DNA of 64,000 nt from Verrucomicrobiota bacterium (GTDB taxonomy: Bacteria > Verrucomicrobiota > Verrucomicrobiia > Opitutales > Cerasicoccaceae): positions 104,302 through 168,301 of the forward strand of contig JBCBUK010000004.1 of assembly GCA_039818205.1 (NCBI GenBank), in the 5' to 3' direction. Shown piece by piece: positions 1 through 64,000 of this stretch; the stretch's first letter is position 1, and every line of letters starts with the position of its first letter. Position numbers and translations under genes: made by a program. The notes beneath the pieces are model-generated. The model made no database searches, was not told the DNA's origin, and was given only the letters and a program-made list of their open reading frames with translations.

Positions 1-1221
1 CCCGAACATACCCTGGATGTTCGTGACTTGATTGCTGGAATCGGAAAGTTTCGGATTATTAAGACGCTGTTGAGCCTCAAGCTTTTCGGCGCGAAATCAG
101 CACTGAATAGGTTCCAGGTTCCCACGGATGGAGATAACGAGGAAGCAGCTTTGCTTTTCACTTCGGGAAGCGATGGCGACCCGAAAGGTGTTGTGCTAAC
201 TCACCGCAACATCCTTGGCAATATTGGCCAAGTGGGAGACTGCGGCGTGTTGCCTGAAGGCGAGACACTGTTGGCGAATCTTCCGATCTTCCATAGCTTT
301 GGTTTTACTGTGCAGGTTTGGACCGCGCTCAATGTCGGCGTCAAGGTGGTCACCACGCCATCACCGCTAGATTTTAAAAAGGCTGCAGACGTGATTGAAA
401 AGGAGCACTGTAGTATCCTTCTCGGAACGCCGACATTTTTCCGGCCATACTTGAAACGGGTTGAGCCCGAGAAATTGAAATCGCTCAAGATCGTTGTGGC
501 GGGTGCGGAGAAAACTCCGGAGGGTTTTCATGATGCTTGGGAGAAACGTTTTCCGGGATCGCATTACCTCGAAGGTTATGGCCTGACCGAAACAACTCCG
601 GTTGCGGCGGTCAATGTGCCGGACTTGCCAGCCAAGGGCGATTCGCCTGCAGTTACCCGCACGCGTCGCGGTTCGGTCGGTCGCTTGTTTACCGGGATGG
701 CGGCACGGATCGAATGCCCGGATACTGGAGCGATTTTACCTGTCACCCAGACTGGCATCCTTTGCTTGCGCGGGGTCAACATTTTTGACGGCTATCTGGG
801 TGAACCGGAAAAAACTAGTGCGGTTATTGATGAGGACGGTTGGTTTCGCACGGGTGACCTTGGGCGGTGCGACGACGATGGCTTCGTTATCATTGAAGGC
901 CGCTTGAGCCGGTTTTCTAAAATTGGCGGAGAAATGGTTCCTCATGGGACGGTTGAAACGGCACTTGCCAAAGCCTTTGATGTGGCCGAGAGCGAGCTGC
1001 CTCAACTGGCGATCACTGCACGATCGGATGACGCGAAGGGTGAAGCCTTGGTGATGTTCACTACCTTCGAAATCGACGCAGATACTTTGCGAGACAAAGC
1101 GAAAGATGCTGGTTTAGCCAATCTTTGGATTCCGAAAGACTTTCGCAAAGTGGATGCAATTCCCACCCTTGCTTCAGGTAAACTGGATTTGAAGGGATTG
1201 AAGAAGTTGGCTGCCGAGTAG
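1..1221 (+). CDS. aas: AMP-binding acyl-ACP synthetase domain, C-terminal part of an Aas-like protein; 5' end lies outside the window
   Basis: FTSGSDGDPKGV AMP-binding loop, EGYGLTET, WFRTGDLG, GRLSRFSKIGGEMVPH, SGKLD; frame is open to the window edge. Confidence 0.8.
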   Translation, partial: PEHTLDVRDLIAGIGKFRIIKTLLSLKLFGAKSALNRFQVPTDGDNEEAALLFTSGSDGDPKGVVLTHRNILGNIGQVGDCGVLPEGETLLANLPIFHSFGFTVQVWTALNVGVKVVTTPSPLDFKKAADVIEKEHCSILLGTPTFFRPYLKRVEPEKLKSLKIVVAGAEKTPEGFHDAWEKRFPGSHYLEGYGLTETTPVAAVNVPDLPAKGDSPAVTRTRRGSVGRLFTGMAARIECPDTGAILPVTQTGILCLRGVNIFDGYLGEPEKTSAVIDEDGWFRTGDLGRCDDDGFVIIEGRLSRFSKIGGEMVPHGTVETALAKAFDVAESELPQLAITARSDDAKGEALVMFTTFEIDADTLRDKAKDAGLANLWIPKDFRKVDAIPTLASGKLDLKGLKKLAAE

Positions 1222-1316
1222 GCGCCGCAACACACTAACAGAATTTGAGTTTGATCCCGTGCATGCTCATCCGAGAGCAGGGATCGACTCACTGTAATTA
1301 AAGAAAGGAATTTACT

Positions 1317-2021
1317 ATGTGGTCACCATCAAAAATGGCCGTACGCGAGTTTGGAAATCCCGAGGGCGAAGCCGTGCTGGTATTCGGAGGAATTGGTCCG
1401 AACTTCAAAGTGCTCGATAAAATGTGTGCCCAGCTTGGCGCTGCAGGCTACCGGGTTTTTTCCGTCGATTACCCATCGACTTACCATTCTATTCGCGAGC
1501 TCGCAGACAATCATGTATCTCCCTTTATCGAGGAGTTGCCGATCAATAGAAACAAGCCCCTGCACATTGTGACGTTGTCGATGGGCGGTATCCTTACCCG
1601 GGCCTATCTTCGGGAGAACCGACCCGAGAATCTCGGCCGCGTGGTGATGATCGCACCGCCAAACCATGGTAGTGAGGTTGCTGACTGGCTGAAGTTTGTG
1701 GGGCTCTTCCGTTGGGGGTTTGGTCCCGCGGGTATGGAGTTGACCACCGATGCAAACTCGACTCCCAATGCTTTGGGTCCCGCAAACTTTGACGTTGGAG
1801 TGATTGCGGGCAAGCGTTCGCTCGATCCCTGGTTCAGCTGGATGTTCCGTGGACCGCACGATGGAAAGGTGTCGGTCGACAGCGCCCGCCTCGACGGGAT
1901 GGCCGATTTTGCAGTTGTCAACTCGGACCATTACCTAATCACCCGGAATGCCCAGACGATCGCGCTAACAAAGTGCTTCTTGCAGCACGGCCACTTCGGC
2001 TCGAATGTGGCCAGCAACTAA
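1317..2021 (+). CDS. alpha/beta hydrolase (lipase/esterase-like), copy 1
   Basis: Nucleophile elbow VTLSMGG, GRVVMIAPPNHGSE, DGKV Asp, C-terminal His; AAGGA RBS upstream. Confidence 0.85.
   Translation: MWSPSKMAVREFGNPEGEAVLVFGGIGPNFKVLDKMCAQLGAAGYRVFSVDYPSTYHSIRELADNHVSPFIEELPINRNKPLHIVTLSMGGILTRAYLRENRPENLGRVVMIAPPNHGSEVADWLKFVGLFRWGFGPAGMELTTDANSTPNALGPANFDVGVIAGKRSLDPWFSWMFRGPHDGKVSVDSARLDGMADFAVVNSDHYLITRNAQTIALTKCFLQHGHFGSNVASN
1618..1975 (+). repeat. ~358 bp near-identical direct repeat, copy A (pairs with 2397-2754)
   Basis: Direct reading at offset 779 bp; 4 substitutions seen. Confidence 0.95.
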
Positions 2022-2095
2022 GGGTCTGCGAATGTATGTTTTCGAAGAAGAAGGTGTTGTGCTAAGAGCTACGATTCAACAAGGGAGGTTCGAAG

Positions 2096-2800
2096 TTGTG
2101 GTCCCCGACTGAAGCTGTAGCCCATGAGTCCGGCAATGCTTGCGGTGAGACCGTGTTGCTTCTCGGAGGAATTGGTCGAAGTTGCCGTTTGATGTACCGA
2201 TTGCGGGATCAGTTGAGGCAAGCCGGATACCATGTCTTTAACATCGATTATCCCTCAACACGTTTTACTATTGATCAACAGGCTAGTGATCATTTAGCGC
2301 CACTTGTCGACAAACTAGAATTTGATCGGAAGAAGCCTTTACACTTTGTGACATTTTCAATGGGTGGGATTTTGATAAGAGCTTATTTAAGAAAGCACCG
2401 ACCCGAGAATCTCGGCCGCGTGGTGATGATCGCACCGCCAAACCATGGTAGTGAGGTTGCTGACTGGCTGAAGTATGTGGGGCTCTTCCGTTGGGGGTTT
2501 GGTCCCGCGGGTATGGAGTTGACCACCGATGTAAACTCGACTCCCAATGCTTTGGGTCCGGCAAACTTTGACGTTGGAGTGATTGCGGGCAAGCGTTCGC
2601 TCGATCCCTGGTTCAGCTGGATGTTCCGTGGACCGCACGATGGAAAGGTGTCGGTCGACAGCGCCCGACTCGACGGGATGGCCGATTTTGCAGTTGTCAA
2701 CTCGGACCATTACCTAATCACCCGGAATGCCCAGACGATCGCGCTAACAAAGTGTTTTTTGAAGCATGGCCATTTTAATCGAGAATTGGCGAACAACTAG
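2096..2800 (+). CDS. alpha/beta hydrolase, copy 2 (tandem paralog)
   Basis: VTFSMGG elbow; same length (234 aa) and same MWSP start as copy 1; GGAGG RBS before TTG. Confidence 0.85.
   Translation: MWSPTEAVAHESGNACGETVLLLGGIGRSCRLMYRLRDQLRQAGYHVFNIDYPSTRFTIDQQASDHLAPLVDKLEFDRKKPLHFVTFSMGGILIRAYLRKHRPENLGRVVMIAPPNHGSEVADWLKYVGLFRWGFGPAGMELTTDVNSTPNALGPANFDVGVIAGKRSLDPWFSWMFRGPHDGKVSVDSARLDGMADFAVVNSDHYLITRNAQTIALTKCFLKHGHFNRELANN
2397..2754 (+). repeat. ~358 bp near-identical direct repeat, copy B
   Basis: Matches 1618-1975. Confidence 0.95.
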
Positions 2801-2814
2801 AAACGAGGTGTTCA

Positions 2815-3489
2815 ATGAATATAAATAAAATTAGATCCATTTTTCTTTGGCTGTTTATCGGATTTCTCAGCCTGACCGCTCTCATCGGTATCGCTTCCGT
2901 TCTGATAGGTGAGTGGAGTGAGACGCAATTGAAAGTGTTGGCGACGACCTTTTCGATTTCAGCCGCTAGCGTGTGCGCGATGGCCTGCGCGGCCTTTATT
3001 GAGAAGCGAAAACGAGGCGATATTGGCGGAATCGGAGTCGCGCTGAATTTCATTGCGGCCTCAGCGTTGATCGTTGGCGTTTGGGCTGAGATGGATGGAG
3101 AGATGTTTTGGAAAAGCACGCTTTCGGCAATCGTGCTCGCGCTTAGTTTCACCCATGCGTGCCTGATGCACTTGCCGACATTGGCAACGGCATATCGGTG
3201 GACCCAAGCGGTCGTTGTTGTACTGATTTCGATTCTCGGCGTGATGATTCTCTACGTTTTTTGGGCCGAGGTTGATGCCGAGAATTACTTTCGCTTGTTG
3301 GCAGTGGTCTCGATCATCACCGTGCTGTTCACCTTGGTGATACCAATCTTAGCGAAGATCTCCTCGTCAACGGTCAAAGTGGAGGCTGAGGTTCATCTAA
3401 GTGAAGATCATCTCTATCTCAAGCTGGTTGAGCCTGGACTCTACCGTGATCCGGATGGCAAAGAGTACCGCGTTAGTCGAGTATCTTAG
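2815..3489 (+). CDS. hypothetical integral membrane protein (~6 TM)
   Basis: Alternating hydrophobic segments; GAGGTG RBS. Confidence 0.7.
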   Translation: MNINKIRSIFLWLFIGFLSLTALIGIASVLIGEWSETQLKVLATTFSISAASVCAMACAAFIEKRKRGDIGGIGVALNFIAASALIVGVWAEMDGEMFWKSTLSAIVLALSFTHACLMHLPTLATAYRWTQAVVVVLISILGVMILYVFWAEVDAENYFRLLAVVSIITVLFTLVIPILAKISSSTVKVEAEVHLSEDHLYLKLVEPGLYRDPDGKEYRVSRVS

Positions 3490-4472
3490 TCCTCCGAGTT
3501 CGAGAGGTGCTTGAGGCCAGCATAGACAGCCGTTATCGCTTGTGCCATGCGCTCATAGTCGAGGGTGTCCGCAGTATCGCTTTCGCGGTGGTAGTGTGGA
3601 TTCCGGTAGAACGCGGTATCAGTCACCATAACCGCTGGGATGCCAAGAGGCCAATAGTTGCGGTGATCGGAGAAATCGATGCCCGGGAGTTCTGTGGGTG
3701 CGGCAATGGATTCGATTGGCAATTCGGTGGTACCCGTCATCGCTGTTTTGACTTCTTTGACGAAGTCGCGTTGATCCCAACGACCAACCACGGCGAGGAA
3801 GTTTCCGGTGCTTGGATAGAGTAGCGAAAGGAGCTTGGCCGGATGTTCTTGGCTCCCAGCTTCGTCCTGAAAATACCCAATCATCTCAAGCACGATGACC
3901 CCGCGCACTGGCTTTGTTTCCAAGTCCAATGAGCGGGCATGGTGGGCGCTGCCCATTTGTTCGGAGGCAAAAAACGGCGGTTCTTCCAAGGGATAGGCGA
4001 CGAGGTCGACTGCGAACGTGGGTTCGTTGACACCAAGCATGCGGGCAAGCTCGATTAATCCGGCAACACCACTGGCATTGTCATCGGCACCCGGTGTATC
4101 TTCGTGAGTGTCGTAGTGTGCTCCGATGATCCAGCGTGGTCCGCCATCAGGTCCGAATGAGCCAATCACATTGCGGTAAGCGCTACCGCCAACGGTGAAC
4201 TGTTGATCGGTGACGCGGCCGCCCGCAGCACGAAAATTCTCGCCAATGTAGTCAGCCGTTTGCTCAAGGTTGGTATGTTCGCGGTAATTACGTGGATAAA
4301 AATCAACCGACAGTTTCTCCACGTGCTTCCGTAGCTTTTCGGGATCAGCGGATACCGCTGCGGGCTCTTGTGCATTCCAAATGGGTTGGGTGAGCAGATA
4401 CCAGGCAGCCCCGATAAATAGCCCCACGACTAATCCAACTCGTAATGACCCGATCGCAAATTTCCTAAGCAT
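3486..4472 (-). CDS. M28 family metallopeptidase with N-terminal anchor
   Basis: GAHYD, GADDNASG, LEEPP, LEMIG, SDH, YH metal-ligand motifs. Confidence 0.9.
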   Translation of the reverse strand: MLRKFAIGSLRVGLVVGLFIGAAWYLLTQPIWNAQEPAAVSADPEKLRKHVEKLSVDFYPRNYREHTNLEQTADYIGENFRAAGGRVTDQQFTVGGSAYRNVIGSFGPDGGPRWIIGAHYDTHEDTPGADDNASGVAGLIELARMLGVNEPTFAVDLVAYPLEEPPFFASEQMGSAHHARSLDLETKPVRGVIVLEMIGYFQDEAGSQEHPAKLLSLLYPSTGNFLAVVGRWDQRDFVKEVKTAMTGTTELPIESIAAPTELPGIDFSDHRNYWPLGIPAVMVTDTAFYRNPHYHRESDTADTLDYERMAQAITAVYAGLKHLSNSED

Positions 4473-4562
4473 TAATATTATTTATCACATTAGTCACGGG
4501 CTTGCAAAATAGGAGATGAGTAAAGATTCGTTGGCTTGAATCTTTGGCGGATTCTTGGATGA

Positions 4563-5405
4563 TTGCCTGGCGTGAAGGTCAGTGTCATCACACCCAGTTT
4601 TAATGGAATCCGGTTCCTGGCCGATTGTATTGCATCGGTGCGCCATGCACTCAACGGAGTCGAGTTTGAGCACGTTGTGGTTGATGGAGGGAGCACGGAT
4701 GGCACGCTGGACCTACTTGCCGAAGAACCAGATATCCACTGGGTATCGGAATCCGACAATGGGATGTACGATGCCTTAAACAAAGCCGCCGAACGTGCAG
4801 TGGGCGACGTGATCATTCACCTGAATACGGATGAACAGTTGAATCGAGCCGGAGCGATCGCGGCGCTGTCTCGTTTGAGCGATCCAGCAATCGATGCAGT
4901 ATTGGGGCCGACAGTGATGGTCGACGGTCGGGGACAATTCCTGCAGCTCTTTAAGCAGGTAGTTGTTCCGAAGACCATCGACACGTATTGGCACATGCCA
5001 GTTCAAACATGCTCGTTCATCTATCGCAGAAAACTATGGGAGCGGCAACCTTACGACACTGCTTATCGTTTGATCGCCGACCACATATGGTTCCGACGGC
5101 AGATGGAGCTAGGCGTAAGTTTGGTGGCGATCGGCGAGCCGATTGGAATTTTTACCTGGCACGGAGATAACTTGAGTAGCACGGAAGGCAAGACCTCGGG
5201 TGAGGATGCCAGCAAGGAAGTGATGGTTTCTAAGTCACGCCTGAACTGGGCGAAGCGACTCTATCGACTGCGCAAGCTTATCGCCGGGGGATATCGTCCC
5301 GATCCCGTCGACTACGAGATGATGAATGGGAGGGAAGTACAAGCAAACCACATAGAAAAGCCCCGGTTGAAAATCCGGGGCAATCCAAGAGACCTTGTGA
5401 GCTGA
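4563..5405 (+). CDS. GT2 family glycosyltransferase (start may be GTG 4572)
   Basis: VSVITPSFN, VVDGGSTDGT, DNGMYDALNK. Confidence 0.88.
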   Translation: MPGVKVSVITPSFNGIRFLADCIASVRHALNGVEFEHVVVDGGSTDGTLDLLAEEPDIHWVSESDNGMYDALNKAAERAVGDVIIHLNTDEQLNRAGAIAALSRLSDPAIDAVLGPTVMVDGRGQFLQLFKQVVVPKTIDTYWHMPVQTCSFIYRRKLWERQPYDTAYRLIADHIWFRRQMELGVSLVAIGEPIGIFTWHGDNLSSTEGKTSGEDASKEVMVSKSRLNWAKRLYRLRKLIAGGYRPDPVDYEMMNGREVQANHIEKPRLKIRGNPRDLVS

Positions 5406-5414
5406 TCGCGGGGC

Positions 5415-6365
5415 TTAGAATCCCTTGATTTCGAATAGGCTGGTCACACTTTCATTTGAGTGAATGTGCATGATGGCCTTGCCGAGTAACTCCGCGACGC
5501 TCAATACCGTAATCGGCAAGCCACGGGTTTCGATTGGCGTGGTATTCGTGGTGATAAGTTCATCCAGGATGCCACCCTTGAGGCGTTCATACCCGATGTC
5601 GTTAAGCACGCCGTGAGTAACGGCTGCACGAACCGAGTTCGCCCCGGAATCTTTCAGGAGCTTGGCCGCTGCAGTCAAGGTGCCAGCCGTTTCGGTCATG
5701 TCGTCAATCAGAAGCACATCTTTACCGTCGACATCGCCTACAAGGTTGAAGGCTTCAACATCAGTTGCGCTTGTGCGCTTTTTGGCGACGAAACCAAGTG
5801 GCGCATCGAGGATCTCGGCGTATGCCGCGGCCATTTTCATTCCACCAACATCTGGCGAATAGACCACCAAGTCGCTTTCCAGCTTGAGTTGGTGCAGGTA
5901 ATTGGAAAAGACCGGCGAGGCGTAAAGATGATCAACCGGAAGATCGAAGAAGCCTTGGATTTGCTGAGCGTGCAAATCCATAGTCAGGACACGATTGGCT
6001 CCAGCTGCCGCGATCAAGTTAGCAACTAGTTTCGCGGTGATTGGTACCCGCGGTTGATCTTTCCGGTCTTGGCGTGCGTATCCAAAAAAGGGCAGGACAA
6101 CGGTGATCCGGCTAGCCGATGCTCGGCGGGCGGCGTCGACCATGATCAGGAGCTCCATCAGATGATGGTTGGCTGGGCCACAGGTTGGCTGGATCAAAAA
6201 AACATCGCGGCCGCGAATGTTTTCATCGATCCGAACGAAGGTCTCCCCGTCGGGAAATGCCGTTACGGTTGCCTTTCCGAGGCGGCAACCAATAAATTGG
6301 CAGATCTCCTCGGTGAGTTCTGGATTGGCATTGCCCGTAAAGATTTTTAGTTCCTGGTCTTTCAT
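5415..6365 (-). CDS. prs: ribose-phosphate pyrophosphokinase
   Basis: FPDGE, YARQDRK, DLHAQQIQGFFD, IDDMTETAGT. Confidence 0.97.
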   Translation of the reverse strand: MKDQELKIFTGNANPELTEEICQFIGCRLGKATVTAFPDGETFVRIDENIRGRDVFLIQPTCGPANHHLMELLIMVDAARRASASRITVVLPFFGYARQDRKDQPRVPITAKLVANLIAAAGANRVLTMDLHAQQIQGFFDLPVDHLYASPVFSNYLHQLKLESDLVVYSPDVGGMKMAAAYAEILDAPLGFVAKKRTSATDVEAFNLVGDVDGKDVLLIDDMTETAGTLTAAAKLLKDSGANSVRAAVTHGVLNDIGYERLKGGILDELITTNTTPIETRGLPITVLSVAELLGKAIMHIHSNESVTSLFEIKGF

Positions 6366-6445
6366 TGGCTGGGTTTCGTCAGGGATACTGGCAGTCGATC
6401 GGCGGATTTCAACGATTAGGTTACACTTCGATCGATTTTCCCAAT

Positions 6446-7486
6446 CTAGCTCGGCTGGATAAGGGATTCCTCGATTTTCTCAATGCGCTTAAAGAGTTCC
6501 GGCAAGCGTTTGGACAAGATGTGGATGCGGTTGGCTAAGGTCGCTTCGAGCGCGGGGCTGCCGCGGTAATACTTGCCTGCTTCCGTGTCGAAGTGAACAC
6601 CACCTTGTGCGCCAACGATCGTGCCAGCCGCGAGCCGTAGGTGCCCGGTTATCCCAGCCTGCCCGGCAAGCACGACGTGATTCTCGAGCACCGTGCTACC
6701 GGAAATTCCGGCTTGGGCAACAATCAAGCAATGCGGTCCAATATCGACGTTGTGGGCGATCTGGACCAGGTTGTCGATCTTTGCGCCCTCGCCAATCCGG
6801 GTGCTTTCAAATCGCGCGCGGTCAATTGTCGTGTTCGAGCCAATCTCGACGTCGTTGCCAATCACGACGTTGCCAACCTGCGGAACCTTCTCGTGGGTGC
6901 CGTTGGTTGTTTCGTAGCCGAAGCCGTCGGACCCCACAACACTTCCCGCATGAATGCGCACCCGATCGCCGAGCTCGCAGTCTGCGTAAACGGTTACCTG
7001 GGGATGCAGCCAGCAGCGTTGGCCGACGCTAGCGCCGCGGCCAACAAAACACTGCGCTTGCAACCAAGTGCTATCGCCGATCGTGGCGTGGGCTTCGATC
7101 ACGCAACCGGGTCCAATATGGACCTCCTCGCCAATTGTGGCGGATGGGTCAACGAATGCAGTGGGGTGGATGCCAGGCGCGGGCCATGGCCAAAGTTGTG
7201 ATTCGAGTTCGCCACAAATACGAGCCAACGCCAGTGACGGGTTGCCGACGCGCAGGAATGCTTGGCCATCGGCGGGCGATCCTTCGTAGTCCTGAGGCAC
7301 GAGGATCACTCCGGCGCGGCTTTCTTTGACCTCAGGGGTATACTTTTTGTTTCCCAGGAAGGACAAATCTTCGGGTGACGCATCTCGCAATGAAGCGATA
7401 CCCGTGATCGTTTCCCTGAATTTTCCTTCAAGGTTTTCGGCCCCAGTCAAGGCCTGGATCTGTGTCACGCTGTAGGCGATTTCCAT
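6446..7486 (-). CDS. lpxD: UDP-3-O-acyl-glucosamine N-acyltransferase (start chosen at MEIAYS)
   Basis: LSFL N-domain, hexapeptide repeats, [19 protein letters not shown]; follows skp. Confidence 0.95.
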
Positions 7487-7568
7487 CGACGAATAGATTT
7501 GGTTTTGAGAGCGCCTCATGGCGATCTTATTTATCTATCAATCCACAGCGAATTGAATCGGTCTAGGT

Positions 7569-7607
7569 AAAAAAAATGCCCTGGTGGTCGGCTGACCATC
7601 CAGGGCA
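7569..7607 (-). terminator. Rho-independent terminator after skp
   Basis: TGCCCTGG...CCAGGGCA stem followed by T8 on the minus strand. Confidence 0.8.
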
Positions 7608-7629
7608 AGTAAAGTGAGCGAGTTCGCAA

Positions 7630-8169
7630 TTAAGGCTTGTTCGCGTTCAGCTTGACGATCACCTCATCGGTAATGTCCATGCTGTCCTTGGAATAAACCA
7701 CTGCGAGACCTTGTGTGTTCAGAACCATGTCAGCGCTCTTGGACTGAGCAACTTCGGTAACGACTTCACGGATTTCGCTGATGTGCAACTCAGTGATCGC
7801 TTGGCGACGTTGCTGGAGCTGACGGTCGGTTTGCTGGCGGAACTGGTTTACTTCAGCTTCCTTCTGCTGAATCGCAAGGATGTCTTTCTGCAATTGCTGG
7901 CCGATTTCTGCTTTGCGCTCTTCGGAGATTGCTGGCTGATTCGCTTCAGCCTGCAGTGCTTGCAGTTTCTCGGTCATCGACATGCCCTCTTGAATCATCG
8001 TTTGGATTTCTTGCTGGGCATTTTCGATGGAGCTCTTGAACTTCTCTTCGGCTTCCGCGGCCTTCCAGTAATTTTCATACAACTTGGCAACATCCACCGT
8101 GAGGATGGTTTGCGAAAATGCCAAGCTGCAAGAGCAGACAGCGAGTAGGGTGATCAGGAGTTTTCTCAT
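7630..8169 (-). CDS. skp: OmpH/Skp periplasmic chaperone
   Basis: Signal peptide, coiled-coil body, DITDEVI C-terminus; between bamA and lpxD. Confidence 0.9.
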   Translation of the reverse strand: MRKLLITLLAVCSCSLAFSQTILTVDVAKLYENYWKAAEAEEKFKSSIENAQQEIQTMIQEGMSMTEKLQALQAEANQPAISEERKAEIGQQLQKDILAIQQKEAEVNQFRQQTDRQLQQRRQAITELHISEIREVVTEVAQSKSADMVLNTQGLAVVYSKDSMDITDEVIVKLNANKP

Positions 8170-8256
8170 AACTTCTATGGTTAATAATGGTCTAGATAAA
8201 TAAATCAGGTGCGAATTTTTCGCGGACGTTTGGGTAAGGGAGTGCTGACAGGAGGA

Positions 8257-10752
8257 TTAGAAAACCGTTCCAAACGAAAAGTTGAATACCGGCCCTGGGC
8301 TGTCGTTGTAATCGTCAGCATGAATCGGCCACGCAAAGTCGAGATTGAGCGGCGAGCCGAGGAGCATAATGATCAAACCAGCACCGACGTTGTCATTCCA
8401 ACCACCGAAGGTTTGGGGTGGAACCGGAGCCGGCAAACGGCGCACCAGCGCAAACTGCGGACGGACGGAGGCAATAATGCCTGAGCCGGTTTCTGGATCC
8501 GGCAGGAAGTTGCCTGCGCTCGAATTGACGAAGCCACCATCGTAGAAGAATTTAAACCCGAGCTGCTCCATGACGCGAACGATGTATTCGGCTTGCACCA
8601 TGGCCATGCTATCACCACCAACGGCCTCACCAGAGATAAAGTCCTTCGGGCCAACTTCCCGGAATTGGAAGCCACGAAGTGTGTAGGGTCCGCCGAGGAA
8701 GTATTTGTCGAAGAATGGCACGCCGTCTTCAAAGGTCTGAGGAAGGAAGGAGCGTTGGTTAAAGAAGATACCGGTTTCCGTTTTCGTTGGAATGACGGTT
8801 CCCGCACGAGCGTGCAGTCGGATGGTTTGGTCCATGAACTCGAAGGTCGGAATGTATTGCGTGGCTCGAATTTCCTGGCGCACATAGTCGGTGTTTCCGC
8901 CAAGAACCGTTCCCGCAAGCTCACTAATATATTCGAAGCGGTTACCACTCGTAGTCCAAATGAGGTCGTTTCGCGTGTCACGAAGCAGTTGGAAACCAAC
9001 TTTTGAAACGGTTCGGGTGCCACTTTCCTGTTGGATAACCGGCGAGGCGAAAGGATTTACGTCCTTAATGTCAACCTGTTCGATGGTGTAGGATAGGCGG
9101 CCTTCGACGAGCTCGAAGAGACGCTTACGCAGGTAGAGCTGCAAGCCGGTGCGGAGTTCATTGTAGTCGCTGGACAAAAAGTCCGACTCGGTGCGATAGA
9201 TTTCAAAGCCGAAAGCCAATTCACGCTGGAATACCCAAGGCTCTTCGAAGGAGAGTAGGAATTCGTTGGATTGCAAACCAAGCGAGAGGCGAAGGCGGAA
9301 CTTCTGACCACCACCTTGGAACATCGAACGGTAGTTGAAGAGATCGAAGTTACTTTGGGTGAGTTCAGCGAATGCCACGATTGATTCAACCGAGCTGAAA
9401 CCGGCTCCGAAGGTCAGGTTACCCGTGCTGCCTTCCTTAACGGTGACACGCAGGTTGCGGCGATTCGGCAGATTGCTAGCTTCGGGGGCAAGGTTGACCT
9501 CTTCGAAAAAGCGAGTGTTTTCCAGTCGGCGCTGGCTGGCCTTCATCCGGACGAGGTCGAATACGTCTCCCGGCGCCAAAGCGAGTTCCCGAATGATCAC
9601 GTTGTTTCGTGTCTTCGTATTGCCCTGGAGCGTGATGCTTTCGACGTAAAACTGCTCACCCTCGGTGATCACGAAGGTCAGGTCGATTCGGCCCGTTTCG
9701 ACGTCTGGTAGTCGCTCGATCCGCACAAAAGTGTCGAGGTAACCAATTTGGCCATAAAAGTCTTTGAGGTTCTCAACATCTCGGTCAATTGCAGCTGGCG
9801 AGAATACATCGCCGGTGCGTGTTGCCAAAATGGCCGCGAGTTGGTCGGAAGTGAAAAGCTGGTTACCTTTGAATGTCGTGTCGCCGACGAAGTAGCGGCG
9901 GCCTTCCTTAATGGTGATGATGATATTTAGCTCACCGTCATCTGGGTATTCCAAAACGACTTCAGATTCCGGAATTTCAACGTCGAGGTAGCCCTCGTTC
10001 TTATAGAAGTCGCGCAGAGTCTCCAAGTCGCGCTGAAAGTCTTCCTCTTGGAGGCGACCGCCACCGATAAGCCAGGACCAGAGCCAAAAATACTCTTCGG
10101 TAATCATCAATCCCCGCAATTCGCCGGAGCTGTAGTTGTCGTTTCCGACAAACTCGATATTATCGATGTCGAGCTTGTCGCCTTCTTCGACTTCGAAAAT
10201 GATGATCGCATTGCCGGTCGTATCATTCCGGTCGATGCGGTAGTCAACCTTGGCATTGGTGTAGCCATTTTTTTGCAGCTCATCAAAAATCTTGGTCGAG
10301 TCGCGCTTGACCTGAACCTCGTCCAGGGGAAGCCCGGCGTCGGACTCAATCTCGTCTTCCAGGTCATCGGCATCGACTTTGTTCAAGCCCTCGAACTCAA
10401 TTGCGGTAATCCGGTACTTCGGAACAACCACGAAGATCAGCTCGACGTTGCCGTTCGGCTGAGTCTGGCGGCGAGCCTCGATGAATTCAAAGAGGCCGCT
10501 TTGGTAGAGTGATCGGACCGACTGGTCGATCTGGGTTTCTTCGTAGGGAGTACCGACTCGCTGCTGGATATGGGCGAGGACGTTCTGCTCGCTGACGTTC
10601 TTAAACCCCTCGAACTTGATGTCGATCGACTCAACAATCGGCGCCTCATTCGGCAATGCCTGGCTCCAGGCGTCGTGGGAGTAGAAGGTGAGGGCGAGCA
10701 GCAGCGCTACCTTGGTGAAGTACTCAAGCAGGTTGTGGCGTGTAGTTTTCAA
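8257..10752 (-). CDS. bamA: outer-membrane protein assembly factor BamA
   Basis: POTRA repeats, GNTKTRNNVIIREL, LRGF motif, terminal FNFSFGTVF. Confidence 0.96.
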   Translation of the reverse strand: MKTTRHNLLEYFTKVALLLALTFYSHDAWSQALPNEAPIVESIDIKFEGFKNVSEQNVLAHIQQRVGTPYEETQIDQSVRSLYQSGLFEFIEARRQTQPNGNVELIFVVVPKYRITAIEFEGLNKVDADDLEDEIESDAGLPLDEVQVKRDSTKIFDELQKNGYTNAKVDYRIDRNDTTGNAIIIFEVEEGDKLDIDNIEFVGNDNYSSGELRGLMITEEYFWLWSWLIGGGRLQEEDFQRDLETLRDFYKNEGYLDVEIPESEVVLEYPDDGELNIIITIKEGRRYFVGDTTFKGNQLFTSDQLAAILATRTGDVFSPAAIDRDVENLKDFYGQIGYLDTFVRIERLPDVETGRIDLTFVITEGEQFYVESITLQGNTKTRNNVIIRELALAPGDVFDLVRMKASQRRLENTRFFEEVNLAPEASNLPNRRNLRVTVKEGSTGNLTFGAGFSSVESIVAFAELTQSNFDLFNYRSMFQGGGQKFRLRLSLGLQSNEFLLSFEEPWVFQRELAFGFEIYRTESDFLSSDYNELRTGLQLYLRKRLFELVEGRLSYTIEQVDIKDVNPFASPVIQQESGTRTVSKVGFQLLRDTRNDLIWTTSGNRFEYISELAGTVLGGNTDYVRQEIRATQYIPTFEFMDQTIRLHARAGTVIPTKTETGIFFNQRSFLPQTFEDGVPFFDKYFLGGPYTLRGFQFREVGPKDFISGEAVGGDSMAMVQAEYIVRVMEQLGFKFFYDGGFVNSSAGNFLPDPETGSGIIASVRPQFALVRRLPAPVPPQTFGGWNDNVGAGLIIMLLGSPLNLDFAWPIHADDYNDSPGPVFNFSFGTVF

Positions 10753-12130
10753 AGCGCGTCAGGTTCTTAGTGAACATTAAGGGCACGGTTCCTACTGGGC
10801 CGTTGCGTTGTTTGGCAATGATTAAATCGCGTGCAACCGCGTCACTGGCAAGGTCTTGCTGTTCGTCGAACTCTCTAGGCTTCGAAATTAGGAGGATCAC
10901 ATCGGCATCCTGCTCGATCGATCCGGACTCCCGCAGGTCGGACATACGGGGCTGGCGTTTCTCTTTCTCACTTTCCCGATTTAGCTGGGCCAGAACGATT
11001 ACCGGAATACCGAGCTCCTTTGCCATGCCCTTCATTCCACGGGAAATTTCGGCAATTTGCTGCTCCCGAGGGACCCGTGGATCCGTCCCGGCGACCAGCT
11101 GCAGATAGTCGACAACAACGAGCCCCAATTTGTGCTGGTTTGCCAGTCGTCGGGCTTTCGCGCGAATCTCCAAAATCGTTAGTCCCGAGGAATCGTCGAT
11201 AAAGAATGGTGCGGCCTTCAGTTCCTGGGCAGCCTTGACCAAATCCTGCTGCTTTTCCTTGGGGAGGAACCCGTCGCGGAGCTTGGTCATATTGACGCGC
11301 GCGCGGCTGCAAAGCAGACGCATCGCCAGTTGCTCGGAGGGCATTTCCAGGCTGAACATCATCGTGCAGGTCGCGTCGGCACGGTGAGGAAATAGCGCGC
11401 CCTCGACCATATTCAACGCGATCGAGGTCTTACCCATCGAGGGGCGAGCTGCGACGACGATCATTTCCGCTGTGTGCCACCCCGTGGTCATGTTGTCGAG
11501 ATCGATGAAACCAGTCGGAATGCCCGTGACGCCGCCCTTGCGCTCAACCATATTGTAAACGAGCTGAACCGCCCGGTCGACAGACTTTTCCAAGGGCTCG
11601 GCCGCATCCGAGATGCGGTCTTCGGAAATCTTGTAGATACTCTGCTCGACTTCTTCGATGAACGAAGTCACGTCGCCAGGTTTTTCGTAGACACCTTCGA
11701 TGGTGCGATTACTGAAGCGAATTAGCTCGCGTAATAAGTGGTACTCTTTGATCCGCTCGACGTAGTGGGGGAGGTGCGCGGTCGTGCTGATTTGTCCCGT
11801 GATCTCGAGCAAATAGGCGTCACCTCCAATCTCTTCAAAGAGCTGCTTCTTGATCAGCTCATCGCGGATGATGATCTCGTCCACCGGAGTCTGATCATTG
11901 AACAGATCCATCATGGTCTCGTACAAGATCCGATGCTTCGTGCGGTAGAAGCACTCTGGACGGACCTTCTCCTGGATGCACAGGGAGAGCGTATCTTGAC
12001 CGCCTTCCAGCAAAATACAGCCCAAGACTGCCTGCTCCAAGCGGATGTCATGGGGGATCAAGCGATCACCAGAGTATTTCTCAAAATCGAGAACTTTGTC
12101 CGGACGCTCCTTTTTGCGTGATTCGGCCAT
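10724..12130 (-). CDS. dnaB: replicative DNA helicase (start chosen at MAESRK)
   Basis: AARPSMGKT, FSLEM, VVDYLQL, SDLRESGSIEQDAD, AKQRNGP; no intein. Confidence 0.97.
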   Translation of the reverse strand: MAESRKKERPDKVLDFEKYSGDRLIPHDIRLEQAVLGCILLEGGQDTLSLCIQEKVRPECFYRTKHRILYETMMDLFNDQTPVDEIIIRDELIKKQLFEEIGGDAYLLEITGQISTTAHLPHYVERIKEYHLLRELIRFSNRTIEGVYEKPGDVTSFIEEVEQSIYKISEDRISDAAEPLEKSVDRAVQLVYNMVERKGGVTGIPTGFIDLDNMTTGWHTAEMIVVAARPSMGKTSIALNMVEGALFPHRADATCTMMFSLEMPSEQLAMRLLCSRARVNMTKLRDGFLPKEKQQDLVKAAQELKAAPFFIDDSSGLTILEIRAKARRLANQHKLGLVVVDYLQLVAGTDPRVPREQQIAEISRGMKGMAKELGIPVIVLAQLNRESEKEKRQPRMSDLRESGSIEQDADVILLISKPREFDEQQDLASDAVARDLIIAKQRNGPVGTVPLMFTKNLTRFENYTPQPA

Positions 12131-12183
12131 CCCACCAATCTGCCCAACTGTCACCTTGCCGTAAAGAAAAACGAGTTCGCAGA

Positions 12184-12207
12184 TTATTCAGAGACGATTG
12201 TGAATAA
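12184..12207. promoter_or_regulatory. inverted pair of DnaA-box-like 9-mers upstream of dnaB
   Basis: TTATTCAGA (12184-92, +, 1 mismatch) and TTATTCACA (12199-207, -) versus consensus TTWTNCACA. Confidence 0.35.
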
Positions 12208-12211
12208 ATCC

Positions 12212-12547
12212 CTAACCACCTAGGCCGGAGAAGAAATCACCGATGAATCCAAAAACACCGCCGATGCCGGCGGCCACCATACCTAACCCTTCAAAAGCCA
12301 CCTCAAAGGTTGATGTGACAATCTCTAAGACACCGCCGCCCTCGGACACCGCGGGGCCTCCAATCATTAGCAGACCGCAGACGAGTGCGACCGCTATGTT
12401 CAGGCTGATTCCCACTAAGATCCAAATGAGAGTGGCACCGACCAAAAGCAGGCTGCCAAACATTCCTAGCAATCGCTTGAACCAATGGCGTTTCTTTTTC
12501 GATTCAGAAATCAAATTAAACAGATTCAATTCCTTGGTCAGTATCAC
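12212..12547 (-). CDS. small hypothetical membrane protein
   Basis: Two hydrophobic segments and a Gly-rich tail; co-oriented between folB and dnaB. Confidence 0.55.
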   Translation of the reverse strand: MILTKELNLFNLISESKKKRHWFKRLLGMFGSLLLVGATLIWILVGISLNIAVALVCGLLMIGGPAVSEGGGVLEIVTSTFEVAFEGLGMVAAGIGGVFGFIGDFFSGLGG

Positions 12548-12562
12548 GGTGGGTTTGTTCCG

Positions 12563-12922
12563 CTAGCGCGATCGCTCAATCTCGACGCCCACGTGATCAA
12601 ATTTGCCGGGGATTGGTGCGTTGGGCTTTTTGATGGTCACCTGGATGGATTGGACCAACGGAAAATTTTCCAATACCTTGGAGGAAATACGCTCGGCAAC
12701 TGTTTCGATTAGATCGTATCGGTCCTTTTCGACGATGTCGCGCGCGACGACAAACACCTCGGCGTAGTTGACCGTTTTTTCCAGGTCGTCCGATTGGCCA
12801 CTCGGCTGAAGGTCGAGGCTAAGGACGATATCGACAACGAAGGTTTGCCCAGTTTCTTTCTCGATCGCGAGAACGCCATGGTAGCCGTAGAAATTGAGGT
12901 CTTTGAGGTAGATTTTATCCAT
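12563..12922 (-). CDS. folB: dihydroneopterin aldolase
   Basis: FYGYHGV, TVNYAEV, LIETVAE, KPNAP. Confidence 0.95.
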   Translation of the reverse strand: MDKIYLKDLNFYGYHGVLAIEKETGQTFVVDIVLSLDLQPSGQSDDLEKTVNYAEVFVVARDIVEKDRYDLIETVAERISSKVLENFPLVQSIQVTIKKPNAPIPGKFDHVGVEIERSR

Positions 12923-13742
12923 GGCGGTAAATCGCTTCGGCCATTTGGATTGTGCGTCGGTTGGCCTCGATATCGTGAACGCGGATGATGTCCACTCCTT
13001 GTTGAACGCCGACTGTTGTGGTGGCTAAGGTCCCTTCGAGCCGCTGATCGACGGGCAAGTCGAGGGTTTTGCCAATGACAGACTTTCGCGAAGCACCCAG
13101 TAGGATCGGAAAGCCGAGTGATTTGAGTTCGCTGACCCGGCGTAAAATCGTGAGATTCTGCTCCACGGTCATCCCAAAGCCAATGCCGGGATCGAGGATG
13201 ATTTTCGATTCCTTGATTCCTGCGCTGGTCGCTAAGAAAACCGATTTTTCCAGGAAGCGTTGGATAGCTGAGATCACATCGCCTTCGACCGGTTCGCCCC
13301 GCGCGTTGTGCATCAGGATCGCACCGGCGTCGAACGATGCCACGGTTTCGGCCATTGCCGGGTCGTATTGAAAGCCCCAGACGTCGTTGATCAGATCGAC
13401 CCCCATCTCGAGTGAATGTTGGGCAACGGAGGCTTTGTAGGTATCGACAGAAATCGGAACCGAGGTGTTTCCAACCAACGCTTTTAGGATCGGATCGAGC
13501 CGGGCAATTTCCTCGTAAGCTGTGATGGGTTCAGCGCCTGGGCGCGTCGATTCCGCACCGATATCAATAAAGTCGGCACCATCAGCAACCATTGCCTCAA
13601 TCTGTGCCAGGGCTGATTCCGGTTCAAAAAACAGTCCGCCGTCGGAAAAGGAATCGGGCGTCGCGTTCAATATGCCCATCAGGAGGGTGCGCTCCCCCCA
13701 GACGGGAGGCATCCAGGTAGACCGTTCTTTAGTGGGTTCCAT
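12915..13742 (-). CDS. folP: dihydropteroate synthase (start chosen at MEPTK)
   Basis: MGILNATPDSFSDGG, GAESTRPGA, DPGIGF, GASRKS, IRVHD. Confidence 0.96.
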   Translation of the reverse strand: MEPTKERSTWMPPVWGERTLLMGILNATPDSFSDGGLFFEPESALAQIEAMVADGADFIDIGAESTRPGAEPITAYEEIARLDPILKALVGNTSVPISVDTYKASVAQHSLEMGVDLINDVWGFQYDPAMAETVASFDAGAILMHNARGEPVEGDVISAIQRFLEKSVFLATSAGIKESKIILDPGIGFGMTVEQNLTILRRVSELKSLGFPILLGASRKSVIGKTLDLPVDQRLEGTLATTTVGVQQGVDIIRVHDIEANRRTIQMAEAIYRHG

Positions 13743-14505
13743 GGTCGTTGTCGTGCCAGTGGGCGAGAATCCAGGCCGCGAACGCGTCAACTGCTCCAGC
13801 GAGAACAACTCCCGTGAAAGCTGCGATAAGGCAAAGCGCATAGATTTCCGCGTCACCGCCAGCTTCGTAATATTCACGTAGAAGCCGCCCGAGGCCAGGT
13901 TGATTTGCCAAGCTACCCGCGAGGAAATCGGTTAACAGTGTCGCTAGCGGCGCCAAGATTGCCGCCCGTCGAAGGGCTTTGATCAAACTCGGAAACGCAT
14001 GAGGAAACCGCAGATACATGATCTGTTGCCGATAGTCGGCCCGGTAGGTTTTAAATAGGTCGACCAACACTTTATCCGTTGTGGTGAGGGCAGGCGTGTA
14101 AATGGCCACAAACGGGAAATAACAAATGATTGCGGTGATGAGCATCAGCGAGACCCAAATGGGAAGGGGGCTAATGATCATCAATGGCGTTAGAACAAGT
14201 AGCGGCGTCATCCGGCCAATCGCAAACCAAGGCTTCAAGGCGAGGCTCAGACCACGGTAACTGACAAGGAGGATTGCGGTCACGATCCCGAAAATTGATG
14301 CCAGAATGAATCCACCAATCATTGCAAGAACGTCACGCCCCAGGGCGGGCAATATTTGTCCACTTTCCTTGCCCAGTGCTATCGCGACGGCAAACGGGCT
14401 GGGAAGGGCTTCGTGCTTGGTGTCCACGAGTGCGAGGCAGATCCAGATGATTAGGACGACTCCAGCGGTCACGAGGGGCAACACCCATTGTAATCGGCCG
14501 TTCAT
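13729..14505 (-). CDS. NitT/TauT-family ABC permease (divergent)
   Basis: LPSP motif, ~6 TM, GLG motif; ATGA overlap with the ATPase gene. Confidence 0.8.
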   Translation of the reverse strand: MNGRLQWVLPLVTAGVVLIIWICLALVDTKHEALPSPFAVAIALGKESGQILPALGRDVLAMIGGFILASIFGIVTAILLVSYRGLSLALKPWFAIGRMTPLLVLTPLMIISPLPIWVSLMLITAIICYFPFVAIYTPALTTTDKVLVDLFKTYRADYRQQIMYLRFPHAFPSLIKALRRAAILAPLATLLTDFLAGSLANQPGLGRLLREYYEAGGDAEIYALCLIAAFTGVVLAGAVDAFAAWILAHWHDNDHGTH

Positions 14506-15278
14506 GATGCAACGCCCTCCTGCGATTCATTCAAGGTAGAGCGAACGCGAGTCACGGCTTCCTGAAATTCATTGCTTTCCCGCCAGGCCAATTTTCGCGG
14601 GAAATCTTTCTCCACTTCGATAATTTCTTTGATTTTGCCGGGGTTGGCAGAGAGGACCACAATTCGATTCGCCATGAAGACGGCCTCGGCGGCTGAGTGG
14701 GTGACGAGGCATGCCGAGAAGGTTTGCTTTGAGCGCACTTTCATGAGCTCAGCGCTCAGTTTATTCCGGGTAATGGCATCCAGCCCCGCAAATGGCTCAT
14801 CCATTAGGAGGCAATTGGGCTCGGTGATCATCGCCCGCGCAAATGCGGCTCGCATGCGGTTTCCCGGCGTCAGCTGGACGGGAAATCGCTGGGCGATATG
14901 GGAGATGTCCCAGAGCTTCATCATCGCGTTGGCCCGCGCGTCCTGCTCATTCCGGTCAATTCCCGCTAGCTGAAGTGGCAGGAGGATGTTTCTCCGCACC
15001 GTTCTCCAAGGGAGTAGGGCGGCCTCGCTAAATACAAATGCACTTGGCGTTGCATAAGCCGGACGCCCTTCTGGATCAGGATACTCGATTTCTCCTGCGG
15101 TCAACGGTGTCAGGCCAGCAATCAGTCGTAGGATCGTGGATTTGCCACAGCCGCGAGGCCCGATCAAGGCAACGATATCGCCAGAAGCGATATCAAGCGA
15201 CAAGCTGTCCAATACGGCACGGCCGCTGGCGTAGCGTTTGCTGACGTCAATTAATCGCAGATTCGTCTGATTCGGCAT
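14502..15278 (-). CDS. NitT/TauT-family ABC ATP-binding protein (degenerate signature)
   Basis: Walker A GPRGCGKST, LLPWRTV, Walker B LLMDEPF, LVTHS; signature reads LTPGN. Confidence 0.88.
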   Translation of the reverse strand: MPNQTNLRLIDVSKRYASGRAVLDSLSLDIASGDIVALIGPRGCGKSTILRLIAGLTPLTAGEIEYPDPEGRPAYATPSAFVFSEAALLPWRTVRRNILLPLQLAGIDRNEQDARANAMMKLWDISHIAQRFPVQLTPGNRMRAAFARAMITEPNCLLMDEPFAGLDAITRNKLSAELMKVRSKQTFSACLVTHSAAEAVFMANRIVVLSANPGKIKEIIEVEKDFPRKLAWRESNEFQEAVTRVRSTLNESQEGVAS

Positions 15279-15551
15279 TAGTAGTCAGCTGAGAGATACG
15301 CTACGCTTTCCGGATCGGCAAGGCGGAACATGAAATTCCCCGGAAACAATTGCCTCCTGCGGGACTATCGCCTTGCCGTACCCGTATGGCACGAAAAACG
15401 AAGCTGCTGACTGGGCTTCAGTTGGTGTCGTTCGCTGGGCCAACCTTAAGAGTGAACCTCGATGACCCGTTGGCGGGCCCGTCGACGCAGGTCGTAAGTC
15501 TGCTTCTAAAACGGCTGAGTTGCGAGAATTGCCCGTTCTATCGGTCGTTGC

Positions 15552-15983
15552 CTAGGCAGTGATCCGGTTGCGAATCATCTCGTGGGTATTGGCCGATTGG
15601 ATCATGCCGCTGAGTAGGCGGGCCATTTGGGATAGGTGGCGCTTGCCGGCAATGGCATCTCCAGGCTCCAACACATTGCGAGCAACCATCATGTCGAGAA
15701 CTGCGGCGCAGGCAAGAACGGCTCCTTTGGCCATCTCGATGGACTTCACGCGGTCGGATGCATTGGATTTGCCGGTGGCATCAACAATGTGGATCGGAAT
15801 CGAATTTGCGATTTTGTCCAGTTGCTCAGATAGACCTTTGCGCTTCTGAGGTAAGTCAACGAACTGCTCCACCATGACCACCCACTCGATTCCGAGCTGG
15901 TAGACCTTTTGATTTTCGTGGGGAAACAAATTGCCGACTGTGCGGCTGCCGTTGGTTTCTTTCTGATTAATCTGAGGTGGCAT
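15552..15983 (-). CDS. four-helix-bundle protein (23S rRNA-IVP-like family)
   Basis: FPHENQKVYQ...QLDKIANSIPIHI...AKGAVLACAAVLD pattern. Confidence 0.7.
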   Translation of the reverse strand: MPPQINQKETNGSRTVGNLFPHENQKVYQLGIEWVVMVEQFVDLPQKRKGLSEQLDKIANSIPIHIVDATGKSNASDRVKSIEMAKGAVLACAAVLDMMVARNVLEPGDAIAGKRHLSQMARLLSGMIQSANTHEMIRNRITA

Positions 15984-16001
15984 AATAAAGATACTCGTTA
16001 G

Positions 16002-17369
16002 TTAGTTTATCACTACAGTCTTCACATTGACAAATTCTTTGATGCCCTGGGAAGCAAGTTCGCGTCCGTAACCTGATCGTTTCACTCCGCCGAAGGGCAT
16101 TCGGGGATCACTTTTGACGTAGTCGTTTACAAATACAGCGCCTGATTGTAGCCTATCAACAGCCAATCGGCGAGCCCGTTCTTTATTCTTGGTGAATACT
16201 GCGGCGCCGAGGCCATATTCACTGCTGTTGGCGATGTTTACGGCCTCCTCTTCATCTGAGGCTTCGATAATCGTTAAAACGGGGCCAAAAAGTTCTTCGC
16301 TGAAAGCTGGACACTGGTCGGTGACATCGGTGAGGGCTGTGGCTGGATACCAGGCGCCGGGCCGGTCGGGGATGGCTCCGCCAGTCAGGCAGCGAGCGCC
16401 AGCGGCAATACTGTTAGTGACTTGTTGATGAAGTTCATCCCGTAGGTCTGCGCGGGCCAGGGGCCCGAGCTTCGTCGCCGTATCGGTCGGATCGCCAGGC
16501 GTGATCGCTGCCATTGCCTGGGAAACTTTCGTTTCAAACTCGGACTTAATACCGGGCAAAACGATGGCGCGCTTTGCGGCTACGCAGCTTTGGCCGCCAT
16601 TAATCATGCGTGAGGCGACGATTTTTTCTACGGCGAGGCCGATGTCGGCATCCTCAAATACGAGGTAGGGGTCTGATCCGCCGAGTTCGAGGACCGTTTT
16701 CTTGATCTGAGAACCCGCCATCGCCGCAACCTTTTCCCCGGCTGCTGTTGAGCCCGTCAGCGTCACCGCGTGGATTGCCGGGTGGGCAATGGCGACCGCA
16801 GCGCCTTCAGATCCGACCATCAAGGTGCGGAAAACGTTCATCGGGAAGCCGGCTTGCTGGAAGATGGCTTCAAGCGAGAGCGCACACTGAGGGACATTGG
16901 AAGAGTGCTTCAGGACCATGGCGTTTCCGGCCATCATCGCTGGAGCTGCGGCGCGAAATACCTGCCAAAAGGGGAAATTCCAGGGCATAATGGCCAAAAC
17001 CGCTCCCAAAGGTTCATGATGAACGAGGGCCTCACCGGGGGCATCTTCGATGGGAATGTCGGCCAAGAACCGCTCGCCGTTATCCGCATAGTATTCGCAG
17101 ACCCAGGCACACTTTTCGCATTCAGCTTTGGATTCGGCGATGGGTTTTCCCATCTCCAAAGTGATGGTTTTCGCATACGCTTCCTGGTTTTCGCGGAGTA
17201 TCTGTGCGACTCGCTGAAAGCACTCGGCCCGTTCACGGAAAGAAAAGCCACGCCATTGGGTCGCGTCGGTCTCGACCGCTTCCAGAACCCGCAGGATTTC
17301 GGTGATCTCCATAGTAGGAAATTCCCGGACAAATTCTCCGGTAGCGGGGTTGACGGTTTGCAATGGCAT
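16002..17369 (-). CDS. gabD: NAD(P)-dependent succinate-semialdehyde dehydrogenase (Sad/GabD type)
   Basis: IMPWNFPFWQ, LTGS, LELGGSDP, GQSC, EELFGP, PFGGVKRSGYGREL. Confidence 0.88.
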   Translation of the reverse strand: MPLQTVNPATGEFVREFPTMEITEILRVLEAVETDATQWRGFSFRERAECFQRVAQILRENQEAYAKTITLEMGKPIAESKAECEKCAWVCEYYADNGERFLADIPIEDAPGEALVHHEPLGAVLAIMPWNFPFWQVFRAAAPAMMAGNAMVLKHSSNVPQCALSLEAIFQQAGFPMNVFRTLMVGSEGAAVAIAHPAIHAVTLTGSTAAGEKVAAMAGSQIKKTVLELGGSDPYLVFEDADIGLAVEKIVASRMINGGQSCVAAKRAIVLPGIKSEFETKVSQAMAAITPGDPTDTATKLGPLARADLRDELHQQVTNSIAAGARCLTGGAIPDRPGAWYPATALTDVTDQCPAFSEELFGPVLTIIEASDEEEAVNIANSSEYGLGAAVFTKNKERARRLAVDRLQSGAVFVNDYVKSDPRMPFGGVKRSGYGRELASQGIKEFVNVKTVVIN

Positions 17370-17458
17370 ACGGGAAGAAAGATAGAAAGTCCCGATCCGA
17401 TCTACGTCAATCTTTTCAACGGCGGAGTCTCAAAGGCCCTAATGATGAATTAGGCCTT

Positions 17459-18280
17459 TTACCCCTTTTTTGCTGCCTGCCTGGCCCGGAAACCGGTGTT
17501 GGCGTGTTCTTTCTTGTCGGTTGTGAGCCATGCTAGGATGGCGGAGAGGTTGTCGCCGGGCAGAAGTGGCAGAGGCCCTTTGTTGGGAAGGTAGATTCGG
17601 CTTTCGCACAAGGGGACCAATTTTTTGTCCAGACCCTCGGGGCGATCGCTCAAAATAATTGCGGATGGGCGGCCCGGGGCGCGGGGTGGTTTGTCCCACT
17701 TTGGACGGCTGGCACCTGGTCCACCGATACCGATCGCGAGGAAGTGAGATTCCAGCGGCTTCATCAGCGGGAGTAGCTTTCCGATCCGATAGCAGCGAAT
17801 ATGTTCCAACGCACCGTGGCTTCCGCTGTAGACGGCTCCATCGAGCTTGGCTTGCTCATCATTGTCGGCGAGGAGTGCTCGGCGCAGGCCAAAACTAACT
17901 GCGACGCGGAGCATCCGGCCCAGCTCGATCGGGTCGAGAATGCGGTCGATGATCAGTAGCGGCTCTCCGCTTTTCTGCCAATCGGCCAAGTGGGAAATTT
18001 GGAATTTGGGCTGGAGCGGCGGGTCAATAAATGCGATCAGGCCGTCGTGGTTTGGATGTTTGACCACACGGGTGAGCCGGTCATGGGTCTGCTGGGAATA
18101 GGAGCGCTTTTGGTCGGCCAGGTAGTGACAGATCTGGCCCATGCTACCCTGATTCTCTTCGGTTAGCCAAAGCTTTCGGAGGGCCTTGGGCCGATTCTCG
18201 TAAGTGGACTCGATCGCGGCTCGGCCGCAGATGATCCAATCCTCGGCGGGCGTTTGGTTGGCTGGAATGGGGGTGCTCAT
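17459..18280 (-). CDS. TrmH/SpoU-like (YfiF-like) SPOUT-fold protein with degenerate motifs
   Basis: ICGRAAI N-domain, HDGL, IDRILDPIELGRMLRVAVSFG, SHGALEH layout. Confidence 0.65.
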   Translation of the reverse strand: MSTPIPANQTPAEDWIICGRAAIESTYENRPKALRKLWLTEENQGSMGQICHYLADQKRSYSQQTHDRLTRVVKHPNHDGLIAFIDPPLQPKFQISHLADWQKSGEPLLIIDRILDPIELGRMLRVAVSFGLRRALLADNDEQAKLDGAVYSGSHGALEHIRCYRIGKLLPLMKPLESHFLAIGIGGPGASRPKWDKPPRAPGRPSAIILSDRPEGLDKKLVPLCESRIYLPNKGPLPLLPGDNLSAILAWLTTDKKEHANTGFRARQAAKKG

Positions 18281-18588
18281 GCGTTGTCGGTGCGTTGATC
18301 CTTGGATCGATTAGGCAATGGGTATTGCCGGGCGGCGGCCAGAATTGGCGGTATCAATGAGCGTCTAAAATTCATCGTAAGAGTCAGAACGGAAATTTTG
18401 CGGTCTGCAAGCCTAGTTCCGATGAGTGTGCGACCGCGAAATCGGGGAAATCGTTAACGGTAGAACGCGTTGATTGAGAGGGCAGCTGAGATGACGTTCA
18501 TTTGATGACTCACTGTTGCGGGATCTCAAGTACCGGTTCCTCGAATCGATAATGGACTATTTTGCGGGTCTCAGGTATCACAGATCGT

Positions 18589-19419
18589 ATGTCTACTGCA
18601 CGCTACTTTGTGATTGCCATGCTCACGGTGTGGGCGCCCTCGGCCCTAACGGCTGAAACCCTGACCTTTACGGGCGCCTCAAGCCGTAGTTGGTTTGATG
18701 TTGGAAACTGGAATGTCTTCGCCACGGGACAACCGGCTGGAGCGATTCCGGGAGCTACGGACGATGTAGTCGTTGATGGCGTAACTTTGGAGGTGCCCTC
18801 CAGCTTCGCGAGTCCAGCAAGCGTCCAGTTCAACAACCTTTCACTACTCAACAACGCCATACTGAACCTCAACGAAGGAGCGCTTTTCACCTTAAACGCC
18901 GCCTCGGGCGATGGCACGGCGTCCCTGAATACTTTTAGTGCAGGCGTGCAACCGGCAGGAGGCTTTGCGTCTGTAGGCGGCAGCATGAGGCTCAACCCAA
19001 GCGCCTTGTCCTCGACGGCGGCTGTCGCCACCGGGAGCGTCACCACGTTTTTTGGACTCGGCGGAACGACTCCAGCCAGTATTGGTAGCTACGGCAGCGG
19101 GCATTACGCGACGATCTCGTCGCCGGATGTTCAGCTGCAAGGAGACATCGACGTCGGGCTGTTTTACGGCTTTGTCCCAACCGCGGGCGACTCGTTCTTG
19201 ATTGTTGACGTCGGCACGTCGCTGACTGGTACCTTTGCCAATGCCGCCGAAGGCGCCGCAATTGCACGCTTTGGCGACGTCGATCTGACTATCACTTACA
19301 CCGGTGGGGACGGAAATGACGTTGCTCTCAATGCGGTTGCCGTTCCTGAACCAGCTGCGTTCGCGGGACTGTTGGGTTTGAGCGTTTTTGTCATCGCAAT
19401 GCGGCGCAACCGCAGATGA
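18589..19419 (+). CDS. PEP-CTERM exported protein with passenger-like beta-rich body
   Basis: Signal peptide, SWFDVGNW, ITYTGGDGNDV, C-terminal VPEP-TM-RRNRR. Confidence 0.85.
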   Translation: MSTARYFVIAMLTVWAPSALTAETLTFTGASSRSWFDVGNWNVFATGQPAGAIPGATDDVVVDGVTLEVPSSFASPASVQFNNLSLLNNAILNLNEGALFTLNAASGDGTASLNTFSAGVQPAGGFASVGGSMRLNPSALSSTAAVATGSVTTFFGLGGTTPASIGSYGSGHYATISSPDVQLQGDIDVGLFYGFVPTAGDSFLIVDVGTSLTGTFANAAEGAAIARFGDVDLTITYTGGDGNDVALNAVAVPEPAAFAGLLGLSVFVIAMRRNRR

Positions 19420-19600
19420 TCCAGTGCCCAGTCAGAGCTCGGTAGACTGGATGGGCGGTGAGTAGTGATTGGAGCTGGTCGATATTTGTTAGTCGGTATT
19501 TAGGTGTCCGATATTATAGCTTGCAGAAAGTTGTCGAACCGCAATACTTGGTCGTGAGTGTCTCTTAAAAGTTTTCGGTAAATTTTAAGATTTATTTATC

Positions 19601-20398
19601 ATGATTATCTACGGTTCTCGAATGTATGGCCGATCGAACGAAGTTCGAAGTAAAGGGCGATGCGAACACTGCGGCGTTCACGGCAATTTGCATAGTTACG
19701 ATGGCAGAAAATGGGGACACTTGTATTTTATCCCATTAGTCCCCTCGGGTGGTAAGGTGCGCGTCCTTCGCGAATGCAAGAGCTGCAATGTGGGCAGCCA
19801 TATTCCGATCGAGACGATTCCAACCATTGCCGAGTCGATGCGCGAGAACCTGGATCAGGCGATTATTGCGGCTGGTGCCCAACAGACACACTTTGAGGCC
19901 GAAGGGCAATCGGTCTCCACAATTGCGGTTATCGGCAGTAACATTGAGGACATGTATTGTATGCTTGGCGAGGAGGAGACTGTCCAAATTCTGGATAGTC
20001 TTCGATCTGTCGGTCAGGGGCCGGAACTCATATTGGCCGAGGCGAAATATGCGGAAACAAAAGGGCATCGGGATGCGGCTCATCAAAAGTATACCGAGCT
20101 AAGCCAGTTGACGAAAGATCCCATCGCGCAGTTTCATCATGCTAGTTTTCTGTTCGATCATGGGATGGTTGAGGAGGCGATTGCGGTGGCTGAGCCTTTA
20201 GAGATGGAGCATGTGGAAGATTTGGGCCTGAAGGATTTTCTCATCAAATGCTATACTGCCACCAAGCAGTGGACGAAGCTCGCGGATACCTACGAAAACT
20301 GTTTCCTGATTGTGCCCGAGAGCCTGCAAGACAAGAAGATCTACAAGGATTATAAGAAGGCCTGTAAGAAAGCTGGCCGCACGCCGCAGAAGAAATAG
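19601..20398 (+). CDS. zinc-ribbon protein with helical/TPR-like C-terminus
   Basis: MIIYG start, CEHC...HLYFIPL...CKSC. Confidence 0.7.
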   Translation: MIIYGSRMYGRSNEVRSKGRCEHCGVHGNLHSYDGRKWGHLYFIPLVPSGGKVRVLRECKSCNVGSHIPIETIPTIAESMRENLDQAIIAAGAQQTHFEAEGQSVSTIAVIGSNIEDMYCMLGEEETVQILDSLRSVGQGPELILAEAKYAETKGHRDAAHQKYTELSQLTKDPIAQFHHASFLFDHGMVEEAIAVAEPLEMEHVEDLGLKDFLIKCYTATKQWTKLADTYENCFLIVPESLQDKKIYKDYKKACKKAGRTPQKK

Positions 20399-20414
20399 GA
20401 TCGGGGAAGAAACA

Positions 20415-20810
20415 TTGAAGACCTACGTTCAATTCAAATCCGATAAGTTTCCTCCCTATGAAAATGAAGAAGAGGAGATAAATCCTGGTCTCTGGGGACG
20501 TCGGTTGGCGGAATATTTATTTACCCATCTAAAGGAAAAAGGAATCCCAACCGAAGAGCCGATTGCGGAAGACTGGGGCTACTACATTCCCATCGAGAAT
20601 AAAGAATTTCGACTGGCTATCTGCTGCGGACACCAAAATGGAGACGACGATGAGTTTCTGTGCTTCACGGAACCAAGGACTCCAACCGTCAAAAAGCTAT
20701 TCAAGAAGATCGATGCTTCGACTCAGCTAGAACGCATAACGAAAGCGATGAACGAAATCTTTAGCTCTGATCCGGAGATTAGAGAGCTCGAATGGACTGA
20801 ACCATTCTAA
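20415..20810 (+). CDS. hypothetical protein, cassette-like (TTG start inferred)
   Basis: Protein-like ORF (FKSDKFPP, EDWGYY) starting just after the upstream stop; more AT-rich than its neighbours. Confidence 0.65.
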   Translation: MKTYVQFKSDKFPPYENEEEEINPGLWGRRLAEYLFTHLKEKGIPTEEPIAEDWGYYIPIENKEFRLAICCGHQNGDDDEFLCFTEPRTPTVKKLFKKIDASTQLERITKAMNEIFSSDPEIRELEWTEPF

Positions 20811-20811
20811 T

Positions 20812-20887
20812 CACGAACCAGCCAGGGGATGACAACTCCGAGTCGTGCTTGCCGCACTACTCTCAGCGAATCCCCTTCACGATCGGG
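20812..20887 (+). mobile_element. attC-like imperfect palindrome
   Basis: CGAAC-cagcc-AGGGGAT...GAGT-GTGC/GCAC-ACTC...ATCCCCT-tcac-GATCGG immediately after a stop codon. Confidence 0.45.
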
Positions 20888-21021
20888 TGGTGGTTGATTC
20901 GTCGGTGGAGTCTATCCGAACGGGTCCTACGCGTTATCCCAAATTGAGGGGTTAGGAATAGCTTTGCTTGCCATTGTTGGGAGAACCCGTTAGCGAGTTT
21001 TTGGAAATACTGCTTCTGGCT

Positions 21022-21459
21022 ATGGAATTAACGGCGTTTACTGACTACTCTCTGCGAGTGCTTATGTTTTTGGCACAGAACGATGGTCGGCAGTCGTCGA
21101 TTGATGAGCTGGCCGAGTATTATGACCTGTCTCGCCACCATGTGGCCAAGATCACAGGCCGTTTGTCCAAGGCAGGCTTTTTGGTTTCCAGTCGTGGCAA
21201 ACACGGCGGAGTTGCATTGGCGATGGATGCAAAAGACATCAACTTGGCGGCGGTCGTTAAGCAGACCGAACCGCATTTTAACCTGGTTGAGTGTTTCGCG
21301 GACGGGAAAAATGGCTGCCGCTTGAGCGAATGTTGCCGCTTAAAAGGCATCCTGCTCGGTGCTCGTGCACAATTTTTTAGTTATCTGGAAAAATTTACCC
21401 TCGCGGATGCCGTTGCCGGAAAATGGCCAGCGCCAGCCGAGGTGTCCGGATCTAAGTGA
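21022..21459 (+). CDS. nsrR: Rrf2-family NO-sensing repressor, NsrR-like
   Basis: MELTAFTDYSLRVL, SRGKHGG wing, LVECF-x-C-x-CRLK Fe-S cysteines; globin in the adjacent operon. Confidence 0.85.
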   Translation: MELTAFTDYSLRVLMFLAQNDGRQSSIDELAEYYDLSRHHVAKITGRLSKAGFLVSSRGKHGGVALAMDAKDINLAAVVKQTEPHFNLVECFADGKNGCRLSECCRLKGILLGARAQFFSYLEKFTLADAVAGKWPAPAEVSGSK

Positions 21460-21563
21460 TTACGGCGTTTCAGTCCGTATTACTGTTTGGGCATGAGTTT
21501 AATTCATGCATCAAATGCATTTTTTTGAATAGGAATTTTTCAAGAATCTTGGATCATTTTTAA

Positions 21564-21586
21564 AAGTGGCATTCTCGATGCTATTT
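21564..21586. promoter_or_regulatory. candidate NsrR operator (11-1-11 inverted repeat)
   Basis: AAGTGGCATTCTCGATGCTATTT, GCAT-N5-ATGC core, 42 bp upstream of the operon ATG. Confidence 0.55.
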
Positions 21587-21628
21587 TGGGTTCGCAATTA
21601 TTCGACTTCACCCAAAACGACTAGCATC

Positions 21629-22234
21629 ATGAAAAAAACGATTATCGCTATTGCGCTTGGTATGGGCGCGATTGGTACCGCTGGGTTAATTACTGGCTGT
21701 TCTGATTCCGGGGCCAAGGAAGCTGCGGCTCCTCCCGGTGTTTCCTTCGAAAAACTCACCGACGCACTGCACATGGTGCTCGAGAACGACCGCACCGTTT
21801 ACACGCAGAAGGTCGTCAACCGTCTCGTCAAGGACGACAAAGTCATCAAAGCCAGTGAACACTGGACCGAAGACAAAGCCTTGCCACTTCCCGCTCAAAT
21901 GTTCCGCATGGGCGCTGAATTGACCGCCGAAAAGGACGCTTGGTTCAACTACTCATTGCAGTCGCTGTGGCCGATCAACAAGTCGAACGCTGCTGGCCAA
22001 ACTGCAATTGAGAAAGAAGGCCTTGAGTTTGTTGCGGCCAATGGTGGCTCGGCACCGTTCTATGGTAAAGAGACCTTGGGCGGCCAAGAGTATTTCACTG
22101 CGGTATACGCAGACGTTGCCGTTGCGCCGGTTTGTGTGACCTGCCACAACGAGCACAAGGATAGCCCAAAGACTGACTTCAAACTTGGAGATGTCATGGG
22201 TGGTGTTGTGATTCGCATCCCAATGGACTCCTAG
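21629..22234 (+). CDS. DUF3365/Tll0287-like monoheme c lipoprotein
   Basis: Lipobox LITGC, LPLPAQMFR, SLWPIN, CVTCH, GDVMGGVVIRIP. Confidence 0.8.
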   Translation: MKKTIIAIALGMGAIGTAGLITGCSDSGAKEAAAPPGVSFEKLTDALHMVLENDRTVYTQKVVNRLVKDDKVIKASEHWTEDKALPLPAQMFRMGAELTAEKDAWFNYSLQSLWPINKSNAAGQTAIEKEGLEFVAANGGSAPFYGKETLGGQEYFTAVYADVAVAPVCVTCHNEHKDSPKTDFKLGDVMGGVVIRIPMDS

Positions 22235-22244
22235 TGCCTGTGGT

Positions 22245-22682
22245 GTGAAAAATCTATTCTGGATCAACGCCAGTTTGGCAAGTGTTGCCCTGCTAGTGTC
22301 TGCCCTCCTGGGCGGATGCGGCGGGGACGACGCGTCTTCTGAGGCTGAGGTGAAGCGTCCTGACGCGACTCCCGCCAAAGCGGAACGTCTGGATCCCATG
22401 GCCTTGGTGCTGACTGATCCAAAATTAACTGAAGGGCGAGACATTTGGATTCCAAAGTGTGGGCAATGCCACCTCACCGGCTTAGGCGGTGCGCCGATTA
22501 TCGGCGATAAGGAAGCCTGGGCAGACCGCATCGCACAGGGTAACGAGACGTTGTATGATCACGCGATCAACGGATTCTCTGGGCCGAAGATGCTGATCAT
22601 GCCACCCAAAGGCGGTTTCTCCGAGTTGACCGATGACCAGGTCAAGCTTGCGGTGGACTTCGTCGTTTTCGCCAGCCAGTAG
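22245..22682 (+). CDS. cytochrome c5-type lipoprotein
   Basis: Lipobox LGGC, CGQCH, GAP..GDKEAWADRIAQG, MPPKGG. Confidence 0.88.
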   Translation: MKNLFWINASLASVALLVSALLGGCGGDDASSEAEVKRPDATPAKAERLDPMALVLTDPKLTEGRDIWIPKCGQCHLTGLGGAPIIGDKEAWADRIAQGNETLYDHAINGFSGPKMLIMPPKGGFSELTDDQVKLAVDFVVFASQ

Positions 22683-22716
22683 CTGACCATTTAAAATCGA
22701 AAAGGAAAGAAATAAT

Positions 22717-23094
22717 ATGAGTACTCTATATGATAAGTTGGGTGGCGAACCAGCCATCGACGCCGCTGTCGACATTTTCTACGTCAAGGTTTTGGCGGAT
22801 GACCGTATCAAGCACTTCTTTGAAGGTATCGATATGGACAAAATGCGCGACCACCAGAAAAAGTTTCTCACCTTCGCCTTTGGCGGACCAAGCCGTTACT
22901 CCGGTCGCAGCATGGGCCCAGCACACGCGCGCCTGGTTGAAGAGATGGGTTTGAATGACACGCACTTTGACGCGGTTATCGAAAACCTTGGTGCAACCTT
23001 GGTTGAGTTGAATGTTCCCGAAGAACTGATCAACGAAGCCGCTGGTATCGCCCTTAGCGTACGGGATGACGTCCTTGGGCGCGCACCGGCTTAA
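22717..23094 (+). CDS. glbN: group I truncated hemoglobin
   Basis: TLYDKLGG, FY (B9-B10), FGGP, YSGRSM..AH proximal His, HFDAV. Confidence 0.92.
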   Translation: MSTLYDKLGGEPAIDAAVDIFYVKVLADDRIKHFFEGIDMDKMRDHQKKFLTFAFGGPSRYSGRSMGPAHARLVEEMGLNDTHFDAVIENLGATLVELNVPEELINEAAGIALSVRDDVLGRAPA

Positions 23095-23108
23095 GGCGAA
23101 CAAACATC

Positions 23109-25082
23109 TTGGGTAAAACAACTCCCAGTTCTGACGCCGACCCGCTTGTCATTGTTGGCAATGGTATGGTGAGTTGGCGTCTTTGTCAGCAGCTGGTGGA
23201 CCGCGGGGTTCACCAGCAGCGCAAGATTGTTGTATTCGGTGAGGAACCACGGGCTGCCTATGACCGGGTTAACCTCACCAAAATGTTTGGCCTCACCGAT
23301 CCAGACGAACTGTTGTTGGCGAAGGCAGAGTGGTATGATAAGCACGCGATTCGCCGTGAATCTGATCGCCACATCCTTTCGATCGACCGGGAAGCGCAAA
23401 CGGTTCTCGACGACGGGGGAAACCTTACGTCCTTCTCGGACTGCGTGATTGCCACGGGTAGTCGCGCATTCGTGCCAGAGATTGATGGCGCTCGCCTACC
23501 GGGTGTCTTTGTTTATCGGACGATCGCAGACGTCGAAGCGATCAAAGAGGCCGCAACCTCGGCTAAGCGCGGATTAGTCGTCGGTGGCGGATTGTTGGGC
23601 CTGGAAGCGGCGGATGAGCTGCGCCGCCAGGGAATTGAGACCTGCATTGTGCAGAGCTCAAACTGTTTGATGAGCCGGCAGCTGAATCCGGATAGTGCGG
23701 GTTATCTCCTGCGTGAAGTCGCGAGTTTGGGCATGAGCGTTCGGCTCACCACGCGAACGGAATCGATCGAGCAAGTCGACTGTCACCTCCGGGTCAATTT
23801 TGACCAGGGTGAACCGATGGACGTCGACCTGGTGGTACTCGCGGCTGGCGTTCGCCCTCGCGATGAACTCGCCCACGATGCTGAGCTTCCGGTGGCCATT
23901 CGTGGCGGAATCATCATCGATGACAATTTACAAACTGAAGACCCCAACGTGTTTGCGATTGGGGAATGTGTCTCACACCACGGTGTCCTGTATGGCATCG
24001 TTGCCCCAGGTTACCAACAAGCGGACTGCTTGGCAGCTCGATTTGCCGGTGAGAATAAACAATACGAGGGCAGTGACCAATCGTGCCGGCTTAAGCTACT
24101 CGGCGTCGAGGTCAGCGTATTTGGAGACTATTTTGGAGAAGGCTTGACCCATGTCTACCGCGGAGCGGACAGCTACCGATCGATTGTCACCCAACGGGGT
24201 CGATTGATTGGGGCAACGGTGGTCGGTGAGTGGAAGCATACGACTCTAATCGAACGTGCCGTTCAGGAGCGGCGCCCACTGAGCCAGAAGCTCTGCGATG
24301 AGTTTGCACTGACCGGCGAGCTCTTCCGTGACACACAAGAAGAGACTGTGTTGTCGTGGCCCGATAGGGCCTTGATTTGTCATTGCACGAGCACGAATTG
24401 TGGTGTCTTGCGCGAGGCGGTTATGGGCGGTTGCGCGACGGTTAAAGAGCTATCGTCTAAGACGGGCGCCGGCAGCGTTTGTGGATCATGCATTCCACAG
24501 CTGGCGGAATTTGTTGGTGAAGATGGCCAAGCACTGGCTGCAGCGGGAGCGCCGAAGGGTAAACTGCTCCTTACGATTTCCGCGGTCATTGGTTTCATCA
24601 TGGTTCTGGTGTTTTTCTTTGTTCCAGGACTCCCGGCAGCCGAATCGGTCCAAACCTCCTACTATGAGTTTACTCAGATCTGGCAGGATTCGATAACGAA
24701 GCAAATTACGGGGTATACCCTGGCGGGGATTTCCGTGGTGGCCTTATTGTTGTCGGTACGGAAGCGCATCAAATTTATTTCCTTCGGGAACTATGGTTTC
24801 TGGCGGGCGGCCCATTCATGGCTCGGGGTTTCAACCATCGTGGTGTTGTTTTTCCATACGGGCCTACACTTGGGCGAGAATCTAAACCTCTGGCTGTTGA
24901 TGTGTTTCCTTGGATTGAATCTGGCCGGAGCAATGGCGGCAATTGCGGTGGCCACCGAGAAACGGTTCAGCGGATTCTGGGGAATGCGTCTGCGGCGATG
25001 GGCTCTTTCGTCACATTTGGTCTTTTTTATTCCGTACCCAGTGCTGCTTGGGTTCCACATCGCTAAGGTTTATCTCTACTGA
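23109..25082 (+). CDS. NirB-like FAD/NAD oxidoreductase + BFD [2Fe-2S] + His-rich membrane domain; no siroheme domain
   Basis: GNGM, YDRVNL, ATGS, GGGLLGLEAA, AIGEC, LKLLGV; CHC...CGSC; ~5 TM helices with 4 spaced His. Confidence 0.85.
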   Translation: MGKTTPSSDADPLVIVGNGMVSWRLCQQLVDRGVHQQRKIVVFGEEPRAAYDRVNLTKMFGLTDPDELLLAKAEWYDKHAIRRESDRHILSIDREAQTVLDDGGNLTSFSDCVIATGSRAFVPEIDGARLPGVFVYRTIADVEAIKEAATSAKRGLVVGGGLLGLEAADELRRQGIETCIVQSSNCLMSRQLNPDSAGYLLREVASLGMSVRLTTRTESIEQVDCHLRVNFDQGEPMDVDLVVLAAGVRPRDELAHDAELPVAIRGGIIIDDNLQTEDPNVFAIGECVSHHGVLYGIVAPGYQQADCLAARFAGENKQYEGSDQSCRLKLLGVEVSVFGDYFGEGLTHVYRGADSYRSIVTQRGRLIGATVVGEWKHTTLIERAVQERRPLSQKLCDEFALTGELFRDTQEETVLSWPDRALICHCTSTNCGVLREAVMGGCATVKELSSKTGAGSVCGSCIPQLAEFVGEDGQALAAAGAPKGKLLLTISAVIGFIMVLVFFFVPGLPAAESVQTSYYEFTQIWQDSITKQITGYTLAGISVVALLLSVRKRIKFISFGNYGFWRAAHSWLGVSTIVVLFFHTGLHLGENLNLWLLMCFLGLNLAGAMAAIAVATEKRFSGFWGMRLRRWALSSHLVFFIPYPVLLGFHIAKVYLY

Positions 25083-26431
25083 TGACGCGTCTGATTACAG
25101 TCAATCTGTTCTGGTTAACGATCGCTCTCGGTCTGTCGGTCTACCTCGGTTGGGCATTGTCTGGCGGGGCGGAGGATGTGGTGATGCCCGGCAAGACGAC
25201 GCATGGACACTATCAGATCGAACTCGATTGCGCGGCCTGCCATACGCCAAGCATGGGCGTTAAACAAGATTCCTGTAACGAGTGCCATGCCGAGGAGCTG
25301 GATCATGTCGACGATTCCCACCCAGTTATCAAGTTTAAGGATCCGCGGAATGCTGAGCGGCTGGAGAAACTGGACGCCCGTTATTGCATTACCTGTCACC
25401 GGGAACATCAACCGGAACTCACCAATACCATGGGCGTTACCTTGCCCAATGACTATTGCTATCATTGCCACCAGTCGATTGCGGAGGAACGCCCGACACA
25501 CGTGGGTCTCGGTTTCGAAACCTGTGCGACTTCAGGCTGCCACAATTTTCACGACAATACGGCGCTCTACGAACGCTTCATGGTTGAGCATTTGGATGAG
25601 CCAGACTTTAAGCCCAACCCGCAGCAACGCATTCGAGATTTCTATGAAGTGCACTATCCCGACCGAGGAGAGCCCTTGGAGTTCGAGCAGGCCAACATGT
25701 CAAGCAGCCTGAATGTAAGTCAGGATATCCTGCACGAGTGGTCTGTGACCTCACATGCGCAAGCGGGAGTTAACTGCCGGGACTGTCATGATGTTGCTAA
25801 CCCAGAAACGGGTGTTGTCAGTTGGGTGGATAAGCCGGATTACCATTCCTGCCAAAAGTGCCACGACTACGAGGTTAAGGGTTTTCTCGAAGGTCGGCAC
25901 GGCATGCGGTTGAATCAAGGACTAAGCCCGATGACGCCGGGAATGGCGCGTTTGCCGATGAAGGCTGAATCGCATCACAGTGAGCTTTCGTGTGTTTCCT
26001 GTCATAGCAGCCATGAGTTCAACACGAGTTTTGCGGCCGTGGATGCCTGTCTCCAATGTCACAACGATCAACACTCGTTGGCCTACAAGGAGTCACCGCA
26101 CTTTCAAGTGTTCCAGCAGGCCCAGGAAGGGATGCGTCCGATTGACGCTGGTGTGAGTTGTGCAACCTGCCACTTGCCACGAGTGGAGGTGTCCGAGTTC
26201 GGCGAAACCAAGGTCCGCGTTGATCACAACCAGAACAATAGTTTGCGTCCTAACGACAAAATGATCCGCGCCGCCTGTATTAACTGCCATGGTCTGCAGT
26301 TTACCCTCAATGCGCTGGCCGACGAGGAATTGATCAAGAATAACTTCCGTGGAGAGCCGACGCCGTTTGTCGAAAGTCTCGAGATGGCTAGGGAAGAAAA
26401 GATCCGAACGGAGGAGGCCAAACGTAGGTAG
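25082..26431 (+). CDS. membrane-anchored multiheme cytochrome c (10 CxxCH + 1 CxxxxCH)
   Basis: CAACH, CNECH, CITCH, CYHCH, CATSGCH, CRDCH, CQKCH, CVSCH, CLQCH, CATCH, CINCH; N-terminal TM; TGATG coupling to the upstream gene. Confidence 0.92.
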   Translation: MTRLITVNLFWLTIALGLSVYLGWALSGGAEDVVMPGKTTHGHYQIELDCAACHTPSMGVKQDSCNECHAEELDHVDDSHPVIKFKDPRNAERLEKLDARYCITCHREHQPELTNTMGVTLPNDYCYHCHQSIAEERPTHVGLGFETCATSGCHNFHDNTALYERFMVEHLDEPDFKPNPQQRIRDFYEVHYPDRGEPLEFEQANMSSSLNVSQDILHEWSVTSHAQAGVNCRDCHDVANPETGVVSWVDKPDYHSCQKCHDYEVKGFLEGRHGMRLNQGLSPMTPGMARLPMKAESHHSELSCVSCHSSHEFNTSFAAVDACLQCHNDQHSLAYKESPHFQVFQQAQEGMRPIDAGVSCATCHLPRVEVSEFGETKVRVDHNQNNSLRPNDKMIRAACINCHGLQFTLNALADEELIKNNFRGEPTPFVESLEMAREEKIRTEEAKRR

Positions 26432-26503
26432 GGCCGACTATTGGTATTAATCCCGCATTCTTGAAAACTTGACCTTGTGGGCTGAATAACATGAGTTTGG
26501 CCC

Positions 26504-27877
26504 ATGCCAGCGGATATTCTTACGGGCTACAACGTCCACACCGATGCGGATCGGGCAAAGATGCTTGGTGCGATGGGGAAAGAAACCATCGCCGATCTTT
26601 TCACGGAAGTTCCTGAACATTTACGGGTTGATGGCCTGTTGGACTTGCCGCCAGCGATGACCGAGTGGCAGCTTGAGCGGCATATCCGCGAGCTGGCCGG
26701 TCGTAACGATACCACCATCGACCATTTGAGCTTTCTTGGTGGTGGCGCCTACGAACATCACGTTCCGGCCGTGATCGATGCTATTGCAACACGTGGAGAA
26801 TTCCTGACCGCGTATACGCCGTACCAACCGGAAATGGCTCAGGGTATCCTGCGTTTTCTCCATGATTTTCAAATCACCATGGGGCGTCTGCTTGGCTTGC
26901 CGGCGGTAAACTGTTCGGTCTACGATGGTGCAACCGCGCTTGCTGAGTCGGCGTGGATGACCTGTCGCATCACTGGAAAAAAGCATTTGCTCATCGCTGA
27001 ATCCATTTGGGTCGAGTATCAGACGGTGTTGGAAACCTATTTGCGGGGCCGTGGGGTCACGATTGAGGTCGTGCGTTCGGATGAGGAATCGGGTCAAATC
27101 GATTCGGACCATCTATCGGAATGCATCCAATCAGAAACGTCGGCTTTCCTTTTCCAGTCTCCCAACCGCTATGGAGTGGTGGAGAACATGACCCAGATTG
27201 GGAATATTTGCCATGATCAAGGGATCATGAATGTCATGGCGAGCTATCCGATTTTATTTGGCCTGAAAAAGAGTCCGGGAGACTCCGGCGTCGATATTGC
27301 CGTTTGCGAGGGACAGCCGCTCGGTATGCACTTGAACGCAGGTGGGCCTTATCTCGGTATCATCGCAACCAAGACTGAGTTTGAAGGGCACCTTCCGGGC
27401 CGTATCGTTGGGGAGTGCAATGACTTAAAAGGCGAAGACGCTTTGGCGCTGGTTAAGGAAGAACGAGAGCAACACGTCGCCCGGCATGAGGCAACTAGCC
27501 ATATTTGTTCGAATCAAGCAAACCTGGCGCTACGGGCTTTGATTTATCTTTCCCTATTGGGTGAGCGTGGGTTCCGCAACGTTGCTGAACTGAGTGCGCG
27601 GAAGGCACGTTATCTCGAGCAGCGATTAACCGCGGTCGAGGGCGTATCCCGCGTCTTTAGTGGACCGTTTTTCAATGAGTTTTTGTTGAACCTTCCGCGT
27701 CCAGCCGCCGATGTGCTGGCCACCTTACGAGAGCAGAAAATCTTTGGTGGTATACCGATGACTCAGCTCGATCCCGAGGCGCCAGACAATCAACTACTGA
27801 TCGCCGTCACCGAAACGAAGTCACAGGCCGACCTCGACCACATGGTTGAAGTGTTTGCCGCTGCCATTGAAATTTAA
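26504..27877 (+). CDS. gcvPA: glycine dehydrogenase subunit 1-like (divergent)
   Basis: SFLGGGAY, EFLTAYTPYQPEMAQG, YDGATALAE, GGPYLG, LPGRIVG, REQH...ATSHICSNQA. Confidence 0.85.
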   Translation: MPADILTGYNVHTDADRAKMLGAMGKETIADLFTEVPEHLRVDGLLDLPPAMTEWQLERHIRELAGRNDTTIDHLSFLGGGAYEHHVPAVIDAIATRGEFLTAYTPYQPEMAQGILRFLHDFQITMGRLLGLPAVNCSVYDGATALAESAWMTCRITGKKHLLIAESIWVEYQTVLETYLRGRGVTIEVVRSDEESGQIDSDHLSECIQSETSAFLFQSPNRYGVVENMTQIGNICHDQGIMNVMASYPILFGLKKSPGDSGVDIAVCEGQPLGMHLNAGGPYLGIIATKTEFEGHLPGRIVGECNDLKGEDALALVKEEREQHVARHEATSHICSNQANLALRALIYLSLLGERGFRNVAELSARKARYLEQRLTAVEGVSRVFSGPFFNEFLLNLPRPAADVLATLREQKIFGGIPMTQLDPEAPDNQLLIAVTETKSQADLDHMVEVFAAAIEI

Positions 27878-27894
27878 CTCTAAATATCCGAGCC

Positions 27895-29355
27895 ATGACA
27901 CCCGATTCCATCTACACCAAGTCTCGCCCCGGCGTCAGTGGAGCTTCAATTGTTGACCACGATTTTGCTCTGGGCGGTTCGCTCGATGACCTTTGTGCGC
28001 CCGAAGATTTACGGGACCAGCCAATTGGGTTACCCGAGCTTTCCGAGATCGATGTCGTCCGCCACTTCACGAATCTTAGTCGTCAGGCTCATGGAGTTGA
28101 CAATGGACCCTATCCGCTGGGTTCCTGCACAATGAAGTATAATCCAAAGCGGAACGACAAGTTAGCAATGCTTGATGGCTTTGGGAAAGCGCATCCTCAT
28201 CAACCGGCGGATACCTTGAGTGGCGTTTGGGATCTGCTTTGGAAACTGCAAAACGGCATCGCCGAGATCACCGGGATGGATGCGGTTACCTTACAGCCTG
28301 CCGCCGGAGCGCATGGTGAATTTACCGGCTTACTCGTGATGAAAAAGCATTTCGAGAAGCTTGGGGAGAAACGTAAAACAATTTTGATCCCCGATACGGC
28401 CCATGGCACGAATCCGGCAAGTGCTGCGATGTGCGGCTTTACCTGCCGAATTATTCCGACAAACGATAAGGGCTTGATGGACTTGGAATCCTTCGAGGAA
28501 CACCTCAACGATGATGTCGCCGGGTTAATGATTACCAACCCGTCGACGCTGGGGCTCTTCGAAGAGAATATCGAATTGATTGCGGAGAAGATCCACGACA
28601 ATGGCTCGTTGCTCTATTATGATGGCGCCAACTTGAATGCGATCATGGGGTTGATTCGTCCGGGAGACATGGGCTTTGATGTAATCCACATCAATACGCA
28701 CAAGACGCTTTCGACACCTCATGGAGGTGGTGGACCTGGAGCGGGTCCGTGCGGAGTGAAGAAGTTCCTCGAGCCGTATTTACCGACACCCGTTGTTCGC
28801 CCGGTTGATGGTATTCCCCAACCGGATTACGATCGCCCGGAAGCCGTCGGCAAAGTGAAAACGTTCTTTGGCCATATCGAGGTATTGATACGCGCTTATT
28901 GTTATATCTTGGCGAACGGGCCAATCGGTTTGAAGACGGCTACTGAGAACGCCGTTCTGAACGCCAACTATATGAAGCATCAACTAGGCGACCTATTACC
29001 GTCGGTCTTTCCACAGAACTGTATGCATGAGTGCTTGCTGCACGGTGGTTCGTTGGAGGTGCGGGGCGCGGACTTTGTGAAGCGACTGATTGATTTCGGC
29101 GTCCACCCACCGACTTTGGTGGGGGCTGGCTGCGTCCATTTCGCCGAAGAGTTTGATGAGGCCATGTTGATTGAACCTACCGAAACTGAGAGTGTTGTAT
29201 CGCTTGATTTTGTGATCGAGCAGTTTCGAAAAGTTGCTCGCGAAGCGGCAGTTGCCCCTTATATGATTGAGACCGCTCCACACCATGCGAGCACCGCGAA
29301 AGTCATTCACAACGAAGCTGCGTGGATGAGTATTTACGAAGAACCCGAAGACTAG
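27895..29355 (+). CDS. gcvPB: glycine dehydrogenase subunit 2-like, PLP-binding (divergent)
   Basis: YPLGSCTMKYNP, QPAAGAHGE, AHGTNPASA, YDGANLNA, NTHKTLSTPHGGGGPG, IEPTETES. Confidence 0.88.
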   Translation: MTPDSIYTKSRPGVSGASIVDHDFALGGSLDDLCAPEDLRDQPIGLPELSEIDVVRHFTNLSRQAHGVDNGPYPLGSCTMKYNPKRNDKLAMLDGFGKAHPHQPADTLSGVWDLLWKLQNGIAEITGMDAVTLQPAAGAHGEFTGLLVMKKHFEKLGEKRKTILIPDTAHGTNPASAAMCGFTCRIIPTNDKGLMDLESFEEHLNDDVAGLMITNPSTLGLFEENIELIAEKIHDNGSLLYYDGANLNAIMGLIRPGDMGFDVIHINTHKTLSTPHGGGGPGAGPCGVKKFLEPYLPTPVVRPVDGIPQPDYDRPEAVGKVKTFFGHIEVLIRAYCYILANGPIGLKTATENAVLNANYMKHQLGDLLPSVFPQNCMHECLLHGGSLEVRGADFVKRLIDFGVHPPTLVGAGCVHFAEEFDEAMLIEPTETESVVSLDFVIEQFRKVAREAAVAPYMIETAPHHASTAKVIHNEAAWMSIYEEPED

Positions 29356-29361
29356 AGCGTC

Positions 29362-29796
29362 ATGGAAATTCCACCCTTTGAACCACGAAAAGCGAGAATC
29401 CTCGTTGTTGAAGACGTTAAGATGATGCGGGTTATGTTGGCCCGTCACCTCGACCAAGTGGGCTATGAATACCATCATGAGGTTGAGAATGGCCAGGAAG
29501 CCTTGGACTACATTGCGGAGAATCCAGTCGATCTGATTCTGCTCGATATCCAAATGCCGGTATTGGATGGCTACGAAACCTTAAAGGCTATCAAGGCCGA
29601 CCCACGGTATCAGAACATTGCGGTTATCATGGTTACCGCCGTAGATAATATTGAAAGCGTGGCTAAATGCATTCAAGATGGGGCTGACGATTATATGCCA
29701 AAGCTGTTTAATCCGATTCTACTCCCGGCCAAAATCGATACTTCCCTAGAGCTTCGCCACCTGAGGAAGGTTGTTGCCGACGCGAGTGCATCTTAA
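29362..29796 (+). CDS. single-domain response regulator (receiver)
   Basis: ILVVED, LILLDIQMP, IMVTA, GADDYMPK. Confidence 0.9.
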   Translation: MEIPPFEPRKARILVVEDVKMMRVMLARHLDQVGYEYHHEVENGQEALDYIAENPVDLILLDIQMPVLDGYETLKAIKADPRYQNIAVIMVTAVDNIESVAKCIQDGADDYMPKLFNPILLPAKIDTSLELRHLRKVVADASAS

Positions 29797-31916
29797 TGAA
29801 GTTGCCTCAAATCCAGTTTCGCAGCCTACGAACGCAGATCATTGTTTGTGTCGCCTTGCCTGTTATCGCGACGATCGTTGCGCTGTCGCTGATTCTACTG
29901 ACGGAATTCTATGCCCAGCTGAAGAAGGGCGCGCTGACCAACATCCGGTTGACTGCTGAGCAAGCAGCCGAAGAAATCGAGAAATCCAATTTGGAGTCGA
30001 TTACCTTTCCGAAGACTATGGCGTTGGCGCAGAAGCATGGTTTGTTTGGTGACCGCACGGCATCGGTTCGATACGCCGAGGAAATGTTGCGCATTCACCC
30101 ACAGTTGACCGGGGCCTACTTCGGTTATGAACCAAACGCCGATGAGCAGGATGCGGAATTCTTGGCCGCCGTGAAACCCTCCGATGCAGGCGCTCTCGAT
30201 GAAGATGGCCGGTTCTTACCTTACTGGTATCGCGATCACGAAGATGATAGCAAGATTCTGCTCACGCCCCTGGTCGACATGGAGACCAGCTATTATTACC
30301 AGGGAGCAAAGAATCGTGCGCTGGGTCAATCGGAGTCGAAGAATATTAAAATGGCTGAGGACAAAGAACTGAGTAAATATTACTCGGACAAAGAGCTGCA
30401 GATGCAAATGAATGACGCTGCTAACTACTTAGCGATGATTACTGAACCCTACGTCTACGAGGGGAAATTAATCGTTGAGCAAACCTATCCGATCATCATC
30501 GATGGCGAGTTTAAGGGCATTGCTGGTGTCGACCGTGCGCTGACTTTTCTGCAGGAATATTTGGAAGCACTGAAACCCTTTGAGACGGCCGAGTTTGTTT
30601 TAATTAGTCGGCGGGGACGAGTAATTGCCGCCACGGTGAATGAGGATTGGAAAACGAAACTCTTCGAGGATTTGCCGATCGGAGATACCTTGCTCGAGTT
30701 TTATAAGATTCGTGGTAACTCAGCGGTGGAGCTCGTCAAAGGTCCCGATGGTGTCGAACGCTTTTATGATTCAGTAAAGGTCCCCACAGGCAATTGGACC
30801 CTCGTGATGAGCGTTGAGAAATCCGAGATTTATGCGCCCTTGATCCTACGGTTGACGTTCATGATTGTGGTAACTGGCATCGGCCTTTTTGTTACGTTAT
30901 ACATCATGGTTTGGCTGGCTAATTCCATCTCGGCACGCCTATCCAATGCGGCGTCGATGGCGAGCCGTGTGGCCGATGGGGACTTGACCGGCAGTATCGA
31001 TGATCAATCGATTGACGAGACCGGCGTTTTGATGCGGGCCATTAAAGCCATGATCAACAATTTGAATCTGTTGATCGGCCAGGTGAAGGGTTCAAGTATT
31101 CAGCTGACTTCGACTGCCACGGCGATTTCATCAAATGCGAAAGCGCAAGAGGTCGCCGTTTGCGAGTTTGAAACATCGACCAATTCCATTGCAGCAGCCG
31201 TGAAAGAAATTTCGACGACCTCGCAGGAGCTTTCAAACACAATGAAAAACGTGACGGCGAAGGCAGATGATACGGCCTCGTTGGCCGATTCTGGGCGTCG
31301 TAGTTTGGAAGAAATGGAAGAGGTGATGGGGAATCTTGCGGAAGCCAACGATGCGATCTCGGAGAAACTCTCGGTCATCAGTGAACGAGCAAATAACGTC
31401 AACCGCATCATCACGACGATCACCACGGTGGCTGATCAGACAAATTTGCTTTCCCTGAATGCCGCAATTGAGGCCGAGAAAGCTGGAGAATACGGCCTTG
31501 GTTTTTCCGTTGTTGCCCGGGAAATTCGCCGCCTGTCAGACCAGACAGCCGTGGCGACTTTAGACATCGAGCAGATGATTACCGAAATGCAGACCTCGGT
31601 CGCCAGTGGAGTGGGGGAGATGGACTCGTTTAGTTCCAAAATGAAACAGAGCGTAACCGGTGTTCAGGAAGTGAGTCGTCAGTTGGTGACAATTATCAAG
31701 CATGTGCAAGAGCTCACCAAGCAGTTTGAATCGGTGCGTCAGGGCATGGATACCCAATCGGTCGGGGCCAAGCATATCGATGAAGCGATGGTCCAACTAA
31801 AGGACGCTGCACAGTCAACGACCCAATCAATTTATGGGTTCAATCGTGCGACGCATGACCTGCAGGATTCGGTCAAGGTGCTCCGCAACGAGGTTGATAA
31901 ATTTAACATGAGTTAG
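29796..31916 (+). CDS. methyl-accepting chemoreceptor: dCache, HAMP and WspA-like signalling domain
   Basis: 2 TM, DETGVL HAMP, ADQTNLLSLNAAIEAEKAGEYGLGFSVVAREIRRLSDQTAVATLDIEQM. Confidence 0.92.
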   Translation: MKLPQIQFRSLRTQIIVCVALPVIATIVALSLILLTEFYAQLKKGALTNIRLTAEQAAEEIEKSNLESITFPKTMALAQKHGLFGDRTASVRYAEEMLRIHPQLTGAYFGYEPNADEQDAEFLAAVKPSDAGALDEDGRFLPYWYRDHEDDSKILLTPLVDMETSYYYQGAKNRALGQSESKNIKMAEDKELSKYYSDKELQMQMNDAANYLAMITEPYVYEGKLIVEQTYPIIIDGEFKGIAGVDRALTFLQEYLEALKPFETAEFVLISRRGRVIAATVNEDWKTKLFEDLPIGDTLLEFYKIRGNSAVELVKGPDGVERFYDSVKVPTGNWTLVMSVEKSEIYAPLILRLTFMIVVTGIGLFVTLYIMVWLANSISARLSNAASMASRVADGDLTGSIDDQSIDETGVLMRAIKAMINNLNLLIGQVKGSSIQLTSTATAISSNAKAQEVAVCEFETSTNSIAAAVKEISTTSQELSNTMKNVTAKADDTASLADSGRRSLEEMEEVMGNLAEANDAISEKLSVISERANNVNRIITTITTVADQTNLLSLNAAIEAEKAGEYGLGFSVVAREIRRLSDQTAVATLDIEQMITEMQTSVASGVGEMDSFSSKMKQSVTGVQEVSRQLVTIIKHVQELTKQFESVRQGMDTQSVGAKHIDEAMVQLKDAAQSTTQSIYGFNRATHDLQDSVKVLRNEVDKFNMS

Positions 31917-32143
31917 CCCCAGCTGGAAGCCTCGGCTGGTTTGAAAGTGCGTATCGGGCTGAGTTTTGCTGCCATCATTTCCCGGTTGCACGTTGGCGGG
32001 TCACCTTGCAATTTCGAGGGTATGAATGAGTGCTGCCAGTGCCGTATCGCCGAGCGAATCGCGGATAAGCGGATCGCCGTTCCGCCGCGTATGGCCATCG
32101 CGCTGGTGACCGAGAATCAGTCCAGGGAGCGCTTGCCCAGCTC

Positions 32144-33379
32144 ATGAAGGACGAACGGCGTAACTTCGTTGCCCACTCCTTTGAGGGAGGGCTCTACGGC
32201 GGTGGCATCGCATTCGTTTCGGCCGAGACGGTTCTGCCCGCCATGGCCGCAAGCCTGGGCGCGCCCGCTTGGGTGATCTCCCTGTTACCGGGCGCCAATT
32301 TTCTTGGGCTGATGGTGGTGCCGATTTTTTTCGCCGCGTTCGTTGAGAGCAAACCGCGAATGCGGCCCATCTGCATCGCAACGGGATTTCCGCAGCGGTT
32401 CGTTTTCTTCATCGCAGCCATGGCCTTGTTCCTGTTCGGGGAATCTCATCCGTTCTGGGCGATGGTGGTTGTTTCGCTTACGCCATTTCTCAGTGGAATC
32501 ATTGGTGGCATCGGGCTCGGGGCTTGGATGCAGTTGGTGGCGCGTACCGTGCCGGCTGGCCGACGATCGTCAATGCATGCGCTTCGTAATCTGATCACCG
32601 CAGTTATTGGCATCGGGGCGGCGTTCTTCGTGAAGTGGACGCTTGAGCGATACCCCGGAGCATTCGGTTTTGGCATTTTGCACCTCGCGGCTTTTGTGAC
32701 GCTCTTTGGTTCGTTTTTGCTGTTTCTGGTAATTAAAGAGGATGTGCCGGAAACACCGATTGTGACTAAACGTCGAACCGCAAAGTCCTACCTGGTCGAC
32801 TTGATGGATATCCTGCGCCAGGATAAAAATTTCCGCTACTACACCGTTATGCGCCTGTTCGGTACGGCATTTATGTTTCAGATGCCATTTATGTCGATCT
32901 ATGCGCTACAGAAGCTGGAGACTTCAGAAGGATTTGTGGGCAGTTTGCTGACGGCGCAAATCATTGGAAGCGTCATTGGCAACCTGATTGGTGGATGGTG
33001 GGGGGATCGAGCGGGTGGGCGAGTATTGTTGATCACGGCGAGAATCCTATTTTTGGTGATGTATGGGCTCGGTGCAATCGCGTCTAGTGAGTGGCTGTTT
33101 TTGTTGTATTTCGGCGTCTTTGGCTTTTCGTTCACGCTCAATACGATCGGCAATTTGACCTTACTGCTTGAGATCGCTCCTGATGAGCGTCGGCCGACTT
33201 ACGGCGCGCTGGCCGGATTCATCAACGGGCCCGGGCTAATTATCTTCTCCTTGGTCGGCTCAGTCTTTTGGACCTCACTCCAGTCCATGGGATTTCAGGC
33301 AGGCGTCGCCGGGGTTGGTAGCATTATCTCGTTGATAGCCATCTGGATGGTCGTTGAGCCCCGCACTCGCAGTAACTAG
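32144..33379 (+). CDS. MFS transporter
   Basis: ~12 TM, GWWGDRAGGR loop motif, APDERRP. Confidence 0.85.
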   Translation: MKDERRNFVAHSFEGGLYGGGIAFVSAETVLPAMAASLGAPAWVISLLPGANFLGLMVVPIFFAAFVESKPRMRPICIATGFPQRFVFFIAAMALFLFGESHPFWAMVVVSLTPFLSGIIGGIGLGAWMQLVARTVPAGRRSSMHALRNLITAVIGIGAAFFVKWTLERYPGAFGFGILHLAAFVTLFGSFLLFLVIKEDVPETPIVTKRRTAKSYLVDLMDILRQDKNFRYYTVMRLFGTAFMFQMPFMSIYALQKLETSEGFVGSLLTAQIIGSVIGNLIGGWWGDRAGGRVLLITARILFLVMYGLGAIASSEWLFLLYFGVFGFSFTLNTIGNLTLLLEIAPDERRPTYGALAGFINGPGLIIFSLVGSVFWTSLQSMGFQAGVAGVGSIISLIAIWMVVEPRTRSN

Positions 33380-33690
33380 CTTTTCGGGGGGATTGGGGGA
33401 TTCCTGTTTTTTGGGACGATCAGTAGTAATCGTAATTTGACGTATTGGCCCACGCTCTAGTTGAACTTTTTTTCCCTTTTGTGACATTCTGGCGTCAAGA
33501 GATTGTCGAGTAAGCCGATTATCTAGCTAGGTCATGAAAGATATAAAGCAACGAGTAAAGGACCGCGGATTATTTCGGGCGCGAATTACTCTAATCGGTA
33601 TCTCCATGGCTGCGACATACCGTAAAAACTTATCCACAAGTGCGACGATTAGCTTGCGCCAACCTTGAACTTCAATAGGCTATAATATCT

Positions 33691-34452
33691 ATGAGGGAAC
33701 CCACTCAGCGCTTTAGCCAGCGGGTGGACGATTACGCGAAGTATCGCCCCGGCTATCCAAGTCCCGCTGCCGCGATTCTTCGCGAACAATGTCAACTTCA
33801 GCCCGGTGCTCCAATTGCAGATATCGGTTCCGGGACTGGTATTTTCTCCCGTCAACTGCTTCGCAAAGGATTTCGAGTCATCGGGATTGAGCCCAATGCC
33901 GAGATGCGCGAATACGGGGCGCGGAGTCTCCGCTGTTTTCCCTTGTTCCAAAGTTGGGATGGTCGATCCGAAGAGACCGGTTTGCCCGACAACACTGTTG
34001 AAGCGATTACGGCAGCTCAGGCCTTTCATTGGTTCGATGTGGCGAAGACGCGCCGAGAGTTTCGCCGGATTTTGAAACCGGGCGGCTGGGTCTATTTGAT
34101 CTGGAACGATCGTCGCATCGAGGGTTCCGCATTTCAACGTTCCTATGAATGCCTGCTCGAAGAGTTTGGCATCGATTATCATTCGGTGAACCACCGCGGA
34201 CCGAGTCGTAATAACTTTGCGGATTTTCTGGGTGCCAACCAATTTGAATCCCGTATCTTCCCGAACTTCCAGATTTGCAACTGGGAGCAATTGCGCGGTC
34301 GAGTCCTCTCGTGCTCCTACGTGCCCCCACCAGGTGACCCGGATTGCCTCCCGATGTTGCGACGACTTGAGCAGATCTATGCGCAGCATCAGGTAAACGG
34401 CGAAGTTCGCCTGGAATATGATACCCGCGTCTTCTGGGGACGGATTTTTTAG
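33691..34452 (+). CDS. class I SAM-dependent methyltransferase
   Basis: YAKYRPGYP, ADIGSGTG, AQAFHWFD, LKPGG. Confidence 0.9.
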   Translation: MREPTQRFSQRVDDYAKYRPGYPSPAAAILREQCQLQPGAPIADIGSGTGIFSRQLLRKGFRVIGIEPNAEMREYGARSLRCFPLFQSWDGRSEETGLPDNTVEAITAAQAFHWFDVAKTRREFRRILKPGGWVYLIWNDRRIEGSAFQRSYECLLEEFGIDYHSVNHRGPSRNNFADFLGANQFESRIFPNFQICNWEQLRGRVLSCSYVPPPGDPDCLPMLRRLEQIYAQHQVNGEVRLEYDTRVFWGRIF

Positions 34453-34523
34453 GGAACAACGAGCTGCGCCGACGTTATGTTGTTGCGCCGCTTAGGCAAA
34501 TTTTTCAGCTATAGATTACTGCT

Positions 34524-35828
34524 ATGGCTGAAACTATTGAATCATCGAACTCCGGTGGAGATCCGGAGAAGAAGCAATTAAGCTGGCTGATCTGGCCGAT
34601 TGCTATCGTCGGGCTTATCGCTGCCGGCATTTACGCCTACAAGCGTTACGAATTCGATCGAACGCATATTGTTACCGATAATGCGCAGGTCCAGGGAAAG
34701 CTGGTCAAAGTTCTTGCGCCCGAACATGGGATGTTGGAGCAGGTTCTGGTATTGGACAACCAGGCCATTCGCAAGGGCGACCTCCTGGCTGAGCTGGAGA
34801 ACGAATATTACCTGCTGGCCTATCAACAGGCGCAGGCGAACCTTAACGTTTTGATTGCGCAGAAGGGTGGCGATAAGGACCAGCAAAAGTCAGATAGCCT
34901 CGCCGCCGCAAAGCTATCGTCAGCCCAAGCTAATTTACAAGTGATTCAAGCCCAGCTTGCCGAAGCCCAAGCCGCCGCCGATCAGGCAGACGCCGAAGTC
35001 AAGCGGATGGAGCGCAACAAGCAGAGTCGGACTTTTGTTCAAGCTCAATACAATCTTGCGAAGGCCAACGCAGAACAGTCGAAGGCGCAGGTCGCGACGC
35101 TTCAAAAGGAGTCTTATGCGGCGGGGCAACGGGTCCAGGAAGCGTTGGCGAGTGCAAAGCTTTTGGATTTTAATATCGATCAGGCACGGGCTCAGGTAGC
35201 GCAAGCAAAGCTCAGCCTTTCTTACACGGAGATAAGATCTCCAATCAACGGCAACGTAGCCCAGCTCAATATTTATCCGGGTAGCACGGTCGAACAGGGG
35301 CAGTATATGATGACGGTCGTATCGGCCGACGACAAATGGCTGGTGGCCAACATTAAGGAAACGCTTTTCGAGAAGGTATTCCTAGGAGACAAGGTCGATA
35401 TCAAAATTGACGCGTTTCCGGGTACCGATTTTCGCGGTGTGGTGGAAAGCTATTCACCAGCAGCGGGGAATCAGTTCAGTATCTTGCCGCGCAACAACGC
35501 GAGTGGAAATTTCATCAAGGTAGAGGCTTTGATCCCAGTGAGAATCAAGTTCACTGAGCCGCTTACCGAAATTGAAAAACTGGTCCCCGGGATGAGTGCT
35601 GAGGTGACGATTACAATTGATCCCGATCGCAAATGGGAAAAAGCCGAAGAACCGGCTTACTCGGAACCCGCGACGAGCACGGCGAGCGCAGATTCAGCGA
35701 AGCCATCCAGCGATGTTAAATCGCCAGCCGTTGCTGATTCCACCAAACCTGCTGCCAAAGAATCAGCGGGAGATTCAAAGCCAGCTAAGGATTCGTCAAC
35801 AAGCACCGATTCCAATCATGGCCAGTGA
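34524..35828 (+). CDS. emrA: HlyD/EmrA-type membrane fusion protein
   Basis: TDNAQV, IRSPING, VANIKET, FSILPRNNASGNFIKV, LVPGMS. Confidence 0.85.
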   Translation: MAETIESSNSGGDPEKKQLSWLIWPIAIVGLIAAGIYAYKRYEFDRTHIVTDNAQVQGKLVKVLAPEHGMLEQVLVLDNQAIRKGDLLAELENEYYLLAYQQAQANLNVLIAQKGGDKDQQKSDSLAAAKLSSAQANLQVIQAQLAEAQAAADQADAEVKRMERNKQSRTFVQAQYNLAKANAEQSKAQVATLQKESYAAGQRVQEALASAKLLDFNIDQARAQVAQAKLSLSYTEIRSPINGNVAQLNIYPGSTVEQGQYMMTVVSADDKWLVANIKETLFEKVFLGDKVDIKIDAFPGTDFRGVVESYSPAAGNQFSILPRNNASGNFIKVEALIPVRIKFTEPLTEIEKLVPGMSAEVTITIDPDRKWEKAEEPAYSEPATSTASADSAKPSSDVKSPAVADSTKPAAKESAGDSKPAKDSSTSTDSNHGQ

Positions 35829-37374
35829 GGAATCCGGTCACCCTCAGCGCTATCTAATTGCCCTGGCGGTTACCTTGTCGTCGCTGGTCGAGGGCCTTGA
35901 CACCTCGGTGGTCAATGTCTCGGTGCCCGAGATGATGGGCAGCCTTGGGGTATCTTTAGACCAAATTGCCTGGGTATCCACGGGGTACATTCTCTCAAAT
36001 GTGATTATCATCCCATTGACGGGCTGGCTAGCGTCGTTGTTCGGGCGGAAGCGTTACTTTACCGGCTCACTGATCTTGTTTACGGTGGCGAGCTTCCTGT
36101 GCGGTCAAGCGAAGAGCCTGGAGACCCTCATATTTTGGCGGGTCATGCAGGGCATTGGCGGTGGCGCCTTGGTGGCAACCTCGCAGGCCATTTTGTACGA
36201 AGTGTTTCCCAGCCGAGAACACTCGCGAGCGATGGCGCTTTGGGGCATGGGTATCATGGTCGGTCCGGCGATGGGCCCTGTAATCGGTGGTTATTTGACC
36301 GAGACGCTTTCGTGGCCGTGGATATTCTATGTCAATATTCCGGTCTGCATCGCGGCGTTGATCCTGGTGGTTTTCCTCGTTCCAGATTCGAAGTACGATG
36401 AACCCGTTCGGCGGGTCGACTTTCTGGGCCTGGTGCTGCTGGCAGTTGGGCTCGGAGCCTGCCAGTTGTTTCTGGAAGATGGGAATGCAATCGGCTGGCT
36501 CAGTTCGATCGAAGGTATTGAGCTTGCGGGTCTCACTCTGTTTTGTCTGGGACTATTCATCTGGCGGGAACTGAGCTTCGAAAGTCCCGTCGTGGATTTG
36601 CGGGTTCTAGCTAACGCCCAGTTTACGGCCTGCTGTTTATTTACCTTCGTCCAGGCCTTGTGTACCCTGGCGATTGTCTTCGTGACGCCGCTCCTGCTGC
36701 TCGATTTGATGGGATACACGGCGTTGCAGACTGGTATGATCATGCTTCCTGTGGCGCTTGGGACCAGTCTGGTGATGTTTGTAGTTGGTCGAATATCGCA
36801 CCTTTGCAATCCCTATGCATTGATTTCTTTTGGTGTCGCAATCTTTCTCTACGCCATGTGGCGGTATAGTTATTTCGATATCCTGACCCCAGAATCTGCC
36901 TTTACCTGGCCGCTGCTCCTGCGGGGAATTGGCTTGGGAATGATCTTTGTCCCGCTGAATGCCTTGGCCGTGGCCGACCTCCATCCCGACAAGCACGCCG
37001 CCGCGACGGGTTTACTGAATCTCACCCGTCAGTTTGGGGCCAGCGTTGGTGTCGCGGTAGCCGCAGCCGTCTTGGGGAGTATGCAGGGGGAGTTCGAAGC
37101 CGTGCTTATCGATTCCGCAAGCGGGAGCTCACCAGAGTTCGCAGTGGTGCGCGAGGTGGTGTTGGCTCGCTTGCACGCGGATGGTATTACCGAGCCCGAT
37201 GCCCACATTGCGGCCTTGGGAATGCTGGAGAAGTATACGCATCAACAGGCGACCAGTATCGCCTTCGATCGAATCTTCACCATTTTTGGGTTGGCGTTGC
37301 TCGTAGCACTGCCGCTGATCGTTTTCATGCGGAAGAATCCAGAGCGGTCCATGGCAGCACCGGTCGGGCATTAG
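35818..37374 (+). CDS. emrB: DHA2 family (EmrB-like) MFS efflux permease
   Basis: LDTSVVNV, FGRKR, RVMQGIGGG, GPVIGG, WPWIFYVNIP. Confidence 0.88.
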   Translation: MASEESGHPQRYLIALAVTLSSLVEGLDTSVVNVSVPEMMGSLGVSLDQIAWVSTGYILSNVIIIPLTGWLASLFGRKRYFTGSLILFTVASFLCGQAKSLETLIFWRVMQGIGGGALVATSQAILYEVFPSREHSRAMALWGMGIMVGPAMGPVIGGYLTETLSWPWIFYVNIPVCIAALILVVFLVPDSKYDEPVRRVDFLGLVLLAVGLGACQLFLEDGNAIGWLSSIEGIELAGLTLFCLGLFIWRELSFESPVVDLRVLANAQFTACCLFTFVQALCTLAIVFVTPLLLLDLMGYTALQTGMIMLPVALGTSLVMFVVGRISHLCNPYALISFGVAIFLYAMWRYSYFDILTPESAFTWPLLLRGIGLGMIFVPLNALAVADLHPDKHAAATGLLNLTRQFGASVGVAVAAAVLGSMQGEFEAVLIDSASGSSPEFAVVREVVLARLHADGITEPDAHIAALGMLEKYTHQQATSIAFDRIFTIFGLALLVALPLIVFMRKNPERSMAAPVGH

Positions 37375-37452
37375 AAGTTTCTGATTTCCGCTGATCTACA
37401 GGATTGCTATATCGTATGAATTCTTCTATCTACTGGATATCTACTACTGAAA

Positions 37453-38277
37453 ATGAGTCGTTTCCTCAACACTGCTTTGTTGGCAACACTAGTCGCGGCC
37501 GCTCCATTGAGTGGGGTCGTGCCGATTCATTATTTTCCATTTGATGGTAACACCGTTGACGTAAACGGTGGCGCCGCAACTCAAGTTTTTGGCGCGCCAA
37601 CTTACGTTCCCGGCCGAACATCCATTGATTTCGGAGGTCAAGAGACAGCCTTGTCCTCTCTTGCGCTGGACCAGTCGAACCTAGCGATTCAGTTGAATGG
37701 GACGACAGACTTTATCCGGGCCTTTGTTGACATAAACCCGTCCTCATTGCCGGATTTGACCATGGGTGCCTGGGTGATGCCGTCGACCGTCGCTCCAAGC
37801 CGCCAGATCATTTCCCATGATAGCGGTGGCTTTGATCGCAGTCTGGGCCTCGATGGCCGTGGTGGTGGTACCGGCTGGTCTGCCTTTACCGGCGCGGGAG
37901 TCCTAGGCGTTGTCCCGGCCGAAGTCGGCGTGTGGCAGTTTGTCGCGGTTGTCTATGATGGGGAGACGTCGACGACGCGCCTCTACGTTTACAATGAGTC
38001 CTCAGGGGTTACTGAGATTCGCACGGGCGGATTTTCAAACAGTGCCGGATGGACCTACTCAGACATCGGACACAATCCGTCTTTCGGGGAATTCTTTGGC
38101 GGCGCGGTCGACGATGTTTTCTTTTTTGATGAGGCCCTGACGGATACCCAACTCGAGCAAGTACGCATTAATGGCCCGGAGGCGGTGCCGGAGGCGTCGA
38201 CCGTCGTCTTGGTGACGCTGGGAGCTGCGATGTGCTTGGGGTGGGGGATGTTACGTCGCCGTCGCTCACAGTCTTAG
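37453..38277 (+). CDS. LamG-like domain protein with PEP-CTERM-type sorting signal
   Basis: YFPFDGN, WQFVAVVYDG, FGGAVDDV; VPEAST-TM-RRRR. Confidence 0.85.
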   Translation: MSRFLNTALLATLVAAAPLSGVVPIHYFPFDGNTVDVNGGAATQVFGAPTYVPGRTSIDFGGQETALSSLALDQSNLAIQLNGTTDFIRAFVDINPSSLPDLTMGAWVMPSTVAPSRQIISHDSGGFDRSLGLDGRGGGTGWSAFTGAGVLGVVPAEVGVWQFVAVVYDGETSTTRLYVYNESSGVTEIRTGGFSNSAGWTYSDIGHNPSFGEFFGGAVDDVFFFDEALTDTQLEQVRINGPEAVPEASTVVLVTLGAAMCLGWGMLRRRRSQS

Positions 38278-38436
38278 ACGGTGAAAATTTGTTGCCGAGC
38301 GCTGCAACCACGGCTTGCCTGGGTTACTTGATTGGGTGATCGCAGATCGAAGCTTTACAATTTGGGCTAATATCCCTAACAACTTCGCCCCTTCGAACGA
38401 GTGCGCCGACCCCGCGCTCTCGAGGAGAGCAAAGTT

Positions 38437-40140
38437 ATGTTAGATTTTTTCCGCAAGCGGACAGCGAACCTTAGGGATGATTTACTTTCGGGACTTACCG
38501 TTGCACTCGCATTGGTTCCCGAGGCGATTGCGTTTGCCTTCGTCGCTGGAGTTTCGCCAGTCATCGGCCTCTACTCGGCATTTTTTATCGGCTTAATTTC
38601 ATCGATCTTCGGTGGTCGTCCCGGGATGATTTCGGGCGCGACGGGCGCCATGGCCGTTGTCGCAGTCGGCTTGGTTGCAATGCACGGCGTCGAGTACTTG
38701 TTTCCCGCGATCGTGCTTTGCGGAATTATCCAGATTGTTGCCGGCGTGGGTAAGTTGGGGCAGTTCATTCGTATGGTTCCGCATTCCGTGATGCTCGGCT
38801 TCGTAAATGGATTGGCGATTGTGATTTTCTTGGCGCAGTTCGGTAGCTTTAAAACCGTCGATGACACCGGCAACTTGGTGTATCTACAAGGGGCGTCGTT
38901 TTGGATCATGCTGGTTCTGGTGTTTCTGACGATGGCGATCATCTGGTTGTTGCCGAAGTTCACCCGTTCCGTTCCGGCTTCCTTGGCGGCTATCTTAGTC
39001 GTCACCATTTTATCCATCGGAATAAACAAGGGGGCGCCGGAAAGCTGGAGAGCCGAGAATCAGCCAAATGTCATGCTGACGGTTGGCGACATGCTGAAGA
39101 CCAACGTTGCGGCCCGCGAAACAGCGGAGGTCCGCAAGGAGTTTGGTGAAGACGTGGCACAGTCAAAAATCGATGAAGCTGTTGCAGTCGCAGTTGAGAA
39201 AGAGGGCGGTATTAAAGCCGGGCTTCCCAGCATTTATTTCTTCGATAGCGACTACAAGGGCATGTTACCACCCTTCAACTTTCAAACGCTGTGGATCATC
39301 CTTCCATTTGCGCTGACTTTTGCTGCGGTCGGCCTGATCGAGTCGCTCATGACGATGTCGCTCATCGACGAGATCACGGAGACACGTGGTCGGGGGAATC
39401 GCGAATGTTTCGGGCAAGGCCTGGCAAACGTGGTTTGCGGCTTGTTCGGTGGTATGGGGGGTTGTGCTATGATTGGACAATCGCTTATCAATGTGAACTC
39501 AGGTGGACGTGGCCGAGCCAGCGGCATTACTGCGGCGGTGTGCTTGCTGCTATTCGTGCTCGTTTTGGCGCCGTTGATTGAGATGATCCCGATGGCGGCG
39601 CTGGTTGGCGTGATGTTCATGGTGGTGATTGGCACCTTCGAGTGGGCGAGTTTGGAGACTTTCCGCAAGATCCCCATGAGCGACGTGCTCGTCATGGTGG
39701 TGGTTGCGGGTTACACGGTTTTGATGCACGACTTGGCGACCGCGGTCATTCTTGGTGTGATCATTTCGGCGCTCGTTTTCGCCTGGCAACACGCGACTCA
39801 CTTGGGCGCTGACGTCAAGATGAACGATCACGGCAGCAAGATCTATCAGCTCCACGGTCCTTTGTTTTTTGCTTCGGTGTCTTCCTTTAAGGAGTTGTTT
39901 GATCCGCGTGCGGATCCGGATGATGTGGTGATCGATTTTTACTATACGCGTATTTATGACCAGTCGGCATTGGAGGCGATCAACACCCTCGCCGAGAAAT
40001 ACACCGGTCTGGGTAAGCGTTTGCACCTGACTCACCTTTCGCCCGATTGCCGTCGGCTGTTGGACAAGGCTGGGGACATGGTGGAGGTGAATCTATCCGA
40101 GGATCCGCAGTACCACGTGGCGACCGAGCGCCTAGACTAG
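38437..40140 (+). CDS. SulP/SLC26 anion permease with STAS domain
   Basis: [43 protein letters not shown]. Confidence 0.92.
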
Positions 40141-41327
40141 GATTTGAGCTCGTTGAACGCGGCGAGCGTGTCGCGCGCAAAATCGTCCCAAGTTCGAAAT
40201 GTTCGGGCTTGGGCTTCGCGCGCTAATTGTGCCCGGCGATCAGGATCGTTAAGCAGGGAGCCAATCGCAGTGGCCAAATGCTGCGCGCTCGGCTCCTCGA
40301 CGGTTGCACACCCGCCCTCTGAGGCGACTTCTCCCATGGCACTTTGGGCTGAAACGACGCAGGGTTTTCCGAAGGCCAGGCTTTCAAGAATGGGTAGCCC
40401 AAACCCTTCCATCAGTGATGGGTAAACCGTAAAGTCACAGTCTTGGTAGGCTCGCTTCAGGTCTTCATCGCTGACGCCGCGTTCCCAAGTGATCGGGTGG
40501 CCGGCGTCTTTGAGTCGTTGAAACTTATCGGCGGCGATCTGGCCGGTTTCTTGGTTCAGGTTGCCGATGAAGCGGAGTTGGAATCGTTGGCCGTCGGCCC
40601 ACAGACGTTCTGCCGCCTCAAGCAGGGCAATTTGGTTTTTTCGCCCTTCGAAGGTTCCAACACAAAGGACAACCGGCTCTGCGTTTTCGGTTGTTGAGGG
40701 CTGAGCCTTAATGTCCGAAAAGTCGACTCCTAATGGCGCTGCGAAGATCGGCGGATGGTCGAGAATGCCTTGTTCTTGCCAGTAAGATTCGAGATCGAGT
40801 TTTGTGGCGTAGGAGTTGGCCACGATGCCGTCGAAAATTCGAAGGTGCTCCAGGTAGGCGGGATAGCGCTCAACCGTAACCTTCGGCAGAAACTGCGGAA
40901 GATGAATCGCAATGAGGTCGTGGATAACCGCGATTTTGGGAGCCTTGAGCTTTGGGAAAAGTTTCTGATACCCGCGGAACTGATCGGGCCCAAACCACTC
41001 GGGCGCGAAGAACCCGTCGATAGACTGCTCGTTGGCCGGTGCAAAAACCTCGTAGCCACAGGGTAAGCCGATACTCGCCAGAAAGCGGGCGGACTTTATG
41101 TGGGCTAGCGACCGCTTGGCCGGTGCCTCTGCCGTCGCGTCGTTCCAGTCAACCAGTTTGCGCTCGGTTTCGTTGAGTCGGCGCCAAATGCGTATGTGGT
41201 GATCGTAGCATATCGGCTCCGCGTCAGTCTGGTTTTTCAGCGCTGCAAAAGCGGCGCGACAGACCCGTTGAATGCCGGTGTGCGAGGCGTAGTGACTCGT
41301 GTGGGATAAATCGACGAAGAGTGACAT
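40137..41327 (-). CDS. GT4 family glycosyltransferase
   Basis: [34 protein letters not shown]. Confidence 0.9.
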
Positions 41328-43286
41328 TTAACTTCCCCAGGCCGAGATTTCTTCGAGCCAGAGTGTTGCCATCGCATCACTGGGCATGCGCCAATCTCCG
41401 CGAGGCGAGAGTGCGACTGTTCCAACCTTGGGACCATCCGGGCAGCAGGAGCGCTTGAACTGTTGGGAGAAAAATCGCCGATAGAAAACCGTGAGCCAAT
41501 GTTTGACGGTTTCGCGATCATAGCCGCTAGCGAAAGCGTTCTCCGCTAGGAACAGAATCTTGCTGGGCCCGTAGCCAAAGCGAACCATCTGAAATAGGAA
41601 GAAGTCATGGAGTTCGTAGGGGCCGACGCTATCTTCGGTCATTTGTTGGAGTTCGCCTTCGTCGGACAGGGGGAGAAGCTCTGGGGTGATCGGCGTCGCA
41701 GCGATATCATGTAGAAGAGCCTGAGCCGTTTCGGCGAAGACTTCATCAGCACACCAATCGACGAGATACCGAACCAGCGTTTTGGGCACACCGATATTGA
41801 CGTGATACATCGAAATGTGGTCACCGGCGTAGGTCATCCAACCCAAGGCGGCTTCGGAGAGATCCCCCGTGCCGAGGACAAATCCGCCAACTTGGTTGGC
41901 GAGATTCATCAAGATCTGCGTGCGCTCGCGAGCCTGAGTATTTTCGTAAACGACATCATGGTTCGATTCGTCGTGTCCTATATCGACAAAGTGTTGGCGC
42001 GCTGCGGCATCGATCGAAATGGTGCGAAGTTCAACCCCTAATACCTTGGCGAGCTCCGAGGCATTCGACTTGGTGCGCCCGGTGGTTCCAAATCCCGGCA
42101 TGGTCACCGCCAGGATGCCGCTGCGTTTGAGGCTCAGCCGATCGAAGGCGTGCACGGCAACCAGTAGTGCTAGCGTGGAGTCCAAGCCACCTGAAATCCC
42201 CAATACAAGTCGCTTGGCATTGGTATGGCGCAGTCTCTTGGCCAACCCCGTCGCTTGGATTGCGAAAATCTCACGGCATCGTTCCGCCCGTCGTCGTTGG
42301 TCGCTCGGGACGAATGGATGGGCGTTTACTTTGCGAAGCAGAGCATTTCCAGGGACCGACTCGATCAATGGAAGCGATACGGCAATAACCCGGTAGGCGT
42401 TCTCGACCGGGGTGCCGGTGAAGGTTGTGTTGCGCAGGCGTTCCTGCGCACAGTGCTCAAGGTCGATGTCGGCGAAGGTTGTGTTCGTCGAGAAATCAAA
42501 GCGATCGCCCTCAGCAACGACGTGGCCGTTTTCAACTGCGAGACAATGGCCGGAGTATACGACGTCGGTGCTAGATTCGCCCGGGCCAGCACTCGCGTAA
42601 AGATAGGCGGCTAGGCAGCGGGCCGATTGCTGTTTGATGAGGCTGCGGCGGTAGTCGACCTTGCCGAGGAGTTCATCACTCGCAGACGGATTGGCGATAA
42701 CCGTTGCGCCCGCTAACGCCAGTTTGCCGCTGGGCGGTTCGGTTGCCCACAAATCTTCGCAGATTTCGATCCCCAGAGAAAGGTGCTCGAATTGCTCGAA
42801 CCGGAATATCAGATCGGTGCCGACCGGAATCATTTCGCCGTCACACTCGATGGAATCGGTCAGGAGGTCCTTGGCGGCGGCAAACCAACGTTGTTCGTAA
42901 AACTCAACGTAGTTCGGCAGGTGAGTCTTTGGGACAAGTCCAAGAATTTCACCGTTGGCGACCGCTGCTGCCACGTTGAAGAGCCTTCCCTGCAGTTCCA
43001 CGGGCAGACCAATAATTGCGGCGCAGGGGAGGGTGGCTGAGGCGTCCCGCAGTTGCCGGAGGGCATTCCAGGCTGCATTCCTTAAGGTGCGGTCGAAGAA
43101 AAGATCGGCGCAGGTGTAGCCAGTCAACGCGAGTTCCGGGAAGACGGCAATGCGAGCACCCTGCTGGGCCGCATCCTGCCAGGCCTGCAAAATCTTTGTG
43201 GTGTTAAAACCCACGTCGGCCACGCGCAGCTCTGGCGCAATCGTTGCAGTGCGCAGGAAACCGAAATCTTCAGGGTTGGCTGGCAT
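41328..43286 (-). CDS. nadE: glutamine-dependent NAD+ synthetase
   Basis: [16 protein letters not shown] nitrilase domain; [23 protein letters not shown]. Confidence 0.96.
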
Positions 43287-43385
43287 ATCGGATATTGGTT
43301 AAACCGGTCATCATCAACCCCCTGCGGCCCGAGGCAAGCCCAGACTCAGCGCGGATCATCTGCGATGTGGCCTTGTCTGGGCATG

Positions 43386-43416
43386 AAAAAGCCCCGGACG
43401 AATTCGTCCGAGGCTT
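43386..43416 (-). terminator. Rho-independent terminator after ppdK
   Basis: GCC-CGGACGAATTCGTCCG-GGC palindrome followed by a T run on the minus strand. Confidence 0.65.
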
Positions 43417-43444
43417 GGAAAATGAGGGCTTTGCCGAGCAGAGC

Positions 43445-46192
<2,748 letters not shown>

Positions 46193-46397
46193 CCTATGTG
46201 TTTTCTGGGTTTGATTTAGTGCGAGTTTTTCGCGCGACATTACTTGTAACGAAGCGGAAAAGACGTGACACAAAAGGGGTTTTGTAAACCCTGTCAATGA
46301 TTTGCCGCCTACTATGCGCCTAAACTACGTTTGTGTAACGCTGGACAAGGGCTGAGTTCTCCAATTATCTAGTCTACTTTTCCCCGAATCAGTCCTG

Positions 46398-46838
46398 ATG
46401 AAAGTAATCCTACGCCAAGCAAAATCTTCCGACCTCGAGTGGCTCGCGCCATTTTACGAGGCGCTCATGCGCCCCATTGTTGAACTCACTCACGCGTGGG
46501 ACGACAACCTGTTTCGTGAGAAATTCGAGCCCGAGTTTACCTCGATTATTCAGCTCGGGAGGGAGAATATTGGCATGCTCAAAGTTCAGCCGCTCGATGA
46601 CCATCTATTCCTTGGGGACATCCAGATCGCCGCTGAGCATCAGCGAAAGGGAATCGGCTCGGCTCTGGTCGAGGACATTTTAATATCCGCGCGGCAGGCG
46701 GGCCTCCCCGTCCGCCTCAAGGTATTGCAGGGCAATTCCGCTGCCGGGTTTTACGAGCGTTTTGGATTTCGAGAAATTCGCGAGTTGGATAATTGTGTTG
46801 AGATGGAGTGGCAGGATGATTCTCATTCTCGTCGTTAA
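46398..46838 (+). CDS. GNAT family N-acetyltransferase
   Basis: HQRKGIGS acetyl-CoA motif, N.AAGFYERFGF. Confidence 0.88.
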   Translation: MKVILRQAKSSDLEWLAPFYEALMRPIVELTHAWDDNLFREKFEPEFTSIIQLGRENIGMLKVQPLDDHLFLGDIQIAAEHQRKGIGSALVEDILISARQAGLPVRLKVLQGNSAAGFYERFGFREIRELDNCVEMEWQDDSHSRR

Positions 46839-46847
46839 CTTTTACGC

Positions 46848-47714
46848 ATGAGCACCGAAATCCTGCCGCCCGACGACAATCAACCAAACTCCCCCCACGA
46901 GGGAGTGATGGGTTTTTGGGACCACGTTGAAGAATTGCGCTGGGTCCTGATCAAAAGCTCGGTGATCTTCATGATCGCCTTCTGCCTCGTCCTGGGTTTC
47001 GCAGTTTGGTTCGCCGACGTATTGCAGTGGCCGCTCATGCGCGCGTTCGCCATGATCGGCGATCCGCAGCGCGACATCCTTTTGCGGACTGATGGGCCAT
47101 TAAACGTTTTCGGGTTTTTGTTACAGCTGGGATTTTTTGGAGCGATCGGTGTATCCCTGCCGTTCATCCTCTACTTCATCGTCAGTTTTATTTCTCCAGG
47201 GCTGACCGATCAGGAAAAAAGTGTGCTGCGGCCGGTCTGTCTTTCGATTTTGATGCTTTTCCTGATCGGCGCATTCGTGGCCTTTTTTCTCCTCCTGCCG
47301 TTCTACCTGTTTGTGTCGTTGAAGTTCGAGCAGATGTTCAATTTCGCGTCTCTGTGGACGCCGGTGAAGTACTATGGCCTGGTGGTCTGGACGACCTTGG
47401 GGCTGGGGGTCGTTTTTCAATCCCCGCTCATTATCATTATTTTGATGTATCTGGACATTGTGACGGCTGAGCAGCTGCGCAGCGGCCGTCGCTACGCGAT
47501 CGTGATAATACTCGTCCTCTCGGCATTTCTTACGCCGGGCGGTGACCCGATTACGCTGAGCGTTACTGCTATCCCACTTTACGCTCTATACGAGGGCGCA
47601 TTGATTGTGGGGGCGCGAGTTCGGGCTCGTAAAAAGGAAGAGTTCGACTTCGACAATTACGATGACGGATACGACCACGACTACCACGACGACTATCCGG
47701 ACGACCACGATTAA
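46848..47714 (+). CDS. tatC: twin-arginine translocase subunit C
   Basis: MGFWDHVEELR, FISPGL..EK, RRYA, LTP..DP, LYE. Confidence 0.93.
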   Translation: MSTEILPPDDNQPNSPHEGVMGFWDHVEELRWVLIKSSVIFMIAFCLVLGFAVWFADVLQWPLMRAFAMIGDPQRDILLRTDGPLNVFGFLLQLGFFGAIGVSLPFILYFIVSFISPGLTDQEKSVLRPVCLSILMLFLIGAFVAFFLLLPFYLFVSLKFEQMFNFASLWTPVKYYGLVVWTTLGLGVVFQSPLIIIILMYLDIVTAEQLRSGRRYAIVIILVLSAFLTPGGDPITLSVTAIPLYALYEGALIVGARVRARKKEEFDFDNYDDGYDHDYHDDYPDDHD

Positions 47715-47789
47715 TTTGCGACGAGTCCCAAAGGTTTCGCTCAATTGACCAATCCGTAGTTTCACCCCAACGACCGACTGCCTGACTTT

Positions 47790-49220
47790 ATGCACTACTA
47801 CTTTATGGGAATCTGCGGGACGGCGATGGGCAATGTTGCCCTGATGCTGCGGGAATGTGGCCATCAGGTTTCCGGCGCGGACACAGGCATCTATCCGCCG
47901 ATGAGCGATCTCCTTCGCAATGCCGGGGTTGAAATCCTCGATGGATGGGATCCTCAGCGTCTCGCGGCTCTTAAACCTGATCGAGTGGTGGTTGGAAATG
48001 CTATTAGTCGCGGAAATTCTGAGATTGAGTGGTTGCTCGAATCGCGCGCCTTGCCGATGGTTTCACTGCCTGGATTGCTTTCTGAAGCGCTTCTATCGGA
48101 TCGCAAATCGATCGTCATTACGGGGACCCATGGTAAGACCACAACGTCGGCGTTGACCGCATTTTTGCTACGTGAGCACCGTGCTGATCCAGGTTGGCTG
48201 ATCGGCGGCGTGCCCCGCGATTTGCCGGGCGGTGCGCATGCCAGCGCGCCAGGGCGTCCGTTCGTGATTGAGGGCGACGAGTATGATTCCGCCTTCTTTG
48301 ACAAGCGCAGTAAGTTCGTCCACTACCAGCCACGCATCCTGGTTCTAAACAATTTGGAATTTGATCACGGCGATATTTTCCGGGACCTGGCGGACATCCA
48401 GCGGAGTTTTAGTCACGTCATCCGGCTCGTTCCGCGGAACGGTTTCATTCTCTACAATGGCGACGACGAAAACTTGAAGTCGCTCGTGCCGGTCGATTGG
48501 TGCCCGTGCTATTCGGTTGGCGTGGGGAAGGAAAATGATCTGCGGATTGAGCTTTTCAAAGAATCGAACGAGGGCGCTCGTTTCCGCTTACGGTGGCGCG
48601 GAACCATTTGGGCCGAGGTCAACTATCCGCTGTCGGGTCTATATAACGCCCGCAATACCGCAATGGCCTTGTTGGCGACCGGGTTGGCGATCAAACCAGA
48701 AGATCCCTTTTGCGCCGTGGAGGTTGGAACCTTAGCCGGCTATCAAGGCGTTAAGCGGCGACAAGAATCGTTGTATCATGATCAGCAACTTACGGTCTTG
48801 GAGGACTTCGCGCATCACCCAACGGCAGTTTCCCAAGTGCTTGAGTCGCTTCGATCGCGCTTTCCCAAACACCGCTTGATTGCCTGTTTCGAGCCGCGTA
48901 GCAATACGGCGGCGACGAATACATTTCAGAATCGATTCACGGACGCGCTGGCGCATGCGGACATGGTTTTTCTGGGGCCGGTGTTTCGCGGTGAACGCTA
49001 CGCAGACCATGTCCGCTTGGACACTGCCGGGATGGCTGAGGAGCTTAAACAGCGCGGAGTCAGGGGGCAGGCCTTCTCGGATTTTGATGGTTTGCTTAGC
49101 GAGCTGCATCGCGCAACGAAGCCCCAGTCGGAGCCTGCGCGCTGCGTGGTCTTTTTTACCAACGGCGGGTTCGGTGGTATCCAGCATCAGTTCGTCGATG
49201 GGAAAAAGGCTGCGACGTGA
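47790..49220 (+). CDS. mpl: murein peptide ligase
   Basis: GICGTAMG, GTHGKTTT, EGDEYDSAFFDKRSKF, DFAHHPTA, FEPRSNT, NGGFGG. Confidence 0.92.
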   Translation: MHYYFMGICGTAMGNVALMLRECGHQVSGADTGIYPPMSDLLRNAGVEILDGWDPQRLAALKPDRVVVGNAISRGNSEIEWLLESRALPMVSLPGLLSEALLSDRKSIVITGTHGKTTTSALTAFLLREHRADPGWLIGGVPRDLPGGAHASAPGRPFVIEGDEYDSAFFDKRSKFVHYQPRILVLNNLEFDHGDIFRDLADIQRSFSHVIRLVPRNGFILYNGDDENLKSLVPVDWCPCYSVGVGKENDLRIELFKESNEGARFRLRWRGTIWAEVNYPLSGLYNARNTAMALLATGLAIKPEDPFCAVEVGTLAGYQGVKRRQESLYHDQQLTVLEDFAHHPTAVSQVLESLRSRFPKHRLIACFEPRSNTAATNTFQNRFTDALAHADMVFLGPVFRGERYADHVRLDTAGMAEELKQRGVRGQAFSDFDGLLSELHRATKPQSEPARCVVFFTNGGFGGIQHQFVDGKKAAT

Positions 49221-49265
49221 CGCGATTGTAAAGCTTGCGGCCTTGAATCTGCCGCATTCTTTGAG

Positions 49266-50717
49266 ATGATCGAATCGCTTCAATTGCTGCTTATGAAGTT
49301 CTCCTCGTCTATTTTGTTCGGCCTTATCTTTTGCCTGGCGACTGCGTGCCTGCATGGTCAGACGGAAACGGCACATCCGCCGTCTGATTTCGATGGCGTC
49401 GTTCCGCTTTCGGAGCTCGTTCGCCGCGGGATCATCACTGATGAGCAATCGGAATACATTCGGTCTGGGGCAGTCGGTATCGAGCCACGAGTCAAGGTGA
49501 CGAAAACCATGGAGCAGTTGACGATCTCTGGATACATGCAGTTCCAGTACTCTTACGTTGATCCGAATGACGAGGCCCTACCGAATCCACCTGCGACCAA
49601 CGCATTCTTTTCACAAAACTTGGTGCTCGGGATCGATGCGTCACTTGGACAAGGCTGGCACGGGGTCGTGAATGCCAATTTCGCCGAGGGCTTTTCGAAT
49701 AGAAACTACCTCGATTCGGCAACCATTACATCAAGCTGGAAAGAGTGGGGCAAGCTCGCCATCGGCTACCAGAAGGCCCATTTTGGCCTCGAGGAATATA
49801 CCTCCTCGCGAATCATTCCAGCGGTAGAACGCTCAATTGCCACGCGCTATTTTACCAGCGGTTTCAATCGAATTGGAGGCGGATTGTTCGGAAATAGTCT
49901 AGGCGGGCTGGGGACGACTCGCCTTGGTTTAGGGGCACGTCGATTGGGTGTCTTCTGGGCGGGCAAGATCCCCGGCGCGGATCAACTGCGGTACTTTGTC
50001 GAGCTGACCAATGGCTTTCAGGATTTCAATCCTCCGGTCAACACCGGTTCGCAGAACCAGTTGGGCTACTCGGGGGGAGTGCTTTATGATTACGACGGAA
50101 AGCTGGGCCCGATATTTGAAGGTGATTGGATTGATTTTACCGTTGGCTTGAACGCAACCTACCAACCTGCGGGCAATTCACTTAGCGCGGGTGGATTACA
50201 ACAAACGAACAGCATTACCGGATTAAATCCTTATGCCCAGTTCGAATTTCTGGACTTTCATTTCATTGGCGAGCTCATGACCGCCTGGGTCGAGCGCGGG
50301 CGGGCAACCGGAACGAGTGGCCCGTTTTCAGTAACGGGTTTCAACACTGCCGATGCGAACCCCATAGGAGTGAACTTCTTTGCGGTTTATACGTTTGATA
50401 AGTTGATTGAACCGGTATTTCGCTTCTCCATGATCGACTCCGATAAGGCAGGTATCAATCCAAACGTAGTGGCACGCGGGCCGGCTTTTGGCGGTCCCTT
50501 GCCGGCATCATACTTGAGCCCAATTGGCGTGGGATTTTTTGACCGCGCACAGTCTTACTATTTCGGTTTCAATTGGTACGTTCTTGGAAATACCGCAAAA
50601 GTAAGTGCTGGCTATGAACGCATTGAATTTCAGGGACGCTGGGACAACCTGGGCGGTTTCAACGGACCCGACGCGAGTGAAGATGCTTTTCGAGTCCGTG
50701 CTCAGGTCGTCTTTTGA
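49266..50717 (+). CDS. outer-membrane porin, OprO/OprP-like (start may be ATG 49293)
   Basis: Signal peptide, ELVRRGIIT, SGYMQFQY, FGLEEYTSS, ERS, terminal RAQVVF. Confidence 0.7.
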   Translation: MIESLQLLLMKFSSSILFGLIFCLATACLHGQTETAHPPSDFDGVVPLSELVRRGIITDEQSEYIRSGAVGIEPRVKVTKTMEQLTISGYMQFQYSYVDPNDEALPNPPATNAFFSQNLVLGIDASLGQGWHGVVNANFAEGFSNRNYLDSATITSSWKEWGKLAIGYQKAHFGLEEYTSSRIIPAVERSIATRYFTSGFNRIGGGLFGNSLGGLGTTRLGLGARRLGVFWAGKIPGADQLRYFVELTNGFQDFNPPVNTGSQNQLGYSGGVLYDYDGKLGPIFEGDWIDFTVGLNATYQPAGNSLSAGGLQQTNSITGLNPYAQFEFLDFHFIGELMTAWVERGRATGTSGPFSVTGFNTADANPIGVNFFAVYTFDKLIEPVFRFSMIDSDKAGINPNVVARGPAFGGPLPASYLSPIGVGFFDRAQSYYFGFNWYVLGNTAKVSAGYERIEFQGRWDNLGGFNGPDASEDAFRVRAQVVF

Positions 50718-50726
50718 TCGAGTCGG

Positions 50727-51419
50727 TTAGCCTGCAGATGCGGGCGACTCGCGACGGGTTTTCCCGAAATCGATTAGGAGCAAAGCCGTGGATCCGACCA
50801 GTAGAATGTAGCCGAGCCAAAGTGGAAATGGCTGCGGCAGAATGGGCGTCAGCGACCAGATTACGTCGTAGAAAATGTGCAAAATTGCCACCAACCAAAT
50901 GCTTTGAGTTTGGTAGTAGATAATTCCCAGAATGCTGCCCGCGACAAAAAATTGAAAAACGTTCCAGGTCGTAAACGGTAGGCTGCCGTAATGGTAGAAA
51001 ACGAATATGATATTCGAGATCAAGAGGGCCCAGAGCAGTCCCAAACGATCTTGTAAGACCTGCTGGAGAACGCCCCGGTAAACAAACTCTTCGCGAATGC
51101 CTATTGCTATACTGGTTGCCGCGTAGACCCAGTTCAGCGGAGAACTTAGATTCCAGTTCCCAATCATGATAGGCACACTTAAGAAGACGACGATTCCGAT
51201 TGTAAGCAGGGTCTTGTTACCCGCTTTCTTCGGCGATCGGCTTTTGCGGAAGAGCAACTCGCGAAACGTAATCCCGACGATGATCAAGGAGGCGATACGG
51301 ATGCCCGTCCAAATGAGTTCCTTGCTAACGGCATCGCCGGTGTAGTGGGATAAAAATAAGCGGCTCGAAACGAAATAAGCTAGCTCAAGGATGGCGAGAA
51401 GGATCAGGGGCTTGATCAT
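50727..51419 (-). CDS. CPBP/Abi family intramembrane protease
   Basis: EEFVYRG, FVFYH, HIFYD motifs. Confidence 0.85.
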   Translation of the reverse strand: MIKPLILLAILELAYFVSSRLFLSHYTGDAVSKELIWTGIRIASLIIVGITFRELLFRKSRSPKKAGNKTLLTIGIVVFLSVPIMIGNWNLSSPLNWVYAATSIAIGIREEFVYRGVLQQVLQDRLGLLWALLISNIIFVFYHYGSLPFTTWNVFQFFVAGSILGIIYYQTQSIWLVAILHIFYDVIWSLTPILPQPFPLWLGYILLVGSTALLLIDFGKTRRESPASAG

Positions 51420-51529
51420 CTGAAGGAGAGACGAAGTTGTCCAATGAGTTACTCGCGGACCCATTGGGCTCGCTTGGAAGGGGCGGGTGGGTAGAAAAAA
51501 TGCGACCTGTGTGCCTGTCGCATCCAATT

Positions 51530-51916
51530 CTATTTCTGTTCGAGAATCTCGACTTCGTAGCCGTCGGGGTCGGTGATGAAAGCCATCTTCGAGCCACCAT
51601 CCGAAAACTTTTCCTTCCACGCTTCCGGCCAGATCTCGATGTCGTTATCCTCAAGCATTTGGCAATACTCGATGAGGTCGTCGACCCGGATACAGGTATG
51701 GACCAAGTCCTCAGGGAATTCTACTTTGAATTCCGGTGAGTAGGTAAGCTCCAACATGTGGTGGTTCCCCGGAATACGCAGGTGCGCCAGCATGTTGCCT
51801 GACGGTGATTTATCGGTGCGCTTGAGCACTTCAAATCCACAGGTTAAGCAGTACCAATCGATAGATTTATCCAAGTCGCTTACGCGAATGCGGGTGTGGT
51901 CAAATGAGATAGCCAT
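51530..51916 (-). CDS. gloA: VOC family protein, lactoylglutathione lyase-like
   Basis: HTRIRVSDL, LELTY, FITDPDGYEVEI. Confidence 0.75.
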   Translation of the reverse strand: MAISFDHTRIRVSDLDKSIDWYCLTCGFEVLKRTDKSPSGNMLAHLRIPGNHHMLELTYSPEFKVEFPEDLVHTCIRVDDLIEYCQMLEDNDIEIWPEAWKEKFSDGGSKMAFITDPDGYEVEILEQK

Positions 51917-52133
51917 GATCAATAGGAAACCAAATTTCTCGGAAAAAATCAAGCACGTCGGCGACTCGCTAAAGAAGGCATTCGTCCCCTTCTTCAGTCA
52001 GGTGGAGTTAAGGAGCGTCGCCTAGGGGTGAGAAGAACTACGATGTTCTCTCGCTCTTAAATAATCGAGAATCGATCTGTTTGAGTGTGCTATGGGTCTT
52101 TTCAAGGGCTCGCAAAAACGCTCAGGGTTGGTT

Positions 52134-52706
52134 CTAGCTCCCAGGCTTGATCGCCGGGATGGCTTCCAACTCCGGCGGTAGCTTTTCCGGGTCATAAGTC
52201 GGGAAGGAAAAGTGGAGCAGCGCAGTGAGCGGGACCTCGAAGCTTGCCTTGCCTTCGGACCGATCTACCAGAACGGCGACGCCGGTGGTCGTTCCACCCT
52301 CGGCCTGGATGATATCCAGGGCTTCGCGGACTCGGCCGCCACGCGTAATCACGTCCTCGACGACGAGGATTTTTTCTCCGGGAGCGATTTTGAAGTTCCG
52401 TCGCAGCGCGAGCTTATCATCAACTTTCTCGACGAACAGGAACCGTTTGCCAGCTTGGCGGGCAACCTCTTGTCCGATAACCAATCCACCCATTGCGGGA
52501 GCCACAATTGTGTCAACTTTGGCGAGGTCGATCTTCTCCAAAAGAAGCTCGGCCAAACGGGTAACCATGTCCAGGCGTTCGCACACGCGTGCGCACTGAA
52601 AAAAGTGGCCAGAACGCAGGCCGGAGCGCAAAATGAAGTGGCCCTCAAGGAGGGCGCCTGAGTCGCGGAAAATCTGTAGAACTTCTTGGTCAGTCGAATC
52701 GCTCAT
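52134..52706 (-). CDS. pyrE: orotate phosphoribosyltransferase
   Basis: GHFILRSG, PAMGG, VVEDVITRGG, VLVDRS. Confidence 0.93.
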   Translation of the reverse strand: MSDSTDQEVLQIFRDSGALLEGHFILRSGLRSGHFFQCARVCERLDMVTRLAELLLEKIDLAKVDTIVAPAMGGLVIGQEVARQAGKRFLFVEKVDDKLALRRNFKIAPGEKILVVEDVITRGGRVREALDIIQAEGGTTTGVAVLVDRSEGKASFEVPLTALLHFSFPTYDPEKLPPELEAIPAIKPGS

Positions 52707-52811
52707 GGACGGCGACGCTGAGTTTAGGGGAGAAAGGGGTCAAGCTTAAGCCTCATTTTTGAGAAAGCGATTTTCCTTTCCGAGATTGGAATTTCACGTT
52801 ATGTTGCGCTC

Positions 52812-53687
52812 GTGAATGATAAAAATCCAATGCCGTTAAAGTCCTCGCGCAAGCGAGCGTTGTTGGGCCTATTGGATGATACCAACACCAACGTTCGGCA
52901 TGCGGTTCGCACGGAGCTCGAGCGTTTAGGTCCCGTCGGCGTGTCACTACTGCGTGAGGCTATTCACTCAGGTGATACATCGGTCAGTCAGGCGGCGAAA
53001 GACTTGCTCGATGGCATCGCTGGAGGCCGCCCGGAACGCGTCTTTCGTGACTTTATCCGCTCATTCAACTACGAGTTGGAAACGGGGGTTTTGCTCCTCG
53101 ATCGGGTTGCCAATCCCGAGGTTGGAATGGCTGACTACGAGAACTTTCTCGCCGAGGTTTCGGATCGTTGCCGCGAACTCTTTGTTTACCCGAGCACAGC
53201 TTGGGAGAAGTGCCAGATGATCAACCGGGTGATCTTTGGAGAATACGGATTTTCCGGGGATACCGATAATTTTTACGATCCTCGCAATAGCTTCCTGAGC
53301 GAGGTTATTGAGCGGCGTCGGGGCATTCCAATTAGCCTGTCCATTCTCTACCTGTTAGTGGCCGATCGATGTGGTCTCGAGCTTTCGCCGGTCGCCTTCC
53401 CTGGGCGCTTTATGGTCGGCTGCTTCCTGGACGCCGAGCCGTTCTACATCGATGTGTTTGAAGGTGGCGTCTTCCGCGGAATGGAGGATATCGAGGAGAT
53501 GCTCGAACCCTACGACATCGAGATTGACCCGGCACTGTTCGCCCCGTGCCCAGTGGGTGAGGTGCTCGCTCGCTGCTGCCGAAATCTGGTCAATCAATAC
53601 AGCCGTGCTGGTGACGATGAACGGGTCCGGCTTTTCACCGAATACGTTAACGAGTTCGAAGCGGCTTACCGCTTGAACGAAGAGTAG
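52812..53687 (+). CDS. SirB1/transglutaminase-like domain protein
   Basis: FYDPRNSFL..VIERRRGIPISLS, FPGRF, YIDVF. Confidence 0.85.
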   Translation: MNDKNPMPLKSSRKRALLGLLDDTNTNVRHAVRTELERLGPVGVSLLREAIHSGDTSVSQAAKDLLDGIAGGRPERVFRDFIRSFNYELETGVLLLDRVANPEVGMADYENFLAEVSDRCRELFVYPSTAWEKCQMINRVIFGEYGFSGDTDNFYDPRNSFLSEVIERRRGIPISLSILYLLVADRCGLELSPVAFPGRFMVGCFLDAEPFYIDVFEGGVFRGMEDIEEMLEPYDIEIDPALFAPCPVGEVLARCCRNLVNQYSRAGDDERVRLFTEYVNEFEAAYRLNEE

Positions 53688-53781
53688 CGAGCGGTGCCAG
53701 TGACCGCTTTCTGATGGTGGTTGGCCTGAAGTAGTCGAACTGCAGTCTTGTTTTCTGAAGAGATTTCCGAACGCTTTCGGT

Positions 53782-54711
53782 ATGACTGTTTCTGACCCCG
53801 ATCGCGTACGCTCCCTGGATGAATTGGCAGACTGGCAATTTGAGGGGACGGCGCTGGCTGTTCTGGGCAGTCCGATTGCCCACAGTGTGAGCCCGGCGAT
53901 GCACAATACCGCCTTGAACCTGATGGCGCAAACTCAGCAGATTTTTCGAGATTGGCGCTACTTCAAATTCGATGTTCCACCTGAGAATCTTCCCGAGGCT
54001 TTGGAGCGACTATATGCCGCCAACTTTGTTGGGATCAACTTGACGATTCCTCACAAGGTTCACGCGGTTGATTTGGTATGCGAAATTGATCCAGAGGCGC
54101 GGTTGTCCGGTGCGGTCAATACACTCCACCGGCGAGCCGACGGATGGGCGGGATTCAATACCGATGGCTTTGGGATGGAGCAAGGGGTCCGCCGTGAGTT
54201 GAAAGCCGAGTTGACCGGTGCCGATGTGCTTTTGCTGGGCGCGGGCGGTGCCGCGCGGGCGGCTGCGATTCAATGCCTCGCATCAGGATGCCGGTCGCTG
54301 TTTATTGGGAACCGAAACCAAGAGCGATTGGCGGGTCTAATGGCACAGCTTGAGCCCGCCGAAGGTTATAAGCGTGTGCGATCCTTTGACTTGGCAGAGC
54401 CGCCCGGTGACCTGCCGAGTGATGCTGTGGTGATCAACGCGACCTCGTTGGGCCTCAAAGAAGAAGATCCTGCGCCGATCGATGTCTCTTTGTTGCGCGG
54501 ATCGCCAAAAATTTACGATATGACCTATGGGGTTGTAAACGCATTGGCACAGGCCGCAAAAGATCATGGCTTGGCCTACGCTGACGGCCTCTCGATGCTA
54601 GTCTGGCAAGGTGCCCGTAGCCTCGAGATTTGGACCGGGGCGCTGGTCCCGGCGCAGGCGATGATGCAAGGTGCTTGCCACGCCAAAGGATACTCCCTTC
54701 GCCAGGCTTGA
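53782..54711 (+). CDS. aroE: shikimate dehydrogenase
   Basis: HSVSPAMH, NLTIPHK, AVNT, NTDG, GAGGAA, NATSLG, DGLSMLVWQG. Confidence 0.95.
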   Translation: MTVSDPDRVRSLDELADWQFEGTALAVLGSPIAHSVSPAMHNTALNLMAQTQQIFRDWRYFKFDVPPENLPEALERLYAANFVGINLTIPHKVHAVDLVCEIDPEARLSGAVNTLHRRADGWAGFNTDGFGMEQGVRRELKAELTGADVLLLGAGGAARAAAIQCLASGCRSLFIGNRNQERLAGLMAQLEPAEGYKRVRSFDLAEPPGDLPSDAVVINATSLGLKEEDPAPIDVSLLRGSPKIYDMTYGVVNALAQAAKDHGLAYADGLSMLVWQGARSLEIWTGALVPAQAMMQGACHAKGYSLRQA

Positions 54712-54794
54712 GTGACATGGTTTTTACTGATGTTCCCGGCGAACAGGAATTTCAGCGTTGAGCAAATACGCTCCCCCAAGTATTCCAATCCACA

Positions 54795-55853
54795 ATGCTC
54801 AGTTACGAAGAAATCCTCCAGATCAACCAAGCGCACCCCTGGTTCTTTGCCTTTTGGGCATTTGTGTTTGGGGCTTGTTGGGGAAGTTTCATGAACGTGG
54901 TCATCTATCGTGTGCCAGCCGGCAAATCCGTTGTTAAACCGGGATCGCATTGCTACGCCTGCAATACGCCGATTAAGTGGTACGACAACCTGCCAATTCT
55001 CAGCTGGTTTATTCTTCGCGGAAAAGCGCGGTGTTGCGGCGCGCCATTTTCGGTTCGCTACGCATTGATCGAAGCGCTGACCGGCGGCTTATACATGTGG
55101 ACCTGGATCATCTATCATGAGCATTTCATGGTCGTGGCAATCCTTTGGTTGTTTATCGCATTGATGATCGGAGGGGCATTCGTTGATTTCGATACGCAGC
55201 TCTTACCGAATTTATTTACGGTTTGGGGGCTAGTGATCGGTTTCCTGCTTTCGTTCTTTTTTCCGGAGCTGCACGGGCAATCGGGAAGCGGCGATCCGAT
55301 GCTTTTGGAACAACTCCGCAGCGCGGCATTGAGTGCGACCGGTGCGGTGGTTGGTACCGGAGTCATTTTATGGATTGCGATGCTGGCGGAGGTGGCTCTA
55401 CGCAAGGAGGCGATGGGGTTTGGCGATGTGCTTTTCATGGGGTGCATCGGCGCATTCATCGGCTGGAAAGGAGCGATCTTTTCGATCTTTGGTGGCGCAC
55501 TCTTGGGCACGGCGGTCGTCATTCCACTGATGCTTGTTAACAGCATTTTGGGCACCAACCTAACGCCCGGAAAAACGAGTAACCCGGTCGATGAAAATTC
55601 TGATAATCCCGAGGAAGCTACGGCCAAAAAAGCAGTCGAAGCCGAGGTTGCTGACGAGTCTCAAGAGAATGCTGAATCGACCGATGCGAAAGAGGATGGC
55701 GACGGCGATGAAGAACTCGGAATTGGGGTCGCAATTCCGTTTGGGCCATGGCTCGCCTTAGGAGCGCTCGTCTATCTGCTGGTTGCTCGGGAATGGGTCG
55801 ACAACTACTTTGACAGCATGCAGAGCCTGATCTTCGCACCGGTGCAAATGTAA
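54795..55853 (+). CDS. pilD: prepilin peptidase (A24A)
   Basis: GSFMNVVIYRVP, SHCYAC, MGFGDV, IPFGPWL. Confidence 0.92.
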   Translation: MLSYEEILQINQAHPWFFAFWAFVFGACWGSFMNVVIYRVPAGKSVVKPGSHCYACNTPIKWYDNLPILSWFILRGKARCCGAPFSVRYALIEALTGGLYMWTWIIYHEHFMVVAILWLFIALMIGGAFVDFDTQLLPNLFTVWGLVIGFLLSFFFPELHGQSGSGDPMLLEQLRSAALSATGAVVGTGVILWIAMLAEVALRKEAMGFGDVLFMGCIGAFIGWKGAIFSIFGGALLGTAVVIPLMLVNSILGTNLTPGKTSNPVDENSDNPEEATAKKAVEAEVADESQENAESTDAKEDGDGDEELGIGVAIPFGPWLALGALVYLLVAREWVDNYFDSMQSLIFAPVQM

Positions 55854-55891
55854 TACCGCTGGCACCAAAGGTGGCAAAATCTTTAGAGGTT

Positions 55892-56731
55892 CTACTTGGA
55901 GTTTTTGCCGCGAATCCAGACTTCTTTCACCTTGGGTTCGGTGAAAAGATCATCCGAAAGCGATTGGTTTAGCTCGATGTTGTGCACGACAATGGTGCCG
56001 TAGACCTGATCTTCCATCGCACGCTCGTATTTGTCGGGCAGCCAGAGACCACCGAATTTTCGATATTTCGTCGGAAAGATATCCTGGTCAACGACGGTTC
56101 CGTTCCGGTTTTCGCGCCAGCCGATGCGGGTGATCAGATACGACTTTGGGTCGAAGTAATAATACTGAGTGTGCCCATCAGGTTTATACAACTTAACCAG
56201 GTAGTGCTTATGCTTTCGGGAGGTTACCGCGCCCAAATATTCGACGACGCATCCGCGTTCCTTCCAGTTCGCAAGAATGCCGTAGAAATCTGCAGCTTCT
56301 CTCAATGCTTTCTTCTTTGAGCCCTTGAGTTCTTCAGGAAATGGATTTTTGACCGAGAGGTCGTATTCCCAGGCGTTTTCGCCATCAAAGCCGAGGACCG
56401 TCACATGGTCTTTGCCTAATTTACGGACGGTGATCTCTTCACGAATGCGATTGGGCGGAATAATGTAGGTTGTCGCACGATGCTCGTTCATGCCCTCGGT
56501 AATGGTCGCGTCCGTGCGAACTGATCGGATGCCCATATAGCGGTCGTAACCACCAATGGCTTTGAAGTAGGTTGCAATCAGTTGCTCTGCAATTTGGTCC
56601 GACGCTTCTGGGAGCGGTTCACGTAAATCAATTTCCTCCCGCACTTGATTTGCGGTGGCATCGGAGTCCTGGGCTTGGACGCCTAACGCGAATAACAAAA
56701 TGGTCCAGGGTAGGAGTCGGATAAGTTTCAT
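55892..56731 (-). CDS. exported hypothetical protein, possibly LolA-like fold
   Basis: Signal peptide AQA-like cleavage, AIGG, GFDGENAW, IELNQSLSDDLF..P. Confidence 0.6.
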   Translation of the reverse strand: MKLIRLLPWTILLFALGVQAQDSDATANQVREEIDLREPLPEASDQIAEQLIATYFKAIGGYDRYMGIRSVRTDATITEGMNEHRATTYIIPPNRIREEITVRKLGKDHVTVLGFDGENAWEYDLSVKNPFPEELKGSKKKALREAADFYGILANWKERGCVVEYLGAVTSRKHKHYLVKLYKPDGHTQYYYFDPKSYLITRIGWRENRNGTVVDQDIFPTKYRKFGGLWLPDKYERAMEDQVYGTIVVHNIELNQSLSDDLFTEPKVKEVWIRGKNSK

Positions 56732-56802
56732 GTCCTGATGATTAATATTTAATTCACATTCTGACAATTCCGGATTCGTCAGGGTTCCGTGAATCAGCAT
56801 TT

Positions 56803-57417
56803 TTACGGAACTATGATATCCGTTTCCGATCTGAGCCAGCGCTCGAGCTTCACGGTTAGCTCTTGGGACTCACTTTCTGCATGCTCGGACTGTTCTCCGA
56901 GCGGTTTGTGAATAATATCGTGTGCGGTTTCTCGCTCACGCTGGGGTAGGTGGGTCATCCACTGTTGTCGAACCGGATACCCTTCCTCACGGGCAAATCG
57001 ATAGACGGATTTAAGATAAATGCAGTACGGAAGTGGGAGTGTCTCGAACGCATGGAATGCCTCATTCGCCAGTTGTGCCATCGGTTCGAAAAACTCCGCA
57101 TGGAGCATGTTCTGCCAGAGAAAGCTGCCCAGGCGGGTGGCTTGTTCCAATGATCGGTAACGTTTCGCAATTCCAGTATGTCGATACTGGAGTTGGTACT
57201 CTTTGACAAACCAGGTCTGCCCACCGGAAGAGGCTTCGAGTTTAAAGTCTGTTTGGTCAAATAGGTCGGGGCCACTGCCACCCATTTTTTGAGTTCGCCG
57301 CCAAAGGCAGACCAGGCGACCGTGCTCAGCACTAAGAACGTGTAGCCGGAGATGATTTTCTCCCGAAAGCGCCTTTGCGACCACCAAACCACCGGCCTGC
57401 AGCGTCTTCGAAGGCAT
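56803..57417 (-). CDS. recO: RecO-like DNA repair protein (short form)
   Basis: GLVV....SGE....HVLSAEHG OB-fold start, DLF, EGY. Confidence 0.6.
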   Translation of the reverse strand: MPSKTLQAGGLVVAKALSGENHLRLHVLSAEHGRLVCLWRRTQKMGGSGPDLFDQTDFKLEASSGGQTWFVKEYQLQYRHTGIAKRYRSLEQATRLGSFLWQNMLHAEFFEPMAQLANEAFHAFETLPLPYCIYLKSVYRFAREEGYPVRQQWMTHLPQRERETAHDIIHKPLGEQSEHAESESQELTVKLERWLRSETDIIVP

Positions 57418-57420
57418 CGA

Positions 57421-58113
57421 CTAGACCGGTTCTTTTTCCTGCGTATCGGCCTCGAGGGATTCCGAATCAGGTAAGGTGTTGTCGAGGCTATCGGGGTCAA
57501 AGGCGGGTGTCACCGCTCCGCCAGACACAATCAGTTTCATGCCGTCGGCAACGGACATTTCCAGCTCGATCACCTCGTTCTTAGGAACCATCAGCAAGAA
57601 TCCGCTGGTCGGGTTGGGGGTGGTGGGGACGAAAATGTTAATGACCTCGGCGCCGGTTCGCTCCTGCACTTCACCCTGTGCCTCGCTGGTTAAGAAGCCC
57701 AACACAAACACTCCCTTTCGAGGATATTCCGTGAGAACGACTTTTTGGAAAACTGCCTTCTGCTGCCGACTAAAGGTTTCGGTGATCTGCTTCACCGTTT
57801 TGTAGACGGTGTTGATGAACGGCAAGGCCTCGATGATACGTTCACCAATCGAGATGACAAACTTGCCAATGAAGTATTTCGAAAGGAAACCAAGGGCCGT
57901 GATAGCGGTCACCACCGCGACGATCCCCAAAATATTCAGCAGGACGCGAACGCTCGGGAGGTTGCGGATCTCGGCATCGATAAAGTGAAAAATGGCCTCG
58001 TTGATCGGCTCGCCCACTCGAGTGAGCATAAAATTAACCACAAAAATGGTTACTCCGAGCGGCGCGATGAGGAAGATGCCAGCGATGAAGGCATTGCGAA
58101 TCTGACGAAACAT
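57421..58113 (-). CDS. DUF502 family membrane protein
   Basis: P..VY..VKQ, EYPRKG, FVPTTPNPTSGFL, IVSGG. Confidence 0.9.
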   Translation of the reverse strand: MFRQIRNAFIAGIFLIAPLGVTIFVVNFMLTRVGEPINEAIFHFIDAEIRNLPSVRVLLNILGIVAVVTAITALGFLSKYFIGKFVISIGERIIEALPFINTVYKTVKQITETFSRQQKAVFQKVVLTEYPRKGVFVLGFLTSEAQGEVQERTGAEVINIFVPTTPNPTSGFLLMVPKNEVIELEMSVADGMKLIVSGGAVTPAFDPDSLDNTLPDSESLEADTQEKEPV

Positions 58114-58123
58114 GGTCGGGAAA

Positions 58124-58540
58124 TTAATACAATAATTCGGGCAAGCCAAAGATTAGGAACAGAATGACCCCACCAACGGCGGCTGCGGCCAAGATACAAC
58201 CGAATTTCGAGCTCCCGTCAAAACCACCAGGCTCTTTTGGCAGAAATTTGTCAACGGTTGTCGCGGCGGCTTCGTCGGTTGCTGAATTGGCAGGGGTAAC
58301 ATTGGATGGGTTATCTTGGCTAAGCGCTGGTGTTGCAGGTGTCGTGGCGACCCCCGCGTTCGCCGGCGACTCAGCAGGCTCCGTGCCGGGATTCGGCTCT
58401 GGGGCATTTGGCGGTGCTTCATTCTTCGGGGAGCCCTGTTCATTCTTCCCCTCGGCTTCGGCAATTTTTTGGTCCAGCCAGGCCAAGTGCTCGCGGATGC
58501 GGTCTCGTTGAGCGCGTAATTCGTTCAGGTTGAATGACAT
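58124..58540 (-). CDS. hypothetical protein (coiled coil, Pro/Ala linker, C-terminal TM)
   Basis: LRAQRDRIREHLAWLDQKIA and a hydrophobic C-terminus. Confidence 0.65.
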   Translation of the reverse strand: MSFNLNELRAQRDRIREHLAWLDQKIAEAEGKNEQGSPKNEAPPNAPEPNPGTEPAESPANAGVATTPATPALSQDNPSNVTPANSATDEAAATTVDKFLPKEPGGFDGSSKFGCILAAAAVGGVILFLIFGLPELLY

Positions 58541-58596
58541 CGTGAGCAAATAATCGGTTATCTAGAATGTCAGAACATCGAATTGAGGCGAGCACG

Positions 58597-58625
58597 AAAA
58601 AAGCGCCCTCCGATGGAAGACGCTC
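58597..58625 (-). terminator. probable terminator after rpmA
   Basis: AGCG..TTCC/GGAG..CGCT stem followed by T6 on the minus strand. Confidence 0.6.
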
Positions 58626-58653
58626 TGTGGATTAAATGGAATGGAGGGCCAGA

Positions 58654-58932
58654 CTAGGCGGTGGCTGCTGCCGGTACCTTGTTCAATGGGGTCTCGCTGA
58701 TGTTCACCTTGCGGTGCTCGCGGTCCCACTGGACGTAGCCATCGATCAAAGCAAACAGCGTGTAGTCCTTGCCCATGCCAACTTGGTGGCCAGGGTGGAA
58801 CTTAGTGCCGCGCTGACGGATCAGGATGTTGCCCGCGCGAACTTTTTCGCCGCTATACTTTTTGACGCCCAGACGCTTTGCGATGCTGTCGCGTCCGTTT
58901 TTGGAAGTTCCTTGTCCTTTTTTATGTGCCAT
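58654..58932 (-). CDS. rpmA: 50S ribosomal protein L27
   Basis: [23 protein letters not shown]. Confidence 0.98.
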
Positions 58933-58947
58933 GACGAGGGTGCCGAG

Positions 58948-59262
58948 TTAGGCGGTAATGGATTCAATTTTGATGACGGAGAGCTCTTGGCGGTGACCAC
59001 GGGTGCGGCGGTAGCCATGACGGCGCTTCATCTTGTGAATAATGATTTTCTTGTCGCGCTTGTTTTCGAGCACGGTTGCTGCGACGCTGGCGCCATCAAC
59101 GTAAGGCGCTCCAAAGCGGGTTTCGGCGCCTTCGCCCACGCAGAGGACTTTATCGAGCGTCACGGTGTCGCCCGCTTGGGTGTCCTTGTAGCGGTTCACG
59201 AATAGAACATCGCCTTCGGTGACGATGAACTGGCGGCCTTGTGTTTCAATGGTTGCTTTCAT
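58948..59262 (-). CDS. rplU: 50S ribosomal protein L21
   Basis: [23 protein letters not shown]. Confidence 0.97.
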
Positions 59263-59470
59263 TTCGGAAAAAGGGAAAACCGCCTAAAAAAGCGGATTCA
59301 CACTCAAGCGCAAGGATTTTTTACAGAATCAGCGGGATATTCGCTTTTCCGCCCTAAAATTGCTTAGATGCCGGACTAGCATCAGCAAATCAATCGAAAA
59401 CAAGAAAGGGCCGCGTTGTGATCACAATTTTCATATGAAATGATATTGCTCAGGACGGTCTTGGGATCTG

Positions 59471-60004
59471 ATGATCAACGGCATGCGAGAAGAGCCCGTA
59501 AAGATTGGCGAGTGGATCCTGGCCTTGATCCTAATGTCGATACCGTTCCTGAACATTTTTATGCTCATCTATTGGGCCTGTTCGTCGTCAACCAAGCCCA
59601 GCAAACAAAATTTTGCGATCGCTTACTTGATTTTCAGTATCCCGTTTTTTCTGATGGCTTTAGGTTTCGTGATCTTTGCGTTGGTGATGCCCGCATACAT
59701 GCACCATGAGGAAGCCCAGAAGCAATCCCAGCAACAGGCGCAACAAGCCCAGCAGTCGGAGCCATGGGCGCAGCAGCCGGCGGAAACAGAACAGTCCATA
59801 GAAATGCCGGCTACGGATGATGAGCATTTTCGCACCTTTGTGCTCCAAGATGGAGGATTGATCCACGGTAAGGTGGTTTCACTTGATGGTGACATGGTCA
59901 AATTGAAGCGTATTGACGGCGTTGTCTTTGACGAGACGCTTGTCAGTTTCTCTGACAAGGATATCGAATACATTCTTGAACTGCACTACACGGCGAACGA
60001 GTAA
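59471..60004 (+). CDS. membrane protein with Gln-rich linker and SHD1-like C-terminal domain
   Basis: IGEW...IPFLNI...WA...SKQNFA TM module; RTF..QDG..I.G......VKLKR.DG......FS..D. Confidence 0.6.
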   Translation: MINGMREEPVKIGEWILALILMSIPFLNIFMLIYWACSSSTKPSKQNFAIAYLIFSIPFFLMALGFVIFALVMPAYMHHEEAQKQSQQQAQQAQQSEPWAQQPAETEQSIEMPATDDEHFRTFVLQDGGLIHGKVVSLDGDMVKLKRIDGVVFDETLVSFSDKDIEYILELHYTANE

Positions 60005-60262
60005 CGGCTGGTTTATTACTTCAACCTCTCGGGGTGCATAATCCAGGATGGGGAGACCTTCTTCTTTAGGGGATGAGTTGCCGCCGCCCGCAGTCGGCTT
60101 CGGGATCCTCACGAATTATTGGGCCAACCATCCGTTCCCCGCGATTTCCGAAAACGTAACCAACCGGGTCTACTGGTATGACGACGAGTTCCCGATTTTC
60201 ATTGGTGCCACCCTTGGGCTTGAACTTCGGGCGGGGATCGGTCTGACTGAGGGTCCAACTCC

Positions 60263-61084
60263 ATGGCTTTCAATTTAAAGAAAATCCTGCGCGCCCTGCT
60301 TCTCTCAACCTCGGACCCATTATCAATCCGGGACATTCAAGCGGTCATCACCCGTTATCACCAGCAGGCGGGCGACGAACCCGAAGAACCAACGGTCGCG
60401 GTGAAAAGCTCGCGCCCACCATTTGAGCCGGAGCAAGGCGAGTTGAATGACATCATGGATCAAGTGCCGACCTTGCTTACGGCGACTCAGATCCGTGAGG
60501 CCATGGATTCGATTTCGGCTGAGCTTGTTGAAAAACAGGAGGTTTACCGAGTCGTGCAAGGGCCTGCGGGTTACCGGATTACGACGGCGCCCAATTACGC
60601 TGATTGGGTTCGTCTCTTGCGCAATGAAGCGCGACCGATGCGTCTTTCGCAGGCGGCCATGGAGACCATGGCCATCGTTGGTTACCGCCAGCCGGTTACT
60701 CGCGCGGAGCTTGAGGCCATTCGCGGAGTTTCCGCTGATGGCGCAATTAATCGTTTGATGGAACATGAGCTCGTGATGGTTACCGGGAGGGCAGACCTGC
60801 CTGGTCGGCCCATTCAGTATGGCACCACCGACAAGTTTCTGGAGTTTATCGGGATTCAAACCATCGACGAATTACCGGCGTCCGATGTGCTTTCGCCCAG
60901 CCAGATTACGGAGTGGATCCGCCAAGCGACGCAGAGCGATCAGGAGATTTCTGATCAGGATGTTGGCTTACCGGCGGAAGACTCAGCGCAAACTGAGCTG
61001 CCAACCGAAGCGGTTGACGATTCAGCCGAACCCGATGGAACCGAGGAGATGGATCCCGGAGCGCCGAAAACGGAGTCGATTTAG
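60263..61084 (+). CDS. scpB: SMC-Scp complex subunit ScpB
   Basis: LSQAAMETMAIVGYRQPVTRAELEAIRGV, PGRPIQYGTT..FL. Confidence 0.95.
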   Translation: MAFNLKKILRALLLSTSDPLSIRDIQAVITRYHQQAGDEPEEPTVAVKSSRPPFEPEQGELNDIMDQVPTLLTATQIREAMDSISAELVEKQEVYRVVQGPAGYRITTAPNYADWVRLLRNEARPMRLSQAAMETMAIVGYRQPVTRAELEAIRGVSADGAINRLMEHELVMVTGRADLPGRPIQYGTTDKFLEFIGIQTIDELPASDVLSPSQITEWIRQATQSDQEISDQDVGLPAEDSAQTELPTEAVDDSAEPDGTEEMDPGAPKTESI

Positions 61085-62428
61085 TTAATCTCCTTTCGGG
61101 GCCAGTTTCCGTTGCGGATTGACGATATTCAGACAGAGAAAAAAGAGCACAAAACTTAAGGCGACGCCGACGAATACGGCTGGCATGTAGCCCGATGTGG
61201 TGATCTCGCTCAGGTCGAAGAAGACCGGCCCCAGGGCGCTGGAGATCACCATGATCATTGCGACCCAACTGCTGATTTTTCCCAGGTGCCGGCGTCCGTA
61301 GTAACGTGGCCAGGTCACGGTGAGTAGGGTGCCAAATGCGCCCCAACTGATTCCGGTCCCGACGACGTAGAGGATTTCTCCGAAAGTCGTCCCTAGCTGG
61401 GTAAAGCCATACATGCCAAATCCCATGCTGGAGGAGGCCAGCAAGTAGGAATACTTCAAACGGAAGCGTCCGGTCATCCAGCCAATGACGAAGCTGGCCG
61501 GAATGTTGATGAAGATCGTTTTGGCGAAGATGCGATAGAGGTCGTGCTCAGTCATGCCGAGCTCCGCCGATAAACTTGGCGCGTGGAATCCGAGTGCGGT
61601 CCCAATGAATCCGTTTAAGCCAATATAGGCCGCGAAGACCCAGAAGGCAAAAGTTCTGAGGGCTTCCGGCGCGGTGAAGTCTTTGTGGATGGCAAATTCC
61701 GGGTCGTTATCCTTTTCGTTGGCCGGGCCGGATCCTCCATCGATTTCCAGGCCGCATTCCTCGGGATTGTCCCGAAATACCAGCCAACAGAAAAACGCGC
61801 CAAAGCTGACCAAAAATAAGCCAATGCCCATCCAGGCCTGTCGCCACCCACCCAGCCACTGCATGATGTAGTAAAGGGTCAAAAGCGCGCAGGTGAATGC
61901 GATGGCAACGGGGACGCCACTGATCGCACTGGCCAGACCACGTTTGCGGTCAAACCACTTGCCAATCATGATGCGCGAGATAATAGAGAACACCCCTTGG
62001 CCCCAAAACCGGATCGCAAAAAAGGTTAGGGTGACCGCTGGCAAGCTCAGCCAAAGCGGCGTACCTCCCGCAAAAAAGCGAAGGATGCGGTCCAATTGGG
62101 AAATGACAATAAGCGCGAGGCCCAATGCGATCGACGCCGCAACGCCGACCTTGCGCACGCCGATTCGATCGAAAACGCCGCCAATCGTGGGCAGAAACAA
62201 ACCTGAAACGACTGTCCCAATCATGTAGGTCACACTCAGTTGCCAGCTGGTGACATCAAGCGCGGCCATCAGGTGTTCCTTAAATGGCCCGAGCCCGGCC
62301 GTTTGCCCGGGTAGGCTAAACAGCATCGATGCCGTGCCTGCCGCAATAATCACCCATCCGTAGAAGAACGGAAAGCTGGCCGGCCGAAACGGGACGTTGG
62401 GCGCGAATATGCGGTTGAGCCATTGCAT
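61085..62428 (-). CDS. MFS transporter
   Basis: FFYGW, PGQT, DRIGVR, WFDRKRG, RYYGRRHLG. Confidence 0.88.
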   Translation of the reverse strand: MQWLNRIFAPNVPFRPASFPFFYGWVIIAAGTASMLFSLPGQTAGLGPFKEHLMAALDVTSWQLSVTYMIGTVVSGLFLPTIGGVFDRIGVRKVGVAASIALGLALIVISQLDRILRFFAGGTPLWLSLPAVTLTFFAIRFWGQGVFSIISRIMIGKWFDRKRGLASAISGVPVAIAFTCALLTLYYIMQWLGGWRQAWMGIGLFLVSFGAFFCWLVFRDNPEECGLEIDGGSGPANEKDNDPEFAIHKDFTAPEALRTFAFWVFAAYIGLNGFIGTALGFHAPSLSAELGMTEHDLYRIFAKTIFINIPASFVIGWMTGRFRLKYSYLLASSSMGFGMYGFTQLGTTFGEILYVVGTGISWGAFGTLLTVTWPRYYGRRHLGKISSWVAMIMVISSALGPVFFDLSEITTSGYMPAVFVGVALSFVLFFLCLNIVNPQRKLAPKGD

Positions 62429-62537
62429 TGGGAAACGGGTCAAGCTATCCGAATCCGATTTGAGCACAACTCACGAATTCTATTCCTTGAGAGTTTCTCC
62501 GCATTGACTTGCCAGCCTAGACTTCCAAGCTTTTGGC

Positions 62538-62996
62538 ATGTCTATTGAAGCCCGTCTCGAGGAACTCGGTTTTTCGCTCCCGCCTGCACCCGCACCGGCG
62601 GGTAGCTACGTGCCCTTTGTTCAAGTTGGCAATGTCCTGCACCTTGCGGGTGCGATTTGCTTGAAAGATGGTGAGATGAGCCACACTGGCAAAGTCGGAA
62701 AATTACGTGATTTGGCCTATGGGCAGAAAGCAGCCGAGGTGTGCGCTTTGAATTCGATGGCGGTCATCAAGTCCGCAGTTGGCAGTTTGGACAAGGTCAA
62801 GCGCATCGTCTTCGTGAACGGTTTCGTCAACGCGGATGAGGGCTTCACCGATAGCCCAGCGGTGATCAACGGCGCCTCAGATCTCTTGGTGAACGTCTTT
62901 GGTGAGAAGGGAAAGCACGCTCGCGCGGCGGTCGCCGTTAGTGGGTTACCCAAAGACAGCACCGTCGAGATCCAGTTGATCGTCGAGGTCGAATAG
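62538..62996 (+). CDS. RidA/YjgF superfamily protein (Rid1-like)
   Basis: GSYVP, VINGASDL, GKHARAAV, LP...VEI. Confidence 0.9.
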   Translation: MSIEARLEELGFSLPPAPAPAGSYVPFVQVGNVLHLAGAICLKDGEMSHTGKVGKLRDLAYGQKAAEVCALNSMAVIKSAVGSLDKVKRIVFVNGFVNADEGFTDSPAVINGASDLLVNVFGEKGKHARAAVAVSGLPKDSTVEIQLIVEVE

Positions 62997-63003
62997 ACAG
63001 CGA

Positions 63004-63396
63004 CTAATATTTCCAGGTCGGTTCCGGGAATTTCCAGCCTTTGGCGCGCTTTCTGGGTTCGGGCGCTAATGCGTCGGTAGGACCGTCAACGGTCAAAATA
63101 TAAGGTGTGCAGGTCCCCTCGGTGATTCGTTTCTCGGTCACACGGAAGCGTTTTCCTGGGCTATAGTCGTAGTCGGACGGCAGGTCTTCGCGGGAGTAGG
63201 GGACCACGCTCTCGTTGATCAGAAAGCGAACCTGTTCCTGGTCGGCATCGGATACCACCGCGATCGCCGTCTTTTCGCTGTATTGGCATGGGCCACCAAT
63301 GAGCTCAGTTGCTGGCGGTGGACTTTGGCTGTCGTTTCGGCACCCGATCGTTGCGATGGCAAAACAGGCGAATAACGGGACGAGTAATAGGCGCAT
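63004..63396 (-). CDS. hypothetical lipoprotein
   Basis: Lipobox TIGC; GGPC.Y...GTCTP cysteine pair. Confidence 0.6.
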   Translation of the reverse strand: MRLLLVPLFACFAIATIGCRNDSQSPPPATELIGGPCQYSEKTAIAVVSDADQEQVRFLINESVVPYSREDLPSDYDYSPGKRFRVTEKRITEGTCTPYILTVDGPTDALAPEPRKRAKGWKFPEPTWKY

Positions 63397-63434
63397 TTGC
63401 GTATTATGTCCGCGATCTCTCATTGGGTCAAGGG

Positions 63435-63773
63435 CTAGGGCGAATCATCGAAGGTCGAATCGTGGACCCAGGAGGCATACTCAGGATGCCCGGTGTCGGC
63501 ATGGGTCACAATCCACTGTGGGACATCGTAGGGGTGGAGCTCTTGGAGGGCATCGCGGACTTCGCCTTCTTTGTGGGAAGCAAACTTGAATATTACCCGG
63601 TATTCTTCGTCCTCGACCTTACCCTTCCAGCGATAAATCGAAGTGACGGGCCCGGTGATTTGGGCGCAGGCAATGAGGCCTTTATCAACGAGCGCGTGGC
63701 TAATGCTTTCCGCGTCGTTGCGGGTTGGAGTCGTGCTCCAGCCAATGGAAATCGGTTGCGACGAATCATTCAT
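63435..63773 (-). CDS. cutA: divalent-cation tolerance protein CutA
   Basis: LIACAQI, SIYRWKG, HPYDVP, Y..W. Confidence 0.93.
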   Translation of the reverse strand: MNDSSQPISIGWSTTPTRNDAESISHALVDKGLIACAQITGPVTSIYRWKGKVEDEEYRVIFKFASHKEGEVRDALQELHPYDVPQWIVTHADTGHPEYASWVHDSTFDDSP

Positions 63774-63845
63774 GCTTCAATTGAATCGAATCTAATGGCG
63801 TTCGTCAATCTTGCCGCAGAGTTGTCGAATTCTTGAGCAAAATAG

Positions 63846-63878
63846 AAAGGCTTACTCTGCTGTGCAAAGTAAGCCTTT
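63846..63878. terminator. hairpin/terminator after the M20 peptidase
   Basis: AAAGGCTTACT...AGTAAGCCTTT perfect 11-bp inverted repeat. Confidence 0.65.
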
Positions 63879-63896
63879 GAGGAAACTTTGAAATGA

Positions 63897-64000
63897 CTAC
63901 TTTTTCGCGAGCTCTTCGAACAGACGTTCGTAAAGTGCAGTGCCTCGCTCGATGATCTTCATGTGCATGGATTCATCGGGAGCATGCAGGTTGTCTTCTT
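63897..64000 (-). CDS. C-terminal fragment of an M20 family peptidase (runs off the window)
   Basis: Manual translation EDNLHAPDESMHMKIIERGTALYERLFEELAKK*; HAPxE is the M20 C-terminal metal-ligand motif. Confidence 0.65.
   Translation of the reverse strand, partial: EDNLHAPDESMHMKIIERGTALYERLFEELAKK

Follow-up and report, generated by a model that had tools for sequence, protein, structure and literature searches.

A co-conserved module of globin, membrane-fused flavoprotein and multihaem cytochrome genes with predicted ties to nitrate assimilation

Electrons from NAD(P)H can reach an acceptor outside the membrane by way of a flavin and two membrane haems, as in the NOX/ferric-reductase-domain proteins and in Fre-MsrQ-MsrP. 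The narK-bjgb-flp-nasC genes pair a globin with a flavoprotein and tie both to the NO that comes from nitrate assimilation (PMC4724949). In Legionella pneumophila, whose genome is given as lacking hmp and hcp in the part of the source consulted, an NsrR-controlled glbN-ferredoxin reductase operon has been predicted that consists of a cyanoglobin and a reductase (PMC1274295). The module discussed here was held to be uncharacterised in a preliminary description, and that view stands: no description of it was found in the literature searched, although the supplements of papers could mention member genes.

The locus lies in the window, the 64,000-nucleotide stretch of a Verrucomicrobiota genome that was analysed. 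ORF calls, translations and family matches bear out the six co-oriented genes reported there, all on the + strand, with 169 bp between rrf2 and the DUF3365 gene and subsequent spacings of 10, 34, 14 and -1 bp. Horizontal transfer into this genome was considered and left no signal (GC is 53.5% in the operon and 52.7% in the genome). Scans for sigma70 promoters and terminators gave results at chance level.

Genes for the 11-haem protein were found in at least 593 genome stretches, and our counts of neighbours refer to the best 80 of these, which are not a random sample. In this set the 11-haem gene is accompanied by the FAD/[2Fe-2S]/membrane fusion gene in 76 loci, by the DUF3365 gene in 75 and by a globin gene in 66, a co-occurrence far beyond chance. 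In all but one of the 76 loci with a fusion gene the multihaem gene follows it directly (75 loci), and in the 4 loci without a fusion gene the sequence ends within 131 nt upstream. The conserved module consists of these four genes, the globin included as had been proposed, and the gene-neighbourhood search thus upholds the claim of co-conservation. Verrucomicrobiota, Planctomycetota, Pseudomonadota, Acidobacteriota, Myxococcota, Poribacteria and other phyla have the module.

The operon has its own predicted sigma54 site, separate from rrf2: a -24/-12 promoter of the form GG-N10-GC (21567..21582, + strand) within an imperfect 11-5-11 inverted repeat. A palindrome, ATGA-N7-TCAT (21491..21509, no strand assigned), is the predicted enhancer of a sigma54 activator and is common to the amt, glnII, nrtA and two porin promoters of the same genome. 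A strict sigma54 pattern matches this genome at 42 places, 13 of them upstream of genes that include amt, glnII, urtA, a putative urea ABC transporter gene and nrtA, and the palindrome is found at 5 of these 13 sites, compared with 22 of 2628 background windows. Among 69 module loci, 28 have a sigma54 site in front of the module where 1.1 would be expected; in a further 20 loci the module is directly behind nas-cluster genes, 7 of those behind nasT. These patterns predict that the module is induced together with the nitrate-assimilation genes, by nitrogen shortage or by nitrate, and the promoter motifs outline a nitrogen regulon for the Opitutales.

The operon had been described as NsrR-headed. 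The regulator in question (21022..21459, + strand) is a member of the Rrf2 family (E 3e-33), and in its alignment to Streptomyces coelicolor NsrR 5n07 (E 2.4e-15) Asp8 and three cysteines (Cys91, Cys99, Cys105) are in register; the same four residues are retained in the nine Rrf2 genes that adjoin the module. It scores 115.6 bits with the NCBIfam NsrR equivalog model, under the cut-off of 182 bits, and 111.5 bits with the RirA model, while the Rrf2 proteins of three neighbours reach 126-137 bits with the NsrR model. An NsrR-like gene adjoins the module in only 9 of the best 80 of 593 loci, all of them Opitutales, and also in locus L109; the Rrf2 gene is a lineage-specific add-on outside the conserved core. 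The original label is weakened by this count, by the sub-threshold score, and by the position of the sigma54 promoter and nitrogen-regulon enhancer between rrf2 and the operon. The sigma54 site agrees at 9 of 14 positions with the NsrR box consensus gATGyAT-N5-ATrCATc, as given in the consulted part of PMC1274295, and other sigma54 sites do equally well (7-9 positions). A search of the window turned up no canonical box: in the ATGCAT repeat of positions 21506-21520 the spacer is 3 bases long, not 5. Only locus L022 has a near-canonical box. The 11-5-11 repeat may double as a repressor site. The palindromicity of the site is 7.55/11 in 11 Rrf2 loci, which are kin, compared with 4.7-4.8 elsewhere.

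The proposed link to nitrogen oxides holds, with nas genes, nasT and the NsrR-like gene all found near the module. Within the best 80 of 593 loci, 35 have nas genes at most 9 kb away, and the recurring neighbour families are those of nitrate transport, reduction and regulation; a CysJ-like gene travels with nirA. A NasA-like gene is present in 65 of 79 module genomes compared with 21 of 121 Opitutales, a baseline of Opitutales only. Among the NasA-like matches, the weaker ones (identity 32-37%) may belong to the FdhF or Nap type, because NCBIfam separates these poorly. In two genomes from the same genus NasA is present and the module absent, thus the module is dispensable for nitrate assimilation. 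An in-frame TGA in the NasA of relatives was considered as selenocysteine and rejected, being the terminal stop. For the families covered, the reported absence of the usual NsrR targets extends to the whole genome, which is 99.97% complete: Hcp and PF00042 globin/Hmp were not found, NrfA, NirK and NirS had no match above cut-off, and the three PF00115 matches are oxidases (two tested as cbb3-type, the third aa3-type by eye). Only 4 of the 79 module genomes have an Hmp match above its cut-off, a count that has no baseline.

The reading we favour, with somewhat better than even confidence, is that the five genes after the sigma54 site form a wire from NADH to the periplasm, induced by nitrogen starvation or nitrate, together with a globin, and that they capture or recycle NO from nitrate assimilation. 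An NtrC-like activator that binds the palindrome would switch the operon on, or else NasT would do so in Proteobacteria; in the Opitutales the NsrR-like repressor may place the promoter under additional control by NO. Cytoplasmic oxy-globin would oxidise NO to nitrate, which would go back into assimilation, and would itself be reduced again by the FAD/[2Fe-2S] domain. The same domain would also feed a dihaem b domain that has a His pair at either membrane face, from which electrons would pass along the 11-haem protein, as an all-bis-His wire, to the DUF3365 haem. This would be the end point, where the candidate periplasmic substrate, NO or a related N-oxide, would be bound and reduced, with cytochrome c5 as a shuttle in those loci that have it.

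The fusion protein (657 aa; 23109..25082, + strand) combines Pyr_redox_2, a BFD [2Fe-2S] domain and a hydrophobic C-terminus of five predicted helices. Its residues 13-469 match positions 1-465 of the 794 in the NirB model TIGR02374 (413 bits, cut-off 578), and the sirohaem/[4Fe-4S] catalytic domain of NirB is absent, the match stopping at model position 465. His569, His583, His636 and His650 are invariant both in 111 and in 69 fusion sequences, as are the four BFD cysteines in the 111. The four histidines sit on helices of the predicted model (pLDDT 90), positive-inside charges place one pair at each membrane face, and the five-helix domain is predicted from these features to be a dihaem b domain. 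Invariant ligands and topology fit, so the NAD(P)H-FAD-[2Fe-2S]-dihaem b-multihaem wire of the preliminary description is a well supported prediction. In loci L014 and L066 the fusion is without most or all of its FAD domain. No curated family is over its cut-off for the membrane domain, and Foldseek found nothing for the fusion model at E 0.001. The match to the cytochrome b561 fold (CybB 5oc0, Z 10.3, rmsd 3.3, 128 aligned) is tied with unrelated talin helical bundles.

A NOX/ferric-reductase-like architecture and weak Pfam matches to cytochrome b561 (6/69 members) and Ferric_reduct PF01794 (3/69, best E 0.0018) would suit a periplasmic reductant for something other than N-oxides, such as ferric iron, sulfur compounds or the repair of oxidised periplasmic proteins. 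The NOX layout proper, PF01794 with an FNR-type dehydrogenase, was not found here, the flavin domain being of the Pyr_redox_2/NirB type. We consider such a role very unlikely, as iron-uptake, sulfur-oxidation and MsrP-type families do not recur among the neighbours of the module while nitrate families do, and as the DUF3365 protein is without the distal Cys of Tll0287-type proteins.

The 11-haem cytochrome c (25082..26431, + strand), which has an N-terminal anchor, was proposed to be a quinone-independent periplasmic reductase of NO, nitrite or hydroxylamine. Its haem sites, ten CxxCH and one CX4CH (C148-H154), are invariant in 60 and in 69 aligned homologues. Haems 6-11 are collinear with HAO haems 2, 3, 5, 6, 7 and 8 (hhalign 99%), and haem 4 is deleted; in two PF13447 proteins haem 4 falls into an alignment gap of the 11-haem protein, and PF13447 is not among the families matched by its 69 members. 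Since haem 4 is the catalytic haem of HAO (PMC8042395, in the part consulted), the 11-haem protein is more likely a wire than a reductase. The proposed activity, with the CX4CH or another haem as the open site, now seems unlikely to us, although the C-terminal half appears to share the fold of HAO, ONR and NrfA, an Asp-His pair after haem 9 aligns with the matching pair of HAO-family proteins, and there are further conserved residues to spare (His170 in 57/60, His41 in 52/60, Lys84, Lys393, Met275, Met284 and Met394). All top five VIA-align fold matches of that half are HAO, ONR or NrfA (Z 5.2-7.3), the values including Z 7.3 (rmsd 14.3, 208 aligned) and Z 7.0 (rmsd 3.8-4.0, about 200 aligned), under the tool's reliable level. 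Foldseek found none at E 0.001 (best E 0.009), matches in the ESM Atlas are uncharacterised clusters only, and the model is poor (pLDDT <50) precisely at the CX4CH haem. Against a reductase, the protein has no CxxCK, misses the NrfA cut-offs (PF02335, 22.5 of 24.1 bits; NF008339, 16.5 of 595) and has 11 spare invariant histidines for its 11 haems. The genome also holds NirA and, away from the module, a true NirB-NirD, and NirA or NirB often adjoin the module in related loci (best 80 of 593), thus the 11-haem protein is no replacement for them. The automatic name 'NrfA- nitrite reduction protein' of some database members speaks for a reductase; such names could make ammonifying bacteria look more numerous than they are in metagenomes from the sea and from sediments. 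A NapC/NrfH-type head was rejected, as PF03264, which we take to be that family, matches 0/69 members. Membership in the Uet (undecahaem electron transfer) cluster was rejected as well, the beta-barrel, trihaem c7 and NHL partners of UetJ being absent and the gene set different (10.1101/2022.05.06.490989).

The HAO ancestry of the multihaem protein also invites the reverse direction, in which hydroxylamine, NO or nitrite would be oxidised at the periplasmic haems and the electrons would go to the cytoplasmic flavin or globin. This is extremely improbable, as the multihaem protein lacks the catalytic haem, the flavin domain corresponds to that half of NirB which oxidises NADH, and reduction of NAD+ by hydroxylamine, NO or nitrite is uphill.

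The DUF3365/Tll0287 (sCache_heme) monohaem c lipoprotein (21629..22234, + strand; PF11845, E 8e-19) has one CxxCH and a lipobox-like Cys24, its only cysteines being 24, 169 and 172. It is the most conserved part of the module, with Met91 in 73 of 74 sequences and invariant polar residues too, and from this conservation a Met ligand and a pocket are predicted, making its haem a candidate terminal ligand-binding or catalytic haem. No further conserved Cys, such as the distal Cys of the Tll0287 type, was found in the 74 sequences; the match to Tll0287 5b82 (E 0.26) covers the C-terminal part only and gives no mapping of the distal ligand. A preprint, in the part consulted, assigns stand-alone sCache_heme members redox rather than NO-sensing roles (PMC12889525).

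The class I c5-like monohaem cytochrome c lipoprotein (22245..22682, + strand; PF13442, CxxCH at 72, lipobox-like Cys25) is optional, its gene occurring in 32 of the best 80 of 593 loci. Thiobacillus Tbd_0146 was rejected as its equivalent, being dihaem. Cytochromes of the c5 type are the usual electron donors to oxidases, cbb3 oxidases are in the genome, and a wire that has no catalytic haem must hand its electrons to something outside it, so the acceptor might be oxygen, reached from the wire through c5/DUF3365 and a cbb3 oxidase with the globin as O2 buffer; such a bypass would burn surplus NADH under nitrogen starvation or lower O2 around the nitrate-assimilation enzymes. It appears quite unlikely given that c5 is so much less regular than the highly conserved DUF3365, that the location behind nasT and beside the NsrR-like gene points to N-oxides, and that no oxidase family recurs among the neighbours.

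The globin (22717..23094, + strand; Bac_globin, E 4e-18) is a group I truncated globin of the cyanoglobin (GlbN) type and the sole globin found in the genome. Its nearest solved structures are cyanoglobins (E 5e-41), and Tyr22, His46, Gln47 and His70, which we take to be positions B10, E10, E11 and F8, are identical to those of cyanoglobin 1s69. Two unrelated classes fill this place in the best 80 of 593 loci, truncated globins in 15 and 3/3 single-domain globins in 51, never both; on a quick tree the class label switches 7 times, and strong branches force 5 of these switches. Another 14 loci, about 9 of them with long flanks, have no globin. A separate gene of the ferredoxin-reductase type adjoins the truncated globin gene in 4 loci, therefore the fusion need not be the reductase of this globin. 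Assignment of NO dioxygenase function to a globin requires demonstrated turnover (PMC3820574). A possible, if rather unlikely, variant is a nitrogen-scavenging pathway in which the nitrogen-starved cell would harvest NO or hydroxylamine for its nitrogen, the globin oxidising it to nitrate inside and a new DUF3365 catalytic haem reducing it outside, driven by a direct wire from NADH to the periplasm that is made of one half of NirB and an HAO stripped of its catalytic function.

If the NO-capture reading is true, the module would carry electrons from NADH to the periplasm without quinones and would be a widespread sink for NO, linked to nitrate assimilation, giving orphan single-domain and truncated globins a partner and the stand-alone DUF3365 subfamily a first function.

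Compared with described systems, the DUF3365 protein is, like the sCache_heme family (PMC12889525), a stand-alone periplasmic monohaem c domain with a CxxCH insert, but it has no distal Cys and forms a conserved operon-tied subfamily that the consulted part of that source does not mention. The Legionella operon has two genes and no periplasmic arm, and no sigma54 or nitrogen control is described for it in the part of its source consulted. The six C-terminal haems of the 11-haem protein are collinear with haems of HAO, and there is a weak fold match to the family of HAO, octahaem nitrite reductase and NrfA, whereas its five-haem N-terminal domain and membrane anchor are extra. The fusion shares paired histidines 14 residues apart on two helices with NOX, ferric reductases and cytochrome b561 (CybB), but has an N-terminal disulfide-reductase-type flavin domain and [2Fe-2S] cluster instead of an FNR-type domain, and a multihaem acceptor. 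With NirB it shares FAD, NAD(H) and the first BFD cluster, the membrane domain taking the place of the sirohaem/[4Fe-4S] half. Bjgb-Flp of Bradyrhizobium japonicum, which is NasST-controlled (PMC4724949), is purely cytoplasmic and without the membrane dihaem domain, 11-haem cytochrome and DUF3365 protein, but like the module it pairs a globin, here a single-domain one, with a flavoprotein, here a separate one, and it is co-regulated with nitrate assimilation and removes the NO that this process forms.

The six forward-strand genes lie where the preliminary description had placed them, with intervals of 169, 10, 34, 14 and -1 bp, and Pfam and NCBIfam agree with the families it assigned: an Rrf2 (NsrR-like) regulator (21022-21459), a DUF3365 protein (21629-22234), a cytochrome c5 (22245-22682), a truncated globin (22717-23094), a 657-aa fusion of NirB-type FAD/NAD(H), BFD [2Fe-2S] and membrane domains (23109-25082), and an 11-haem cytochrome c (25082-26431). 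Cerasicoccus supplies the closest named homologues among the matches listed (76% identity), which places the host in the Opitutales of Verrucomicrobiota. Genes on either side have housekeeping roles and are unrelated. Starting 72 bp 3' of the operon on the same strand are gcvPA and gcvPB, and beyond them come genes for a response regulator and a chemoreceptor (26504-31916); gcvP did not recur among the neighbours of related loci.

Scanning one genome per species confirmed at least 593 relatives of the multihaem protein, and in the best 80 of these loci, from 79 genomes, the partners are the fusion (76), DUF3365 (75), cytochrome c5 (32) and Rrf2 (9). Cultured carriers include Cerasicoccus frondis, C. 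maritimus and Neptuniibacter sp. CAU 1671. At the four loci with no fusion the sequence stops within 131 nt upstream, and the multihaem gene is immediately 3' of the fusion in 75 of the 76 others. The distribution is patchy, with the module in 3 of 41 close relatives and 2 of 121 Opitutales. One locus (L085:1693-11045) has the module duplicated in tandem with a single globin between the copies, and a record titled Akkermansia (L078) carries the module, its multihaem protein grouping with one from Rariglobus at 100% support. Clustering of all neighbours at the 80 loci assigned a 3/3 single-domain globin to 51 and a truncated globin to 15, with none having both; no globin was seen at 14, about nine of which have long flanks. 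In a rapidly built tree of 69 multihaem proteins (the window and 68 of the 80 loci, partial and non-adjacent cases excluded), the truncated class requires seven changes, five of them forced by strong branches. Since unrelated globins have been exchanged repeatedly, this suggests that the module requires a globin activity rather than one specific protein.

Fusion residues 13-469 match positions 1-465 of the NirB model, the match ending before the sirohaem half; the genome carries NirA and, besides its nitrate cluster, a separate NirB-NirD fusion. In an alignment of 111 sequences (the window and 110 full-length proteins among 150 matches listed), the four BFD Cys and His569, 583, 636 and 650 are invariant. 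The structure model of residues 415-657 has five long helices at pLDDT 90; among membrane proteins its fold is matched best by cytochrome b561 CybB, which is tied with soluble bundles. Because the loops preceding the two His-bearing helices have Lys+Arg counts of 5.4 and 4.0, against 0.6 and 0.4 on the opposite side, His569/636 would face the cytoplasm and His583/650 the periplasm. A trans-membrane dihaem b has this arrangement, one His pair per membrane face. Electrons flowing inward along such a path is a reading to which we give very little weight. A Glu behind the second Rossmann strand (88 of 111 sequences, the window fusion having Gln) suggests use of NADH; a bypass from NADH to O2 seems to us quite unlikely. 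Shortened relatives also occur: a fusion with the FAD domain mostly gone (L014:7694-8974), a membrane domain by itself 3' of narK (L066:8472-8993), and Atlas clusters with BFD and membrane domains and no FAD domain.

The multihaem protein, which begins with a hydrophobic helix, has ten CxxCH motifs and one CX4CH, and 11 non-motif His are invariant in both of its alignments, a number that would let every haem be bis-His. It had been proposed as a periplasmic NO/nitrite/hydroxylamine reductase, and there are signs of a relation to the HAO family: its C-terminal half gives weak fold matches to HAO-family proteins, and profile alignment to two PF13447 proteins, at 99% probability, pairs haems 6-11 with haems 2, 3, 5, 6, 7 and 8. 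Haem 4, the catalytic haem of the family according to the available part of PMC8042395, falls in a gap, however, so the protein is more likely a wire than an enzyme. Conservation at His170 and His41 and at several Lys and Met positions, together with a poorly modelled CX4CH region, leaves some room for catalysis by the 11-haem protein itself, which given the missing haem 4 we think unlikely. The wire architecture by itself we hold with considerable confidence. System II maturation genes (resB, ccsA), possibly needed for the CX4CH haem, are at C23:20210-24036 in the genome holding the window; in four Opitutales loci (L009, L010, L013, L014) they are within or beside the module.

DUF3365 is the best-conserved part, with a mean pairwise identity of 0.56; in the loci used for it, the multihaem protein reaches 0.50 and the C-terminal part of the fusion 0.41. 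In an alignment of 74 sequences, taking in 73 of the 75 loci, Met91 is present in 73, Arg55, Tyr58, Glu77, Gln90, Arg93 and His176 are invariant, and no distal Cys was found. The available text of a preprint names the family sCache_heme and describes stand-alone Cys/His members as redox-like and signalling-fused members as NO-binding (PMC12889525). A polar, conserved, Cys-free subfamily would fit a ligand-binding end point. That the wire serves a different periplasmic acceptor seems improbable. The window globin is a cyanoglobin, a type reported to provide protection from NO (PMC3820574, as far as its available text goes), and is the sole globin found in the genome. Of the usual NsrR targets, already noted as missing locally, Hcp, Hmp, NrfA, NirK and NirS were not found genome-wide either, and no NO reductase was identified. 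In L063, L079, L080 and L083 a [2Fe-2S]/FAD/NAD reductase gene is 3' of the truncated globin, an arrangement resembling the Legionella glbN operon; L079 has a tandem pair of globin genes.

Upstream of DUF3365, GG-N10-GC is conserved in 11 of 12 aligned Opitutales loci (window 21567-21582), which we take to be the sigma54 -24/-12 signature, and rpoN is present in the genome. A strict genome scan gave 42 matches, 13 of them upstream of genes: amt, glnII, urtA, a putative urea ABC gene, nrtA, a porin, a LysR regulator, ilvD, four unassigned ORFs and the module operon. ATGA-N7-TCAT occurs 60-140 bases 5' of five of the 13 (11 inspected, the remaining two scored as misses); in the background the rate is 22 in 2628 windows (binomial 2e-6 with the module operon excluded). 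The pairs, at C3:167400, C3:35809, C3:266285, C5:295115, C9:41176 and window 21491-21582, outline an Opitutales nitrogen regulon; a relaxed joint scan contributed the nas-type porin gene. The exact palindrome recurs in 5 of 10 related loci, and a like arrangement was spotted by eye before nirB. ATGA-N7-TCAT differs from the NtrC box. An NtrC-like protein (C10:61767-63332; 492 of 559 bits) is the candidate activator at the predicted enhancer.

In the wider set of phyla, 69 loci have sufficient DNA ahead of the module, and 28 of them show a sigma54 site there (shuffles expect 1.1); at 20 others the module is within 300 bp 3' of nasT, a nitrate ABC transporter, its porin, narK, nirB or a nirA-linked flavoprotein. 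A NasA-like gene is found in 65 of 79 module genomes versus 21 of 121 Opitutales, weak matches possibly being FdhF- or Nap-type. In the genome holding the window (C9:41238-53423) and in ten other PVC loci (L027, L037, L041, L056, L060, L061, L066, L067, L076, L078), nasA in the nitrate cluster is preceded by a gene for a 4Fe-4S/DmsC membrane anchor, and nirA is followed by one for a CysJ-like flavoprotein.

The sigma54/enhancer evidence points to nitrogen status, rather than NsrR, as the common control, and with Rrf2 at so few loci the first description of the operon as NsrR-headed is weakened; the NsrR-like gene is a lineage-specific addition. Its product has the NsrR ligands and scores below the NsrR cut-off. 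The window showed no canonical NsrR box, while one related locus, L022, carries a near-canonical example. Palindromicity of the sigma54 site, out of 11, averages 7.55 in 11 Rrf2 loci, which are kin and AT-rich, against 4.84 in 19 module loci without Rrf2 and 4.7 at 10 other sites in the genome (5 in L013, a relative without Rrf2); given that kinship and composition, dual sigma54/NsrR-like control is only a lead.

We lean mildly towards a module induced by nitrogen starvation or nitrate that handles NO on both membrane sides, the globin acting on the inner side and the NADH-fed wire to periplasmic haem on the outer. What the window newly contributes is the evidence for nitrogen-status control and the lineage-specific NsrR-like add-on. 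A full-text search of articles' main texts, mostly outside subscription journals, turned up no account of these genes as a set. The closest tested system, Bjgb-Flp of Bradyrhizobium, is without the entire periplasmic arm that the module has, according to the available part of PMC4724949. Because the module lacks defining features of NirB, NrfA, HAO, NOX and Uet, Uet being set apart by its gene set as described in the accessible text of 10.1101/2022.05.06.490989, we regard it as new in kind, though its parts are known.
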